A DNA stretch of 64,000 bases from Sedimentisphaerales bacterium (GCA_963663965.2 CAXXFK010000033.1:128001-192000), one strand, 5' to 3'. Shown: positions 1-64,000, numbered from the stretch's first letter. Made by a program: numbers and translations. The notes: generated from the sequence alone by a model not told the origin.

Positions 1-1394
<1,394 letters not shown>

Positions 1395-1827
1395 TCAATA
1401 ATAGAATTATATGAGTTAATCATTGATTGATTCCAAAGGATGGCGAATATCAAAGCTACTCTTATATCATTGCTCAAGCGGGATTTCCAAAAAAAAGTCA
1501 CTAATTGAAAATTATTCAACGAGTAAACCCGGACCCAAGCAGGCATTCGCTGTGTTAATAGTCAGTTGATCTGGTCCGGCCAGTTTTTATGCGAAGATAC
1601 TCCGTAGTCGCCAAAAAGGTTTTAAGTGAAGGGATTTATAACACGATGAGTGGTATAAGACTCAATTTCAAAATGATTGATTAATAAGGCGCATTTGAAA
1701 ATAAGGAGCTTTTGAAAGCAATACAGATGAAATTGGAGGAAAAGTAATTATTACTTTTCAGATTGATTTCTACTACCCGCTGGTTCGCGAATTCGGGGTG
1801 TTAACCAGCAGTGTGCAAGGATAACCG

Positions 1828-4800
1828 TTGATGTTTAGTAGAAAAAAGATTGATAATGCCCAGAAGGCCATGAGAGTTGGCTCAATCTGGCCCCACATCT
1901 TTATTTTTATAGCATTATTGGGGATTTCCTGGACTGGGGGAACATGGTATTCTTATCATGCATTAATCAACCAATCCCAAACCGATCTTGGTTCTATCGG
2001 AAACCGTTTAATTGAGTCATGCCGAGCTAACGCACAATCGGGGAATCTGGCGGGAATTCAGGATCTGTTCGAAACCTATTGCGCCCTGGATGACCGGATT
2101 GAAATAGCCCTATACGACGCGAACGATAGTCGACTTGTCTCTGCCGGGAATTCCGGGGCAATGGCCCTGGATGAAACAGGGAGTCATCAGCAGAAAGTTT
2201 TTTGGTCTTCACCATTGAATCTTGTTTTAGCCGGTGAAGAGAGGCCGAAAGAAACCCAGGGCCGTTTGGAATTGTTACGGATCGTCGAATGGCCCGATTG
2301 GGCCGGGTCCTACTCGCCGATCACCATCTGGGGCATATTGGCCGTGGCCGGCATCGCGGGTTTGGTGGGTTTTATTTACCGTCGCAGCCGGATGGTATGG
2401 CAATTGGAAAATTTAACCCGGTTGGCTGAGCGAATAGCCGCCGGCGATTATCTCTATTCCACCGGTGAGCTTGATACCAGAGGGGAAGTGACCCGATTGA
2501 AACGAGCCCTGGAATCGGTGCAAACGCATTTTCGGAACCAGGTTACTGTTTTATCGGAAACCATTGAGGCTTTGCAAAAGGATCTAAAGGATCGCACTAC
2601 TGAATTGACGATGTCGAATAAGCGGTTGCAGAGTGAGATCAATGAACGTAAGGTTCGTGAACAGGACATTCAGGAAAGCGAGGAAAAATTCCGGACGCTT
2701 TACGAATCATCGTCGGATGGAGTTATTCTGATCAATGACAGCGGACTGTTTGACTGTAATGACAGCGCCATGCGTTTATTAGGATGCGACAGCCGCAGTA
2801 TGCTCCTGGGTAAAACCTTGTTACAGCTCTCTCCAAAACATCAGGCAGATCGTGACCTATCTGAGGTGGTTTTGGCGGAATTGTTTCAACAGACGGATCA
2901 GAACGGCTCCAGTCGATTCGAATGGCAAATGACTCCTTCCAATCGCAGTCAGCCGATTGATGTTGAAATATCGATGAATAAGGTTGATCTGCGTGGGAAG
3001 CCGGTTTATCAGGCGATATTGCGTGATATCTCAGAACGAAAAAGATACGAAAACGATTTGTGTGAAGCCCGTGAGCAGGCTGATACCGCCAATGAAGCGA
3101 AAAGCGAGTTCCTGGCCAAGATGAGTCATGAAATTCGTACTCCGATGAATGGCATTATCGGGATGGTCCGTTTATTGCAAAACACCAAACTGGACAGCCG
3201 TCAGGTTCGTTATGCCAATATCATTGATACTTCGGCTCAATCCCTTTTGAATCTGATCAATGATGTGCTGGATTTTTCCAAAATCGAAGCGGGTCGATTA
3301 ACCTTGACCGAGGCTAATGTCAATGTCATACAGGTAGTCGAACGGTGTATCGAATTATTCGCGCCACGCATTGCCGAGAAGAGACTGGAATTGATCAATC
3401 ATATCGAAGCGGAAGTGCCGTTGCAGCTAATCGGCGATCCAGACCGTTTGCGACAGATCCTGATTAACCTGATCGGGAATGCCGTGAAGTTTACCGATCA
3501 GGGTGAGATTTTTGTGGGAGTATCCCTGCAGTCCAGCAGCAACACAGAGACTGAATTAAAGTTCGAGGTCCGGGATACCGGCATCGGGATAGAAGCCGCC
3601 AAAGTGGAGAACCTGTTTAAGCTTTTTGGGCAGGCCGACTCGTCGCTGACCCGGCGATATGGCGGGGCTGGGCTGGGACTGGCCATCTCACGCCATCTGG
3701 TCCAGATGATGAAAGGAGAAATTCATGTCGAGAGCGAACCCGGCAAAGGCTCGGTATTCTGGTTTACCGTCCGTTTAAAAAACAAAAATGAATCCGGCAA
3801 GGTCAGTTTTACCCGGAACCGGACATTAACCCAATCTCTGCATGAGTTGCATATCCTTGTCGTCGATGATAACGACACCGTTCGCCGTACCATGAAACAG
3901 CAACTGGAGAGTTGGGGTTGCCATGTCAGTCTGGCTGAAGACGGGTTCGAGGCGCTGGAGAAGGTGGAACACGCGAAGCATATCGATGTGGCTTTACTGG
4001 ATTTATATCTTCCGGGCCTGGACGGGCTGGAACTGGCCCGGCGTTTCAAGCATGATCCAAAATCGCAAAAAATGATTTTGATTCTGATGTCCGGCCTGGA
4101 AGATCCGGGGATGTTGCATGGGATCGAAGAAATCGGATTTCATTTATGTCTGAATAAACCGGTTTTACAATCGGCGATGTTCAATGCCCTGTTGAAGCTG
4201 ATCGATCAGTCCCAGGAGTTGAATGTGTCAGTGCGGGAAGATCATCGTTCCGTGGAGGCTCAGTTTCAGGGGCCCAGTCGGCCGGTTCATATCCTGATGG
4301 CTGAGGACAATGAAATCAATCAGGAGGTGGCTTTGGAAGTGCTTACCACTGCCGGGCATACCTGCGATGTGGTATCGAATGGTCGCCAGGCGGTTGAAGC
4401 GGCCCAGACCGGGATTTATGATTTGATCCTGATGGACTGTTCCATGCCGGAGATGGATGGTTTTGAAGCGACCGCGCGAATTCGGGAACTGGAAGCCCGG
4501 GATGAGTTGGCGGACCGGCGTTACGATCGTATTCCGATCGTGGCACTGACCGCCAACGCGATAAAAGGGGATCGGGAAAAATGTCTGGAAGCCGGTATGG
4601 ATGACTACATCAGCAAACCATTCGATCCGCTTGAGCTGCTGGAGACGATCAAGGCGATTGCCATGAAATTACCCGTTACCAATCAAACGACCGATCTGGA
4701 CCGTGAGCCCGTAAAGGCAAATGTTCGATCCGGGGTGGCCGTGAAACCCTTTGTGTCAATACCGGACATGCCAACCCAGGTCAATGGCGCTCCGATCGAT

Positions 4801-5166
4801 TTTGCCGACGCCCTGGCTCGTTGTATGGGAAACAAGGCGTTTTTTGAAAAGATCATGAACAAATTTATGGACCGGATCCAGATCGATCTGATTCAGATCC
4901 AGCAGGTGATCGATCAGAAAAATGCCACACAGTTAACTTCTATCGCCCATGCTCTGAAGGGGGCCGCCGGCAATTTATCGGCCGGCGGTTTACGGCAACT
5001 GGCCTGGGAATTGGAACTGGCCGGGCGCGACGGTGACTTTGACCGGGTGGACGGGATCGTCCATTCATTACAACTTGAAGTCCATAAATGCCTGGACTAT
5101 TCGAAAAATGTTCCTGAATTTTTACAAGCCATTCCGGATAAAACAAAGCATGAAATCAGGTTTTAA
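1828..5166 (+). CDS. Membrane hybrid sensor histidine kinase (HAMP-PAS-HisKA-HATPase-REC-REC-HPt)
   Basis: Two TM segments, [16 protein letters not shown]-box, [16 protein letters not shown], two receiver domains, HPt motif [11 protein letters not shown]. Confidence 0.95.
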
Positions 5167-8100
5167 AAACTTAAAGCTGCAACATAAAATTATGATGATT
5201 GTCGTGACGACCTGTATGATCGCCATGATTTTATCCAGTTTGCTTTATTACATCTACGATTATTATAATCTGCGTACCAAGCTGGCCGATGACTTGATCA
5301 GCCAGGCAATGATCATCGGCGAAAATTGCAAAGCCTCGATGGCATTTGGCGACAAACTCGATGCCGCGGATACCCTCCGGTCCCTTCAGGTGAATCCTTC
5401 GATCATCTATGCCTCGGTTCACACCCAGTTTGGCGAAGAACTGGCGGATTACATCCGTAAGGGTGAATCTGAGCAGGTGCATCCTTATTTGAACGGGGAG
5501 GATGCCTGCTGGTTTGAAGACAATGGCATCAAAGTGGTTCGTACCGTGATCAGTGACAATGAAATCGCCGGTTATGTCTACCTGGTTTCTGACTTGAATC
5601 AGTTATCGGTTTTGATCCGTCGCAATCTGACGGTTGTCATTATCATGTCCGTGATCGCTTTGATCACCGCGCTGCTGGTTTCCAATCAGATGCAGCGGAT
5701 AATTTCCGGTCCTATTTTAAAACTGGCCCGCGTGGCGAATGAAGTGTCCCAGTTCGGCAGTTATGAAATGGAGCCGATTATCACTGGCGAAGATGAAATC
5801 GGTATTCTGGTAAAAGCTTTTGGGAATATGCTGAACGAAGTTCGAGATCGGGAACAATCGATCAAGGACAGCGAAGAGCAATTTCGCACCCTGTTTGAAT
5901 CATCACAGGATGCGATTATATTGATTGATGGCGATAAGATTATCGGATGTAACGAAAGTGCGGTACAGCAATTTCACATGCGTTCAAAAGAATTGTTTAT
6001 CGGCCGGAGTCTGCTCGAATATATTTTGCCCACACAACCGGACGGACAGAACAGTGAGTCGGCGTTGCAGGAATACCTGCAGATGGCCCGCCACAAGGGC
6101 GGATGCCGATTCGAATGGGAATTTCGAGACAAACATAATCGGACCTTCTATGCCGACGTATTTCTGACGAATATGACATTCAATAAACGTCATATCATGC
6201 AGGCGGTCATCCGTGACATGACATTGCGCAAACAGCATGAAGAAGAGTTAAAACAGGCACGGGAAGACGCCGATCAGGCCAATTCCGCCAAGAGTGATTT
6301 TCTGGCCCGGATGAGTCATGAGATTCGTACCCCCATGAATGGCGTGGTGGGTATGCTGGAATTATTGAATCAAACCAGACTCGATTCCAAGCAGCATCAT
6401 TATGTCAGGGTGGCCCAGACTTCGGCCAGTTCACTGTTGACTTTAATCAACGATATCCTGGATTTCTCCAAGATTGAGGCCGGCAAACTCGAACTCGATC
6501 CGATCGATTTTTCGCTGGATGAGTTAATGAGCAGAGTGACTGATGTTTTCGGGCACCGTGTCGCCAATAAAGGCCTGGAGTTGATTACCTACATCGATCC
6601 GGGCGTTCCCTGGGTATTTCATGGCGATCCGGATCGGATCCGGCAGAATCTGATCAATTTAATCGGCAATGCGGTCAAGTTTACCGAACAAGGCGAAATT
6701 GTTATTGAAGTGTCACTAGCCGATAAAGATGAACGGGGCAGTCTGGTCTGTTTCAAGGTGAAGGATACGGGGATCGGAATCCCGGCGGAAAGGCTGAAAT
6801 CACTTTTTTCGGTATTCAGCCAGGCGGATACGTCAACGACCCGGAAATATGGCGGGACCGGTCTGGGACTGGCAATCACCAAATCATTGTCGGAAATCAT
6901 GGGCGGCCAGGTTGGTGTTGAAAGTCAGGAAGGTCAGGGTTCGACATTCTGGTTTACCGTTCGTCTGGGCAAACCGGTCAAGCCCGTGAAAACATCCGGA
7001 CTGCAATTGATGCGTTCCCTCCATAATATCCGGGTATTGGTTGTGGAGGACAATGCCGCCAACCGGGAGATTTTAAAGAAACAGATCGAAGGGTGGAAAT
7101 GTCAGGTCCATGTCGCCTGTGACGGCGTGGATGCGCTTAACAAGATCCAGGCATCCCTGCAGGAAAGCCATCCCTATGACATCATCATCAGCGATATGCA
7201 AATGCCCCATATGGATGGTGTCGAACTGGCCAGAGCCGTGCAGGCTGATTCCGCTATGGGCAAGCCGGCGATGGTCCTGTTAAGCAGTCTTGACAGCCAC
7301 TATCAACCGGAAGATTATCAAAAGGCCGGATTTCAGGCGGTATTGACCAAACCGGTCATGCAATCAGAATTATACAATATTTTCATCCGGATTCTCAGTG
7401 GCGAGCGGATTATAAATCAGAAAAAACAGGCCGGTGAATCAGATAAAATCCAACAGTCAAGACAGATTCAAGCCACCATTCTGATGGCGGAAGATAACGA
7501 GATCAATCAGGAGGTTGCCCGGGAAATCATTGAACAGGCCGGGCACCAGCTGGATATTGCCGAAAATGGAAAAATTGCCGTCGAATTGTTGCAATCCCGA
7601 CGATATCATCTGGTCCTGATGGATTGTTCCATGCCGGAAATGGATGGTTTTGCCGCGACTGGGGTCATCCGCAGTCAGGAAGGTAGAGGCCATCTGACCG
7701 CCAGCGGTCTGAAGCGGATACCGATCATTGCCCTGACCGCCAATGCCATCAAAGGTGACCGGGAGAAATGTCTCGAATCGGGTATGGATGACTATCTTAC
7801 CAAGCCGTTTAATCCAAGCGAGTTACTTACCGTCATCAATCAATATGCCCTGAAGAGCCAGGCTTACGGTTTACAGATTGAAGGGCAGCCGGACAAAGTT
7901 GTAACGAGCGAAGAAGGTGATTGGGAAAATTCTGTGTCCGATAAACCAGCGGTTTTTGGAATTGTGGGCAAGCCAGAGGCCGACCCTGACATAACCCAGC
8001 CAATAACCGATGAAAAACTGCCGGCGGAAATCGCCAGAACGGAGAACACAATGAGCGAAAATCAAGTCACGACAAACGCGACCTCTGCTGATTCCATGCC

Positions 8101-8458
8101 AATAGATTTTGATGATTTTTATCAGCGCTGTATGAAAAATCCGGCATTTTTCGAAAAAATGTTGAATAAATTCGCCGAGCGGGCTCAAACCGACCTGCAA
8201 AAGATTAAAGAGGCCGCCGAACAGCAGAATCACGAGCAATTGACATTGCTGTCTCATGCCTTGAAAGGCGCTGCAGGCAATTTATCAGCCAAGCCGCTTC
8301 AGCAAGTAGCGGCAGAATTGGAAGCCATGAGTAAAAACGGCGAACTGGAAAATCTGGCCCAGCAAATTGATGCGCTTCAAGTGGAAATTAATCGCTGCCT
8401 GGGATCCATCAGTGAAGGAAAAGATTATGTTAAGAACCTTCAGGAGACGTCCGATTAA
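5150..8458 (+). CDS. Membrane hybrid sensor histidine kinase (CHASE8-like sensor-HAMP-PAS-HisKA-HATPase-REC-REC-HPt)
   Basis: Likely start is ATG 5150 ([13 protein letters not shown]), overlapping the end of the upstream gene. Motifs [21 protein letters not shown], two REC domains, [11 protein letters not shown]. Confidence 0.95.
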
Positions 8459-8507
8459 ATAAATAATGCCTTAATCGAGAAATGTAATTGTGTTGGGGAT
8501 GGAGCCA

Positions 8508-9530
8508 ATGATGAAGATATTAATTGTTGACGACGATGAAATGGCATTGAGCATGCTAGAAAACGTGCTTCAGGAAGCCGGCTATAATGTTTTGCTGGCC
8601 CAGAATGGCAAAGAAGCGTTGGAGATTTTACGCCGCGATCAATGCCGGATGGTCATATCAGACTGGGAAATGCCTGAGATGAATGGTTTGGAATTATGTA
8701 AAACCATCCGCGATAACGATACAGCAGGCTATACCTATATTATTTTACTGACCAGTCATAATGATGAAGAAGCGGTGGTGGCCGGCATGACTGCCGGGGC
8801 GGATGATTTTATCGTTAAGCCCTTCAAACCCTCGGAGTTAACCGTGCGAATCCGGGCGGGTGAACGGGTGTTGAATCTGGAAACACGTGACATTGCCATT
8901 CTGGCCATGGCGAAACTGGCTGAATCGCGTGACCCTGAAACCGGCGCTCATCTGGAAAGGGTACAAAATTATTGCCGGGTGCTGGCCAGGCAGTTATATG
9001 AAATGGGGAAATTTTCCGATGAACTGAATCCTGAATTTATCCGATTGATTTATTCCACCAGTCCATTGCACGATATCGGGAAAGTTGGGATTCCTGATAC
9101 TGTTTTGCTGAAGCCGGGGCGTTTATCCGATCGTGAATTTGAAATCATGAAAACCCATACTCAATTAGGCGCCCGTACTCTGGAAGCCGCTTTGGATAAG
9201 TTCCCTCATGCCAGATTTCTTCAAATGGCTCGCGACATCGCCTTGAGTCATCATGAATGGTATAATGGTCATGGCTATCCTAAAAAACTCGCCGGGAATA
9301 ACATTCCATTAAGCGGGCGTATTGTCACCATTGCGGATGTCTACGACGCCCTGACTTCCAAACGGGTTTATAAAGACGCGTTTGATCACGAAGTCGCCCG
9401 CGCGATCATTATGGAAGAATCCGGAACCCATTTTGATCCGGTTATCATTGAAGCGTTCGATCTGGTCATTGATCAGTTTGTCAGCATTCGGAATCAGTAT
9501 CAGGACGCTGAAGCTGAGATTGTGTTTTAA
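8508..9530 (+). CDS. Response regulator with HD-GYP (c-di-GMP phosphodiesterase, RpfG-like) domain
   Basis: N-terminal REC (ILIVDDD..SDWEMP..KP); RDPETGAH, HDIGKVGIPD, HHEWYNGHGYP, ADVYDAL. Start chosen from the GGAG RBS. Confidence 0.95.
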   Translation: MMKILIVDDDEMALSMLENVLQEAGYNVLLAQNGKEALEILRRDQCRMVISDWEMPEMNGLELCKTIRDNDTAGYTYIILLTSHNDEEAVVAGMTAGADDFIVKPFKPSELTVRIRAGERVLNLETRDIAILAMAKLAESRDPETGAHLERVQNYCRVLARQLYEMGKFSDELNPEFIRLIYSTSPLHDIGKVGIPDTVLLKPGRLSDREFEIMKTHTQLGARTLEAALDKFPHARFLQMARDIALSHHEWYNGHGYPKKLAGNNIPLSGRIVTIADVYDALTSKRVYKDAFDHEVARAIIMEESGTHFDPVIIEAFDLVIDQFVSIRNQYQDAEAEIVF

Positions 9531-9651
9531 TACGCCTCATGCCTATAATCCCGGACTATTGATCAGGGTATTGATCACCTGTTTTCAAGATTTTTCGTAC
9601 GAATTCCGTTTAAATTCGGATGCGGCGCGGGTATTCGGGTTATTCTATTAT

Positions 9652-11244
9652 TTACACCGGACAGGTTACTTCGTTTTTTAGCAGAAGTATTTCAGGAATT
9701 ATCAGCAGGAATCGGCTGCCACGGCCAGGTTGACTCTGGAAATCAATATGTCCCTGGAGAGACCGGACCAAATGATTGGTGACAGCGAGTCCCAGACCGT
9801 GAGAATGCGAGCCGGTTTTTGTCGCGTTTGGATGAGGCCGCCGGTTCAATAGCAGGGCGTAATGCTCTGCAGGAATGCCAATGCCGGAATCGATAATCGC
9901 GAATTGAACGGCCGGTTGATTCTGGTACGACGCAGCAGAAACCTCGATATGAACGTATCCATCCTGAGTGAATTTAATCGCATTGTCGATCAGATTAATC
10001 AGGCACTGTTTCAGGCGGATCGGATCGGTATGAATGGATTCTGGCAGGTTACCCGAACAGTTGATCTGGTATTGTAATCCTTTTCGTGAAGCCAGCGATC
10101 GGGTAGATAAATCAATATTGGCGATCAGGTCGGCCAACGGATATTCCCGGATCGATAACTCATATTGCCCGGTTTCCAATCGGGTATAATTGGAGAGATT
10201 ATCCAGTAAGTCAACGAGTTCATGGCAGGAATGATTAATAATAGACAGATATTCACAGAGCCGCTCCTCGGCGATTTCATCTTGCAGCAAACAACTGAAT
10301 CCTGCAATGGTATTGACGGGATGACGTATTTCCTGGCTGATATCGGCCAGGAAATTGCTTTTAAACTGATTGGAGATATTTGCCTGGATAGCCAGGCGCC
10401 GGCTCTCTTCGATCATCATTTGCAGATCACGGTTTTTCAGTTCAATTTCTTTCTGGCTTTGAGCGATCCGTATTTCATTCTGTCGTTGACGTGATATATC
10501 CTGCATGACCAGAATCGCGCCAATACAGGATTTTTCTTTTGATTGAATGGGAGACACCGTTCCGGAGACGGGAATCATTTTGCCATCCCGGCGTCTCAGT
10601 ACCGCCGTATCGGGCAATTTCATGATTTTACTTTTATGAATACATTGTATGATTGTCTGCGTACAGGATTCGCCGGTGGAATCATTATAAATATCGACCT
10701 GATGCGTAATGGGGTGATCGGTGTAATAACCGGTATCCAATCCCAGCATTTGCTGCGCTACCGGATTGATCAATTGAATCTGTCCCTGACAATCCGTTAC
10801 GATCATGCCATCCCCGATACTGTGCAGTGTGGTGGTCAGCCAGTAGCTGAATTTTCTGAGTTCCTGTTGAGTCCGGTGATGTTGAAGTGAAAGCTCGATT
10901 GTTGTTCGTAATTCTACGTTATTGGGCGGCTTGATCAGGTAGCCGAAAGGCTGGGTTTTTTGCATGCGATCAATCGTGTCGTCGTCCGATAAGGCAGTCA
11001 GGTATACCACAGGAATATCCAGTTCGGAACGAATATGCTGAGCCGTGTCGATGCCGTCATGCCGTCCATTCAACTGGATATCCATTAGGATAATATCGGG
11101 CTGGCATTGACGGGCTTGCTGAATGGCTTCTGAGCCGTTTAAGGCAATGGAACAATTAGGGTATCCCATCTCATTCAAACGTCCACGGACATCTTCTGCA
11201 GCAGAGACCTCGTCTTCGACCACCAGAACTCGAATGTTGTTCAT
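9652..11244 (-). CDS. REC-PAS-HisKA-HATPase protein lacking the phosphoacceptor His (pseudokinase candidate)
   Basis: VLVVEDE/DIILMDI REC, a PAS domain, FLADISQEIRHP (His replaced by Gln), NLIDNAIKFT, DSGIGI, GLGL. GGAGGA RBS before MNNIRVL. Confidence 0.85.
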   Translation of the reverse strand: MNNIRVLVVEDEVSAAEDVRGRLNEMGYPNCSIALNGSEAIQQARQCQPDIILMDIQLNGRHDGIDTAQHIRSELDIPVVYLTALSDDDTIDRMQKTQPFGYLIKPPNNVELRTTIELSLQHHRTQQELRKFSYWLTTTLHSIGDGMIVTDCQGQIQLINPVAQQMLGLDTGYYTDHPITHQVDIYNDSTGESCTQTIIQCIHKSKIMKLPDTAVLRRRDGKMIPVSGTVSPIQSKEKSCIGAILVMQDISRQRQNEIRIAQSQKEIELKNRDLQMMIEESRRLAIQANISNQFKSNFLADISQEIRHPVNTIAGFSCLLQDEIAEERLCEYLSIINHSCHELVDLLDNLSNYTRLETGQYELSIREYPLADLIANIDLSTRSLASRKGLQYQINCSGNLPESIHTDPIRLKQCLINLIDNAIKFTQDGYVHIEVSAASYQNQPAVQFAIIDSGIGIPAEHYALLLNRRPHPNATKTGSHSHGLGLAVTNHLVRSLQGHIDFQSQPGRGSRFLLIIPEILLLKNEVTCPV

Positions 11245-11799
11245 CAATCCTCCACATATTATCAGGCTTTGATATCGGTTCTCAGCCGTAATTTCAATGA
11301 TTACCCGTTTCAGGTGGCGTGACAATCCTGAGGATTTTCCTGATTACGAATACGGTAAAAGTATCTTATATATCGCTATAAACGATTATGGATATGAGGG
11401 AAATCTCCCTTATTTCCTGTTATCGCAATCACAATATAAGGCAAGGGCGATGTTTGACTGTTATTGAAATTTATGTTTATCTCTGCCAGATACTTACAAA
11501 TTCGAGTTAATGTATTTAAGGCGTTTGATAAAACTAAAAAACAGAGTTGAAAAGTCTGGCCTGGACGTTAAAAGAATTATCTGGACGTTATTGCGGCAAT
11601 CTACCTCTTCCAGGTAAATGTGAATGATAGCATCAATGCCCTGGCACGGAAATTGGGGTGGGGAATAACCATCTGGATTTACCGTCTAAAGAGCTGACAG
11701 AGATAAATAAAAACGGCTGAACGAGCCGAAAAAAATAAAAAACAAAAAAAAGATTTTCTGCCGCCCCCATTTGTCGGCAAGCCTAAACTATCCCTGGGA

Positions 11800-12258
11800 T
11801 TAGTTCAGCATGGTTTGATTCCAATGCATCCAGTAATTATGAACATCCTTCAGGATGCTATTAAACTTTTCGAAACTGGCCGGTTTGATCAAATAACTAT
11901 TGGCATAGTTATCATAGGCGCTTTGGATATCATTTCGGTTGGTCGAGGTGCTCAAAATGACCACAGGAATCAGGCGGTAATGCGGAGTTTGTTTAAGACG
12001 TTTTAAGATTTCAAGACCATCTATTCGCGGCAGTCTCAAATCCAGGAGAATCAGGCCGATTTGATGATGTACACTTTGATCGTCATGGTTATATTCATTA
12101 AATAAAAACTGTACCGCCTTTTCTCCATCATTCAGCAGTTGAATCTTCTCCTGGCTCTCCTGACTGCTAAGTCCCCGTATGATCAATTCGGCATGACCTG
12201 GATCGTCTTCGATGACCAGGATGGTTCGGCGCTTATTCAAGTTAGTCATGGTGGACAT
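11800..12258 (-). CDS. Single-domain response regulator (Rcp1/CheY-like)
   Basis: ILVIEDD, LILLDLRLP, IPVVILSTS, ANSYLIKP; GGAG RBS before ATG 12258. Confidence 0.92.
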   Translation of the reverse strand: MSTMTNLNKRRTILVIEDDPGHAELIIRGLSSQESQEKIQLLNDGEKAVQFLFNEYNHDDQSVHHQIGLILLDLRLPRIDGLEILKRLKQTPHYRLIPVVILSTSTNRNDIQSAYDNYANSYLIKPASFEKFNSILKDVHNYWMHWNQTMLN

Positions 12259-12270
12259 AGCGTTCTCCAA

Positions 12271-12747
12271 TCAATGTGGTCCAGTCGATTCATTTCGAGT
12301 CATATTGCCTATCCAGTCGCAATAAAAACCTAAATCGTCAAGAAGCTCAGCAAATTTGTCATAATGGATCGGTTTAACCAGATAATTATTGGCTTGGTGA
12401 TGGTAAGCTTTGGCAATGTCCTTATCCGATTCAGAGGTTGTTAGAATGACAATAGGAATATTTTTCAGGTCGTTATTTGTTTTTATTTGCTCCAGTACTT
12501 CCAAGCCATCAATTTTGGGCAGCCGGAGATCAAGAAGAATAATTTCTGGTCGAACCACACTATTATTATCGGAATACTGTTTTCGTTTAAGTAAATAATC
12601 CAGCGCTTCTTCGCCATCCTTAACATGTTTAACCGAGGTTTTGACTTTGTGATTTGACAAACCATGTAAAATAAGCTCGGCATGACCAGGATCATCTTCA
12701 ACCAGAAGAACCTGAATACTATTCTTTGAGTGATCTTTGATACTCAT
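12271..12747 (-). CDS. Single-domain response regulator (Rcp1/CheY-like)
   Basis: VLLVEDD, IILLDLRLP, IPIVILTTS, ANNYLVKP; paralog of the downstream gene. Confidence 0.92.
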   Translation of the reverse strand: MSIKDHSKNSIQVLLVEDDPGHAELILHGLSNHKVKTSVKHVKDGEEALDYLLKRKQYSDNNSVVRPEIILLDLRLPKIDGLEVLEQIKTNNDLKNIPIVILTTSESDKDIAKAYHHQANNYLVKPIHYDKFAELLDDLGFYCDWIGNMTRNESTGPH

Positions 12748-13115
12748 TACAAAATATCCCTATCCATTATTAGGTATTATTTTTATCGGCAGAATCCAGA
12801 TCAGTCAAATTAAAAACATATAACTGATAATAAATAATAATAGGGAGATATGATAAATAGTTTGGTTGGATTTTATTAAATACCGCCAGTTGAATTCGTT
12901 GATTGTTATGATTCCGTAAAGGAAAGTATAATTATAACTCTATAAACTGTAGTGACATAGGTTATGTGATAGAAATGGGGTTGCAGGCAAATTCCGATGA
13001 TGTTAATAAGAGCAATCGAATAAAAATATTTATTAATCGGTGCCGTACGAGAATCCAGATATATAAATAAATGCAGAGGTAGGCCCATAAACTTAGCGAA
13101 ATTTCTTCAGTTTTA

Positions 13116-13388
13116 TCAGGTTGCCCGGAAAAAGCGAGAATGGGTTCCACCCGGACCAATCAATATCCGAACGGGACTTAAACAATGTGGGCATCGTCCT
13201 TCATAGGCATTGCCCGCTCTATTGCGATAGACATGTTGATAAACGCCACAGCATTCAAACAGGACACTGATATATTTTCGATTATGTGCTTTTCGCGCCG
13301 AAATCTGGAGTTCCCGGATTTCCTGGGGATTATTCTCCTGAGGATTCACAAAAGACAGATCAAGGATATAGTCAGGGTCATCTAACAT
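13116..13388 (-). CDS. Small Cys-rich (probable zinc-binding) hypothetical protein
   Basis: FECCGVY...YEGRCPHC...IGPGGT..RFFRA pattern with four Cys. Confidence 0.65.
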   Translation of the reverse strand: MLDDPDYILDLSFVNPQENNPQEIRELQISARKAHNRKYISVLFECCGVYQHVYRNRAGNAYEGRCPHCLSPVRILIGPGGTHSRFFRAT

Positions 13389-13565
13389 AACTTATTATAT
13401 AACAATGGATTATTAATTTGTTTATGTTTGGGGATAAATTGTCTGTAAAAAAACTCACCAAACAAACAACGGCAGGACGAAAATGTATATAACTCATTAT
13501 AATGTAATGAACTATAAAACTATCGTCCAAATTTATCAAAAACCATAAAAACAGACAGGAATGCC

Positions 13566-15125
13566 TTGAATTCTAAGTTATCCTCCAATTTAGGACCAGA
13601 AAGTCCAGATGATTTCGAACAGATTAAATCGAAAAGTGTCAGTGGTTTTCTTATTGGACTGAGCGAAGGAGGATTTACTTATGTGATCAAGTTGATTGCA
13701 ACCATGATCATGGCACGATTTATCGATCCTGCGGATTTTGGGTTGATTGCGATGTTAGCGACCGTGATGGTCTTTGCCGATCTGTTCAAGGATATGGGGT
13801 TGAATCTTGCCACTATCCATCGCCAGACGATCGATCATGAACAACTGAGCAACCTGTTCTGGATCAATACGTTCATTGGAATTGGTATCGGATTGTTGCT
13901 GGCATGGAGCGGTAATTTGCTGGCATGGTTTTATCATGAGGAGCGCCTGAAAATCATCTCCATTACGATGGCTTTCATTTACCCGGTCGCGGGATTGGGA
14001 GTTCAACCGCAAGCGTTAATGATCCGTCAGATGCGCTTTGGCCGGATGGCGTCAATTCGAATTGTGACTAATCTTGCCTCCAGTCTTGCCGGGATAATCC
14101 TGGCGATATTAGGGATGGGCTGCTGGGCGCTGGTTTGGATGCAGATTGTCTACATTTGCTTGTTAACGCTGTTATATTTTTCATTTTGCGGCTGGTGGCC
14201 GGCCCTTCCCAGGCCCAATCGGAATATGTACGGATTATTATCGTTTGGAGGCAATCTGACGATTTTTAATTTTTTCAATTACTTCTCGAGAAATATGGAC
14301 AATATTCTGATTGGAAGAATTCATGGAAGTTGGCAGTTGGGTTTGTATAGTAAGGCGTATTCGTTATTAATGCTCCCTTTAAGTCAGATCACCCAACCGA
14401 TAGGCGCGGTGGCGATTCCCGCATTATGCCGGCTCCAGGACCGGCCGGATGAATATGCCCGCTATTATTATCGGACGGTTGCTACCATAGCATTGCTAAC
14501 CATGCCAACAGTAGCCTTTGTTGCCGCATTATCTCATGAAATCGTCTGGATTGTTCTGGGGCCGGAATGGATCGCTTCGGCGGATATTTTTAAAGTGCTG
14601 GCGCTGGCCGCTTTGTTTCAACCTGTTTTAGCAACCACCGGGTGGGTATTTGTATCGCTGGGCCAGACCCGACGCATGGCATTATGGGGTTTTTGTTCCA
14701 TGCTTCTCATTGTGCTGTCATTCTATATTGGAGTTTATTGGCAGGCCATTGGGGTGGCCTGGAGTTATCTCATTTGTAATATTATAATATTAGTACCCAT
14801 CCTGAGTTACAGTTTTAAATGCTCACCGATTAAAATCGGTGTATGGTTCAGGCAAATCAGACACTTGCTGATCATGAGCATCCTGATATTTATTTTATCT
14901 CAGATGATCCATAGCTGGTTAACAGGAAGAATAGTATTGATTATGTGCCTGGCAGGTTTTGGATCAGCCAGTATCGTGTTGTTGGGGATGTGGATATGCA
15001 AAGAGTTACGTGATGTGTTTTGGGGAACCGGGCGCCAGATACGGGACCGGTTTAAAAACAAGTCCATTTTTGGTTTAGCGGTTAATTCATCGGAATCTCA
15101 CGGTTGTGTTAAGGATTCGAAATGA
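13566..15125 (+). CDS. Polysaccharide/LPS flippase (Wzx, WzxC-like, MOP superfamily)
   Basis: About 12 TM segments; MARFIDPADFGLIAM, FKDMGL, NMDNILIGR..G..QLGLYSKAY. Confidence 0.88.
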   Translation: MNSKLSSNLGPESPDDFEQIKSKSVSGFLIGLSEGGFTYVIKLIATMIMARFIDPADFGLIAMLATVMVFADLFKDMGLNLATIHRQTIDHEQLSNLFWINTFIGIGIGLLLAWSGNLLAWFYHEERLKIISITMAFIYPVAGLGVQPQALMIRQMRFGRMASIRIVTNLASSLAGIILAILGMGCWALVWMQIVYICLLTLLYFSFCGWWPALPRPNRNMYGLLSFGGNLTIFNFFNYFSRNMDNILIGRIHGSWQLGLYSKAYSLLMLPLSQITQPIGAVAIPALCRLQDRPDEYARYYYRTVATIALLTMPTVAFVAALSHEIVWIVLGPEWIASADIFKVLALAALFQPVLATTGWVFVSLGQTRRMALWGFCSMLLIVLSFYIGVYWQAIGVAWSYLICNIIILVPILSYSFKCSPIKIGVWFRQIRHLLIMSILIFILSQMIHSWLTGRIVLIMCLAGFGSASIVLLGMWICKELRDVFWGTGRQIRDRFKNKSIFGLAVNSSESHGCVKDSK

Positions 15126-15862
15126 AACGAATTATCAAAGCGATCCTGAATCGATTTAATTATGATGTTCATTGTTCGCCCCCGGCGCTGATTCATTCTG
15201 AGAAAGACCGTTTAAAAGTTGACCTTGGGTTATTAGTTCCCATGCTTGCGGCCAGAATACCGCAGGCAATTTTTGTTATTGTCGGGGCGAATGACGGGGC
15301 TATGGGAGAAGAACTGTTGCCCTGGGCTTTTCGTTATGATTGGCGGGGAGTATTGATCGAACCCCAGGAAGATATGTATCAGCAACTGGTGCAAAATACC
15401 GTTCCGATTTCGGACCGGGTATGCTGTATACGGGCGGCGGTGGATCATGAGGATGGCGAAAGAATACTGTATCGAATAAAATCCGATGCTGAATATCCCG
15501 ATTGGGTAAAGGGGATTGCTTCGTTTGACCGTGAATGTTTGTTAAAATGTAAAAAGTGGTATAAAGAGATTGAAAAAGATATTATTGAATCAGTGGTACC
15601 CTGTATGACTTTTGATCGCGCCCTTCATCAGGCTGGTGTGTCCAGGTATGATATTTTACAAATCGATACTGAAGGGTACGATTTTGAAATCCTGAAAATG
15701 GCTCGTATCGACACGGTTCGTCCGGCACTCATCAAATATGAGTATTGTCATTTATCGCGAACGGATTGGGATAAGAGTGTTCGTTATCTGATTCAGCATG
15801 GCTATCGGATCGCCAATGACTGGCGTGATGTGATTGCATTAAGACCCGATTTGATTGGATAA
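15122..15862 (+). CDS. FkbM-family SAM-dependent methyltransferase
   Basis: IVGANDG, GVLIEPQ, DILQIDTEGYDFEIL; ATGA overlap with the flippase. Confidence 0.88.
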   Translation: MKRIIKAILNRFNYDVHCSPPALIHSEKDRLKVDLGLLVPMLAARIPQAIFVIVGANDGAMGEELLPWAFRYDWRGVLIEPQEDMYQQLVQNTVPISDRVCCIRAAVDHEDGERILYRIKSDAEYPDWVKGIASFDRECLLKCKKWYKEIEKDIIESVVPCMTFDRALHQAGVSRYDILQIDTEGYDFEILKMARIDTVRPALIKYEYCHLSRTDWDKSVRYLIQHGYRIANDWRDVIALRPDLIG

Positions 15863-16116
15863 TGTCACTTTAAACGGAACGGGCAATTTTAAGGGAACCA
15901 CTCGAGCAATTGTTATCGGTCTATTTTAAGGCGTTAAAACGTAACGGCTTAATTCATGTGGCTATAGCGTATAACGTTGGATATTGTCATGCAGGGCTAT
16001 TTAAGTTTAACTATTATTTAGTCGATGAAGACGACAGTTCTAACTCCATTTGGAAGCCTTGGTTATGGGCAATAGTCTACCCATTTTAGATTCTGTCAAA
16101 ATATTCGAAAGCAGAT

Positions 16117-18483
16117 ATGTCCGGAATAAGACATTCCATTAAAAACAGACTGGTATTATCCATTACGTTCAGTGTGATATTAATCATGGCCGGTTTGATA
16201 GGTTATTCTTCGCATGAAATCAGGGAACTGGCTATTCAGCATGCCTACGAACATATCGATACCCTGGGAGAAAAGAGTGTTTCTCAAGTCGAAGCTCGAT
16301 TAAATACTGCCATCGCAACCAGTCAGGCAATCGCCAAGATTGCCGCTCGTTTTGACGTTACTGATTCGTCTGAATTTAATCAAGAACGTATTGAAGCGAT
16401 ATTAAGATCAGTCATAGAAGTGTCTTCTCATTACCTTGATGTCTTTGCTGTTGTGCCCAAGAAAGATATTACCGGATTATCTGAATATGACAGACATGAT
16501 TTATATGGCCCCAGAATGGTTCGGTGTAACAATATTACTGAATTGATAAAATATGAATATGCTGATCATCTGGAAAGTGATCCACTTTTCGGTGCAATAC
16601 ATAAAACGAAACAACCCGCCGTCGTTGGTCCGGTCAAGTGCCAATACGGTGATCAGGAGAAATATGTTGTCAGATTGGCCGCCCCCATTCTGATAGAAGG
16701 GCAAGTCGCCGGTATGGCAGGTGTTAGTGTCAGTCTGGACTGGATGCAGCAATTGATGGATAGCCTGACGCAGGACCAGTTTGGCGGTATGGGTGAAGTT
16801 GGCCTTGTGACGGATGAAGGTTTGCTGGTTGCCGTTGGCAATCGTTGCGACCTGGTGGGGGAAACGTTTGACAAGTATTTTCACCAGGAGGATATAGAGC
16901 AGGATCTGCAGCGGATCCGGCATGGATTTACGGGTGATGATGGCATGGAAGAGGGGGATGATCTATTTGAATTTTATTCACCGGTCTCGTTAGGTTCTTC
17001 AGAGGCAACACAGTGGTCAGTAATCATTCTATTACCCGTTGAAGCGATCGTACGCAGTTGTAATGCACTGGCTATAAAGCAAATTACCATTGGTTTGGTA
17101 TTTATGATGATCATCATTCTGGTTGTTATTTATCATGCCCGCCGGATAGTCGATCCCATTCGTGGACTTATTGAAATTGCCAAACAGATCGGCTCAGGGA
17201 ATATGGAAGTACCAATCCCCTCATATGGTCAGGATGAGTTAGGAGATCTGGCGGATAATTTGCGAGAGATGGTTTTCTACCGGCACGCAGTGGAAAGAGA
17301 ATTGTTTGACGCGATGCGGCAAGCAGAAACAGCCTGTACTGCCAAAAGCGAGTTTCTGGCCAATATGAGTCATGAAATACGAACGCCGATGAACGGGGTC
17401 ATTGGTTTGACGGATTTATTACTAAAGACAGACCTGGAGCCCAAACAGCAAAAATACGCTTCGATGATTCAGCATTCCGCCCGGGGTTTGATTACCGTTA
17501 TCAATGATATACTTGATTTTTCCAAGATCGAGGCCGGGAAACTGGAAATCACCGAAGCGCCTTTCGATATACGAGTATTGGCGGATAATATCTATTCGTT
17601 CTTTTATCAGAGCGCTCAAAATAAAGGAATCGATTTTAAAATTGAATGTGATGAAACTATTCCATACTGGTTGATTGGCGATGTCGATCGCATGCGCCAG
17701 GTATTAGTCAACCTGATTAATAATGCCATGAAATTTACCGCTACCGGCTATATCGACGTCAGTTTCGAATTGATTCGCAGTGATGGAGATTATGCTGAAA
17801 TCGTTTTGCGAGTAAAAGATACCGGTATTGGAATCCCTCGCGAAAAACAGGCAAAGATATTTGAAAAATTTACCCAGGCGGATTCTTCGACCACGCGCAA
17901 ATATGGCGGCACCGGTCTGGGATTGAGTATTACTGAGCGACTCGTTACGATGATGGGAGGAACCATCAGTCTGGAAAGTGATATGGGAAAGGGGACAACT
18001 TTCTTTGTACAGTTTAAATTGAAAGTCGGTACTCAACCGATCAATATCCTGCCGGAATTTGAAGCGGCTTCGAGACACGCCTCTCAAGGCATCGGTCTCA
18101 ATATTTTATTAGTGGAAGACAACGAGATTAACCAGGAAGTCGCGGTGGGTCTGCTGGAGATGATGGGGCATTCGGTCCATATCGCAGAAAATGGCAGGAA
18201 GGCCGTTGAGGCGGTCGAACAGAACGCGTTCGATCTGATTCTGATGGATGTCCAGATGCCGGTTATGAATGGTCTGGAAGCGACCACCGTTATCAGGGAA
18301 TTCGAAAAGGAGACGGGGCAGTATACTCCAATCATTGCCATGACTGCCAATGCGATCAAGGGAGATGACGCGATCTGTCTTGCCGCGGGTATGGATGGTT
18401 ATGTCAGCAAACCGGTTGAACCTGATTTGCTTAAGGCAGAAATCGAAAGAGTCATGGCCATGATTTCAATTCAGAAAGAATAG
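16117..18483 (+). CDS. Hybrid sensor histidine kinase (Cache-like periplasmic domain-HAMP-HisKA-HATPase-REC)
   Basis: Two TM segments around a large periplasmic region; [38 protein letters not shown]. Confidence 0.93.
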
Positions 18484-18662
18484 TCACCTTGATTTTATAC
18501 TATTCCTGGCCGAGATGTTATGGTTCCAATTTAGAGTTCGTTTTTCTGACCCGACGGCGCCGGAGCCCAACCGGGTCACAGCCGTATTTGCCTCTCGGTT
18601 GAGATTTCTTTGTCATTTTGCACAAAATATGACTTGTAAGAGACTACCAATTCAATCACGGG

Positions 18663-19433
18663 CTAAGTCTTCTGATTGGCCCGCTGAATATCGGCTTGTT
18701 GACGCATTCGTTCGATGATGGTCGTGGTTTTGGCATGTGGGGAACTGAATTGTTGTGAAAGAATAATTTCTTCCATGTCGGCCGCTTTGTTCTCGGCATC
18801 CAGATGTTTCATGAACTCTTTGGCCACCCCCAATCGTTTTTCGGCAATTTGCCGTACACAATCAAAGCGAAAACTTTCGCGTAGCCGGGCAGACCAGTAA
18901 TCGTATTCGATTTTTCGTTTCCAGCTGGTCAGGGCTTCTGTGACACCCCGGCCATGGACCAGATAACGGCGCAGTTCATTGAATACTCCCACGGCTCCCA
19001 TATCGTCAAGGTTGCGGGCATCGGATAATATCATTGCTTCAATCAGACGCGTGTCACGTTTACCGGATTCGATGATCGTGCTGCAAACCCGTTCCATTTG
19101 CCGCGGATTTAAAATTCCAGCGAGCTTTTCCTGGACGGTCTGGGCTGAAAAGTCCCTTAAATCTTCATCCGTCAGATCAGCCAGGACCATTCGGGCAACT
19201 TTGTCTTCCTGGCTGGCATATTTGGCAAAACCCGCATCGCGAAATAACGCCGCGATATTCAAACATTCGCGATCAATTTGAAAACGCTTTACTTCTTCGA
19301 ATTGGCTGATATTACCGCAATGACGCAAAACCCGCATGGCGCGATCAATTAAATAATAATCGGGGGTGCCTTTTATGGTCGGTATAACCAGTACGCTGGT
19401 TGCAATTTCCTTAATGACCATCAACTCCGCCAT
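18663..19433 (-). CDS. HD-fold protein with degenerate metal ligands
   Basis: DRAMRVL...LNIAALFRDAG...EAMILSDARNLDDMGAVG matches HD-domain spacing, but HD is RD. GGAG RBS before ATG 19433. Confidence 0.65.
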   Translation of the reverse strand: MAELMVIKEIATSVLVIPTIKGTPDYYLIDRAMRVLRHCGNISQFEEVKRFQIDRECLNIAALFRDAGFAKYASQEDKVARMVLADLTDEDLRDFSAQTVQEKLAGILNPRQMERVCSTIIESGKRDTRLIEAMILSDARNLDDMGAVGVFNELRRYLVHGRGVTEALTSWKRKIEYDYWSARLRESFRFDCVRQIAEKRLGVAKEFMKHLDAENKAADMEEIILSQQFSSPHAKTTTIIERMRQQADIQRANQKT

Positions 19434-19599
19434 TATTTTCTCCAACTGGGGTTAACAGGCAACTGGTACACAAGTGGACCGCAAAAATCAAAATTCAATT
19501 CATCCGAGTTATCGGTATTATATCGACTTTGACTTGAAAATGGACAGGAAAACCCGGAAAAAACCGCAGGTAATCAAAGAAAATGCTGGCAGTGTCTGT

Positions 19600-20439
19600 T
19601 CATTGATGCGTTCTGCTGCTATAGCGTGTTGGATCATTTTCGGGAGTCATTTGTGAGTGTGGATCGATGTTGATCTGTCCGGTATCAAATAAATGACCAA
19701 GAATCCTTCTTCTCAATAAGGTTAGCGGGCGAAATAAAATGCGATGCAATTGGATTAACTTGCTGGTTCGATAGGTTTTTAAGTATTCCGCCTTGGGCAT
19801 TTTTTTTCGCAGGAAGCGGCGTTTATGCTTGTTGAGGTGGTATAAGTCTTCGGCTTGTAACCGGTTAAGAATCATTTGGCCTATCGCTTTCCAAGGTTTA
19901 TTCCAATCAATGCGGATTGAAATCTGAAAATCAATCAGCCAGGGTTTACGATCCTCACCAACCAGAATATTGCCTTTTTTGTTCATATCGATATAGGCAA
20001 TATGATGAGCATGAACCGATTTTATCAGAGATTCCAGGTTATCAAAAAAATCATCAGGAAGTTCCTGGGTCTGATCCAATGACCGGCCTTCAATATATTC
20101 ATAGACAAGGCCGGTATCACCAAATTGAGAAAGAAATCTTGGAGTTCCCGGCAGATGCGTGAGTTGCTTTAAGATTCCGCATTCATTATTTTGTAAATGG
20201 CGACCAATCCAATTGAGTGGGAGGCCCAGAATGTCGCCGGTACGATTAATTTTAAGTACGATATTTCCAGGGGAGGTGGACTGGAGGTTAGAATCTGTTA
20301 TGGTGTAAAGAGCTGTAAAGGCAAAGAAATCATGTTTAAATGTTCGGGTATATTTATAGGTTGATTCAGTCAGGTTGATAACCGCAGGGATTTCCTGACG
20401 CCCTAATGCTTGAAGTTGATTTCCTAAATTTTTTATCAT
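19600..20439 (-). CDS. Atypical protein-kinase-like (RIO/Kdo-like) protein
   Basis: IVLK, YEYIEG, HIAYIDMNKKGNILV, WLIDFQ motifs. Confidence 0.72.
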   Translation of the reverse strand: MIKNLGNQLQALGRQEIPAVINLTESTYKYTRTFKHDFFAFTALYTITDSNLQSTSPGNIVLKINRTGDILGLPLNWIGRHLQNNECGILKQLTHLPGTPRFLSQFGDTGLVYEYIEGRSLDQTQELPDDFFDNLESLIKSVHAHHIAYIDMNKKGNILVGEDRKPWLIDFQISIRIDWNKPWKAIGQMILNRLQAEDLYHLNKHKRRFLRKKMPKAEYLKTYRTSKLIQLHRILFRPLTLLRRRILGHLFDTGQINIDPHSQMTPENDPTRYSSRTHQ

Positions 20440-20799
20440 AACTTTGTTGGGTTAAGCAATCTCTCTAAAATGGAAATTAGAATATTGAATTTTTATAAGT
20501 CCAAATTAATACGGATAATTAATCCGGACTTTATAACTCATGTCAAGGGGCCCCCATTATTCTAGATCAAATTCAGGTTTCGGACAATGACAATCCGCGT
20601 GCAAAAGTTATTGAAATCATAGACAGAGGTGATAGATCATTATTATGAATAATCTTGGATGATTCAGTAAACAGAAAACTAAGATAACAATTTTGAAAAA
20701 ATTAAATAATTATTTATATCGCAGGGAATTTTCGGGGCATGTATTTAAATATCAAGGTTTTTATGAGATAAGAATAAATAATTGAAAAAAGATAACTTG

Positions 20800-20828
20800 T
20801 TGAAGTTCATGAAGGATAAGAGTATAAT
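20800..20828 (+). promoter_or_regulatory. sigma70-type promoter upstream of the prepilin-type gene
   Basis: TTGAAG-N17-TATAAT. Confidence 0.55.
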
Positions 20829-20937
20829 CTATATTGTAAAGAGTCATATATCAGGCACATAGATGTTATTCAGGTGTGAATTATAAATGGCTTTATGGGA
20901 TAAAGTCAGATTTTTAGTATTGCGGCATCGCAAGGTG

Positions 20938-21819
20938 ATGTATCCGTATAGGCGCACAGGGTTTACGTTAATTGAATTGTTGGTGGTTATCGGAATAATC
21001 ATGATCCTTTTGAGTATTTTAACACCCACTTTGGGACGGGTACGTCGGCAGGCGCTGCAATTGGAAGGGATCTCGGATCAGCGTTCGGTCAACCTGGGAG
21101 CGAATGAATATGCCAGTGATCACAGGGATCGATATCCGGAATCAATCGCAACTATTGGTCAGATCGATACCTGGTGGAACTGGCAGGAGCCGATGATGTT
21201 AACCGGCTATCGAGCCCGCAGTCCGCGCATGTACCGGGCGATGTCTTCCTATCTGAAAAGTTATGTCGAGTCCGAATCGGTTTTCTGCCCAAGCGCACCT
21301 GAACCCTATTCCTATCTGGCGCAGGCATGGGAGGCCGGCGATGACTGGGACAATCCATCTACCCCGCCGCTGGAAGATCCTGTAACTGGAATCTATTGCT
21401 ATTATTGGAATTATATAGGATATCTGGACGGCAAACGGGTGTTTCGTGGACCGATGAGTCTCGATGGAAGGCGGGGATATAGCACTATCTTATCCAGTGA
21501 TTATTTCGGTTATAATCATTGGCGCAGTCCCGAGGCATGGAGCAGTTGTGAAAAGATGAAAGGGGCTAAAGTCACAGAGGGGACTTCAGTTTCTTCATCA
21601 TACTGGTCGGTTATGCAGGAAACCTGGGATCCAGATAATGGCAATTCGCGCCCCGAGGTAAAATTGAACGCCTCTTATATTGATGGACATGTTGAAAACT
21701 GGTCTCCCAATGAATCAGGAATAATCAAAGTCGCAATTACTGCAGATGGCAGTTATGCGTATCCAGATGGCGCCGGACCGGGGGATATCTATTTGCCCGC
21801 CAAGGCCTTTACCCGTTGA
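20938..21819 (+). CDS. Prepilin-type N-terminal cleavage/methylation domain protein (planctomycete DUF1559-like)
   Basis: RRTGFTLIELLVVIGII, VFCPS, C-terminal LNASYIDGHV. Start uncertain (20887 or 20938). Confidence 0.85.
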   Translation: MYPYRRTGFTLIELLVVIGIIMILLSILTPTLGRVRRQALQLEGISDQRSVNLGANEYASDHRDRYPESIATIGQIDTWWNWQEPMMLTGYRARSPRMYRAMSSYLKSYVESESVFCPSAPEPYSYLAQAWEAGDDWDNPSTPPLEDPVTGIYCYYWNYIGYLDGKRVFRGPMSLDGRRGYSTILSSDYFGYNHWRSPEAWSSCEKMKGAKVTEGTSVSSSYWSVMQETWDPDNGNSRPEVKLNASYIDGHVENWSPNESGIIKVAITADGSYAYPDGAGPGDIYLPAKAFTR

Positions 21820-21950
21820 TTATGTCAACGGTGGGCTGTCCAAAACGGGACGGTTGATTTTAAATTGTTTGATCTTTTCCTTGTACAATTTTATTTTTTC
21901 AGTATAATTCCTTTTCTCGATATTTTTTCGAGAAATAAAAAATTATATAA

Positions 21951-22024
21951 GCGCCCGTAGCTCAACTGGATAGAGCATTGGTCTACGGAACCAAAGGTTA
22001 GAGGTTCGAATCCTCTCGGGCGTA
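21951..22024 (+). tRNA. tRNA-Arg (anticodon ACG)
   Basis: Acceptor stem GCGCCCG/CGGGCGT, D-arm GCTCAACTGGATAGAGC, anticodon arm TTGGT-CTACGGA-ACCAA, T-arm AGAGG-TTCGAAT-CCTCT; CCA not encoded. TTGTAC-N16-TATAAT promoter at 21881-21908. Confidence 0.97.
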
Positions 22025-22026
22025 TG

Positions 22027-22060
22027 AAAGCCGTTGACTTAATTGTCGGCGGCTTTTTTT
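22027..22060 (+). terminator. Rho-independent terminator after tRNA-Arg
   Basis: AAAGCCGTTGAC-TTAATT-GTCGGCGGCTTT followed by a T-run. Confidence 0.85.
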
Positions 22061-22364
22061 CTGATTGTATGACAGACTGGGATCGGTAGCGATATATTAT
22101 CAAAATCGATGATAATTCGCGTTATGGTCAAGTTTTCAAAGCAATGCTGGTAGTGATTGGTGCGTTTTTGAGAATGTAACGGAAGGAAGCAGATTATATA
22201 CCCATCGGGTAAGGAAATATCCGATCACTTGCAGGCTGAGTTGTAATCGAAAGATCTATTTTACGGCCAAGTGAGCAATATTAATCGTTAATGAGATAGA
22301 TTTGCGTTAAGATCAGTATGTAGTACACGTATAGAACCTCAGTTAGAATTCCTTGGGACCACCT

Positions 22365-23867
22365 ATGAAACGGAATCAATATAATCGACGGAGTTTTTTG
22401 AAAAGTACGGCTCTTGGCCTTACCTGGCTTGTCGGATGCAGGTCTGATGGACTTGATCCAGCTTTATTGGGTGGGGTACATACAAAACCCAACCTGTTGT
22501 TCGTATTTGCCGATCAATGGCGCGCGCAGGATATGGGGTATGCCGGTAATCCGGATATCCTGACTCCTAATTTTGATCGTTTGGCGGACCAGAGTGTGAA
22601 TTTTGTCAATGCCGTATCCTGCTGTCCGGTGTGTAGTCCGTTCCGGGCCAGCCTGATTACGGGGCAATATCCCCTGACCCATGGTGTTTTTTTAAATGAT
22701 TTGCGTCTAAATAATAACGCGGTGTCTATTGCTCAGGTTTATCGGCAGGCTGGTTATCACACGGGCTATATCGGTAAATGGCATCTGGATGGGACTGGCC
22801 GAAGTGCGTTTATCCCGCCGGAAAGACACCAGGGCTTTGGATACTGGAAGGTGCTGGAATGTACCCATAATTATAATCATTCAGAATATTACGAAGGGGC
22901 TGATGCTCAGAAACGGATCTGGCCGGGCTATGATGCGATTGCGCAGACTCAAGATGCTCAAAACTATTTGAAAGCCCGATCTGATGATCAGCAGCCATTT
23001 ATGCTGTTTTTATCCTGGGGTCCACCTCATGCCCCGTATCGTACCGGGCCATCGGTTTTGCTGGCTCAGTATGATAAAAAGCCGTTGACTCTTAGAAAAA
23101 ATGTTCCGGAAGCATCCAAGGAGAAAGCAATACGGGATACCGCCGGATATTATGCTCACTGCACCGCCCTGGACCAGTGTATGGGGGAGCTATTGCATAC
23201 TTTGACGGAAACGGGTCTGGATCGTAATACCCTGGTCGTATTTACTTCGGATCATGGCGACATGCTCTATTCCAGAGGCGAATTGAAAAAGCAACGACCC
23301 TATGATGAGTCGATCCGCATTCCTTTTCTGGTACGATGCCCTACCGAATGGAAGGTTGCCCCCCGTCAGATCAAGATGCCGATCAATTCCCCCGACATTA
23401 TGCCCACCCTGCTTGGATTGAGTTGTTTGCCTGTTCCGGCCAGCGTGGAAGGCGAAAATCTGGCGAAGGTCATCTCCGGTGGTCAACCTGATAGTGACCG
23501 GGCGGTTCTGATCATGTGTGCCAGTCCATTCGGTCAGTGGACTCGCGATCAGGGTGGCAAAGAGTATCGCGGGATACGAACGGCACGTTATACTTATGTT
23601 AAAGATCTGGATGGGGACTGGTTGTTATATGATAATGAGATTGATCCCTGGCAGCAGCAAAACCAGATTCATAATCCGGCTTATCGTACGGTCAAACAAG
23701 AACTGGCCAGTCAACTGCAAGTCCTGCTGGATCGAACCGGCGATGAATTCCTGTCAGGGCCGGAACTGATCCGGCGTTGTGGCTATCGGGTGGATAAAAA
23801 AGAGACCATCAATTATCAGGATCAGTCCAGTTATGGCCAGGTCAGTGTCTGTTGTCGAAAAGGGTGA
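22365..23867 (+). CDS. Formylglycine-dependent sulfatase, Tat-exported
   Basis: RRSFLK Tat motif; KPNLLFVFADQ, CSPFRASLITG (CxPxR), GKWHL, FTSDHG. Confidence 0.95.
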   Translation: MKRNQYNRRSFLKSTALGLTWLVGCRSDGLDPALLGGVHTKPNLLFVFADQWRAQDMGYAGNPDILTPNFDRLADQSVNFVNAVSCCPVCSPFRASLITGQYPLTHGVFLNDLRLNNNAVSIAQVYRQAGYHTGYIGKWHLDGTGRSAFIPPERHQGFGYWKVLECTHNYNHSEYYEGADAQKRIWPGYDAIAQTQDAQNYLKARSDDQQPFMLFLSWGPPHAPYRTGPSVLLAQYDKKPLTLRKNVPEASKEKAIRDTAGYYAHCTALDQCMGELLHTLTETGLDRNTLVVFTSDHGDMLYSRGELKKQRPYDESIRIPFLVRCPTEWKVAPRQIKMPINSPDIMPTLLGLSCLPVPASVEGENLAKVISGGQPDSDRAVLIMCASPFGQWTRDQGGKEYRGIRTARYTYVKDLDGDWLLYDNEIDPWQQQNQIHNPAYRTVKQELASQLQVLLDRTGDEFLSGPELIRRCGYRVDKKETINYQDQSSYGQVSVCCRKG

Positions 23868-23870
23868 TTT

Positions 23871-24326
23871 ATGGCAATTCATAAATGGATTCAAATTACT
23901 ATGCTCCTCGTGATGATTGTTACTGCCGGCTGTCATCGGTTGGAGCCGCCTCAACCGGTTAACGCGCAAGTGGCCGGTTTATCTGCACGAAGTTATTATC
24001 TGACCTCCAGCACTTCGCCTGAAGCTTTGCTGATCGCTCGTTGTGTTGCCTGTGATGAATATGGCACTCAAAAGAAGGGGGATTGGGTCACGCATTATTA
24101 TCTGACCCAATGGGAGATATTAAAGAAAGAGGGTCGCTGGAACGAACCGAATCTGGTGTTTGTTTACCTGGATAGCTGGCCAACGCCCCAATCCGGCATT
24201 CGGGTGAAGAGAATGCCGTTTCCGTTCCATGTCGGACATGATATAGTCTTTTCGGTTGTGTTTAAAGACAATATCAACTGGATTATGGATTATCAGAAGA
24301 TTGATTCCCTGGAAAGAGGACTGTAA
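23871..24326 (+). CDS. Hypothetical lipoprotein
   Basis: Hydrophobic N-terminus ending in a TAGC lipobox-like motif; tightly packed between the sulfatase and GH106 genes. Confidence 0.6.
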   Translation: MAIHKWIQITMLLVMIVTAGCHRLEPPQPVNAQVAGLSARSYYLTSSTSPEALLIARCVACDEYGTQKKGDWVTHYYLTQWEILKKEGRWNEPNLVFVYLDSWPTPQSGIRVKRMPFPFHVGHDIVFSVVFKDNINWIMDYQKIDSLERGL

Positions 24327-24334
24327 ATCAGAAA

Positions 24335-27300
24335 ATGCGTATTCACTATAGATGGATGTCGGTAATAATTTTGATCTGTGTGATGGTATGTGCTGGTACA
24401 AGCCTGGAAGAAGGATTTTTGCAGCCACCGCACGAGGCCAGGCCGCAAACCTGGTGGCACTGGATGAATGGGAATGTGACGGCAGAAGGCATAACAGCCG
24501 ATCTGGAGGCGATGGCCCGGGTGGGTATCGGAGGGGTGATGGCCTTCAGTGTGGGATTTGAGGAGCCCGGCCCGGTTCGATATATGTCGCCTGAATGGCA
24601 ACGGCTGATCGTACATGCTGCGGGTGAATGTCAACGGCTTGGACTGGACTTTACCACCCATAATTGCGATGGTTGGAGTACGACCGGCGGGCCCTGGATT
24701 ACGCCGGAAAAATCGATGCAGAAACTGGTCTGGAGTGAATGTCAGATCGATGGCGGCCGGCTTGTGGATGAGGTGTTGCCACATCCACCGGTGGTACATG
24801 GCTTATTTCAGGATGTCTGTCAGCGTTCATTTGAGCAGTTCTCTTTATCGCAAGCAAAGACAGGAACTTATTATCAGGATGTGGCGGTACTGGCATTTCC
24901 GTCGATCAAGCAGGATCCAGATATTTCTGTCTATCGACCGGATGTGATTACGGATGTGCCGGGTTTGCCGTTGCGTCATCTGATCGATGGCGATGTGAAC
25001 ACCACGATTGAGATGCCGGGCCCGGCTCCGGGCCAGACCCATTATATTCAGTTTAACTTTACGGCGCCATTTACCTGCCGGTCGGTGACCTGGCTGGGCG
25101 ATCATTATTTGATGCCGGGGGAGGGTGTATTTCAATATAGTCATGATGGTGAGCATTTTGTGGATATCTGCCCGATTGCCATGCCGGGATTCTGGGCCCG
25201 ATTTATTCCCAATACGTTTTCTTTTGAGCCGGTGACCGCGCGTTATTTTCGGTTTGTGTGCACCAAACCGGGTTTGATCGGGAAGTTTGGCCTGGCTGAG
25301 TTGAGGTTGTCCAGCCAACCTTATCTTCACGCCTGGCAGAATAAGGCGGGCTTTGGCGTTATTGCCACACACGAAACTCCCGTGGCGGCCGTTCCGGCAG
25401 ATTATATTGTTTCACGCAAACAGGTCATTGATTTGACCGACAAAATGAGTGTGGAAGGTCAGCTGAACTGGCAGGCGCCGCCGGGTAACTGGACGATTCT
25501 TCGCTTTGGGTATACCCCTACCGGGACTAAGAACCGGCCGGCCACGCCTGAAGGCACGGGGCTGGAATGCGACAAGCTGAGTCAGGAGGCGGTTCGGTTT
25601 CATTTTTCGCAGGTCATGGCGAAGCTGCTGGCGCAATGCGGCCCGGCGCAAAAAGGCGGCATGACGGGGATGCTGGTAGATAGCTGGGAAGCGTTTTTTC
25701 AGAACTGGACACAACAGATGCCGGCGGAGTTCAAGCAACGCCGGAATTATAACCTGATCAGCTGGTTGCCGGTGTTGGCGGGTTATGTTGTCGGCAGTGT
25801 GGATGAATCAGAGCGTTTTCTGGACGATTTTCGCAGAACCCTCAGCGATATGCTGGTGGAAAATTATTTTGATGTTCTGGCGCAACTGGCGCATGAAAAC
25901 GGTTTGAAACTGGTCACGGAAATCTATGGCAATACGATCGCTGTCGATACGTTTCGCGCCCAACGGGCGGCGGATATTTCCATGGGAGAGTTCTGGCTGA
26001 GGCCGGGCGCCGATGAATTCGCCTGGAACTGCAAAGAGACGGCTTCCTGTGCCCATGTCTATGGCAGAATTATTGTGGGCGCGGAATCGTTTACCTGCGG
26101 GCCGCATAACCGTACCAACTGGAATGAGACGCCTTATGATATGAAAGCGGTGGGGGATATGCATCTGGCGGCCGGAATCAATCGCATCGTCTTTCACACC
26201 TCCAGTCATCAACCCTGGCTGGATCGATATCCCGGCATGACATTCGGGCCTCACGGGATCCATTTTGAGCGTACCCAGACCTGGTGGGAGCAAAGCCGGG
26301 CCTGGCTGGATTATCTGGCCCGATGTCAATATTTACTGATGCAGGGAGTGCCAGTAGTTGATGTCTGTTATTTTCTGGGTGAAGAGATTCCCAATACATT
26401 GCCTCCCCGTGATGAATTGTGGCTGGAATTGCCGGAGGGCTACGAATATGATGGGTGTAATGCCGAAGCACTCCAGACGCGAATGAAGGTTCGGAATGAA
26501 CGTCTTGTCATGCCGGATGGTATGAGCTATGCGATTTTACTGTTACCCCGGGAATATCGGATTTCTGATCGTACCATGATGAAACTGGATCAATTATTGA
26601 GCGATGGGGCGATTCTGGTCGGGCCGCCCCCGCGGGGAGTTGCGGGATTATCCGGCTATCCTGACAGCCAAACCAATGTGGCCGACCTGGCTAATACCAT
26701 GTGGGGCAAATGTGATGGGAAAAGCAAAACGATTAATTACTATGGCAAAGGTAAAGTTATTTATGGCCAGGATCTGAAGCAGATCTTCCAATCCATGAAA
26801 TTGCATCCAGATTTTATCTGGCGTTCGGATAATCCCAAGGCCCGTCTGAGTTATAATCATCGGGTGGAGAATGATACTGATATTTATTTTCTGGCTACTG
26901 AGAACCGTGAATGTGCCCGGTTTGAATGCAGTTTTCGCATCAAGGACCGTCAGCCCGAAATCTGGCATCCAGATACGGGCCAAATTGAGCGTCCGGCAGA
27001 TTTTCGCCAGGAAAATGGACTTACGAACATTACAATTGATTTTGAACCCTCCGGATCCATGTTTGTTATTTTCCGCAAGCCAGCCATTTCCAAACCATTG
27101 CATTGGAAACAAGCCGGTCCTGTTTCAGTGGAACTCCCAGGTGAAGCGCTTAGATTAAATAAAAACGGACATTATGAGTTCAGTGTGTTTCAAAATGGTA
27201 AATGGAATTTTAAGACGACTGATGAAAGATCGTTGTTGATCGAAATGGACGATTTGCCGGCAGTTTCACATTTGAATATTCCCTGGCAGGTGACTTTTGA

Positions 27301-27784
27301 TCCAAGATGGGGAGGACCTGGTCAGGTTACATTTGATCACTTGCAATCGTGGTCGGAACATCCTGATGAAGGGATAAAATACTATTCTGGGACCGCGGTG
27401 TATCGGTCGCATTTTGATGTGCCGGACAGCCTTATCAATCAGGCAGATGCATTGATATTGGATCTTGGAGAGATTGCCGATATGGCCGAAGTTAAACTGA
27501 ATGGTTACGATTTTGGAATACTCTGGAAGCCTCCCTATCGTAAGGAGGTGACCAGCGCCTTACGTTCTGAAAACAATCAAATCGAAATCCGGATTACGAA
27601 TGTCTGGCGAAATCGATTAATCGGGGACAGTCAAAGGGCTCCCGATCGGCGAATCACCTGGTATTCCTGGCATGAAAAATACTATACTCCTGATTCGCCG
27701 CTTCAGCCGGCCGGAATGATCGGGCCTGTCCGGCTCATTCCTGGGAAAATAATGGTTATTCAGCCCAAGAAAATCGTCCGATAA
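24335..27784 (+). CDS. GH106 alpha-L-rhamnosidase-like glycoside hydrolase with inserted F5/8-type (discoidin-like) module
   Basis: RPQTWWHWMNGNVTAEGITADLEAM, GLECDKLS, VDSWE, GEFW, AESFT, YYSGTAVY, NVWRNRLIGD. Confidence 0.9.
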   Translation: MRIHYRWMSVIILICVMVCAGTSLEEGFLQPPHEARPQTWWHWMNGNVTAEGITADLEAMARVGIGGVMAFSVGFEEPGPVRYMSPEWQRLIVHAAGECQRLGLDFTTHNCDGWSTTGGPWITPEKSMQKLVWSECQIDGGRLVDEVLPHPPVVHGLFQDVCQRSFEQFSLSQAKTGTYYQDVAVLAFPSIKQDPDISVYRPDVITDVPGLPLRHLIDGDVNTTIEMPGPAPGQTHYIQFNFTAPFTCRSVTWLGDHYLMPGEGVFQYSHDGEHFVDICPIAMPGFWARFIPNTFSFEPVTARYFRFVCTKPGLIGKFGLAELRLSSQPYLHAWQNKAGFGVIATHETPVAAVPADYIVSRKQVIDLTDKMSVEGQLNWQAPPGNWTILRFGYTPTGTKNRPATPEGTGLECDKLSQEAVRFHFSQVMAKLLAQCGPAQKGGMTGMLVDSWEAFFQNWTQQMPAEFKQRRNYNLISWLPVLAGYVVGSVDESERFLDDFRRTLSDMLVENYFDVLAQLAHENGLKLVTEIYGNTIAVDTFRAQRAADISMGEFWLRPGADEFAWNCKETASCAHVYGRIIVGAESFTCGPHNRTNWNETPYDMKAVGDMHLAAGINRIVFHTSSHQPWLDRYPGMTFGPHGIHFERTQTWWEQSRAWLDYLARCQYLLMQGVPVVDVCYFLGEEIPNTLPPRDELWLELPEGYEYDGCNAEALQTRMKVRNERLVMPDGMSYAILLLPREYRISDRTMMKLDQLLSDGAILVGPPPRGVAGLSGYPDSQTNVADLANTMWGKCDGKSKTINYYGKGKVIYGQDLKQIFQSMKLHPDFIWRSDNPKARLSYNHRVENDTDIYFLATENRECARFECSFRIKDRQPEIWHPDTGQIERPADFRQENGLTNITIDFEPSGSMFVIFRKPAISKPLHWKQAGPVSVELPGEALRLNKNGHYEFSVFQNGKWNFKTTDERSLLIEMDDLPAVSHLNIPWQVTFDPRWGGPGQVTFDHLQSWSEHPDEGIKYYSGTAVYRSHFDVPDSLINQADALILDLGEIADMAEVKLNGYDFGILWKPPYRKEVTSALRSENNQIEIRITNVWRNRLIGDSQRAPDRRITWYSWHEKYYTPDSPLQPAGMIGPVRLIPGKIMVIQPKKIVR

Positions 27785-27800
27785 TTAGTTAAGAAATTAT

Positions 27801-27872
27801 AAAAAAAATCCCGCCTCTGAGGCAGGTTTGTTCGGACTCTGACATGTCCAGGAGATCATGAAGAAGAAGTAC
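27801..27872 (-). ncRNA. Candidate small RNA, copy 1
   Basis: On the minus strand: TTGCCC-N17-TATATT promoter (27905-27877), ACTTCTTCTTCATGATCTCC 5' segment, GGAC/GTCC hairpin, CCTGCCT-CAG-AGGCGGG hairpin plus T8 terminator. Paralog lies 246 bp away. Confidence 0.65.
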
Positions 27873-28046
27873 AGTAAATATAATATTTAAATTAACCTGG
27901 GGCAAATTTTGCCGTTGATAAAATGCATATTTTTATAATCTGGCGTATGTAAACACTTAGGTTTAAATTTCTTAGATTGAATTGAAGCGAGTCGGAAAAG
28001 TATTTACAGGTCTTTAGTCATGGTCCGATAATCAGATTTTTTAGAC

Positions 28047-28124
28047 AAAAAAAATCCCACCTCTGAGGCAGGCTTGTTTGGACTCTGACATGTCCTGGAG
28101 AATTATATAATGAAGAAGAAGTAC
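28047..28124 (-). ncRNA. Candidate small RNA, copy 2
   Basis: On the minus strand: TTGCCT-N17-TATACT promoter (28157-28129) in the same register as copy 1; same 5' ACTTCTTCTTCAT, same hairpin, terminator plus T8. Confidence 0.65.
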
Positions 28125-28255
28125 TTATAGTATAAAAAATAAATCTAAATAAGGCAAATCGAACGGGATATTTTTTTGAGATGAAATTTGAGTCAAGTCG
28201 ATTCTATTTGAAATTATACCCATCCCGTTATGGTGCATTTCAAATCAAGAGGGAA

Positions 28256-28622
28256 CCTGAATGAACGTTTAAAAAACCCGGGAAAACCGGTGATTGATGA
28301 TGAAGAACTCCACCCTGTGTCATAAACGCAGGGGGTGTGGTATTTTGATCAATCTGTGGTTATTTGTCTGCTGAAATCTTCAGGAGACGTTTGCCCATTT
28401 TTTGTAGGAAAATTGGGGTAACTTATTGGATTTCGCTGAGTTAGCGCTCGACTTCCTGAAGTGTAACGCCCCGAAAAAGTCCGGGTGTGAATGGCCGTTC
28501 TAGACTCAGACTCATCAGCCAATTTCTGATTCAGGAATTTGTCTGATGGAATAAGAGTCAGTCATTTAAACATATTAATGGTCGGGCATGAGTTGTCATG
28601 TCTGGCCATTTTATTCTTCAGG
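28256..28622 (+). ncRNA. Candidate ~370-nt highly structured RNA of unknown class
   Basis: Nested helices closed by CCTGAA/TTCAGG; the non-canonical pairs are G-U on the plus strand; no ORF of 60 codons or more. Confidence 0.5.
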
Positions 28623-28625
28623 CAT

Positions 28626-28651
28626 AAAAAAGGCCGACTTAAGGGTCGGCC
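28626..28651 (-). terminator. Rho-independent terminator (minus strand; possibly bidirectional)
   Basis: GGCCGAC-N6-GTCGGCC followed by T6 on the minus strand. Confidence 0.8.
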
Positions 28652-28749
28652 GTTAGAAGAGGATTCGTTTATAGGATTCAAATTTTGGATTTATAACATG
28701 TTTTGCTAATTACTAGTTCTCTAATATTTGTTTGTTATTTTCCTTTTGA

Positions 28750-29040
28750 TTAATTTGAAGGCGGCCCATGCGCCTGAAATGAGCCAATTTGATCAAGTTC
28801 TTCCCTTTTTACATTAAATTCCCATAGGGGATTGGATTCCGCTTTCCTGGTGGCAATTGATTGTGTCCAGGATTGCTGACGATTAGATACATTTATTTCC
28901 CAATCGGGCGAGTTAGAAAGTAATTTAGTTTGGGAATCTGGATAATTATGTTTGAACCAGAATTCAATGGATCTAATAATCCGAAACAGACTCAGATAAA
29001 ACAGGAAAACCGGTCTTGGCATGTCGTATTGGGTTCCCAT
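28750..29040 (-). CDS. Hypothetical protein (96 aa)
   Basis: AGGAG RBS upstream of ATG and a downstream terminator; no recognisable motif. Confidence 0.45.
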   Translation of the reverse strand: MGTQYDMPRPVFLFYLSLFRIIRSIEFWFKHNYPDSQTKLLSNSPDWEINVSNRQQSWTQSIATRKAESNPLWEFNVKREELDQIGSFQAHGPPSN

Positions 29041-29294
29041 TTTTTATCTCCTATTAGGGATTACAATAACTCATCTGCCAGTTTTACATTTTCCATCCAG
29101 TATTCGGGATTCATTTCGTCAAGATGATGACATTTCGATAAAGGAAAAATTTAAAATTTATGCCTGTTCGGTTTCATGAATATGATAAAATGCCCGATAA
29201 CACGGCCTGAAACTGGTTATAAGGGCTGAGATCAGTATTGATAGTGGCATCTGATATAACAGAAAGCTTTAATAGTATTTTTGAAAAATTATGT

Positions 29295-30167
29295 ATGGCT
29301 ATCCCAGTAAAAAAAATAACCGATAACCCCGCGCAACTTGCCGAATCTCCTGTGTGGGATCCGATCCGGCAGGTTTTATATTGGACTGATATTCCGGCAG
29401 GTCAGGTATGGAAATATGATCCAGACTGTGGCCGAAGTGAAATGGTCTGGCAGGGAACCATGATGATTGGTGGTTTAACTCTGGCTGAGGCTGGATTGAT
29501 TTTGTATGGTAATCAAGGGATCTGGCGGGGATACTGGCAGGCTGATGGTACACTGGGAGGGCTGATATCCATTTTTGATATAAAACTGGCAGGGGATGAA
29601 CGATTTAATGATGTCATAGCGGATCCAAGAGGTCGTGTTTTTGCTGGAACCTTGACAGAAAGAAGAGCCGATTGTTCACTATTTTTGCTAAAAAAGGGCT
29701 GCCCAGAGATGCGAGTGTTATCTGATATTGGTAATTCAAACGGCCTGGGCTTTTCGCCTGATTTGAAGTGGCTGTATCATACCGATACCCAGATCAGAAC
29801 GATAAAACGATATGAATATGATATTGAGAGCGGCCGGATTGAGCATCCAAAATTAGTATTTGAGGGGAAGGAAGAAAACGGCAAGCCTGACGGTATGACG
29901 GTAGACTGTGAAGGATGTCTCTGGGTGGCCTGTTATTATGCCGGGAAGGTTTTAAGGTTGGATTCTGATGGTAACTTGTTGAAAGAAATAGAGATACCTG
30001 CAAAGAATGTTACCAGCGTCGCTTTTGGAGGATCGGATTTCCAGGATCTTTATATTACCACTGCCCGCAATAAATCCACCAGTCATGCGTCTGATGGAGG
30101 GGGGAATCTCTATTGTTGTACTCCCGGGGTGAAAGGTCGGGCAGAATGGATTGCGCAGATTGGATGA
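29295..30167 (+). CDS. SMP-30/gluconolactonase/LRE family sugar lactonase
   Basis: LAESPVWD, RFNDVIADPRGR, SNGLGFSPD, KPDGMTVDCEG, VTSVAFGG, LYITTA. Confidence 0.93.
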   Translation: MAIPVKKITDNPAQLAESPVWDPIRQVLYWTDIPAGQVWKYDPDCGRSEMVWQGTMMIGGLTLAEAGLILYGNQGIWRGYWQADGTLGGLISIFDIKLAGDERFNDVIADPRGRVFAGTLTERRADCSLFLLKKGCPEMRVLSDIGNSNGLGFSPDLKWLYHTDTQIRTIKRYEYDIESGRIEHPKLVFEGKEENGKPDGMTVDCEGCLWVACYYAGKVLRLDSDGNLLKEIEIPAKNVTSVAFGGSDFQDLYITTARNKSTSHASDGGGNLYCCTPGVKGRAEWIAQIG

Positions 30168-30201
30168 ACTTACATTTTCTGTTATCAAAAGGATATTCTT
30201 A

Positions 30202-33200
30202 ATGACGCTCAAGCGACCGGCTGTAAAACAATTCAATTTAACTCTTTTATGCGGTGTTGTTTTTTTGTTCTGTGTGATGGCACCCCGTATGCTTCAGGGA
30301 GCCCCCAAAGACCGTATTGCCAGCCAAATGGTATCACTGAAATTGGCGATTAAGGATTTAATGGATCAATATGGCAGCCAATATCCTGCAGGTTCAGATT
30401 ATCTGAAGCGTCTGGCAGAGCTGGAGAGATTGGCTAACGAAAATGGTAAAAAGGCCATTGATACATTCTACACTCTTCAGAGGGAGGCCTTACTTACTAA
30501 TCCGTTACTTGACTTTGAGCAGGTATTGGTTGTCCAACGTAAACTGGGGGGGCAGAATATTGGATTGCCGCAGAACTGGCAGGGCAATTGCGCTCTGCCG
30601 CGTAATGGTTACGATGACGGAGTGGTTCGTTTAAACCTAAAAGATGGAACTCTTCAGGATGTGTTTCGTCCGCTACAACCCAGTTTTGTTGGGGATGTCG
30701 ATCTGCATTGGGATGGTGATCGATTTTTATTTTCCATGCTGGACTCCAACCAGCGTTGGCAGGTCTGGGAATACGAGCTTACCTCCAGGCAATTGCGGCC
30801 GGTAACCACCTCAGTTAAAGGCGATTACGATAATTATGATGGTTGCTACCTGCCGGATAATCGAATGGTGTTTGCCTCGACCCGGGTTTTTCAGGGGGTT
30901 CCTTGTGTGGGTGGTGGAAATTGGGTGGCCAATCTTTTTTTGTGTCAGAATGATGGCAGTGGTATTCGCCGCTTGTGTTTTGATCAGGACCATAACTGGT
31001 GCCCATCGGTAATGCCGGATGGCCGGATATTATATACCCGTTGGGAATACTCCGATACATCACATTACTTTACCCGTCTGCTCATGGCCATGAATCCGGA
31101 TGGAACGAATCAGATGTCATATTATGGCAGTAATTCCTACTGGCCCAATTCGTTATTTTATGCACGATCCATTCCGGGCAGTTCCACCAAATTTGTCGGG
31201 ATCGTATCCGGCCATCATGGCGTAGCCCGAATGGGTGAATTGCATCTGTTTGATACTGCCCGAGGCCAGTTTGAGGCGGATGGCGTGATCCAGCAGATAC
31301 CCGGTTATGGCAAAAAAGTTCAGGCGAAGATTGAGGATCAACTGGTGAATGGTTCCTGGCCCAAGTTTTTACATCCCTGGCCACTGAGTGAAAAATATTT
31401 CCTCGTTGCCATGCAACCTGACGCTCGATCCTTGTGGGGAATTTATCTGGTCGATATTTTCGATAATATGGTTCTGCTAAAAGAGTTGGATGGATACGCT
31501 CTGTTTGAACCGGTTCCCTTGACCAGGCGGCCGGTACCTTCGGTTATTCCGGATCGAATCGATCCGCAACTCAAAGAAGCAAAAGTATATCTGACGGATG
31601 TTTATTTTGGCCCTGGCTTATATGGGGTGCCTCGGGGCACCATTAAGAATCTGAGAATTTTCGCGTTTCATTATGCGTATCCCCAAATGGGTGGCCATAA
31701 GAATATTGCCGTTGAAGGAACCTGGGATGTCCATCGCATATTAGGAACCGTGCCGGTGGAGACGGATGGGTCGGCATTTTTCCAGGTACCGGCCAACACA
31801 CCCCTGGCAGTACAACCTCTGGATGAAAAGGGAAGGGCCGTGCAAGTCATGCGCAGCTGGTTTACTGCCATGCCGGGTGAGACGATCAGTTGTATTGGCT
31901 GCCATGAGCGGAGCAATAGTGTGCCGCCCAGCCGGGAAACCATTGCCGCAAGACGCCAGCCCGATACTATTAAAGAATGGTATGGTCCGGCACGCGGTTT
32001 TAGTTTTAAGCGTGAAGTGCAACCGGTATTGGATAAATATTGTGTCGGATGTCATGATGGTTCTGATCCGGAATTGCCTGATCTGGCCCGGAAAGATAAA
32101 AATGGCTGGGGCAATTTTACGCCATCGTATCTGGAGTTGCATCGCTGGGTGCGGCGGCCCGGTCCGGAAAGCGATTATCATTTGGAACAGCCAATGGAAT
32201 ATCATGCTTCCACCAGTGAACTGGTCCAGATGCTGGAGAAGGGGCATCATGGTGTGAGCCTGGATCGGGAGGCCTGGGACCGCCTGTTTACCTGGATCGA
32301 CTTAAATGTTCCTGACCATGGTTCCTGGAAAGAGCATCATCGTATTGCCTCAAACTTTGAGCAGAGACGACTGGAAACAGATTGTCAATATTCCGGCTAT
32401 TCAGACGATATGGAAGATGAAAGTACCGGATATGGTCCTCAAGTGGCTTATGTTGAGCCGGAAGAGCCCGACTGGCCAGAGGATATAACCCTGCCGGGAT
32501 GGCCGGTTATGAATGATCAGGCTCAAAAAATGCAACAACAGGCTGCCCGGGATATTCGTAAAACAGTGGATCTGGGCGAGGGAATCAAACTCGAACTGGC
32601 CTTGATTCCGGCAGGGACCATGATTATGGGAAGTACCAATGGGTATCGGGACGAACTGCCTCGCAAGGTGGTTGTGATCGAACAACCGTTCTGGATGGCA
32701 GTTTACGAGACTACCAATGAACAGTTCAAACGTTTTGATCCGGATCATTTCAACGGTTATGTCAATCAGCAACATAAAGATCATACGACTCCGGGCTATC
32801 CGATGGGTGATCCGCAATTTCCCGTTGTGCGGGTGTCGCAACAACATGCCATGGATTATTGCCGCTGGCTGAGTGAAAAAACCGGTCTGAAATTCTCATT
32901 ACCCAGTGAAAAGCAGTGGGAATGGGCATGTCGGGCGGGTACGGATACTGAGTATAGTTATGGTAACGATGCCGCTCATGCGACCTATGCCAATCTGGCA
33001 GACCATTCTATCCAATTGCTGGCAGTTACGGGTGTGAATCCCAGTCCCATAGCCAATCCCAATCGCTATGAAGACTGGTTGCCCAAAATCGATGCAATCG
33101 ACGACGGTCAGAAAATAATCTGTGCGGTCGGGCAGTATCAGCCTGAATCGTTGGGGGGTGTACGATATGCACGGAAATATTTGGGAGTGGACAAGCAGCC

Positions 33201-33382
33201 AATACTGGGCGGATGACGCTCGAGTGACTGCCCGGGGTGGTTCCTGGTATGACCGGCCCAAACGCGCCCGTTCTTCCGTTAGAATACCCTATGAATCATG
33301 GCAAAAGGTATTCAATACCGGTTTTCGGGTCATTTGTGAATTTCAAACCCAGAACCAGGATGTTAAAATCGCGGAAAAGTAA
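30202..33382 (+). CDS. Secreted HzsA-related beta-propeller/c-type heme protein fused to a C-terminal FGE-sulfatase (SUMF1) domain; one +1 frameshift near 33145
   Basis: DGRILYTRWEYSD, GTVPVETDGSA, CIGCH and CVGCH heme motifs, LPSEKQWEWACRAG. The FGE motif NRWGVYDMHGNIWEW...RGGSW...GFRV continues in another frame (ORF 33122..33382). Confidence 0.82.
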
Positions 33383-33535
33383 CTCGATTAAGCATAGATC
33401 TGGCGTTACAATAGAGTTCACCTGAAGAAACAGACCAGATAAAAGAATCTTTGAAGATCAATGTATCCGGAATTATTATTGATGTATTATCAAATAGAGG
33501 ATGTCGTCATAAGATAGCACTCGATAGGTGGTATT

Positions 33536-34455
33536 ATGAAAAAAAATATTCATCATGCTAAGTTTGGTGATAGCCCTTGCAGGGCTGGGTTGTAAGGAGA
33601 AAGCGCCCTCCGGAAACTCGCCGGTTTCTGAATCCGGGCCGGGGGATGTTGGACGCTGGTCACTCCATTTGGTTAATGAGATCAACGCAGATTTTAAAGT
33701 GCCGGAATCTGTCGTTGTATTGCCTGATTCTGATGCTATATTCATCTCGAATGTCCAGACCGACAATGAAGGCTATTGGGAAAAAGATAGTACCGGATTC
33801 ATTACCCGGGCCCAAACGGATGGGACCATCACCGCATTACGCTGGATCGATAGTTCGCCAGAATTTTTGCTCCACGGTCCCAAAGGGCTGGCAATTATGT
33901 CATGGCAAGCTGTATTTCAGTGATCAAACGGAATTGAAACGGTGCGATATCGAGACCGGGGATAATCTGGAATCGGTTGTGGCAATCAGTGGTCAACAAC
34001 TCAACGACGTCGCGACCGATGGCCAATCGATTTTTGTGACGGATATGGGAACCGGTTCAATTATGCAATTAATGCCGGATGGTCAGGTTAAAACCCTGAA
34101 AGGTCCCGATCATGTCAACGGGGTTACTGTCTGGCAGGGTAACATCTTTGCGGTCAGTTGGGGCAGTCATGACTTATATGAAGTCGATCCTGCGGGCAAA
34201 GACCCGGCCGTTCCGTTTGGTCTGTCGGGCCATTTTACCACTCTGGATGGCATTGAAATACTTTCTGATGGCACCTTTATCGTTTCAGATTTTCAAGGTA
34301 ATAAAGTCTGTGCGGTGACACCAGACCGCAAGGAAGTTTATACCCTGGCCGAACTGGAGAGTCCGGCGGATATCGGCATTGATCGTGAAAAGGGATTATT
34401 GTTTGTACCGCAATTTATGCGAGACAAAATAAAAGTATATCAGATAAAAAAATAG
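33536..34455 (+). CDS. Beta-propeller lipoprotein (SMP-30/NHL-like), split by two +1 frameshifts (about 33540 and 33895)
   Basis: Removing one A from the A8 run gives MKKIFIMLSLVIALAGLGC (lipobox). PESV..., GPKGLAI joins CHGKLYFSD..., LNDVA, LDGIE, PADIG across ORFs 33555..33923 and 33577..34455. Confidence 0.75.
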
Positions 34456-34523
34456 TAATGTAATCACGTATTTTCTGGCAGAATATAAACCCATTGTATA
34501 GTGTATTAATTCAGGAGATTATT

Positions 34524-35297
34524 ATGAAGCGGAGAGATTTTCTTATCAGTTCGTGCCTGACTGGCGGGGTCGCATTAGCGGCTTCAGCCGCTGAAAATGA
34601 GTCTGCGGCCAAACAGTTTATCGAATTACGGCGCTATCAGTTGGCGTCTATGGAGAAGCGTGAGGCGCTCACTGCCTTCTTGCGGGATGCCGCCGTTCCA
34701 GCCTGGAATCGATTGGGCATTAAACCAGTGGGTATTTTTCAGATGCTGAACGATGAGTCACCTGAAATTTTTGTCCTGTTGCCGCATAATACCTGGGAAA
34801 GTCTTACCTCAGCCAATGCCCGTCTGATGGCAGATAAAACATTTGTCGCCGCCGGCAAGGCTTCACTGGAGTCACCGAAAGAGGATCCCCTTTATCAACG
34901 CTATACCAGTTCCCTGTTACAGGGATTTGATCGCTGTCCCCGACTGGAGAAGGCGGCTATTGGCAATAGTCGTGAATTTCAGCTGAGAATTTATGAAAGT
35001 CACAACCTGCTCATGGCGCGCAGGAAAATCGAAATGTTTAATAAAGGGGGTGAAATCGATATTTTCCGCCGGACCGGCCTGAATCCTGTTTTTTTTGGAG
35101 AGGCTCTGGTTGGCGATAAATTGCCCAACTTGACTTATATGCTCAGTTTTGAAAATGAGCAGGCTCGTAAAGATGCCTGGAAAAACTTTATCGACCATTC
35201 CGACTGGAAAAAACTCAGTGGCGATCCCTATTATAAAGACACGGTCTCCAATATCACCAATCTACTTCTAAAACCTGCCGTGGGCTCCCAACTGTAA
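34524..35297 (+). CDS. NIPSNAP-family protein, Tat signal
   Basis: MKRRDFL Tat motif; IELRRY, FQLRIYES, PVFFGE, PNLTYML. Confidence 0.88.
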   Translation: MKRRDFLISSCLTGGVALAASAAENESAAKQFIELRRYQLASMEKREALTAFLRDAAVPAWNRLGIKPVGIFQMLNDESPEIFVLLPHNTWESLTSANARLMADKTFVAAGKASLESPKEDPLYQRYTSSLLQGFDRCPRLEKAAIGNSREFQLRIYESHNLLMARRKIEMFNKGGEIDIFRRTGLNPVFFGEALVGDKLPNLTYMLSFENEQARKDAWKNFIDHSDWKKLSGDPYYKDTVSNITNLLLKPAVGSQL

Positions 35298-35367
35298 GCG
35301 TCTTCCAGCGCGGTTCCCTCCAATTTTATCAAGACTATCATTTCAAGCTGAGTTTCCAGTCAGGGAC

Positions 35368-36042
35368 TCAGCTTGAAAAAATTTCAATCTCGATATCATG
35401 GTCAAATGATTCCAGCGGACACCCCTGGCATTTGGGCTTTGGTTTACAAAAATCCTTACCAACCCTGACCAGCAGGGCATGGCATTCATTATAATCGGCC
35501 ACTTCCGCCGGGATACACCCTTCACAGTACGATTTAAGTTCTTCATAATCCACATCGGGATAAATACAATGGTGTCGAGCCAGGATGCGAAATGTATACG
35601 CGTCAACGACAAAACTCAATTTGTTCAAAGCATATAAAATAATGGAGTCGGCAGTTTCCCGACCGATACCATTGACGGACAGCAGTTCTTCGCGAAGGCC
35701 GTCTACGGACATTGCTGTTAAATTGTCGATCCGGCCCTGGTAATTTTCTAGAAACCAATGGATCAGATTTTTTAGTCTTTTGGCTTTGATATTGAAATAG
35801 CCTGCGGGCCGGATCCGTTCAGCCAGTTCATCATGAGTCAGGTTATTGATTGCCTGGGGGGTTAGCCCGCCCGCCTTTTTCAGGTTAGCGATGGCTCGTT
35901 CCACATTCTGCCAGTTGGTATTCTGGGTAAGAACGCCTCCAACCATAATTTCAAAGGGTGAATCGCCGGGCCACCAGTGTTGCGGGCCATACTGATGTAA
36001 TAAAGTTCGGTAAATATCGAGCAGCGATACGGATGTACTCAT
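35368..36042 (-). CDS. Endonuclease III-related HhH-GPD DNA glycosylase
   Basis: YGPQHWWP, LTQNTNW, GIGRETADSI, FVVDAYT, Cys cluster FCKPKPKCQGCPL. Confidence 0.92.
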   Translation of the reverse strand: MSTSVSLLDIYRTLLHQYGPQHWWPGDSPFEIMVGGVLTQNTNWQNVERAIANLKKAGGLTPQAINNLTHDELAERIRPAGYFNIKAKRLKNLIHWFLENYQGRIDNLTAMSVDGLREELLSVNGIGRETADSIILYALNKLSFVVDAYTFRILARHHCIYPDVDYEELKSYCEGCIPAEVADYNECHALLVRVGKDFCKPKPKCQGCPLESFDHDIEIEIFSS

Positions 36043-36044
36043 AA

Positions 36045-37784
36045 TTATAATTCCAGTTCCTTCCGGATGATATTTAACGCGGGTTCTATGGCTGTTGCGG
36101 AAAAATCGAAATTGATCCCGGCAGTTTCGAATAATTGCGGTAAAGGCACGCTACTGCCCAATGCCAAAGCGTTTTTGAAGCATGACAGGGTGGCCAGTTC
36201 ATTGTCAAGCGATTGTTTCCAGATTCCCAGAGCGCCCAGCTGTGCGATGCCATATTCGATATAATAAAAAGGGTATAAAAAGATATGGAGCTGCTGATGC
36301 CATAATTCACGCTGGACATGTTCCAATCCAGACCAGTCCACCTCATGGCTGATATAGTTTCGGTGCAATGTCATCCAGGCTTCGGTACGTTGATCTGATG
36401 TGGCATTTTCATCTTCATACAACCAGTGTTGAAAGGCATCCACGGTAGCAATCCAGCAGAGAATCTGGACAATCTGCTCCAATTGCTTGCGGTAATAACG
36501 TTTAAGATCTTCCGGTGTGTAGAACTCGTTCAGATACTTGCGCCCCAGCAATTCCATGGTCATGGAAGCGACTTCACAAAACTCCATTGGGGCATGACGA
36601 TAGGGAAGCAGCCGCTGATCACGGCAGGCCAGGGCGTGAAATGCATGTCCGGATTCATGCAGCAGTACTATCAGATCGCGATCCGTACCGACAGCATTCA
36701 TAAAAATGAAGGGTTTGCGTGCTTCAGTAAGTGAACATTGATACCCGCCTGGGGCTTTTCCTGGACGGGATTCCAGATCCAGTAATCCCTCTCTGGTCAT
36801 TAAATCGAAATAAGAGGCCAGTTCTTCATCCATTCGCTGGAATATCGCACCGGTCCCGCGGATGAGCTGGTCTGCCGATTCAAACGGCTTAAGCGCCGGC
36901 TTCCCTGAAGGATTGGTATCAAGGTCCCAGGGTCGCAGTGAGTCCTGTTTCATTTTTGATCGGCGGCGAATAAGTATGTCGCGATAAAGTGGCACGGCAA
37001 ATTTTTGGATGGCTTTATGAAACTGTTTACAATCATCCGCCGTATAATCAAACCGATGATATTCTTTGAATTTATATTCACGATAGTTATGAAATCCGAG
37101 ATTGCGGGCGATATCAATTCGCAGCGAACGGAGCCGGTCGAACAACGTTTCCAGGGTATCTCCCTCTTTTAATCGTCGTTCGGCTTGTGCCTGCCAGGCA
37201 TTCTGACGCAGAGCGCGATCCGGGTCCTGTAAAAAAGTCGCCATTTGCGCCATGGTATATTCCTGTTCGTTAAACGTTACAGTCATTGCCCCCTGTATGG
37301 ATTGATACTCTTGTTTAAGCAACGCTTCCTGCTTAAGAAGCGGGATGTTTTCTTCGGAAAACAGTTCCGCATCAGCCTTTAAATTACGCAAATAAACCTG
37401 AAAATAATCATGGTCCGGCGGGAATCTGGTAAGCGCCTCCAGCGTTTTCCGGTTTAATTGATCCTCTAATGGCCTGACGGCCGGTTCGATGGTAGAAATA
37501 AAGGTTCGATAGGAATTGGCGTTTTCGGTATTATCCGTCTGGCTGGTCATGCCGATGTATAAGAGCGATTGCTGCTGGTCCAGGGCAGCATCGAGTTCGC
37601 ACCGGTCATCCAGGAAACGATTTAACGCCTCCAGATTATCCAATGGGCGTTCCAATAACGCTTGATACAGGACCTCAACCGTAGGCAGGTTGCGTAAATC
37701 CGCGTTTTGGGGGACAAATTGCCGGGGCTGATAGGGCTGGGCGATATCAGACGATGTCAGAGATCGGATCGGATAGGAACTCAT
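36045..37784 (-). CDS. M3 family oligoendopeptidase (PepF-like)
   Basis: LRPWD, GKAPGGY, LLHESGHAFH (HExxH), EFCEVASM, PFYYIEY. Confidence 0.93.
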   Translation of the reverse strand: MSSYPIRSLTSSDIAQPYQPRQFVPQNADLRNLPTVEVLYQALLERPLDNLEALNRFLDDRCELDAALDQQQSLLYIGMTSQTDNTENANSYRTFISTIEPAVRPLEDQLNRKTLEALTRFPPDHDYFQVYLRNLKADAELFSEENIPLLKQEALLKQEYQSIQGAMTVTFNEQEYTMAQMATFLQDPDRALRQNAWQAQAERRLKEGDTLETLFDRLRSLRIDIARNLGFHNYREYKFKEYHRFDYTADDCKQFHKAIQKFAVPLYRDILIRRRSKMKQDSLRPWDLDTNPSGKPALKPFESADQLIRGTGAIFQRMDEELASYFDLMTREGLLDLESRPGKAPGGYQCSLTEARKPFIFMNAVGTDRDLIVLLHESGHAFHALACRDQRLLPYRHAPMEFCEVASMTMELLGRKYLNEFYTPEDLKRYYRKQLEQIVQILCWIATVDAFQHWLYEDENATSDQRTEAWMTLHRNYISHEVDWSGLEHVQRELWHQQLHIFLYPFYYIEYGIAQLGALGIWKQSLDNELATLSCFKNALALGSSVPLPQLFETAGINFDFSATAIEPALNIIRKELEL

Positions 37785-37924
37785 AGAAAAATCTTTCGTA
37801 GAGGAGTAGGAACTGCCACTTGCAAATTATTGGAATTCCTGTTATCTTTTTGACATAGTTTAACAGGCCGGTATGAGAATGCAAGTGTCTAAAACCGGCT
37901 GAAATCGATAGATATGAAAATATA

Positions 37925-38743
37925 ATGGCTCAGACAACCAGTAAAAACTCCAAAACCCAAAGCAATAATTCCGATTCCGCCCATATCGGGCAGTCTAATT
38001 ATGGCAAAGCGACAGCACGTCCCCTGCACACCCTGGCTTTTTTGCTGCCATTGATTCTGATTTATGAGATTGGAATCCTGACGGTTGACAGTATAGTACA
38101 AAGCCAGACTCGAATTGTGGCCTTTACCTGGTTGCAGGGGCTGGCTCAGATGATCGGGATGGATGAATCCCTGGCGTGGGCATTTCCAGGATTTGTCGTC
38201 GTAATTGTTCTGCTCTGCTGGCACATGGCCAGTGAATTTCCCTGGCGAATCAAATTCGAGTGGGTTCTGGGAATGTATCTGGAATCCGCCTTATGGAGTC
38301 TGCCGATATTCGGAATCAATCTACTGCTGGGGTCGAGTCGATTTTACGCAGCCAGCGCGACAACGACTGCCATTGACTCTTATATGGCCCGTGTGGTCAC
38401 CAGTATCGGGGCCGGAATCTATGAAGAACTGGTTTTCCGGCTGATATTGATGGGGCTGCTATTGATGCTGTTCGAGGATGTTTTTCGGTTGAAAAAACCG
38501 GTTGCCGGACAGATTGCCGTCTGGACATCGGCTATTTTATTCGCCGCTCATCATTATATTGGATTCCATGACGGCCACTGGCTTGTGCTGGAATATCATA
38601 CTATTAAGTCATTTTTAATGAGTTTCCTGTTCCGGACCTTCTCCGGTATCTATTTTGCCTTCCTTTTCCGCCGACGTGGTTATGGCATTATTGCCGGAAC
38701 TCATGCGGCTTATAACATCATCTTATATTCCACGATCAGTTGA
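37925..38743 (+). CDS. CPBP (CAAX/Abi) family intramembrane glutamic endopeptidase
   Basis: Multiple TM segments; GIYEELVFR, FAAHH, GTHAAYN. Confidence 0.88.
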   Translation: MAQTTSKNSKTQSNNSDSAHIGQSNYGKATARPLHTLAFLLPLILIYEIGILTVDSIVQSQTRIVAFTWLQGLAQMIGMDESLAWAFPGFVVVIVLLCWHMASEFPWRIKFEWVLGMYLESALWSLPIFGINLLLGSSRFYAASATTTAIDSYMARVVTSIGAGIYEELVFRLILMGLLLMLFEDVFRLKKPVAGQIAVWTSAILFAAHHYIGFHDGHWLVLEYHTIKSFLMSFLFRTFSGIYFAFLFRRRGYGIIAGTHAAYNIILYSTIS

Positions 38744-40584
38744 TGACATTCCTTTATCGAAAGCGTAGCAATTTCATGATCCATAGTTATGACGGACTGT
38801 TTTTACCGGTATTTCGAGCCCGCCATTTTCAAACCGATGGAAGGGTAGAAAATATTATTGAAGCATTAAATGTGATCGGCCAGGAATGGGTTGGGTTGTG
38901 TCTGGCGCAAGGATATGTTGGCGAATATACCCGGCCGATTGAGTACTGGAAACCGTTGGTTGATCTGGCCGGGCGTGCGATACGGCGATTGAAGCGCCGG
39001 GAGGTTTATTGCGATTTAGTCATCCCGGGAGCCGTCTTATTGCAGCATATTCCAGGCAAGGTAAAAAGTTTTGTCGATACGATTTATCAATCAGCGGCCT
39101 CTACCGGAGTGGATACGATCTGGGTAGATGATTCACAAGTTGATGGCTGTTACAGCCGATCCCAGTTAAGGGATTTTTATCGTCAAATTTTAAATACGGT
39201 GACTCGATGCGGCAAAGAGGTACGTCTGGGATTGATTGCCAGATCTTCCGGTTTCTATAGTCAAGCCGGTTTAACTCAATATGAAGTTGCCGATATCCTG
39301 GCGGGTGACTATTTGCCATTATTGGGTTTGGGGGAGACAGGTTGTCACGATTATGATCGAACAGCCATACTCAAATCGGCCCAATATCTGGCTGAAAGTC
39401 ATTCGAAACTACCGGCAGAGAAAGATTATGAAACGGTTGGCATCGTATGGAATCAGAGTGAGGGAGGATTCCATAAAAGCGCTGAATCGATTCAAATGCA
39501 GACCAATCTGAATTGTCTGTATGGAGTGAAAGGGGGATTGTTCGATGTCTTTGATCGCATGGGGACCGCGCCCGGCAGTGATAATTTGTATCTGAAAATG
39601 ATCAGAAATAATACCAAACTCATCAATAAGCTGGCAAAATTAACCGGCCATCATTCCGAACCTATGGGTATTACTGTGGTTCAATCTGATGCGGATAATC
39701 ATTTGGCAACGGGCAGGTGGAGTGAAATGCTCTGGCGTATGGGGATGCCGGTTCGATTTATACAGGTCTCAGATCTCAAGCCGGATTTAATGCCCGACTC
39801 GGTTTATATCCTAACCGGTTCAATACCCGATCGACTTTCATCCAGTCAACTGGAATCCGTCTTTCATCATGGTGTTCTGCTGGATGCAGGTGCGGCGGAA
39901 AGTATTCAAAATACCCTTAAGCGTTCTGATTTGCTGGGTATTCATGTTGAGGGCAGAATTCCAACGGTTGCGACAGAGATATTAAGCGATCACGGCTTTG
40001 CCACGGTGCATTATGGTTATGAATCGTTGTATTATGGACTGGTTGAACAGTCAGCATTTAAAAAACTGACATTAGCGCATGAACGGGCCCGGGCGATTAC
40101 GGCATTGGTCTTAAAGGATCAAACTCCAAACGCTACGGGTATGGTTTTATTCGACAATATCGAAAAACGACAGCGTTGTGCCGTTATACCCTGGTCGCTT
40201 ACGGAGAATTTATCCCGTCAAATATTAACAGTACCCAGGCAGCGGCATATTCGAGAGATATTAGCCTGGCTGTATCGGGCGAAATTGCCTTGTATGGTTG
40301 AAAATACCCCGGATCTGATACCGTTCTGGGTGCGTGTGACGGGCAAAAAACGTCTGTTATTGGGTTTATTGAATATTAGTTTTGATTGGGCCATCCAGTC
40401 TCGGATTCGCCTGAATAGAATTCCGTTTAAAGTAAAACGGGTCCGTCATTTGACTGATTCCGGGCGGCTAGAGGAACTGCCTGGTCTGTCTTTGCAACAG
40501 AAACTGGATTATCAATATATCCAATTGCAGGAAGATACGGCTGTAGCGCCTATGCAGATGACTATTCTGGTTGTGGAAGGCTAA
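38740..40584 (+). CDS. Hypothetical protein, distantly glycoside-hydrolase-like
   Basis: 614-aa ORF overlapping the upstream stop; IWVDD and YILTG/GVLLDA segments recall TIM-barrel plus class-I-amidotransferase-like GH architecture; no clear catalytic motif. Confidence 0.6.
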   Translation: MMTFLYRKRSNFMIHSYDGLFLPVFRARHFQTDGRVENIIEALNVIGQEWVGLCLAQGYVGEYTRPIEYWKPLVDLAGRAIRRLKRREVYCDLVIPGAVLLQHIPGKVKSFVDTIYQSAASTGVDTIWVDDSQVDGCYSRSQLRDFYRQILNTVTRCGKEVRLGLIARSSGFYSQAGLTQYEVADILAGDYLPLLGLGETGCHDYDRTAILKSAQYLAESHSKLPAEKDYETVGIVWNQSEGGFHKSAESIQMQTNLNCLYGVKGGLFDVFDRMGTAPGSDNLYLKMIRNNTKLINKLAKLTGHHSEPMGITVVQSDADNHLATGRWSEMLWRMGMPVRFIQVSDLKPDLMPDSVYILTGSIPDRLSSSQLESVFHHGVLLDAGAAESIQNTLKRSDLLGIHVEGRIPTVATEILSDHGFATVHYGYESLYYGLVEQSAFKKLTLAHERARAITALVLKDQTPNATGMVLFDNIEKRQRCAVIPWSLTENLSRQILTVPRQRHIREILAWLYRAKLPCMVENTPDLIPFWVRVTGKKRLLLGLLNISFDWAIQSRIRLNRIPFKVKRVRHLTDSGRLEELPGLSLQQKLDYQYIQLQEDTAVAPMQMTILVVEG

Positions 40585-40586
40585 GA

Positions 40587-40615
40587 TTGACCTTGTGAGC
40601 TTTTTGCTATATAAT
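40587..40615 (+). promoter_or_regulatory. sigma70-type promoter of thiC
   Basis: TTGACC-N17-TATAAT, about 60 nt upstream of ATG. Confidence 0.7.
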
Positions 40616-40677
40616 CATATGCTTGACATGATAATATATAACATAACTTTATAATAAAAAAATACTTAAGGATAACA

Positions 40678-41979
40678 ATGACTCAATATCAACAGGCCAG
40701 ACAGGGTGTGATTACCGAACAGATGCATCAGGTGGCTCAAAAGGAGGGGGTTACGCCTGAATTAATCCGGGATGAACTGGCTGCCGGACGTTTGGTAATT
40801 CCCGCCAATATTAAACATTTGGAGTTTGCGCTGAAGCCGATAGGCATTGGCCGGGCCATCAGAACAAAAATTAACGCCAATATCGGGGCCAGTCCGCTGG
40901 ATTCAGATGATGCCGGCGAGTTACGCAAACTGGAAGTGGCGTTAAAATATGGCGCTGACGCCGTTATGGATCTTTCTACCGGCGGTGATGTGGATCGATG
41001 CCGGTGCAATTTGATCAAACATAGTACGGCGCCCATTGGTACAGTACCTATGTACGAAATGATTATTAATCGACCGGTTGAAGAATTGACATACGATATT
41101 ATTCTCAAAACCTGTGAAAAGCAGGCGCAACAGGGGGTGGATTTCTTTACGATCCATGCCGGACTACTGCGTGAGCATCTCCCGCTGGTTGAAAAGCGAT
41201 TGGCCGGTATTGTCAGCCGGGGGGGGTCGTTGATTGCCAAATGGATGAAATATCATAATAAACAGAATCCATTTTATGAGGTGTTCGATGAAATCAGTGC
41301 AATTATGCAGCAGTATGATGTCTGTTATTCGCTTGGTGATGGATTGAGGCCGGGATGTCTGGCGGACGCGACCGATGACGCGCAGATTGCTGAATTGCGT
41401 ACCCTGGGTGATCTGACCCGGCGCGGCTGGGCCAATGGGTGTCAGGTTATGGTGGAAGGGCCGGGCCATGTGCCATTTGATCAGATCGAAAAAAATATGA
41501 AGTTGCAGCAGGAAATCTGCGATGGCGCGCCGTTTTATGTGCTGGGACCGCTGGTTACGGATGTAGCGCCTGGATATGATCATATCACCAGTGCGATTGG
41601 CGCTACGGCGGCGGCATTTCATGGCGCATCGTTTTTGTGTTATGTGACGCCGCGCGAACATCTGGGTTTGCCGGATGAGGATGACGTCCGCCAGGGTGTA
41701 ATTGCCTATAAAATCGCGGCGCACGCGGCTGATGTTGCTCTTAATATCGGTAATGCCCGTCAATGGGATGATGATCTCAGTCGCGCGCGAGCCAATCTGG
41801 ACTGGAAACAACATCTGGCGCTGGCGATGGATCCGGAAACGGCCCGTAAAATGCATGATGAGAAGAAACTCGAAGATACTGACCATTGTACCATGTGTGG
41901 TAAAGAATGGTGCAGTGTTCGTATCAGTAAAGAACTAAAAGACGCCCGTAATTGTCCCGATTTGCTCACCAATCAGTAA
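40678..41979 (+). CDS. thiC: Phosphomethylpyrimidine synthase (short-form ThiC)
   Basis: KINANIG, GADAVMDLSTG, VSRGGS, SLGDGLRPG, MVEGPGH, GYDHIT, CYVTPREHL, CTMCG...C Fe-S motif. Confidence 0.93.
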   Translation: MTQYQQARQGVITEQMHQVAQKEGVTPELIRDELAAGRLVIPANIKHLEFALKPIGIGRAIRTKINANIGASPLDSDDAGELRKLEVALKYGADAVMDLSTGGDVDRCRCNLIKHSTAPIGTVPMYEMIINRPVEELTYDIILKTCEKQAQQGVDFFTIHAGLLREHLPLVEKRLAGIVSRGGSLIAKWMKYHNKQNPFYEVFDEISAIMQQYDVCYSLGDGLRPGCLADATDDAQIAELRTLGDLTRRGWANGCQVMVEGPGHVPFDQIEKNMKLQQEICDGAPFYVLGPLVTDVAPGYDHITSAIGATAAAFHGASFLCYVTPREHLGLPDEDDVRQGVIAYKIAAHAADVALNIGNARQWDDDLSRARANLDWKQHLALAMDPETARKMHDEKKLEDTDHCTMCGKEWCSVRISKELKDARNCPDLLTNQ

Positions 41980-42000
41980 ATTATAAAATGAGATAGTCCC

Positions 42001-43509
42001 ATGTTTAAAGCCAGGTTTCTGATTGCGATATTGATCGTGTTATTTACTACATGCTATATTTGGGCAGAAATACCTCACATTACCCAACCGCCGGCTGATC
42101 AGAGTAGTGATGGCTTTTATAGCAAATATCTCGATTGTAATGGAATATCGGTTAAAAGCTCTGATAAGGTGGCGGATCAGGCGCTCTACCGGGTAAATGA
42201 ATTATTGAATCAGGTTTTAGGAACCCGTCCGGATTTACATAAAGCGCTGGCCGAAGCGGGTGTGAGTTACGTAATTATCGGGTCAGAGGAAGAGGTTACC
42301 GATATCCCCGAATACAGCCGGATGGAGCCCAAAGAATTCTGGAATGAACGAGCGCGTGGTTTTGGTGGGCGCACCACCAGTTGCGGGGAAGAAAATCTCC
42401 TGAATTATCCCATTGATCGTTATTCGGATGAGAGCATCTTTATTCACGAATTGGCACATGCGATTCATGGATATGGTTTGAAAAAGGTAGATCCAGGATT
42501 CGATAAACGGCTCAAGGACCTTTACGATTCGGCAATGGCTAAAGGGCTCTGGAAAAATGATTACGCTTCGACTAATCACAGCGAATACTGGGCAGAGGCG
42601 GTTCAATCTTTTTTTAATTGTAATCGGGAAAATAATTGGAACCACAATGACATTAATACCCGGGACGAATTGGAAGCTTATGATCCACCCATTGCTGATC
42701 TTGTTCGGGAAGTATTTCGGATTACTCCTCAGACGGACTGGCAGTATAAGCCGCTAGTGAAACAGCCGACAGTAAACCCGGTGCCGGAGGGACTGACCGA
42801 TGAAGCGTTGTTAACCCGGTATGTCTGGTGCCGTGGATTGCCGATTTTGGGTTCTGATCAGGTTAAAGAGGAGGCGTTTCTGGCGGCTTACGATCTGATT
42901 TATAACATGTTTCGTTACCGGCATGATATCTTGAAGGCCATGATCGATGGTGGCCTGCAGGTGGTAATAACAACGCTGAGCGATTCGGCTGAATTGAATA
43001 AAACGTTGCAATTACGCAGCATGGCCCAATGGAAAATGAAAATCAAGCTAAAAGCCGGTGAAGTCCTACCCAGGTTGTATGTAACGGTTCCCCAGGATAG
43101 TTTATTGGTGAATAGCAAATGGCGTTCGTTATTAATGGATCGTATGGCTTTAGCGGCCTACTATTATACTGGATTACGTCCTGAAGATCCGGATTGGAAT
43201 ACCAGGAAGCATTGGCAACAATATGAAATTGGACTGGAACGGATGGATGTCCGGTTTGATCAACGGGTGGCAAATTTGTTCCAAATTGCCAGAGAGAAGC
43301 AACTATATGGGGTAATGCCTGATCATACGGATCGATTTGAATATTGGGCTGCCGGGGTATGCGCCTTTTTTGATAGCGGTACAGCGCTTGTGGGAAAAAA
43401 AGCAGTCAATAATCGTCAGGATCTCCTACGGCTCGATCCAGAGTTAGCCGATCTGGTGGGTGAGGTATTTAAACATCCTCAAAGGGTGGACTGGCGTTTG
43501 TTGAAATAA
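42001..43509 (+). CDS. Secreted zincin-like metallopeptidase (lethal-factor/ATLF-like) with an internal domain duplication
   Basis: Signal peptide; IHELAHAIH...YASTNHSEYWAEAV; the second half repeats the pattern (FEYWAAGV, LDPELADLVGEVF) without HExxH. Confidence 0.75.
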   Translation: MFKARFLIAILIVLFTTCYIWAEIPHITQPPADQSSDGFYSKYLDCNGISVKSSDKVADQALYRVNELLNQVLGTRPDLHKALAEAGVSYVIIGSEEEVTDIPEYSRMEPKEFWNERARGFGGRTTSCGEENLLNYPIDRYSDESIFIHELAHAIHGYGLKKVDPGFDKRLKDLYDSAMAKGLWKNDYASTNHSEYWAEAVQSFFNCNRENNWNHNDINTRDELEAYDPPIADLVREVFRITPQTDWQYKPLVKQPTVNPVPEGLTDEALLTRYVWCRGLPILGSDQVKEEAFLAAYDLIYNMFRYRHDILKAMIDGGLQVVITTLSDSAELNKTLQLRSMAQWKMKIKLKAGEVLPRLYVTVPQDSLLVNSKWRSLLMDRMALAAYYYTGLRPEDPDWNTRKHWQQYEIGLERMDVRFDQRVANLFQIAREKQLYGVMPDHTDRFEYWAAGVCAFFDSGTALVGKKAVNNRQDLLRLDPELADLVGEVFKHPQRVDWRLLK

Positions 43510-43617
43510 ACACATCGGGTTACGCGTATATATTTATATATTTGAATGACTCTTATCGGCTACGGTAAGGAGGTCTAACGTTATTTTCCTCTGTACCTGA
43601 TATCCCGGAGAATCTCT

Positions 43618-46600
43618 ATGGCTAAAATGAGTTTATTTCTGGCGGTCTGTGTTCTTTGCCTGTCATCTTGTGTCTGGGCGTTTAATGGCCATCGTGTAAC
43701 GGAAGGGCCGTTGACGGTGACGATTGAACCGGTGGCCATGATGACCGAATACAATCAAGTTCAGCCGGTACTGGTGACATGTGCCAATCGTGGGGATCAG
43801 GCGCTCAATATTACCTTAAAACTGGGCGGACTGGTTGATCAATGGAAAGCATTCGATCAGACGGTTCAATCGATAACTGTTCCTGCGGGGCAATCAAGTC
43901 AGGCTACTTTCCAGATTGTCGCAGGTGAAGGGGTTTATTCCGCCTTATATCCGGTTCATATTGATGCCGGCTTTTCGTACGGGGGTACTCCTGCCAGCAT
44001 TCACGCGGTTCAGATTGTCGAAACCCGGTTTCCAACGGCTAATCAACAGTTTGGCGCCGAGTTGTCGCCGATTACCGTACTTCCTCAAGAAGGCGCGGAA
44101 CCGCTCTGTTCGTTGAAAAATCAGCAGGTGAGCTGGCACTTTTTCGATAAACCGACCGTCACCATGCCCTTGGGGTGGCGCGGTTCGGCGCCGGATTCAC
44201 GGGCGAGTTTCAGCATCCATCCGATCAGCCGGGGCGCGACAAAGCAGTCATTGGATATGCATCCTGCCTGGTATGGCGGGGCGGGTACGATATTCGCCGG
44301 TTATCGCCTTAAGTTACCTGCTACCAAGCCCATCCAGTTGGTATTTGCCAATGCCATACGAGATAACGGCGCGACGGAACCGGCCAGTGATGGGGTGACG
44401 TTTCGGGTCTGGGTGGATGATGAAAAGATTTTTGAACGTCATACCGACAGCAAGGTCTGGCTTGATGGTCAGGTTGATCTGAACCGGTTTGCCGGCCGAG
44501 AAATCACGTTGCGACTGGAAAATCATCCCGGTCCCAAACGCGATACGACCTGTGATTCTTCCTTTTGGGGGGAGCCAACGATATTGGTCGGTCGTTTACC
44601 CGAACGGCTCAGTCCGGCGGATCGAGATCAGATGAAGCAGCAGGCTCGTCAACTGCTAAAATCCACGCGGCCGCAAGCGCAAAAAAGCACATTTATTCCA
44701 CTCGAAAACGGTAATTCTGTGGCAGTGATTCCCGGTCCCAACGGTCTGATGGATGCTCAAATCGCCCTGGGAAATGCCGGGCGTAATGTGGTATTCGATG
44801 GGATACGAATTTCGATTCTGGGGGATACGGTGGGGCAGGATCGATCGCCGATTCTGGTTCGTTCGGTGACCAGCAAACAGCAGGGGCGGCGTTATCAGTG
44901 GGTTCATCACCTGTTGAGCCAGGATCGTCAGCTTGAACTGACTTTGACGTTATGGCCGGAAAAAAGCGGTTTGCGGATCGCGGTTGAATGTCCGGAACGG
45001 ATCACTGATTTCGCCCTGGGACCGGCGGATCGGACCGCGAATCGGGTTTATTATGGGCATGGGTATTGCATGGAGAATCCCGGCGCGTTTCGAGCCGGTT
45101 ATGGCGGGCATAATCTATCCACCAGTCATGTTGGCTTCGATTTTGATGGTGGGGTATCCCTGCTGGCGGCCGTGGATAATCCGCCGGATTATCTGGAAGT
45201 AACGCCGGCCGAAAAGATCTACACCCTGCATACCCACATGAACGCGACGATGACTCTGGTGCCGGGGACTGATGGGATATTTGATTGCGCCATTCGATAT
45301 CGTCCGTTATACGACAAAAAGCCTTCACCGGGTTACACGCGTAAGGCCGGGCGATTTGTATTTGATATCTGGGGCGGGCGTTATGATGACAACGCCCGGA
45401 TTATGCAGCAGATGGTTGATTATGGCCTGACTGATTCTTTGTTAACGCTGCATGTCTGGCAGCGCTGGGGTTATGATTACCGGCTGCCGGATATTTTTCC
45501 ACCCAATCCTCAGTTGGGGACCGTAGACGATATGCGTCAGGTGGCCAGGGTGTGCGAACCGCATGATATCCCCTGGGGGTTGCATGACAACTACATTGAT
45601 TTCTATCCGGACGCCGAGGATTATACCTACAAGGCGATCTGTTTTACCGATTCGGGGCAACCGATTAAGGCCTGGCTGAATGAAGGGCGCGACGCGCAGA
45701 GCTATCGCTGGCGACCGGACTGTATTATGCCGTTTGTTCAACGGAACCTCAAGCCTATCAAAGATGAACTGGGGCCGACTCATTATTTTATCGATGTCTT
45801 TACCTCTATCGATTGCTTCGATTTCTACGATGACCAGGGCCGGTTCCATCCCATGCTGGAAACCCGCCAATACTGGGGTGAGGCATTCCGCTGGATTCAG
45901 GATACGCTGGGTAACAATGCCGTTACCACCTCGGAGGCCGGCGATGATCTGCTGGTGGGTTATCTGGATGGTGCGGATTGTCAGTTTTTGCAGTTGACGA
46001 AAGAGCCCAGGGAATTCTGTTTAACGGTCAAGTGCGATGACTGGGAACGGACGCCCTGGTTCGATGCCGTATTGCATGACCGGTTCAGCTTGCATGGGGT
46101 TGGCTATTCCGGGCGGTATGAGGGCGGGCGGTCGCGCGTGGATCATGGGATTGAAAGTGATGATTATATCAGTGCCGAATTGCTGACCGGCCATGCCCTG
46201 ATGATGGACCGGGGCGGATTCGGGCGGGGAGCAGTGCGTAAGTATTGGCTGGCACAGGACTTTGTTCGTTCGATCGCTCAAACCACCATCCAACAGGTTG
46301 AGTATGTCGATAACGATATCCATCGCCAGATTATTCGCTGGGCGCCTGACGCAGTGGTGTATGTCAATCGTGGCGATACCGATTGGAACGTGGCCGGCAA
46401 GGTGTTGCCGCCGTTTGGTTATTATGCCCGCAATGGCGCGATTGAATCGAGTATTGAACGTCTCGAGGATATTATCGTTGAGCGTTCGAGCGGTCCGGAT
46501 GGGTTTTATGTCAATGGCCGGGGGGAGGGAGTTGACAATCGTTTACAGGTTCAACCGGTAGCGTCCGGCGTTGACTATCGCGGGAACCGGCTGTTTGATT

Positions 46601-47274
46601 TGACGGTTGACTGGGAGATTAACCGGCCGATCCAGAAGGATCTTTCGATATTCCTGCACTTCCTTGACAGTCAATCCAGTCGGTCGGATAAAATCGTATT
46701 CCAGGGCGATATGAGGCCTGCCGTTGGGATCAGTCAATGGTCAATCGGGAAGGTTTCGACCGGGGGGGATCGGTCGATTCGTATTCCGGATACGCTGGGG
46801 CCGGGTGAATATGATATCGTGATTGGACTTTGGGATCCGGCCAATGGCCGACGCTATCCGATGCAGGGAGATGATATTGACAGCCAGCGGTACCTGTTGG
46901 GCAAGCTGGTGGTAGAGGGGGAGGGGCAGACAATCAGCAATGTCCGATTGGTTAAACATGCCCCCAGACCGCAAACGCCGAGTCGCTGGAATGTGGCTGG
47001 GCAGGCCATTGATTTCGGCGCTATTCAGACGGCCGGTTCGATGCGATGTCAAAGGCGCGGCGATGGGTTCATTTTGATGCCGTTGCCGGGCAGTGAGCCA
47101 TTTAGCGTTACTTTGGCTTTGAATAAGCTAAGCAGGAATGACGTCCGGAAGGACTGGACTTTGTCTGCGGTTGACCGTGCGGGTAAGGTGATTCGTCCGG
47201 TTGACTATCAAATGGTGGCTGGGAAGCTGACTTTTACGACGGTTAAGGATGAGTTTGGTTATCAGTTGCGATAG
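43618..47274 (+). CDS. Large secreted multidomain protein, probable glycoside hydrolase (DUF5696/GH101-like barrel) with beta-sandwich modules
   Basis: Signal peptide; SDGVTFRV carbohydrate-binding-like module; WQRWGYDYRLPD, GLHDNYIDFY, YFIDVF, TSEAG. Confidence 0.65.
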   Translation: MAKMSLFLAVCVLCLSSCVWAFNGHRVTEGPLTVTIEPVAMMTEYNQVQPVLVTCANRGDQALNITLKLGGLVDQWKAFDQTVQSITVPAGQSSQATFQIVAGEGVYSALYPVHIDAGFSYGGTPASIHAVQIVETRFPTANQQFGAELSPITVLPQEGAEPLCSLKNQQVSWHFFDKPTVTMPLGWRGSAPDSRASFSIHPISRGATKQSLDMHPAWYGGAGTIFAGYRLKLPATKPIQLVFANAIRDNGATEPASDGVTFRVWVDDEKIFERHTDSKVWLDGQVDLNRFAGREITLRLENHPGPKRDTTCDSSFWGEPTILVGRLPERLSPADRDQMKQQARQLLKSTRPQAQKSTFIPLENGNSVAVIPGPNGLMDAQIALGNAGRNVVFDGIRISILGDTVGQDRSPILVRSVTSKQQGRRYQWVHHLLSQDRQLELTLTLWPEKSGLRIAVECPERITDFALGPADRTANRVYYGHGYCMENPGAFRAGYGGHNLSTSHVGFDFDGGVSLLAAVDNPPDYLEVTPAEKIYTLHTHMNATMTLVPGTDGIFDCAIRYRPLYDKKPSPGYTRKAGRFVFDIWGGRYDDNARIMQQMVDYGLTDSLLTLHVWQRWGYDYRLPDIFPPNPQLGTVDDMRQVARVCEPHDIPWGLHDNYIDFYPDAEDYTYKAICFTDSGQPIKAWLNEGRDAQSYRWRPDCIMPFVQRNLKPIKDELGPTHYFIDVFTSIDCFDFYDDQGRFHPMLETRQYWGEAFRWIQDTLGNNAVTTSEAGDDLLVGYLDGADCQFLQLTKEPREFCLTVKCDDWERTPWFDAVLHDRFSLHGVGYSGRYEGGRSRVDHGIESDDYISAELLTGHALMMDRGGFGRGAVRKYWLAQDFVRSIAQTTIQQVEYVDNDIHRQIIRWAPDAVVYVNRGDTDWNVAGKVLPPFGYYARNGAIESSIERLEDIIVERSSGPDGFYVNGRGEGVDNRLQVQPVASGVDYRGNRLFDLTVDWEINRPIQKDLSIFLHFLDSQSSRSDKIVFQGDMRPAVGISQWSIGKVSTGGDRSIRIPDTLGPGEYDIVIGLWDPANGRRYPMQGDDIDSQRYLLGKLVVEGEGQTISNVRLVKHAPRPQTPSRWNVAGQAIDFGAIQTAGSMRCQRRGDGFILMPLPGSEPFSVTLALNKLSRNDVRKDWTLSAVDRAGKVIRPVDYQMVAGKLTFTTVKDEFGYQLR

Positions 47275-47583
47275 GGGGATGGACAGGCCAGTTGTGGTGG
47301 CCGCCAGTTGATGACTGGCGGTGGAGGGGATTGTTGCATTTTGTTATTATGAACATGTTGTAAGTGTCTTATAATAAAAGCGATACGGGAGTTTTTGCGT
47401 TCATTGGCTTCGTTTCGCTTGGGATGCTGTTGGCTTATTCGGGGCCGGATGGGCTTTCTTTTCAGGAGGAGCGTATGTGGTTTTTAAAGAGCTTGGCGGT
47501 AGTTGCCTGGTAGCGATTTTCTGTTCGCCTTATTTATTTCTAAGTATATTATATAGCTTAAGTTAAGGCTTATTTGTTAACCA

Positions 47584-47636
47584 TTGGGTTCGTTTGGCAG
47601 TTCTGTTTTTCTGGGTGCTGGTTATCACTTGGTTTT
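47584..47636 (+). repeat. ~53-bp direct repeat, left copy
   Basis: TTGGGTTCGTTTGGCAGTTCTGTTTTTCTGGGTGCTGGTTATCACTTGGTTTT, 3 mismatches to the copy at 51319. Confidence 0.9.
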
Positions 47637-47903
47637 ACTGTAAACTAAAAAATTCACCGAGACGGATGGCATTGCCAATCCCTTTTGCGCGCGGATCCAA
47701 AACTGTTTGTTGCACAAGAGGGACAGACCGAATCAATAGGATAATTATTTTATGATTTTATTATAGACGGTGTTGCTGGTTAAGTCAATAAAATAAAATA
47801 TTAATTAATCTAAAAACATTGGGCGCCATGTTTCTTTTACTGTCCAATCATGACAGCCCTTTTTTTCGGCTTACTGAGAGAATTCTTATGCTCGATAATT
47901 AGA

Positions 47904-47969
47904 TTGACACAATAATTAAATTTCTGTATAAAAATTTACGATATACGTTTTGTAGGCGTAATACGTAAA
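47904..47969 (+). promoter_or_regulatory. abiE operon promoter with downstream inverted repeat (putative AbiEi operator)
   Basis: TTGACA-N17-TATAAA (47904-47932), then imperfect palindrome TTTACGATATACG...CGTAATACGTAAA (47935-47969). Confidence 0.65.
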
Positions 47970-47979
47970 GAATAATACA

Positions 47980-48759
47980 ATGATAAGATTTGGACCAAAA
48001 GAATCCGAGGTAATGGCTCGCCTGTCCTATGAGAAAGCCACGGTTGTCACTAATAAACAGCTTGAAACGCTTTTTGGTGAGTCTGTCCTGGTCCGCCAGG
48101 TGATTTATCAGCTCAGAAAAAAGGGTATCCTCAAGCCCATTACGAAAGGCGTTTATTACTATTCTCCCTTAGAGGCGGGACCTGCTGGAATCCGTATCAA
48201 CGAATTTCTCATCCCCCCGGTTCTGTTCCCACATGGGAATTACTATGTGGGATACTCGAATATGTATCATTTCTACGGGTTCACCGACCAGATCTACCAA
48301 ACGATGTATGTTTTAAATACCTCCCTGCAACGCCAGCGTCAGATAGGTGGAATCCCATTCAAACTGCTGAAGATCCCCCCCGGTCGAATGTACGGATTGG
48401 AGCGGGTCAGAATAAAAGGTACCGAGGTCATCGTCAGCGACAAAGAACGAACACTGGTCGATCTTGTCTATTTTTCGAAACCGGTGGGCGGCCTTAAACC
48501 GGCATTCAGCCTGGTCAAGGAGCAGGTCACGGCCCAAACGATTGACATCGAGACATTCATTCAATATACGATGTCTTTTCCGGTTAAAGCTGTCCAGAAA
48601 AGAATCGGATTTATTCTGGATAGTTGCCGGACAGACGATAAGTTTCTCAAGCCGCTGCAAAAGAAAATACAGGATACCTCCTTGATTACGCTCTACGGTT
48701 CTAAGTCGCGTAAAGGAACCATTGACAATAAATGGAAAGTGATTATTGATGCTTCATGA
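47980..48759 (+). CDS. Type IV toxin-antitoxin AbiEi-family antitoxin / transcriptional regulator
   Basis: wHTH-like LRKKGILKPITKGVY, YYVGYS..HFYGFTDQ, VSDKERTLVD, QKRIGFIL, KWKVI. Confidence 0.88.
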   Translation: MIRFGPKESEVMARLSYEKATVVTNKQLETLFGESVLVRQVIYQLRKKGILKPITKGVYYYSPLEAGPAGIRINEFLIPPVLFPHGNYYVGYSNMYHFYGFTDQIYQTMYVLNTSLQRQRQIGGIPFKLLKIPPGRMYGLERVRIKGTEVIVSDKERTLVDLVYFSKPVGGLKPAFSLVKEQVTAQTIDIETFIQYTMSFPVKAVQKRIGFILDSCRTDDKFLKPLQKKIQDTSLITLYGSKSRKGTIDNKWKVIIDAS

Positions 48760-49714
48760 CAACAAAGAAGAATGGATAAGGGTATTGGAAACAACTTCAG
48801 CCCAGACGGGATTTCCATTGCTGCTTTTGGAAAAGGATTATTATTTGACTTTACTTCTGTCCAAAATCAATACCATCAGCGACGATTTAATCTTCAAAGG
48901 TGGAACGTGCTTGAATAAGGTTTACTATTCTTATTCCCGCCTCAGCGAAGATCTTGATTTTACCTTACGCCTGCCCTCAGACCAGCCCACTCGAGCAATA
49001 AGAAGGCAAGCAATCCAACCGGTGAAAGATAATATATTATCCTATGTCCAGAGATTTGGAATGACTATTGAGAGTCTGGACCATATCGGGTTCAATCAAT
49101 CGACCCAGTATATCATTTTCATCGATTACGATTCTGTCGTCATTGAAAAGCCGCAATCTGTTAAGCTTGAAATCGGACTCCGGTTCAATCCAATCCTGCC
49201 AACCCAGAAAAAGGCCATCGCGCACCGATTCCTTCACCCATTTACACGGCAACCTTTCTTTGATGGAGGGTCTGTGTTCTGCCTGGACTTGACAGAAATT
49301 GTTGCCGAAAAAATGAGAGCCGGCGCGACGCGCCTGAATATCGCTCCCAGAGATTTCTATGATTTGGGGTCTATTATCCAATCGGGATTCGATTTTAGCA
49401 ATCCCAACGTATGGGAAATATTTCAAACCAAGCTTGCTGAAGATGGTTTCGATACAGACTTGTCCAAATACCGCATTAACCTAGGACGTTCGCAGACTGA
49501 AATATCAGATATGGTATCCAGAATAGAAGCAGAACTGCTGGCGGTTTTGACACCACAGGAACAAAGGTCTTTCGATTTGGATCAAACACTTCTCAAGATC
49601 AATAAAATTATTGTAACAATTCACACTTTTTTTAAAAATAACAAGAAAAAAGATTGCGCCCTGCACAACCATCTGTTATACCATAAGTTATGGATGACAA
49701 AGATATTGTTATAG
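48746..49714 (+). CDS. AbiEii/AbiGii-family nucleotidyltransferase toxin; C-terminus altered by an IS insertion
   Basis: LEKDYY, FKGGTCL, RLSEDLDF, EIVAEK, PRDFYD; reads into the IS left end after KINKII. Confidence 0.9.
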   Translation: MMLHDNKEEWIRVLETTSAQTGFPLLLLEKDYYLTLLLSKINTISDDLIFKGGTCLNKVYYSYSRLSEDLDFTLRLPSDQPTRAIRRQAIQPVKDNILSYVQRFGMTIESLDHIGFNQSTQYIIFIDYDSVVIEKPQSVKLEIGLRFNPILPTQKKAIAHRFLHPFTRQPFFDGGSVFCLDLTEIVAEKMRAGATRLNIAPRDFYDLGSIIQSGFDFSNPNVWEIFQTKLAEDGFDTDLSKYRINLGRSQTEISDMVSRIEAELLAVLTPQEQRSFDLDQTLLKINKIIVTIHTFFKNNKKKDCALHNHLLYHKLWMTKILL

Positions 49715-51077
49715 CGCAGCTGCTCCAAGAGGTCGCTTCCTTACGCGAAGAAGTAAGGCAGCTCAAAGAAGAAATTGCTCGGCTCAAGAAAGATTCGAGC
49801 AATTCGTCCAAGCCGCCCTCAAGTGATATTGTCAAACCCAAGAGGCCTTCCGCTAAGGCTAGTCGCAAAAAACGCAACCGGGGTGGCCAGCATGGGCATA
49901 AAAAGTTTTCGCGTCAACCGTTTGAAGAAGTTGACCACACATTTGAATACGAGTTGGCAGACAAAGACGCCGTGGGCCTTAAGCCTCTGGATGCCTGGTT
50001 TGTCATTCAACAAATCGGATTGCCGGAGAAAATGTACCAGGTGATTGAGCATCGAGCCAGAAAGTACCGAAACCCTGTGACAGGAAAGGTCCAGATCACC
50101 CCCTTGCCGAACGAGATTCGTAAAGGGGGATTGCTGGGTGCGGACCTGACGGCGTTGGTGTCCTATTTGAAAGGCGCCTGCCATATGTCGTATAGCACCA
50201 TTCAGGGTTTTTTCCAGCAGGTGATGAAGCTGGAGGTTTCTCGCGGCATGCTTGGCAAGGCGGTTCAGAAGGGATCGAGCGCCTTGGGCCGATCGTATGA
50301 TGAACTGGCCGACCGATTGCCGAACGAACCGCAGGTCAATATCGATGAGACAGGCCATCATGACAATGGCAAGCTGCACTGGACCTGGTGTTTTGATACC
50401 GGCGCCTACAGTTTGTTTAAGATTGATCCGTCGCGCGGCAGCGGCGTGCTGGAAACCATGCTTGGTAAAACCTTTGCCGGGATCATTGGGGCCGATTACT
50501 GGGGCGCCTATCGCAAGTATGCCCGGTTGTTTGGTGTTCGTGTTCAGTATTGCATGGCTCACTTGATTCGAGACGTTCGTTTTCTGGCCGAGCATCGCGT
50601 GCCCGCACTGTCTCGCTGGGGAACAAAATTGCTGGCATGGCTCAAAAAACTGTTTGACACCCTGCATCGGCGGGACGCCTTGACGCCACCGGGCTGGTTG
50701 CGTTCGATGGCGCGCCTCAAAACCGGCTTTTTGAAGCAAATGCGAAGGCCGCCGAATCACAAACTGGCCCAGAAACTGGCCAAACGATTTAAGGGCAATG
50801 CCGCAACCGATTACTTCCGATTTTTGACGGAGCCGGCTATCGAACCCACCAATAATGGCACGGAGCGCCAAATTCGCACCGTGGTGATTGACCGACGGAT
50901 CACGCAAGGAACGCGCGGCCAGGCAGGTATGCGCTGGTGCGAACGCATCTGGACAACGGTAGCGACCTGTAAAAAACAGCATTAGAATGCCCTTGATTTT
51001 ATCCATAAATCAATTATTGCTCATTGGAGCAACATAAAATATCCATCGTTAATCTGTCAGAATGTGTGAACGGTTAC
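49613..51077 (+). mobile_element. IS66-family insertion sequence (single-ORF, ISBst12-like), 1465 bp
   Basis: Terminal IRs GTAACAATTCACAC / GTGTGAACGGTTAC; 8-bp target duplication AAATTATT at 49605-49612 and 51078-51085. Confidence 0.95.
49690..51069 (+). pseudogene. IS66-family transposase with in-frame TAG at 50983-50985
   Basis: Coiled coil plus SSNSSKPPSSD, IDETG, QYCMAHLIRD, EPTNNGTER. After KKQH* the frame continues NALDFIHKSIIAHWSNIKYPSLICQNV*. Confidence 0.8.
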
Positions 51078-51112
51078 AAATTATTGAACAAGCAATATAA
51101 TCTTATTACCAA

Positions 51113-51298
51113 TTACCAATTGAATTGTTGCCGGTCTAAATTGACCTCCCATTCTTCGGTTTCGACATGAACAAGGGGATCGATGTTGTTTGCCTTGCGA
51201 GTTGCCAATTTCATCCACAAATCCAATTCACTGCCTTCATCGATCCTGTTGTGTCTTTTTATGACTAAATTTTGAATAGAAGAAACGTATTCTCGACA
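51113..51298 (-). pseudogene. 3' remnant of a hypothetical gene
   Basis: Start-less open frame CREYVSSIQNLVIKRHNRIDEGSELDLWMKLATRKANNIDPLVH..., cut off next to the direct repeat; protein-like composition. Confidence 0.4.
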
Positions 51299-51318
51299 CT
51301 ACTGCGGCATTTTGTTTG

Positions 51319-51371
51319 TTGGGTTCGTTTGGCAGTTCTGTTTTTCAGGGTGTTGGTTATCACTCGGTTTT
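51319..51371 (+). repeat. ~53-bp direct repeat, right copy
   Basis: TTGGGTTCGTTTGGCAGTTCTGTTTTTCAGGGTGTTGGTTATCACTCGGTTTT. Confidence 0.9.
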
Positions 51372-51885
51372 TTTGAAAATAAAAAGCGGTCTCCGATACG
51401 GGTAGCCGCGCTAAGCCACATTACGTGTGGGACCGAACAGTTTGGCACCCAGGGTTTGTGGCAGAGTAGCGGGTTAATTACATACGACTTTGGTATTGTA
51501 GGGCATGTTTGATTAAAAGTCAAATTAATAATATGTTTATTAAAAAGAAAACAAGATTGTTCAAGATCCCAAGTGTAAACCAATATAAATTCTGGCGTCT
51601 TTTCGATCTGATCAGGATATTGCTCGGCAATTAAGGCTGTTTTTTGAGGTGTATCCCGGTCTATAAATAGGTATTGGTTTTCATAGCGTAGCGACTGGTT
51701 ATCCATGGTCTGTGGCATTGTACTGCTATGATAACAGGCAAGAAGGCGAAAAGGGCGAAAAGACGAAAAAATGGCCCGTGGCCTGGTTGCTTGCTGGATT
51801 GGCACGGGAACTTCGGTTTTGAGGATAAGCGTTATAATACTAAGTCAAAATTGGCACTAATAAAACAAGAAATGATACGTGACGC

Positions 51886-52461
51886 ATGAAAAACAAGAAT
51901 GGGAAGGATAGTGATACAAAAAAGGGGAATATTGCCCGAACAGCGGAGTCTGGACTTTCCGATCAAAAGCTCTATACCTGGGCCCAGGCGTATCCGGGGG
52001 TATTGGAAGCGAAGATCATTCCGCCGAAAGAGGTTGAGACGGCGGCCTGGGTTAGGCTGAAGTGCCAGTATGGATGCAGCGGATATGGCTTGTGTCTGGT
52101 GTGTCCCCCGTATACTCCAACGCCGGACGAAATGCGGCGGGTACTGGACTGTTATTCAAGAGGACTTCTGCTGCATTGCGACAAAGATACCGATGTGAAG
52201 GCGCTGGTCGCGAAGCTGGAACGGGAGATTTTTCTGAAGGGGGCCTGGAAGGCCTTTGGACTGGGGGCCGGGCCGTGCTATTTCTGTAAGGACTGCTCCC
52301 TGGCAGACCAGGTGTGCCGTCATCCGGAAGAGGCCCGACCCGCCATGGAGGCTTGCGGGATCGATGTGTTTTCAACGGTCCGGAAATTTGGATTTCCGAT
52401 CGAAGTGGTAAAGAACACTCGGCAGTGTCCCCATTATTATGCCCTGGTGCTGGTGGACTGA
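51886..52461 (+). CDS. DUF2284 (CGGC-like) Cys-rich metal-binding protein
   Basis: WVRLKCQYGC..YG.CL.CPP, AGPCYFCKDC, CRHPEEARPAMEACGIDV. Confidence 0.88.
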   Translation: MKNKNGKDSDTKKGNIARTAESGLSDQKLYTWAQAYPGVLEAKIIPPKEVETAAWVRLKCQYGCSGYGLCLVCPPYTPTPDEMRRVLDCYSRGLLLHCDKDTDVKALVAKLEREIFLKGAWKAFGLGAGPCYFCKDCSLADQVCRHPEEARPAMEACGIDVFSTVRKFGFPIEVVKNTRQCPHYYALVLVD

Positions 52462-52867
52462 GGGGCAATGGGGTGGGGGTGTGGCATGAAGGTGTATTCA
52501 CTTGCAATTTGTCTGAAATTCCTTGTTTATGCCCTGAATTTTCCAAGTAGGAGTCTGATTGCCCAACTGATATCCGGTCAGGAAAACCACATGGTGATGA
52601 TGGGGGTGTTCTTTCGTCATTGTTTATAACTTATTTATATACAGTGACATAGGAAGTTTTGTCTAATCATTGCCTATTTTTTGATGTTCGAAATGGTTAA
52701 ATGAGCCGGTATGGTTTGGCCGTTGAAACGCTATCCGATGAAAATTTCATAAAAATCCAAAGACTATTTGACTTGACATAATATATTGACGAAATATAAA
52801 ATGACAAGTATGCTTGACATGTTATGGAATATAAAATAAAAGTGTAAATTTTAGGTATGGTGTCAAT

Positions 52868-53992
52868 ATGAATCCCCATGAAGTCGTATCCCTGAATATT
52901 AAACGAATCAGAATCAGTCGCGGGATATCCCAGACTGGCCTGGCTAAGTCCGCTAACATTTCTCGTCAAGCATTTATTGATATTGAAAGTGGGAAGACCA
53001 AAGAGCCCAGGGTTAGTAATCTTCAGTCAATCGCCGATGCACTGGAGGTTCCCATTGTAGCATTGTTTGAAGAACCTCTCCAGCTTACTACCGTTCGTTT
53101 TCGAAGCAATTCAATAAAGACCCAAAAAGAGAAAGCCAAAAAACAACAATACTTAATCGATGCTGCTTACTGGCTTAAGAATTTTAACTACCTGCAATCT
53201 GTCGTTTCAGACAAGAAAGAAGCTAAGCTCCAAGAGGTCTTTCAAAATGCAGATAAACTGAAAACCGATCGTCCAAGAAAAGCTGCTGAATTGACCAGGT
53301 CGTCACTAGGATTAAAAGAAGATGAACCCATTGGAGATATTATAGGTTTAGTTGAAAGTGCGAGTATCAAAATTAAAACCCAAGCGTTTGACCTGAAGAA
53401 TTTCTTTGGCTTTTCTATTTCTGAGTCGGATGGCGGCCCTGCTATCGTGGTAAATAATAGTTCCAAAATATCCATCGAAAGACAAATATTTACTGTGGCT
53501 CACGAACTTGGCCATCTGATTCTGCATCCCAAGGCATATGATCCAATAAAGAATGATGAGCCAGACCAGGAAGAAAAAGAAGCAGATATCTTCGCAGGGT
53601 ATTTCTTGATGCCGGCTGAGGCTTTCAAGAAGAAATTCAATGAATCGTATGGGCTTGGATTTGTTGATAGAGTATTACATATCAAACGTTTTTTTTGTGT
53701 AAGTTATCAGGCAGTCTTACATCGATTGTCTGACATGGGACTTGGCGACTACGGAAAACTCTCGGCCAAGTTTCATGCAATCTATAAATGTCAATATGGG
53801 GAAAGCCTGACCTTACATAAAGAGCCTTTCCCCCTGGTTAAACCTGACTTTGTAGAAGATTATCTTATGTCACTTGTCAGGAAAGCTTTAGATAAGACAG
53901 AGATTACTGTCAGTCGAGCTGCTGAGATTTTAAATGTGTCGCTCATGGATATGAGAGAAATAATCAATTCATGGGCGGAAATAGCAGCATGA
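52868..53992 (+). CDS. XRE-family HTH fused to ImmA/IrrE (DUF955) Zn metallopeptidase
   Basis: RISRGISQTGLA..ISRQAFIDIESGK HTH; RQIFTVAHELGHL, EKEADIFAGYFLMP. Confidence 0.92.
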   Translation: MNPHEVVSLNIKRIRISRGISQTGLAKSANISRQAFIDIESGKTKEPRVSNLQSIADALEVPIVALFEEPLQLTTVRFRSNSIKTQKEKAKKQQYLIDAAYWLKNFNYLQSVVSDKKEAKLQEVFQNADKLKTDRPRKAAELTRSSLGLKEDEPIGDIIGLVESASIKIKTQAFDLKNFFGFSISESDGGPAIVVNNSSKISIERQIFTVAHELGHLILHPKAYDPIKNDEPDQEEKEADIFAGYFLMPAEAFKKKFNESYGLGFVDRVLHIKRFFCVSYQAVLHRLSDMGLGDYGKLSAKFHAIYKCQYGESLTLHKEPFPLVKPDFVEDYLMSLVRKALDKTEITVSRAAEILNVSLMDMREIINSWAEIAA

Positions 53993-54498
53993 CTAAAAAG
54001 CTTATCAAAGCAGGTATCATCTCAGATGCCAATGTTTTAATTGATTATGCCGAATCCGCCCCTGATATCTTAAGGCTCATTTGTGAACATATTCTACAGC
54101 TATATATTCCCTTGACTGTTCTAAAAGAAGTTAGTCAGTTGAACATTCAAGAGGTACAAGCATTAGGTATTGAAATAGTCGAACCCAAATTGTCTCAGAT
54201 CATCGAGGTTTCTAATATAAGAGAACTGAAACCTGCTCTTTCAGCACAAGATGCTATCTGTTTCATAATGGCAAGAGATAATGATTGGGCTTGCCTCACT
54301 AACGATAAACCTTTAAGGCGTTTATGCTCTTCTCAGAAGGTGTCTTGTATCTGGGGATTGGAAATCATGCATATTTTAGTTTCTTCAAAGGCCATCACCG
54401 CTAAGAAAGCGTATGAAATTGCCCAAGATATCCAGTCAAAGAATAAATATATTAAACTGCAAACACTCGAATTATTCAAAAAGAAAATTGGACTGTGA
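53989..54498 (+). CDS. PIN-like domain protein
   Basis: IISDANVLIDY, VLKEV, LSAQDAIC, LTNDKPLR; ATGA overlap with the XRE-ImmA gene. Confidence 0.82.
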   Translation: MTKKLIKAGIISDANVLIDYAESAPDILRLICEHILQLYIPLTVLKEVSQLNIQEVQALGIEIVEPKLSQIIEVSNIRELKPALSAQDAICFIMARDNDWACLTNDKPLRRLCSSQKVSCIWGLEIMHILVSSKAITAKKAYEIAQDIQSKNKYIKLQTLELFKKKIGL

Positions 54499-54633
54499 TT
54501 AATCATCCTTAGCTTGCAACAGTCCATTCAGTTCTTCGTCAGTTTTTTTCATGTTTTCATCGCTAACAAGTAATTTGATTTCAAGAAACATTGCTTTAAA
54601 ATTGCTTATACTTTGATTAATAAATTGCTTGAG

Positions 54634-54912
54634 ACATTTGTTAATAGTGGCTGGGATATGGTAAGCGGTATTGCGGGAGATGCTGAGGTGGATTGGCAGT
54701 TGGTGCGGCCGGGGGAAGATTATCCGCGGCTGGTGTGGCAGATTCCGATTGAGGGGGATCTGGCGGGATTGTGGGGTGTCGATGGGGCGGATATGATGGT
54801 ATTGGTAGAAGGATGGCTGACAACGGATGGCCGGCCCGGAGATCTAGATGCCAATGGTCAAATCGATCTGGCGGATTATGCCCGGTTATGTGAAAACTGG
54901 CTTCGGCAGTAA
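54634..54912 (+). pseudogene. C-terminal remnant of a secreted dockerin-like/EF-hand protein
   Basis: TFVNSGWD...DYPRLVWQ..GDLAG..GVD..D....WL...GDLDANGQIDLADYARLCENWL, with no signal peptide or credible start; abrupt AT-rich to GC-rich switch at about 54640. Confidence 0.7.
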
Positions 54913-55032
54913 CGGCTAGAGCCGAGATATCGAGAAGTTCAGTTGAAGTCGGAAGAGCGTACTCTTTTTACTGAATTTAATCAATCCAGTAACACTGTCT
55001 GGATGCGATTGCCCTGTTTTTCTATGGAAAAG

Positions 55033-55064
55033 AAAAAAGCCGGATACCTTGCGTTACCCGGCTT
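55033..55064 (-). terminator. Rho-independent terminator after PEP-CTERM variant C
   Basis: On the minus strand: AAGCCGGGTAAC-GCAA-GGTATCCGGCTT followed by a T-run. Confidence 0.8.
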
Positions 55065-55092
55065 GAATTCTTTGTGTTAGTGACGATCACAA

Positions 55093-55704
55093 TCACCGTT
55101 GGCGTTTAATGGCCAGAGCGCCGAAGCCCAGTAAGAGCAGGCTGGTTGGTTCGGGCACTTCCACAATCTTAATATTTTGCCAGACCGGATCGTAACCGCG
55201 GTCGGTTTTATCGATGAACTGGATGGAAAAAGCCGAATCATCCGCCCACAGACCGGCGATGCCCTTAATGGCGCTCTGATTGTCATAGATCCAGTTCCAA
55301 CCGGGCTGACATTCAATCGTGATATGCGGCGTACCTTCAACCAGTTGCATACAACGAATCATATTGATCTGACCGCCTTTAAAGATTGCTGTAGAATTAT
55401 GACTAGTCGACAACAAATCTAAAGCGCCACCCAAAAACAACAATGAACTGTCATGTGATAAAGAAATATCAAGAATCCCATGATTATTATCAACGGGTTG
55501 AGAAGTGGACCAAACCTCTAATCGTCCATAGTCTATTTCAATGGTATCCCCCCCCCCCCCATCGACAATCAAAGGGGGGTCGTAACCAGACCACCTGACA
55601 CCATATTCATATTCGCCGGCGGTAATATAGCCATCCAGATAGCCAGCATTACTCGTTGTTACAAACAAACAGATCCCCAACAGAATCAACCATAATCTTT
55701 TCAT
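55093..55704 (-). CDS. PEP-CTERM surface protein, variant C (G13 tract, in frame)
   Basis: Signal peptide; VPEPTSLLLLGFGALAIKRQR sorting signal. Confidence 0.92.
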   Translation of the reverse strand: MKRLWLILLGICLFVTTSNAGYLDGYITAGEYEYGVRWSGYDPPLIVDGGGGDTIEIDYGRLEVWSTSQPVDNNHGILDISLSHDSSLLFLGGALDLLSTSHNSTAIFKGGQINMIRCMQLVEGTPHITIECQPGWNWIYDNQSAIKGIAGLWADDSAFSIQFIDKTDRGYDPVWQNIKIVEVPEPTSLLLLGFGALAIKRQR

Positions 55705-56379
55705 AATCCGGTTCTCCTTATGCTTTGTTTATCTGATTGTATCAAATCACGGGGCTTCATGTCAAGATGGGACTGCAACACCTCGCGTATGTCCGATAAA
55801 ATCGATCGCAGGAATTCCAAACCCTCAATTAATGCCTCGGCGTTATCAGGTTCGTTTTCTAATTCCGCTTCGATATAATCCATAATTTCAGAGGCGTTGA
55901 TAGCCAGCCGGGCCAGTTCAGCGCGGGACAGATCGACATAGGGATTAACCGGGACATACGCATCGGCTTCGGCGATCAGAATGGTTGACAACGTTTCGAA
56001 CATGGGGACAGTCATGGCCATCATCTCACCGCCGCTTGCCATAGCACTATAATAAGCCAGATAGTTTTCGCGCCAGCAGGCCTGCCACAGCCATTCATCA
56101 CAAAAGGCCGCCAAATCGGCCGTATCGATGGCATACTGACTGACGCCAGTCGCATCCAGATTGCAGACCGATTTCCAGATAGCCGCGGCATTTGGATTAA
56201 CCAGATTCGGATCGGCCTGCCAGGCTGGATCGTTGGGATCGTGCCCCAGCCAGGCCGCCGAAAGGCCGTTGAATTCGTATAGATTGATCACACCGTCAAC
56301 GTTCCAGTCCAGGTCGTTGAAGATATCATCCTCGGAGATATCATCATCGAAGGAATAAATCTCATCGGCCCCGATATCA
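55701..56379 (-). repeat. Orphan 3' fragment (679 bp) of the large secreted-protein gene, frame still open
   Basis: Colinear with 58132-58810, from DIGADE to the stop codon; many substitutions, no indel or stop. Confidence 0.92.
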
Positions 56380-56406
56380 CGCATGATACTTAGCCGCTCT
56401 TCGCAC

Positions 56407-56448
56407 AAAAAGAGGAAACCTCCGAATAGATAACCATCCGGAGGTTTT
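56407..56448 (-). terminator. Terminator hairpin after variant B
   Basis: On the minus strand: AAACCTCCGGAT-N8-ATTCGGAGGTTT, then a T-rich tail. Confidence 0.8.
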
Positions 56449-56467
56449 GATGTGCGAGGTATTTACC

Positions 56468-57087
56468 TTAACAGGTCCGCCGTTTTAACCAGAATCCACC
56501 CAGGGCTAATAAACTCAAAGTGGTTGGTTCGGGCACTTCCACAATCTTAATATTTTTCCAGACCGGATCGAAGCCCAGTTCCGTTATATCTATAAACTGG
56601 ATCGAAAAAGCCGAATCGTCGACCCACTGACCGGCAATACCTTTAATCGCATTTTGATTATTATAGATCCAGTTCCAACCCGGCTGACATTCGACGGTGA
56701 TATGTGGTACTCCTTCGACCAACTGAAAACAACGGATCATATTGATCTGGCCACCTTTAAAAACAGCAGTTGAATTATGATTCATAGATAACACATCAAG
56801 TGCACCATCGTAAAACACCAGGGAACTGTTGTGCCATAAATCCAAATCGGAAATACCGGAGTAATGCTGATTCAGAGGCAATGAGGTGGACAGGACTTCA
56901 ATGCGACCATTATCAATTTCAATTAAATTCCCCCCCCCCCCCCATTAACAATCAGGGGCGGATCATAACTGGACCATCTGACATCAAATTCATATTCCCC
57001 AGCCGTAATAAAACCATCCAGATAACTGGCATAAACCGAAGGTTCAAACAAACAGACACCCAACAGAATTAACCAAAATCTTTTCAT
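56468..57087 (-). pseudogene. PEP-CTERM surface protein, variant B, frameshifted at a G14 tract
   Basis: MKRFWLILLGVCLFEPSVYASYLDGFITAGEYEFDVRWSSYDPPLIVN, then G14 (56930-56943) leads to TAA. G12 or G15 restores the frame through to VPEPTTLSLLALGGFWLKRRTC. Confidence 0.88.
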
Positions 57088-57435
57088 AATCCGGTTCTCC
57101 TTAAACTTTGTTCATCCGATTGTATCAAATCGCGGGGCTTCATGTCAAGATGGGACTGTAACACCTCGCGTATGTCCGATAAAATCGATCGCAGGAATTC
57201 CAAACCCTCAATTAACGCCTCGGCGTTATCGGATTCGTTTGCTAATTCCGCTTCGATATAGCCCATGATTTCAGAGGCATTGATAGCCAGCCGGGCCAAT
57301 TCGGCACGGGATAATTCGGCATAGGGATTGACCGGGACATACGCATCGGCTTCAGAGATCAGGCTGGTTGACAGCGTTTCGAACATGGGGACGGTCATGG
57401 CCATCATCTCGCCGCCGCCTGCCAAAGAACTATAA
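57084..57435 (-). repeat. Orphan 3' fragment (~350 bp) of the large secreted-protein gene, frame still open
   Basis: Colinear with about 58132-58483 and with 55701-56052. Confidence 0.92.
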
Positions 57436-57452
57436 TTAGCCGCTCTTCGCAC

Positions 57453-57495
57453 AAAAAAGGAAAAACCTCCGGATAGATAACCATCCGGAGGTTTT
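57453..57495 (-). terminator. Terminator hairpin after variant A
   Basis: Perfect 13-bp stem AAAACCTCCGGAT/ATCCGGAGGTTTT, then TCCTTTTTT. Confidence 0.85.
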
Positions 57496-57514
57496 GAGGT
57501 GTGATGTATTTACC

Positions 57515-58135
57515 TTAACAGGGCCGCCGTTTTAACCAGAATCCACCCAGGGCTAATAAACTCAAAGTGGTTGGTTCGGGCACTTCCACTACATTCACAT
57601 TCATCCAGACCGGGTCGAAGCCAAAGATATCGACTTTGTCGATGAACTGGATGGAAAAGGCTGTATCATCCGCCCACAGACCGGCGATGCCCTTAATGGC
57701 GCTCTGATTGTCATAGATCCAGTTCCAGCCGGGCTGACATTCAATCGTGATGTGCGGCGTGCCCTCGACCAACTGAAAACAACGAATCATATTAATCTGA
57801 CCGCCCTTAAAAACAGCAGTGGAATTATGATTCGTAGATAGCACATCAAGGGCGCCATGATAAAACACCAGGGAACTGTTGTGCCATAAATCCAAATCGG
57901 AAATACCGGAGTAATGCTGATTCAGGGGCAATGAGGTAGATAGGACTTCAATGCGACCGTAGTCAACAGTAATGCTATTCCCCCCCCCCCCATCCACAAT
58001 CAAGGGCGGATCATAATCAGTCCATATTACGGTGTTTTCATATTCTCCAGTGGTAATATAACCATCCAGATAGCCGGCATTACTCGTTGTTACAAATAAA
58101 CAAACACCCAATAGAATTAACCATAATCTTTTCAT
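57515..58135 (-). CDS. PEP-CTERM surface protein, variant A (G12 tract, in frame), coupled to the large gene
   Basis: Signal peptide; VPEPTTLSLLALGGFWLKRR; ATGA overlap with the upstream stop. Confidence 0.93.
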   Translation of the reverse strand: MKRLWLILLGVCLFVTTSNAGYLDGYITTGEYENTVIWTDYDPPLIVDGGGGNSITVDYGRIEVLSTSLPLNQHYSGISDLDLWHNSSLVFYHGALDVLSTNHNSTAVFKGGQINMIRCFQLVEGTPHITIECQPGWNWIYDNQSAIKGIAGLWADDTAFSIQFIDKVDIFGFDPVWMNVNVVEVPEPTTLSLLALGGFWLKRRPC

Positions 58136-61100
58136 AATTCAGTTCTCCTTAAACTTTGCTCACTCGATTGTATCAAATCGCGAGGCTTCATGTCAAGATG
58201 GGACTGCAATACCTCGCGAATGTCCGATAAAATCGATTGCAGGAATTCCAAACCCTCAATTAACGCCTCGGCATTATCGGGTTCATTCTCTAATTCCGCT
58301 TCGATATAACCTATGATTTCAGAGGCATTGATAGCCAGCCGGGCCAATTCGGCACGGGATAATTCGGCATAGGGATTGACCGGGACATACGCATCGGCTT
58401 CAGAGATCAGGCTGGTTGATAATGTTTCGAACATGGGGACGGTCATGGCCACCATCTCGCCGCCGCCTGCCATAGCGCTGGAATAGGCCAGGTAATTCTC
58501 GCGCCAGCAGGCCTGCCACAGCCATTCATCACAGAACGCCGCCAAATCGGGTATATCAATAGCATACTGACTGGCGCCGGTCGCGTCCAGGTTACAGGCC
58601 GATTTCCATATGTCCGCAGCGTTTGGATTAACCAGGTTCGGGTCGGCCTGCCAGGCTGGATCGTTGGGATCGTGCCCCAGCCAGGCGGCGGATAAACCAT
58701 TGAATTCGTAGAGATTGATCACGCCGTCAACGTTCCAGTCCAGGTCGTTAAACAGATCATCCTCGGAGATATCATCATCGCAGGAATAAATCTCATCGGC
58801 CCCGATATCAATCCGGAGATCCAAAACCCGTTCCTCGTTATCCATATCAGCCTGATCGTCATAATTCAGGTATGGATTGCCCAGATCTTTACAGATGGAG
58901 TTATACGCCAGGTGGTAGTTCTCCGTATTGGGCGTGCCATTGGGATCGACGGTATAGGCAAAGCCGGGTTCCAGGCTGATATTCGTGCTGTTGACACTGT
59001 TGCAATCCTGAATACAGCAATAATGGGCGACCAGATCAGCATTCAAACCGGCTAACTGATTGCCGCCGCTGTTGTTATAGTAAATAATGCAGTTTTGAAT
59101 ATCCGGATAATCCAACTGATTGGGATCGTCGGCTATATTTCCATCATCGCTGAAAAAGATACCTGCCGACTTGTTATTGGAGATCGTGTTATTATAGATA
59201 ACCGGTGAATAAGTTGGATTAAAGATACTGATCCCTTGACGGCCTTCATTAGCCAGGTCGCTCTCAGAAATGATACTATTTTTAATCATTGGCGTTGAAC
59301 CATCGCAATAAATTCCATAACGCTGACTTCTCAAAATCCAGCAATTTTCTACTGTTAGGGCATAGTTCTCACCTACATGGTGAATTCCATCATAACCGTT
59401 GTTTTGAATTTTGCACCACTTAACAGCAACATCGCCATTGGAAGCATAAATTCCGTACGAGCTACTATTCTGAATCACACATTTATTAACCACAAAATCC
59501 ACACCCTCGCCATAAATACCATATTGTAAAGCCTTTGTAATCGTAAATCCCTCCAGCAGGGTCGTTTCGTCAATGGGGGAGTTGGGATCGGCCGAGACTT
59601 CATTGAGCATGGTCACGATGGTATCGCAATCGGGCGGCAGGTCATCATCCAGTTGCCCGGTCAGGATCGTCTCGTACCGCCGGGGATCGCGCTGCTCGAA
59701 CGCGCAGCCGCCGGTGGGGAACCCGCCATAAACCGAAATGCCTTCGGGCAGTTCAAAGCTGTCTTCGGCCCTATTACCCGGCAGGTAGGTTCCCTGCGCC
59801 ACATAGATGACATACGGTTCGGTACAAATCGCGTGGGCGGCCCGGTAAAGGGCCTTTTGCAATCCATCCGGTCCGTGATAGGCATCGGCCCAACTGGTCC
59901 CCGCATCCAGACCTGTCGCGTACCGGTCCACATAGATCTCCGTCGGCGTCTCGCCAAAACAGCAGACCTGCGTTTCGGCAACCGTCAGAGCTATTGCGCC
60001 GTCACGATCATCGATAACACCCCAGAGTTCAACCTGGTTGAGCAGAGTCAATCCCGAATCGGCCAGGGTGTTCACCACCACCTCCAACTGGACAGAACCG
60101 CTGTCGTTGGGATACATCGGCCCCAGTTCCCATAGATAAGTATGGGTATTGGGATCGTAGGCCGGATCGGCTTCGATAATATTCAAATTGGGATCCACGC
60201 TCGCGAAACCTTCCGGATAGGTCACTCCCCTGGGCAGAAAATCCAGCAGCCAGGCGTCATCCAGCGTCAGGCCGGTGGTATTGGTCCACTGGATGGTATA
60301 GGTGATGGTATCGCCCGGCTCGACACAATCGTTGGGATCGATATCGGTGGTCTTGACCAGGTCCATCTGAACCACCCCCCTGGGCGCGGCGATCGTCACG
60401 TTATGCTGGTCGTTATTCCCCAGTTCCCAGACTTCAAAATAATCGCCTGATATAGTAAATTTATTATGATAAGAATCATTCCATCCGGAAAGCGAGGTTG
60501 TTGTTATAGACTCGCCGGGCCGGTAGGGATCGTCATAAACTCCGCTGGCATAACCCGCTTCGGTGATCGAGGAGATCGAATTATTAATTGCACTAACTGA
60601 ACCAACACCCCAACTTGGGGGTAGCCAGTCAAAACAATTCATTTCATCTCCGCACACCAGCAAACCAGTCCCCACACCATCCAGAATATAGGCAATGGCC
60701 TGCCGCAACAGGATTCCGGCCGATCCGAGTTCCTGGACGGTATGAAGATCCAGATCATGACCGGTCAGAATAATCCGCCCGGTAATGCCCTCGGCAATGG
60801 CCGCAGGCAGGATGGGTTTGAAACCGAAAGAATGCCACCCGACAATGACGATGTCGTAGTCTGAGAAATCCACATTTTCCAAGGTATCCGGCGGCGATTT
60901 AACCGTGTATTGACTGGGGGCGATCCCCAATATGTTCATCGCCCCGATCAGGGCTGTCTCTTCACTTTCGACGATATAGAGTAAAAAGTGGTAGTCGCCG
61001 GGATTAAAACCCAGCAGGTTCGGATCGCAGGGCGCCAAATCTGGGATCACCAGCGGCAGACCGGCAGGATCGTTGCCGGCCAGAGCCGGGCCCTGCCAGG

Positions 61101-61158
61101 CGAATAAAATTCCGACACATCCGAGAAACCAGAAAACCATAGGCTTGATTCGTTGCAT
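58132..61158 (-). CDS. Large secreted acidic protein: DUF11-like Ig domain, right-handed beta-helix, DIGADE motif, dockerin-like/EF-hand module, helical tail
   Basis: Signal peptide; LVKT...VEPGDTITYTIQWTN...DFLPRGVTY; IYVAQGTY; repeated YGIY/NCII beta-helix rungs; DLDWNVDGVINLYEF...DLAAFCDEWLW; GAGGTG RBS. Confidence 0.88.
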   Translation of the reverse strand: MQRIKPMVFWFLGCVGILFAWQGPALAGNDPAGLPLVIPDLAPCDPNLLGFNPGDYHFLLYIVESEETALIGAMNILGIAPSQYTVKSPPDTLENVDFSDYDIVIVGWHSFGFKPILPAAIAEGITGRIILTGHDLDLHTVQELGSAGILLRQAIAYILDGVGTGLLVCGDEMNCFDWLPPSWGVGSVSAINNSISSITEAGYASGVYDDPYRPGESITTTSLSGWNDSYHNKFTISGDYFEVWELGNNDQHNVTIAAPRGVVQMDLVKTTDIDPNDCVEPGDTITYTIQWTNTTGLTLDDAWLLDFLPRGVTYPEGFASVDPNLNIIEADPAYDPNTHTYLWELGPMYPNDSGSVQLEVVVNTLADSGLTLLNQVELWGVIDDRDGAIALTVAETQVCCFGETPTEIYVDRYATGLDAGTSWADAYHGPDGLQKALYRAAHAICTEPYVIYVAQGTYLPGNRAEDSFELPEGISVYGGFPTGGCAFEQRDPRRYETILTGQLDDDLPPDCDTIVTMLNEVSADPNSPIDETTLLEGFTITKALQYGIYGEGVDFVVNKCVIQNSSSYGIYASNGDVAVKWCKIQNNGYDGIHHVGENYALTVENCWILRSQRYGIYCDGSTPMIKNSIISESDLANEGRQGISIFNPTYSPVIYNNTISNNKSAGIFFSDDGNIADDPNQLDYPDIQNCIIYYNNSGGNQLAGLNADLVAHYCCIQDCNSVNSTNISLEPGFAYTVDPNGTPNTENYHLAYNSICKDLGNPYLNYDDQADMDNEERVLDLRIDIGADEIYSCDDDISEDDLFNDLDWNVDGVINLYEFNGLSAAWLGHDPNDPAWQADPNLVNPNAADIWKSACNLDATGASQYAIDIPDLAAFCDEWLWQACWRENYLAYSSAMAGGGEMVAMTVPMFETLSTSLISEADAYVPVNPYAELSRAELARLAINASEIIGYIEAELENEPDNAEALIEGLEFLQSILSDIREVLQSHLDMKPRDLIQSSEQSLRRTEL

Positions 61159-61669
61159 GATAACACCTCATTAAACTGTTTATTGATGGTAACTCTTATT
61201 CGATACGGACTGACAAAAATAAACAACCCCTTGAGGATAACCCGTGCGGTTATCCGTCTGTGATTATACCCATACGGAGCCTCCTTAATTTTTGCGACAA
61301 CCACCATTCCAAACCCGGCGGACGCACTCCCTCTGGCTGCCAAAAAGGGCCTGGCCCGCAATCATATTAATTACAGCAATAGCATAAAGCGATGCTGGCA
61401 TTGATCGCACAATCAGTTTTTTAGATGAAGTTCGACGAATGAATCCAAAATTTCCAAAAGTGAAATTAACCCGTCATTCAGGAATTGTCAAATGGAATTT
61501 TATATTAATTTGTGTGGTATGCAGGTGATATCGTCAGGTTTTTGAAAATTTTCAAAAGATTCTGAAAATTTCCGGGAATATTCGCTCGTATCAATCCGTC
61601 TGAATGGGGTAGGATTTGTATGTCATTAGCGATACTGGAAATGATATAAATATATCTGGAAATAAGATT

Positions 61670-63808
61670 ATGCATAAACACGCGTTTTTATACAGTTTGA
61701 TTGTGATGATGGTTGGTAGCCTGGCCGTTGCGGGGCAGTTGACGGATTTTGTCAATCCTTTGCTGGGGACGGCGCCGTTGACCGATCCGCGTGAGATCGG
61801 GTATGTGCCGCCGAAGGACTGGCGGGTCTGGGCGGGGCTGGTGTTTCCGGGGGCGTCGGTGCCCAACGCGATGGTCCAGTTGAGTCCGATTACGGAGTTT
61901 GGCAGCGGCGCCGGGTACGAGTATGAAGACAGGACGATCTACGCGTTTGCCCATACCAATAAAGGGCACTGGAACCTGTGCCATATCCCGATGCTGCCGG
62001 TGTGGGGTGAGGTGTCGCCGAGGGATTTCGGCTCGAGTTACCGTCATGAGAATGAGTCGGCCCGGCCGGGGTATTACCGGGTGTTGCTGGAGCGGTATAA
62101 TATCAACGCGGAACTGACCTCCACGCTGCGCTGCGGGTATCACCGCTACACTTATCGGGATAACCAGGCGAAGAAGCTGGTGGTTAACCTGGCGGTATCC
62201 AATGAGCGGGTGAGAGGGTGGGATATTGCCCAGGATGGCGAGATGGCGTTTAAAGGGTATCAGCGAACTGGGCGGAATACGGTTTATTTTTATGCCCGGA
62301 CCAACCAGCCGATTACAAAGATTGAAATGCTGGAAAATGGCCGGCGGACTGTGCCGCTGGTTCATTTTGCCGAGGATGCCAAGCCGCTGGAGATAAAAAT
62401 CGGGCTTTCGTTTGTCAGTAATGACAACGCCCGGGATAACCTGCGGGAGGTGGCGGGTAAGAGCTTCGACCAGGTGCGGCAGGAAGCGAACGAGACCTGG
62501 GAAAAACTGCTGGGTAAGATCCAGGTGACCGGCGGGACTGAGCGGCAGAAAATGCTGTTTTATTCGTGTTTGTACCGGTCGTTTCTGTGGCCGGCGTTGC
62601 GCAGTGATCTGAATGGCGAATTTACCGATGACCGGGGGCAGGTGGTCAACAAGGGATTTTGTTATTATACCACGCCGTCGCTGTGGGATACCTATCGCAA
62701 TAAACTGGTGCTGCTGGGGCTGTTGTCGCCGGAGGTGACGGTCGATGTGATCAAGTCTTTGATTGATCAGGGCGAAAAAAGCGGATTCATACCGACCTTT
62801 TTCCACGGCGATCACGCGGCGGTGTTTATTGCCGGTTCGTATCTGAGAGGATTAAAGGATTTTGATGTGGAAAGCGCTTATCAGCTGTTGTTGCGTAACG
62901 CGACGGTGGAAGGGGGGACTCGGCCCCATATTACCGAGTATATGGAAAAGGGGTATATTTCAACGCCGGTGGTGGAGAAGCCGCATGTGGAGACCAAGGC
63001 CAAGGCCGGTGTGACCAAGACGCTGGAATATGCCTATGATGATTATGCCGTGGCGCTGCTGGCCCGGGCCCTGCATGATGAGGCCAACTATGCCATGCTG
63101 ATGAAGCGAACGGGTAATTATAAGAATGTGTTCGATCGCGAGACCGGCCTGATGCGCGGGCGGCTGGCCAATGGCGAATGGGTCAAGAATTTCGATCCGC
63201 AGTACCCGTATTATGAATACATGTATCGGGAGGCGAACGCGTGGCAGTCTACCTTCTTTGCCCCGCATGATATGGCAGGATTGGTTGGCCTGTATCCCGG
63301 TAAAGCAGCCTTTGAACGGAAGGTGGATGAGCTGTTTACGATACCATGGAACAAAGAGCATATCGCCCGGAATGTGTCTTCGTTTATCGGCCAATATTGT
63401 CATGGGAATCAGCCGGACCACAGTTCGCCGTATCTGTACTATTTTGTGGATAAGCCGGAAAAATCACAGAGGATTATCGATCGCCTTTTGAATGAATTTT
63501 ACGGTATGGGTGAGGATGGCCTGGCGTATTGCGGTATGGACGACGCGGGCGAGATGTCGGCGTGGTATGTGTTTAACGCGATCGGGTTTTATCCCTTTTC
63601 GCCGGCCGATCCGGAGTATATTGTTACCGTGCCGATCTTTGATACGGTCCAAATGCAGTTGCCGGAGGGGAAGGCCTGTGAGATTGTCCGGCAGGGTGGA
63701 AGCCGGACGCTGGGCGATATCCGCTGCGGCCAGAAGAAAGTCGAGGGCTATTTTATTACGCATCAGGCGCTGGAAGACTGCACGCAGATTGTTATTGCAA
63801 CGCGATAA
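61670..63808 (+). CDS. GH92 alpha-mannosidase
   Basis: FVNPLLGT, PGASVPNAMVQLSP, SLWDTYR, TLEYAYDDY, YREANAWQ, YCHGNQPDH, DDAGEMSAWYVF. Confidence 0.95.
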   Translation: MHKHAFLYSLIVMMVGSLAVAGQLTDFVNPLLGTAPLTDPREIGYVPPKDWRVWAGLVFPGASVPNAMVQLSPITEFGSGAGYEYEDRTIYAFAHTNKGHWNLCHIPMLPVWGEVSPRDFGSSYRHENESARPGYYRVLLERYNINAELTSTLRCGYHRYTYRDNQAKKLVVNLAVSNERVRGWDIAQDGEMAFKGYQRTGRNTVYFYARTNQPITKIEMLENGRRTVPLVHFAEDAKPLEIKIGLSFVSNDNARDNLREVAGKSFDQVRQEANETWEKLLGKIQVTGGTERQKMLFYSCLYRSFLWPALRSDLNGEFTDDRGQVVNKGFCYYTTPSLWDTYRNKLVLLGLLSPEVTVDVIKSLIDQGEKSGFIPTFFHGDHAAVFIAGSYLRGLKDFDVESAYQLLLRNATVEGGTRPHITEYMEKGYISTPVVEKPHVETKAKAGVTKTLEYAYDDYAVALLARALHDEANYAMLMKRTGNYKNVFDRETGLMRGRLANGEWVKNFDPQYPYYEYMYREANAWQSTFFAPHDMAGLVGLYPGKAAFERKVDELFTIPWNKEHIARNVSSFIGQYCHGNQPDHSSPYLYYFVDKPEKSQRIIDRLLNEFYGMGEDGLAYCGMDDAGEMSAWYVFNAIGFYPFSPADPEYIVTVPIFDTVQMQLPEGKACEIVRQGGSRTLGDIRCGQKKVEGYFITHQALEDCTQIVIATR

Positions 63809-63878
63809 CGTGTGCGGTTTAAACGTGCTATGATAGTGACTGGTGGATGTCTGTGTCGAAATTAAAAGGAGTCTGGCA

Positions 63879-64000
63879 ATGGCTGAACGGTTGAAGGATC
63901 TGTTTTTTATTCCGGAGTCGGTGGCGGCGCTGGCCGATGCGATTAAGGGGGAATTTAAGGGGTTTGACAAAGAGGCGTTTCTGCGGCTGGCGCTGACGGA
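63879..64000 (+). CDS. Probable DNA alkylation repair (HEAT-repeat, COG4335-like) protein, partial
   Basis: AAGGAG RBS; MAERLKDLFFIPESVAALADAIKGEFKGFDKEAFL resembles this family's N-terminus; only 40 codons visible. Confidence 0.55.
   Translation, partial: MAERLKDLFFIPESVAALADAIKGEFKGFDKEAFLRLALT

Follow-up and report, generated by a model that had tools for sequence, protein, structure and literature searches.

Within the window, the 64,000-nt stretch of DNA analysed here, one large gene and three small genes for PEP-CTERM proteins lie in tandem, all on the minus strand. The large gene (58132–61158; 1008 aa) is followed by PEP-A (57515–58135; 206 aa, in frame), whose ATG overlaps the TGA of the large gene; an intrinsic terminator, T1 (57462–57495; a 15-bp stem and then a U run, ΔG −24.4, z −6.87); a 17-nt linker (GTGCGAAGAGCGGCTAA, 57436–57452); a 345-nt fragment that repeats the 3′ end of the large gene (arm 1, 57084–57435); and PEP-B (56468–57087). 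An intrinsic terminator of the T1 type (T2, 56416–56447; 14 bp, ΔG −20.7, z −5.71) and the same linker sequence (56390–56406) then precede a second, 679-nt fragment (arm 2, 55701–56389), PEP-C (55093–55704; 203 aa, in frame), and an intrinsic terminator of different sequence (T3, 55037–55064; ΔG −17.5, z −4.48). This is the gene order given in the initial annotation, and its further details hold as well: all three junctions have the ATGA overlap of start and stop codons along with an AAGGAG ribosome binding site (58145–58150 for PEP-A; inside the arms for PEP-B and PEP-C), and the repeats are spaced by 1048, 1383, and 2431 nt. The architecture is confirmed; the interpretation attached to it, in which homology arms would allow cassettes to recombine into a single expression site, is partly supported.

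Another contig carries a second array, also of three cassettes and identical in build (G000:C30:208114-211600). This second array contains no intact large gene, yet two of its three PEP ORFs are intact and constrained. The T3 sequence is shared only with the last cassette of this second array. Cassette order rests on the assembly; on the presence of the build twice, in contigs of more than 300 kb; and on relatives whose near-complete genomes contain similar arrays.

The large protein has a hydrophobic amino terminus; a DUF11 repeat (23.7 bits, slightly below the cut-off of 24.6); a right-handed β-helix region (Pfam Beta_helix, 56.3 bits); and a carboxyl-terminal module of ~230 residues. TIGR01451 also matches (29.9 bits). 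Homology extends over ~750–990 aa to the products of large genes that precede PEP genes in relatives, compared with which this protein carries a carboxyl-terminal extension. The repeats of its 3′ end are true homology arms, as had been proposed, with 88–94% identity. Arm 1 corresponds to residues 894–1008 (92% amino acid identity; dN/dS 0.19 against the large gene) and arm 2 to residues 775–1008 (89%; dN/dS 0.10, dS 0.54), and both frames are open. The large gene's own 3′ end contains stretches 100% identical to two different fragments, and the ORF-like conservation of the arms suggests that they too exchange sequence with the expressed large gene.

All PEP genes are complete: each has its ATG, ribosome binding site, signal peptide, and terminator. 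The Pfam PEP-CTERM model scores above cut-off in all six copies in a genome scan (PEP-C, 23.4 bits versus 20.7), as does TIGR02595 in the four intact copies scanned (18.6–21.4 bits, with PEP-A at 20.0; cut-off 16). Two exosortase genes are present in the genome (177 and 167 bits versus a cut-off of 25.7). The PEP-A structure model is a β-solenoid (pLDDT 82.5). Its nearest structure is the TibA adhesin (Z 11.4, rmsd 2.4, 122 residues), and further neighbours are the CyaA RTX block (Z 11.2) and Ag43 (Z 8.9); sequence identity to TibA and Ag43 is 10–14%, and a Foldseek search with the model gave no match at E ≤0.001.

Besides the second array and the mosaic make-up of the cassettes, two features had been overlooked in the initial annotation. 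One is a predicted, near-consensus σ70 promoter with an extended −10 element, present with the ribosome binding site in every arm, ~30 nt before the ATG. Each is of the form TTGACA-18-TGaTACAAT and matches at 11 of 12 positions: P-A (58167–58196) within the last ~60 nt of the large gene, whose last ~22 codons read through both promoter and ribosome binding site of PEP-A; P-B (57119–57148) inside arm 1; and P-C (55736–55765) inside arm 2. The region contains 15 promoter-like matches, and the three of this quality are exactly P-A, P-B, and P-C; genome-wide, just 51 such sites occur in 14.5 million strand-bases. Both hexamers are invariant in all six cassettes and the spacer varies; these are consensus matches within coding sequence, and their conservation could partly reflect the encoded protein. 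A search of RNA runs found the locus in none of them; judged by sequence, the arm promoters may well be active.

The other feature is a poly-G tract in each PEP reading frame (a C run on the plus strand): 12 G in PEP-A (57980–57991, codons 49–52, encoding GGGG); 14 G in PEP-B in the assembly (56930–56943); and 13 G in PEP-C (55548–55560), the last being the G of a GAT codon. PEP-B is out of frame at its tract, which leaves ORFs of 54 aa (56923–57087) and 137 aa (56468–56881); tract lengths of 12 or 15 would restore the frame. The gene is otherwise intact, with dN/dS of 0.06–0.3 (0.06 versus PEP-A in the middle region), and therefore is no decaying pseudogene; the PEP genes, this copy included, are under purifying selection. 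(The initial annotation took PEP-B and PEP-C to be silent by position; the copy that is off here is off through its G run.)

The tracts are concentrated in this family. Outside one poly-G artefact block, the genome has nine G/C runs of at least 11 nt, six of which are in the six genes of the two arrays, at the same codons throughout (11–14 nt). The genome has 48 further PEP-CTERM matches, and no G/C run of at least 11 nt falls in any of them. Four of the six copies are in frame; the two OFF copies, both middle genes, are shifted by +1 or +2 at the tract. The second array's middle gene matches PEP-C with 98–100% identity over ~550 nt, yet has 14 G and is out of frame, versus 13 G in frame in PEP-C; their PEP-CTERM tails differ. 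PEP-B itself has 13 G in a contig from run X1 and 14 G in a contig from run X2 of the same sample, a difference between contigs at k-mer depth 5.4 and 2 that could be error. Homopolymer lengths are error-prone both in this MAG and in the long-read genomes of relatives, so some OFF states may be artefacts. MutS and MutL are encoded in the genome, so a repair defect does not boost slippage, which counts against the switching reading.

The cassettes have recombined, as the initial annotation had supposed they could. A PHI-like statistic is 0.329, versus 0.505 ± 0.008 in permutations (none of 1000 as low), and the six cassettes of both arrays are recombinant mosaics. The read-derived material consists of short Logan contigs at k-mer depth ~2–6. 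Joints of the predicted 1048- and 2431-nt deletions were not seen in these contigs, which cannot show rare forms, so their absence is not evidence against such deletions.

Related genomes repeat parts of this pattern. Arrays with fragments recur in four of eight loci examined in which a large gene is followed by a PEP gene, and direct tandem PEP arrays without fragments are found as well. Five genomes contain 16 distinct G runs of at least 10 nt, and four of these occupy the homologous site in members of the family; the same codon position has tracts in other genera, in some cases out of frame. The run is out of frame at G019:805892 (13 G) and at G023:1262023 (11 G); G023:5489601 (10 G) lies within an intact ORF; and the G029:C63 run is in frame up to the contig end. 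A second GGGG site in G023 has G8 out of frame in one gene and G9 in frame in another. Promoter-like sites, defined as at least 9 of 12 matches, end within ~50 nt upstream of the ATG at 12 of the 19 PEP starts examined in relatives; two starts have their sole match ~55–60 nt upstream, and five have none.

These observations probably are best read, with considerable room for doubt, as a multigene family of independently phase-variable β-solenoid surface proteins, diversified by gene conversion much as in Neisseria Opa, and not as a one-expression-site system. Since a G run lies in the reading frame of each copy and each has its own predicted promoter, the copies likely switch on and off individually: slipped-strand changes in the length of its run would turn a copy ON or OFF without relocation. 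This supposes that the G runs vary in length within the population at high, reversible rates. If the arm promoters fire, as their sequences suggest, each cassette would form a separate transcription unit that stops at the cassette's terminator. Gene conversion between cassettes would reshuffle the variable β-solenoid bodies by means of two conserved regions, the arm with its promoter to the left and the PEP motif to the right. The proteins presumably undergo export and processing, the latter by one of the two exosortases, and are displayed at the cell surface, where they might act as adhesin-like or aggregation factors or be targets of phages or grazers; such roles would be the selective reason for bet-hedging. 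Were all the tracts to switch, one genome would have up to 2^6 surface states.

The original proposal held that expression is confined to the PEP gene immediately after the large gene, with PEP-B and PEP-C as silent orphans activated by crossover or gene conversion into first position. It accords with the high identity of the arms, their open and constrained frames, the strong terminators between cassettes, the large-gene stretches identical to two different fragments, and the recurrence of fragment arrays in relatives. We nevertheless judge a single expression site quite improbable: every cassette contains a complete gene together with a predicted near-consensus promoter, a ribosome binding site, and an ATG of its own; the second array keeps two PEP ORFs intact and constrained in the absence of an intact large gene; the only OFF gene of the present array is off by a frameshift, not by its place; and relatives have fragment-free tandem arrays, one of which (L014) has a promoter-like site within ~50 nt of the ATG in five of five genes. 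That the array is simply debris of tandem or segmental duplication, with no switching, GGGG as a structural motif, and OFF copies as errors or ordinary pseudogenes, is unlikely, if less so. Homopolymers are a classic source of error, as the artefact block (~900 nt of poly-G on contig C29) illustrates; depth is low in the available runs; and the GG(G) motif is kept in the protein family even where the tract is absent, so the conservation of the tract is partly due to the protein. Yet the run is unbroken in all six copies although adjacent synonymous divergence is saturated (0.6 to >2) and GGG accounts for only 17% of glycine codons; the OFF copy here is under purifying selection; frameshifts fall exactly at tracts in three genomes and two genera; the majority of the long tracts in the genome belong to this one family; and high-rate slippage of runs of 11–14 G is known from every bacterium studied.

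The remaining alternatives concern what the fragments and the OFF copies do. The fragments might be real genes, encoding stand-alone carboxyl-terminal-module proteins that serve as partner or chaperone of the downstream PEP protein in a duplicated two-gene operon. All five fragments in the genome are open, whereas none of 2000 neutral simulations kept all five open, and dN/dS is 0.07–0.25, fragment-versus-fragment pairs included; fragments in relatives are open across 135–226 aligned codons with dN/dS 0.18–0.33, even at dS >1; and the ATGA overlap would allow translational coupling in all six cassettes. Against this, the two fragment types read the linker in different frames and thus share no conserved start; no promoter-like site or ribosome binding site was found between terminator and fragment; the 5′ parts carry different deletions; and the fragments, inspected by eye, have no signal peptide though the parent protein is secreted. 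Moreover, a G004 fragment (dN/dS 0.21) that has lost both of its ends and is not followed by a PEP gene is more readily seen as a displaced remnant of a formerly functional allele than as a working gene. Independent function of the fragments thus seems to us a poor prospect, whatever their constraint. Recoding at the RNA level, by polymerase slippage or ribosomal frameshifting at the G runs, would leave the OFF copies partly expressed and remove DNA switching as the control point. Long homopolymers are known to provoke transcriptional slippage, and both OFF copies stay under purifying selection; but near-identical copies differ in length in the DNA itself (13 versus 14), and recoding supplements DNA slippage without replacing it. 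As the governing mechanism it is highly improbable.

The proposed independent switching of complete paralogs has a close parallel in Neisseria Opa. There, several paralogous surface-protein genes, each with its own promoter, turn ON and OFF independently through slipped-strand changes in a repeat within the 5′ part of the ORF, and recombination between loci produces new variants. The present array likewise has several complete paralogous genes, each with its own predicted promoter and intra-ORF repeat, and recombination between loci. The Opa repeat consists of CTCTT pentamers in the leader, and the proteins are β-barrels of a host-restricted pathogen; here, in contrast, the repeat unit is a single G, the run lying ~27 codons into the mature protein, the products are exosortase-sorted β-solenoids arrayed with copies of a neighbouring gene's 3′ end, and the organism is an environmental member of a Planctomycetota-like lineage in which switching is deduced from sequence. 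The contingency genes of Campylobacter jejuni, Haemophilus, and Helicobacter are genes for surface structures that contain intragenic G/C tracts of at least 8 nt with frame-dependent ON/OFF states, and one functional class is strongly over-represented. In the present genome, too, the tracts are intragenic, in surface genes, and strongly over-represented in one class. However, most products of those genes are glycosyltransferases, capsule or LOS enzymes, and restriction systems, whereas here the switched products would be the displayed proteins themselves, and mismatch-repair genes are present. In pilE/pilS and vlsE, a single expression locus bears the promoter, and silent copies have neither promoter nor start. 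The present cassettes share with them a repeated family, conserved flanks, variable cores, and mosaics indicating gene conversion, but every copy here is a complete gene with its own signals.

Ag43 is phase-variable. The PEP-A model shares a short right-handed β-solenoid with the self-associating autotransporter adhesins TibA and Ag43, which makes an adhesin-like surface role plausible; only the fold is common, as these proteins have no autotransporter barrel and are anchored by PEP-CTERM and exosortase. In Microcystis, phage-resistant subpopulations have a length change in a poly-C tract near a PEP-CTERM gene (bioRxiv 10.64898/2026.07.12.738045). That case also associates a homopolymer tract with a PEP-CTERM protein gene, but there the tract is intergenic, 199 bp upstream, at a single locus, and the cited passage does not establish causality. 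In the tandem lpl cluster of Staphylococcus aureus, what is duplicated and recombined is more than a single gene: the unit runs from the 3′ region of one ORF across the junction and includes the following ORF (PMC2568036). The unit duplicated here has the same span; lpl belongs to another protein family, and the part of that account drawn on describes no repeat-tract switch.

The arms probably were carried along with the PEP genes, because the 3′ end of the large gene contains promoter and ribosome binding site. Poly-G switching does not explain why the protein sequence encoded by the arms is under strong constraint. In Rhs and CDI systems the variable part is the carboxyl terminus of the main protein, and orphans have no start of their own. 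As in Rhs, CDI (CdiA-CT), and MafB loci, the main gene here is followed downstream by 5′-truncated copies of its 3′ end, each with a small partner gene after it; the copies are open and resemble displaced former 3′ ends, and exchange is evident both between arms and main gene and between loci. By analogy, open and constrained fragments would be expected of donors or of displaced former 3′ ends, as in Rhs/CDI orphans. Unlike in Rhs and CDI, the arm is conserved, and variability resides in a payload that is a separate, complete gene under a predicted promoter of its own; domain searches detected no toxin or immunity domains. Given the constraint on the arms and their exchange with the expressed large gene, a Rhs-like reservoir role for them is conceivable, though doubtful. 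As for the origin of the shorter cassette, inspection of the linker junction by eye suggests that a deletion at microhomology shortened the longer fragment type: the linker's end, GGCTAA, overlaps homology with GGCTTA of the large gene.

Three homologous genes, each encoding about 205 amino acids with a C-terminal PEP-CTERM signal, lie on the minus strand 3' of a large gene (58132-61158, minus strand; an ORF of 1008 amino acids): PEP-A (57515-58135), PEP-B (56468-57087) and PEP-C (55093-55704). The ATG of PEP-A overlaps the TGA of the large gene (ATGA), with AAGGAG read in the sequence 9 nt upstream. Behind PEP-A come a 15-bp hairpin with a T run, the linker GTGCGAAGAGCGGCTAA, and a repeat of the large gene's final 345 nt. 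Behind PEP-B the hairpin and linker recur and lead into a copy of the final 679 nt, and PEP-C terminates at a hairpin unlike that behind the other two. The three hairpins have predicted energies of -24.4, -20.7 and -17.5 kcal/mol (z -6.9, -5.7 and -4.5). Repeats are spaced 1048 and 1383 nt from start to start, and the longer of these 5'-truncated copies, or arms, recurs at 2431 nt. The assembly thus matches, base for base, the layout described in the initial annotation.

A second array of the same build, also with three cassettes, is present on contig C30 (G000:C30:208114-211600, or 8114-11600 of the extracted locus L001). Its two junction types and two terminator types are both shared with the window array. 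Its three PEP genes carry tracts of 13, 14 and 11 G, the middle gene being out of frame. These tracts are located at C30:208851, 209893 and 211086. The array opens with a large-gene fragment that begins at residue 811; no intact large gene lies 5' of it, and the upstream sequence is AT-rich and has no long ORF. The GC and tetranucleotide profiles of C30 and of the window's contig, C33, lie within the range of the genome's remaining large contigs, and the only MutS_I match in the genome is on C30; these features speak against mis-binning of either contig, and are weak evidence that the two arrays may belong to one genome. Logan contigs from three runs of one study, mapped to the window, show two joints, 55179>57605 and 56189>56377. 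Alignment of the paralogous C30 array to the window sequence accounts for each of them, and they were rejected as rearrangements. No joint of the large gene to PEP-B or to PEP-C is listed in these contigs, which cannot show rare forms.

A scan of the region for sigma-70-type promoters returned 15 sites, a number not above that in shuffled sequence. Only three of the 15 combine 11 of 12 matches with an extended -10 TG: TTGACA-18-TACAAT at 58196-58167, 57148-57119 and 55765-55736, all on the minus strand. These predicted promoters occupy the equivalent position in every arm, about 30 nt 5' of each ATG. (Genome-wide, sites of 11/12 quality number 345, of which 51 have the TG, in 14.5 million strand-bases.) Start codon, RBS and promoter hexamers are found in all six PEP copies, both hexamers being invariant and the spacer variable at three positions. 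The initial annotation had read the locus as one expression site, with the cassettes behind PEP-A silent until recombined into the expressed position. The layout on which that model was built is real, but the PEP genes are complete, each with its own predicted promoter, RBS and ATG, and a second array exists on C30; for these reasons the model fails, and we consider it highly unlikely.

The large gene of relatives stops about 22 codons short of the present one, and a spacer of 60-100 nt occupies the equivalent place. This spacer contains promoter-like TTGAAx-18-TGnTATAAT boxes in two genomes (G023 and G004), and 12 of the 19 PEP starts examined are preceded by a promoter match of at least 9/12 ending within about 50 nt of the ATG. 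It follows that the large ORF in the present genome ran on through the PEP promoter and RBS. The spacer also harbors a hairpin of 12-14 bp in G019, G023 and G004 (L018:5238-5300, L014:5347-5424 and L016:6198-6270; dG -20.6 to -29, z -3.9 to -6.1), whose 6-8-nt loop holds the -10 box (TTGGTATAAT). The stems differ in sequence between genera, and pairing is maintained. Such an element could unite the terminator of the large gene with the promoter of the PEP gene, or could be an operator.

PEP-B is not intact: it reads as 54 plus 137 amino acids in different frames, and the break falls in a run of 14 G (56930-56943). G runs are found at equivalent codons (LIV-D/N-GGGG) in PEP-A (12 G, 57980-57991) and PEP-C (13 G, 55548-55560). 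Outside a poly-G artefact of about 900 nt on contig C29, the genome contains just nine G/C runs of at least 11 nt, and six of these are in this PEP family: three in the window array and three on C30, 1.0-1.2 kb apart. Five relatives' genomes contain 16 distinct runs of at least 10 G, four of them at the homologous site of family members. Long tracts within these ORFs are therefore over-represented with respect to the genome, as is characteristic of contingency loci. GGG accounts for 17% of glycine codons in long ORFs. Codons beside the tract have dS values of 0.6 to >2 among the six PEP genes, and still the run is uninterrupted, at 11-14 nt, in all six.

A second characteristic of contingency loci, length differences that toggle the frame between near-identical copies, is also evident. 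PEP-C and the middle C30 gene are 100, 98.7, 99.5 and 98.3% identical in four consecutive segments over about 550 nt, but PEP-C has 13 G and is in frame, whereas the C30 gene has 14 G and is out of frame; the tract has thus changed faster than the surrounding sequence. Tracts in relatives are likewise out of frame at G019:805892 (13 G) and G023:1262023 (11 G), within an intact ORF at G023:5489601 (10 G), and in frame to the contig end at G029:C63. At a second GGGG site in G023, one gene has G8 and is out of frame and another has G9 and is in frame; in further members of the family the GG(G) motif is not encoded by a tract. Although out of frame, PEP-B has dN/dS of 0.06-0.30 versus its paralogues and so has not decayed. 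Two sequencing runs of one sample cover the PEP-B locus, at contig depths of 5.4 and 2: one run's contig has 13 G and is otherwise identical over 288 nt, and the other has 14 G, as does the assembly, which is a hint of tract variation. Both MutS and MutL are encoded in the genome. Recoding at the RNA level, as an account of the split frames, strikes us as extremely improbable.

Aligned with one another, the six units (arm, gene and terminator) form a patchwork. Units that occupy corresponding positions in the two arrays have junctions and tails in common, but their gene bodies do not sort by position. For example, the first half of the PEP-A body is PEP-B-like (83-95% identity per window), and most of the second half is 100% identical to the third C30 gene. 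Arm segments change nearest neighbour every 60-150 nt. With 169 informative sites in the six units, 7182 of 14196 site pairs fail the four-gamete test, and a PHI-like neighbour-incompatibility score of 0.329 compares with 0.505 +/- 0.008 for permuted sites (0 of 1000 permutations as low). Stretches at the 3' end of the large gene itself are 100% identical to two different arms: columns 60-150 to arm 1, and columns 150-210 to the first C30 arm. Sequence has therefore been exchanged between the expressed large gene and the fragments, which bears out the earlier proposal that the arms recombine with that gene. No diversifying selection is seen on the PEP bodies in pairwise comparisons (dN/dS 0.05-0.41).

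The arms are the conserved part of the array, with 87-92% amino acid identity. Over the last 345 nt, all 15 pairwise comparisons give dN/dS of 0.07-0.25 at dS 0.19-0.50, and this range includes fragment-versus-fragment pairs of identical truncation. Given random substitutions at the observed numbers, a single fragment stays open with a probability of 0.03-0.31, and none of 2000 trials left all five open. Decay is seen in the 5' parts of the fragments: a net 186 nt is deleted from the third C30 arm, and arm 1 looks like a deletion, at a microhomology (GGCTAA/GGCTTA), of the long fragment type. The arms do not look like neutral debris, and we regard plain debris, or sequencing error, as an unlikely alternative. 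Nor do they look like separately translated genes. Their open frames might seem to favor translation, but they lack a conserved start and a signal peptide, and the linker is read in two frames; we rate that possibility lower still. By analogy with Rhs/CDI orphans, the arms look like displaced former 3' ends or conversion donors.

The pairing of large gene and PEP gene is conserved in relatives, where the large proteins share 39-57% identity across 733-989 residues. Four of eight such loci (L015, L016, L018 and L022) contain a 3' fragment whose frame is open and whose dN/dS stays at 0.18-0.33 even where dS is >1. In G019, the fragment at one locus is nearer the large gene of another locus than its own (58% versus 46% amino acid identity). 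Across four genomes, including the present one, fragment starts cluster within about 15-40 residues of GADE(I/V)YSC, the start of the large protein's C-terminal module, and four of five lie within about 15. Homology among the large genes reaches about 500 residues further upstream, so its extent does not account for the clustering. Searches with PEP-A found one locus in genome contigs (an uncultured Pirellulales MAG), one in metagenome contigs (without a tract), and 19 relatives in a protein database, all unnamed or "hypothetical", of which the nearest outside the genome is 53% identical. None of these three databases yielded a strain-level relative for comparison of cassette order.

PEP-CTERM is the only domain matched in the small proteins. 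The four intact copies score 20.0, 18.6, 20.0 and 21.4 bits with TIGR02595 (cut-off 16), and all six exceed the PF07589 cut-off in a genome scan (23.7-31.9 bits); PEP-A alone versus Pfam scored 19.7 bits, below 20.7. The same genome encodes exosortase, with two PF09721 matches (177.1 and 167.1 bits; cut-off 25.7). The PEP N-terminus, MKRLWLILLGVCLFVTTSNA|GY, is a putative Sec signal peptide, being hydrophobic and having by eye an A-x-A-like site; residues 3-17 are modeled as a helix. The PEP-A model (pLDDT 82.5, pTM 0.74, 17-sequence alignment) is that of a short β-solenoid between this putative signal helix and a C-terminal anchor helix. Foldseek found no match to it at E ≤0.001 (best E 0.48). 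In a wider structural search the top neighbours were β-helical adhesins and β-rolls, including TibA (Z 11.4, rmsd 2.4 over 122 residues), the CyaA RTX block (Z 11.2) and Ag43b (Z 8.9); as far as the model goes, this likeness shows a fold in common, not a function.

The large protein contains a right-handed β-helix region (56.3 bits) and a DUF11 repeat, and its C-terminal module has DxDxDG-type loops. No dockerin or EF-hand Pfam model exceeds its cut-off on this module (best EF-hand 12.7 bits versus 25.4, for the window protein); EF-hand_1 matches five of 12 aligned module members at E 0.016 or worse. The module is poorly modeled (pLDDT 49.7) except for a terminal helical hairpin. Cohesin-dockerin pairing of the two proteins was rejected: the PEP model is a β-solenoid, with no cohesin close to it among the structures listed, and the dockerin and EF-hand models were not matched above their cut-offs.

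We consider it probable that each cassette is autonomous and switched by its G run, and that conversion reshuffles the gene bodies. A cassette would comprise promoter and RBS within the arm, the ORF with its G-run switch, and the terminator. Through slipped-strand mispairing, all six PEP genes would go on and off independently of one another, and gene conversion between cassettes, seeded in the conserved arm and promoter region and in the conserved VPEP region, would reshuffle the bodies. Layout, tracts, frame states, mosaicism and selection are evident from the sequences; on this model we infer that the predicted promoters are active, that the tracts switch at some rate, that the products are displayed on the surface, and that a selective agent acts on them.

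A more elaborate reading, which we find doubtful but worth stating, treats the arms not as debris but as part of what is exchanged. Each cassette would then carry the large protein's C-terminal module together with its PEP partner, and would be kept open by conversion exchanges with the expressed large gene, whether inside one array or locus or from one to another. The secreted β-helix protein and its small, exosortase-anchored partner might thereby switch jointly, as matched partners, from an Rhs-like orphan store for a non-toxin surface pair that is superimposed on the per-gene poly-G switches. The result would be two tiers of variation in a free-living Planctomycetota-like bacterium.

Repeat-tract phase variation in combination with recombining multigene families is a textbook feature of host-adapted pathogens, and PEP-CTERM/exosortase substrates are very numerous in environmental bacteria. 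At least 54 PEP-CTERM matches are present in this genome. In its mode of working, under the favored model of autonomous, G-run-switched cassettes, the array would most resemble the Opa family and poly-G contingency genes; its layout is similar to that of Rhs/CDI orphan arrays. The likeness to Rhs/CDI/MafB loci drawn in the initial annotation holds in part: 5'-truncated 3'-end copies, each with a small partner gene, lie downstream both here and in relatives. However, those loci vary a C-terminal toxin and its immunity gene, whereas here the arms are conserved and the variable part is a separate PEP gene; family scans of the array proteins found no toxin or immunity family. Moreover, Rhs/CDI/MafB orphans require recombination into the main gene, whereas the PEP genes have predicted promoters, RBSs and ATGs of their own. 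The pilE/pilS and vlsE systems also differ, because they couple a single promoter-bearing locus to copies without promoter or start, whereas all six PEP copies have start codon, RBS and hexamers.

A full-text search of openly accessible papers and the main text of preprints (for phase variation with exosortase or PEP-CTERM, the best 20 of 671 papers) found no description of intragenic repeat-tract switching or of recombining arrays for PEP-CTERM genes, in agreement with the first impression that no such cassette switching had been described. In two Akkermansia papers that name PEP-CTERM alongside such terms, the two are unrelated. The nearest parallel is from Microcystis: a preprint describes phage-resistant cells that have lost a C from an intergenic poly-C tract lying 199 bp upstream of a PEP-CTERM gene (bioRxiv 10.64898/2026.07.12.738045). 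Almost no PEP-CTERM substrate has a known role past floc formation in a few sludge bacteria (PMC9850573, PMC9012009).

If the switching is real, it marks this PEP family as a surface structure under fluctuating selection, whether from phages, from grazers, or from attached versus free life. A G run at a fixed codon would then be a simple genomic signature for such genes in MAGs, and the system a tractable entry point, because near-complete genomes of relatives carry the same loci. The array also carries a warning for annotation: "frameshifted" PEP-CTERM genes and "fragments" of upstream genes in these lineages may represent functional states, not decay.

Several other sequences bear mention. 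In an array of three genes in G004, the second PEP gene (L016:4690-5440) is broken by one in-frame TGA inside the conserved motif CQDGW*W; the interruption is not a frameshift at a tract. G023 has a run of 12 G (C1:1797361-1797372, L025) that is in frame in an ORF that by eye looks prepilin-type or H-X9-DG-like, and this would add another candidate surface protein with a long tract among the relatives. Within the present genome, a 12-nt G/C run (C7:11685-11696, L039) splits a minus-strand gene into ORFs of 359 and 268 amino acids, the first with a weak GH99-like match (29.6 bits, cut-off 33); the gene may be another that is switched by a homopolymer, or may be broken. A 20-nt C run (C11:196022-196041, L041) is intergenic and AT-rich in context, about 220 nt upstream of an FtsK 4TM-domain gene, and an 11-nt G run (C35:52068-52078) lies near the 3' end of an ORF that appears formyltransferase-like by eye in six-frame translation. 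The block at C29:83353-84268, about 900 nt of almost pure poly-G with runs up to 115 inside a 302-kb contig, is most likely a sequencing or assembly artefact.

Just past the window array, on the plus strand (52868-54498), an HTH_3 plus Peptidase_M78 (ImmA/IrrE-like) gene overlaps a PIN-like gene (weak match), a pair typical of mobile or defence-related islands. Between these and the array, a 99-amino-acid ORF (54613-54912, plus strand) without a Pfam match ends in a DxDxNGxIDLxD...W motif that resembles the calcium-loop motif in the C-terminal module of the large protein.
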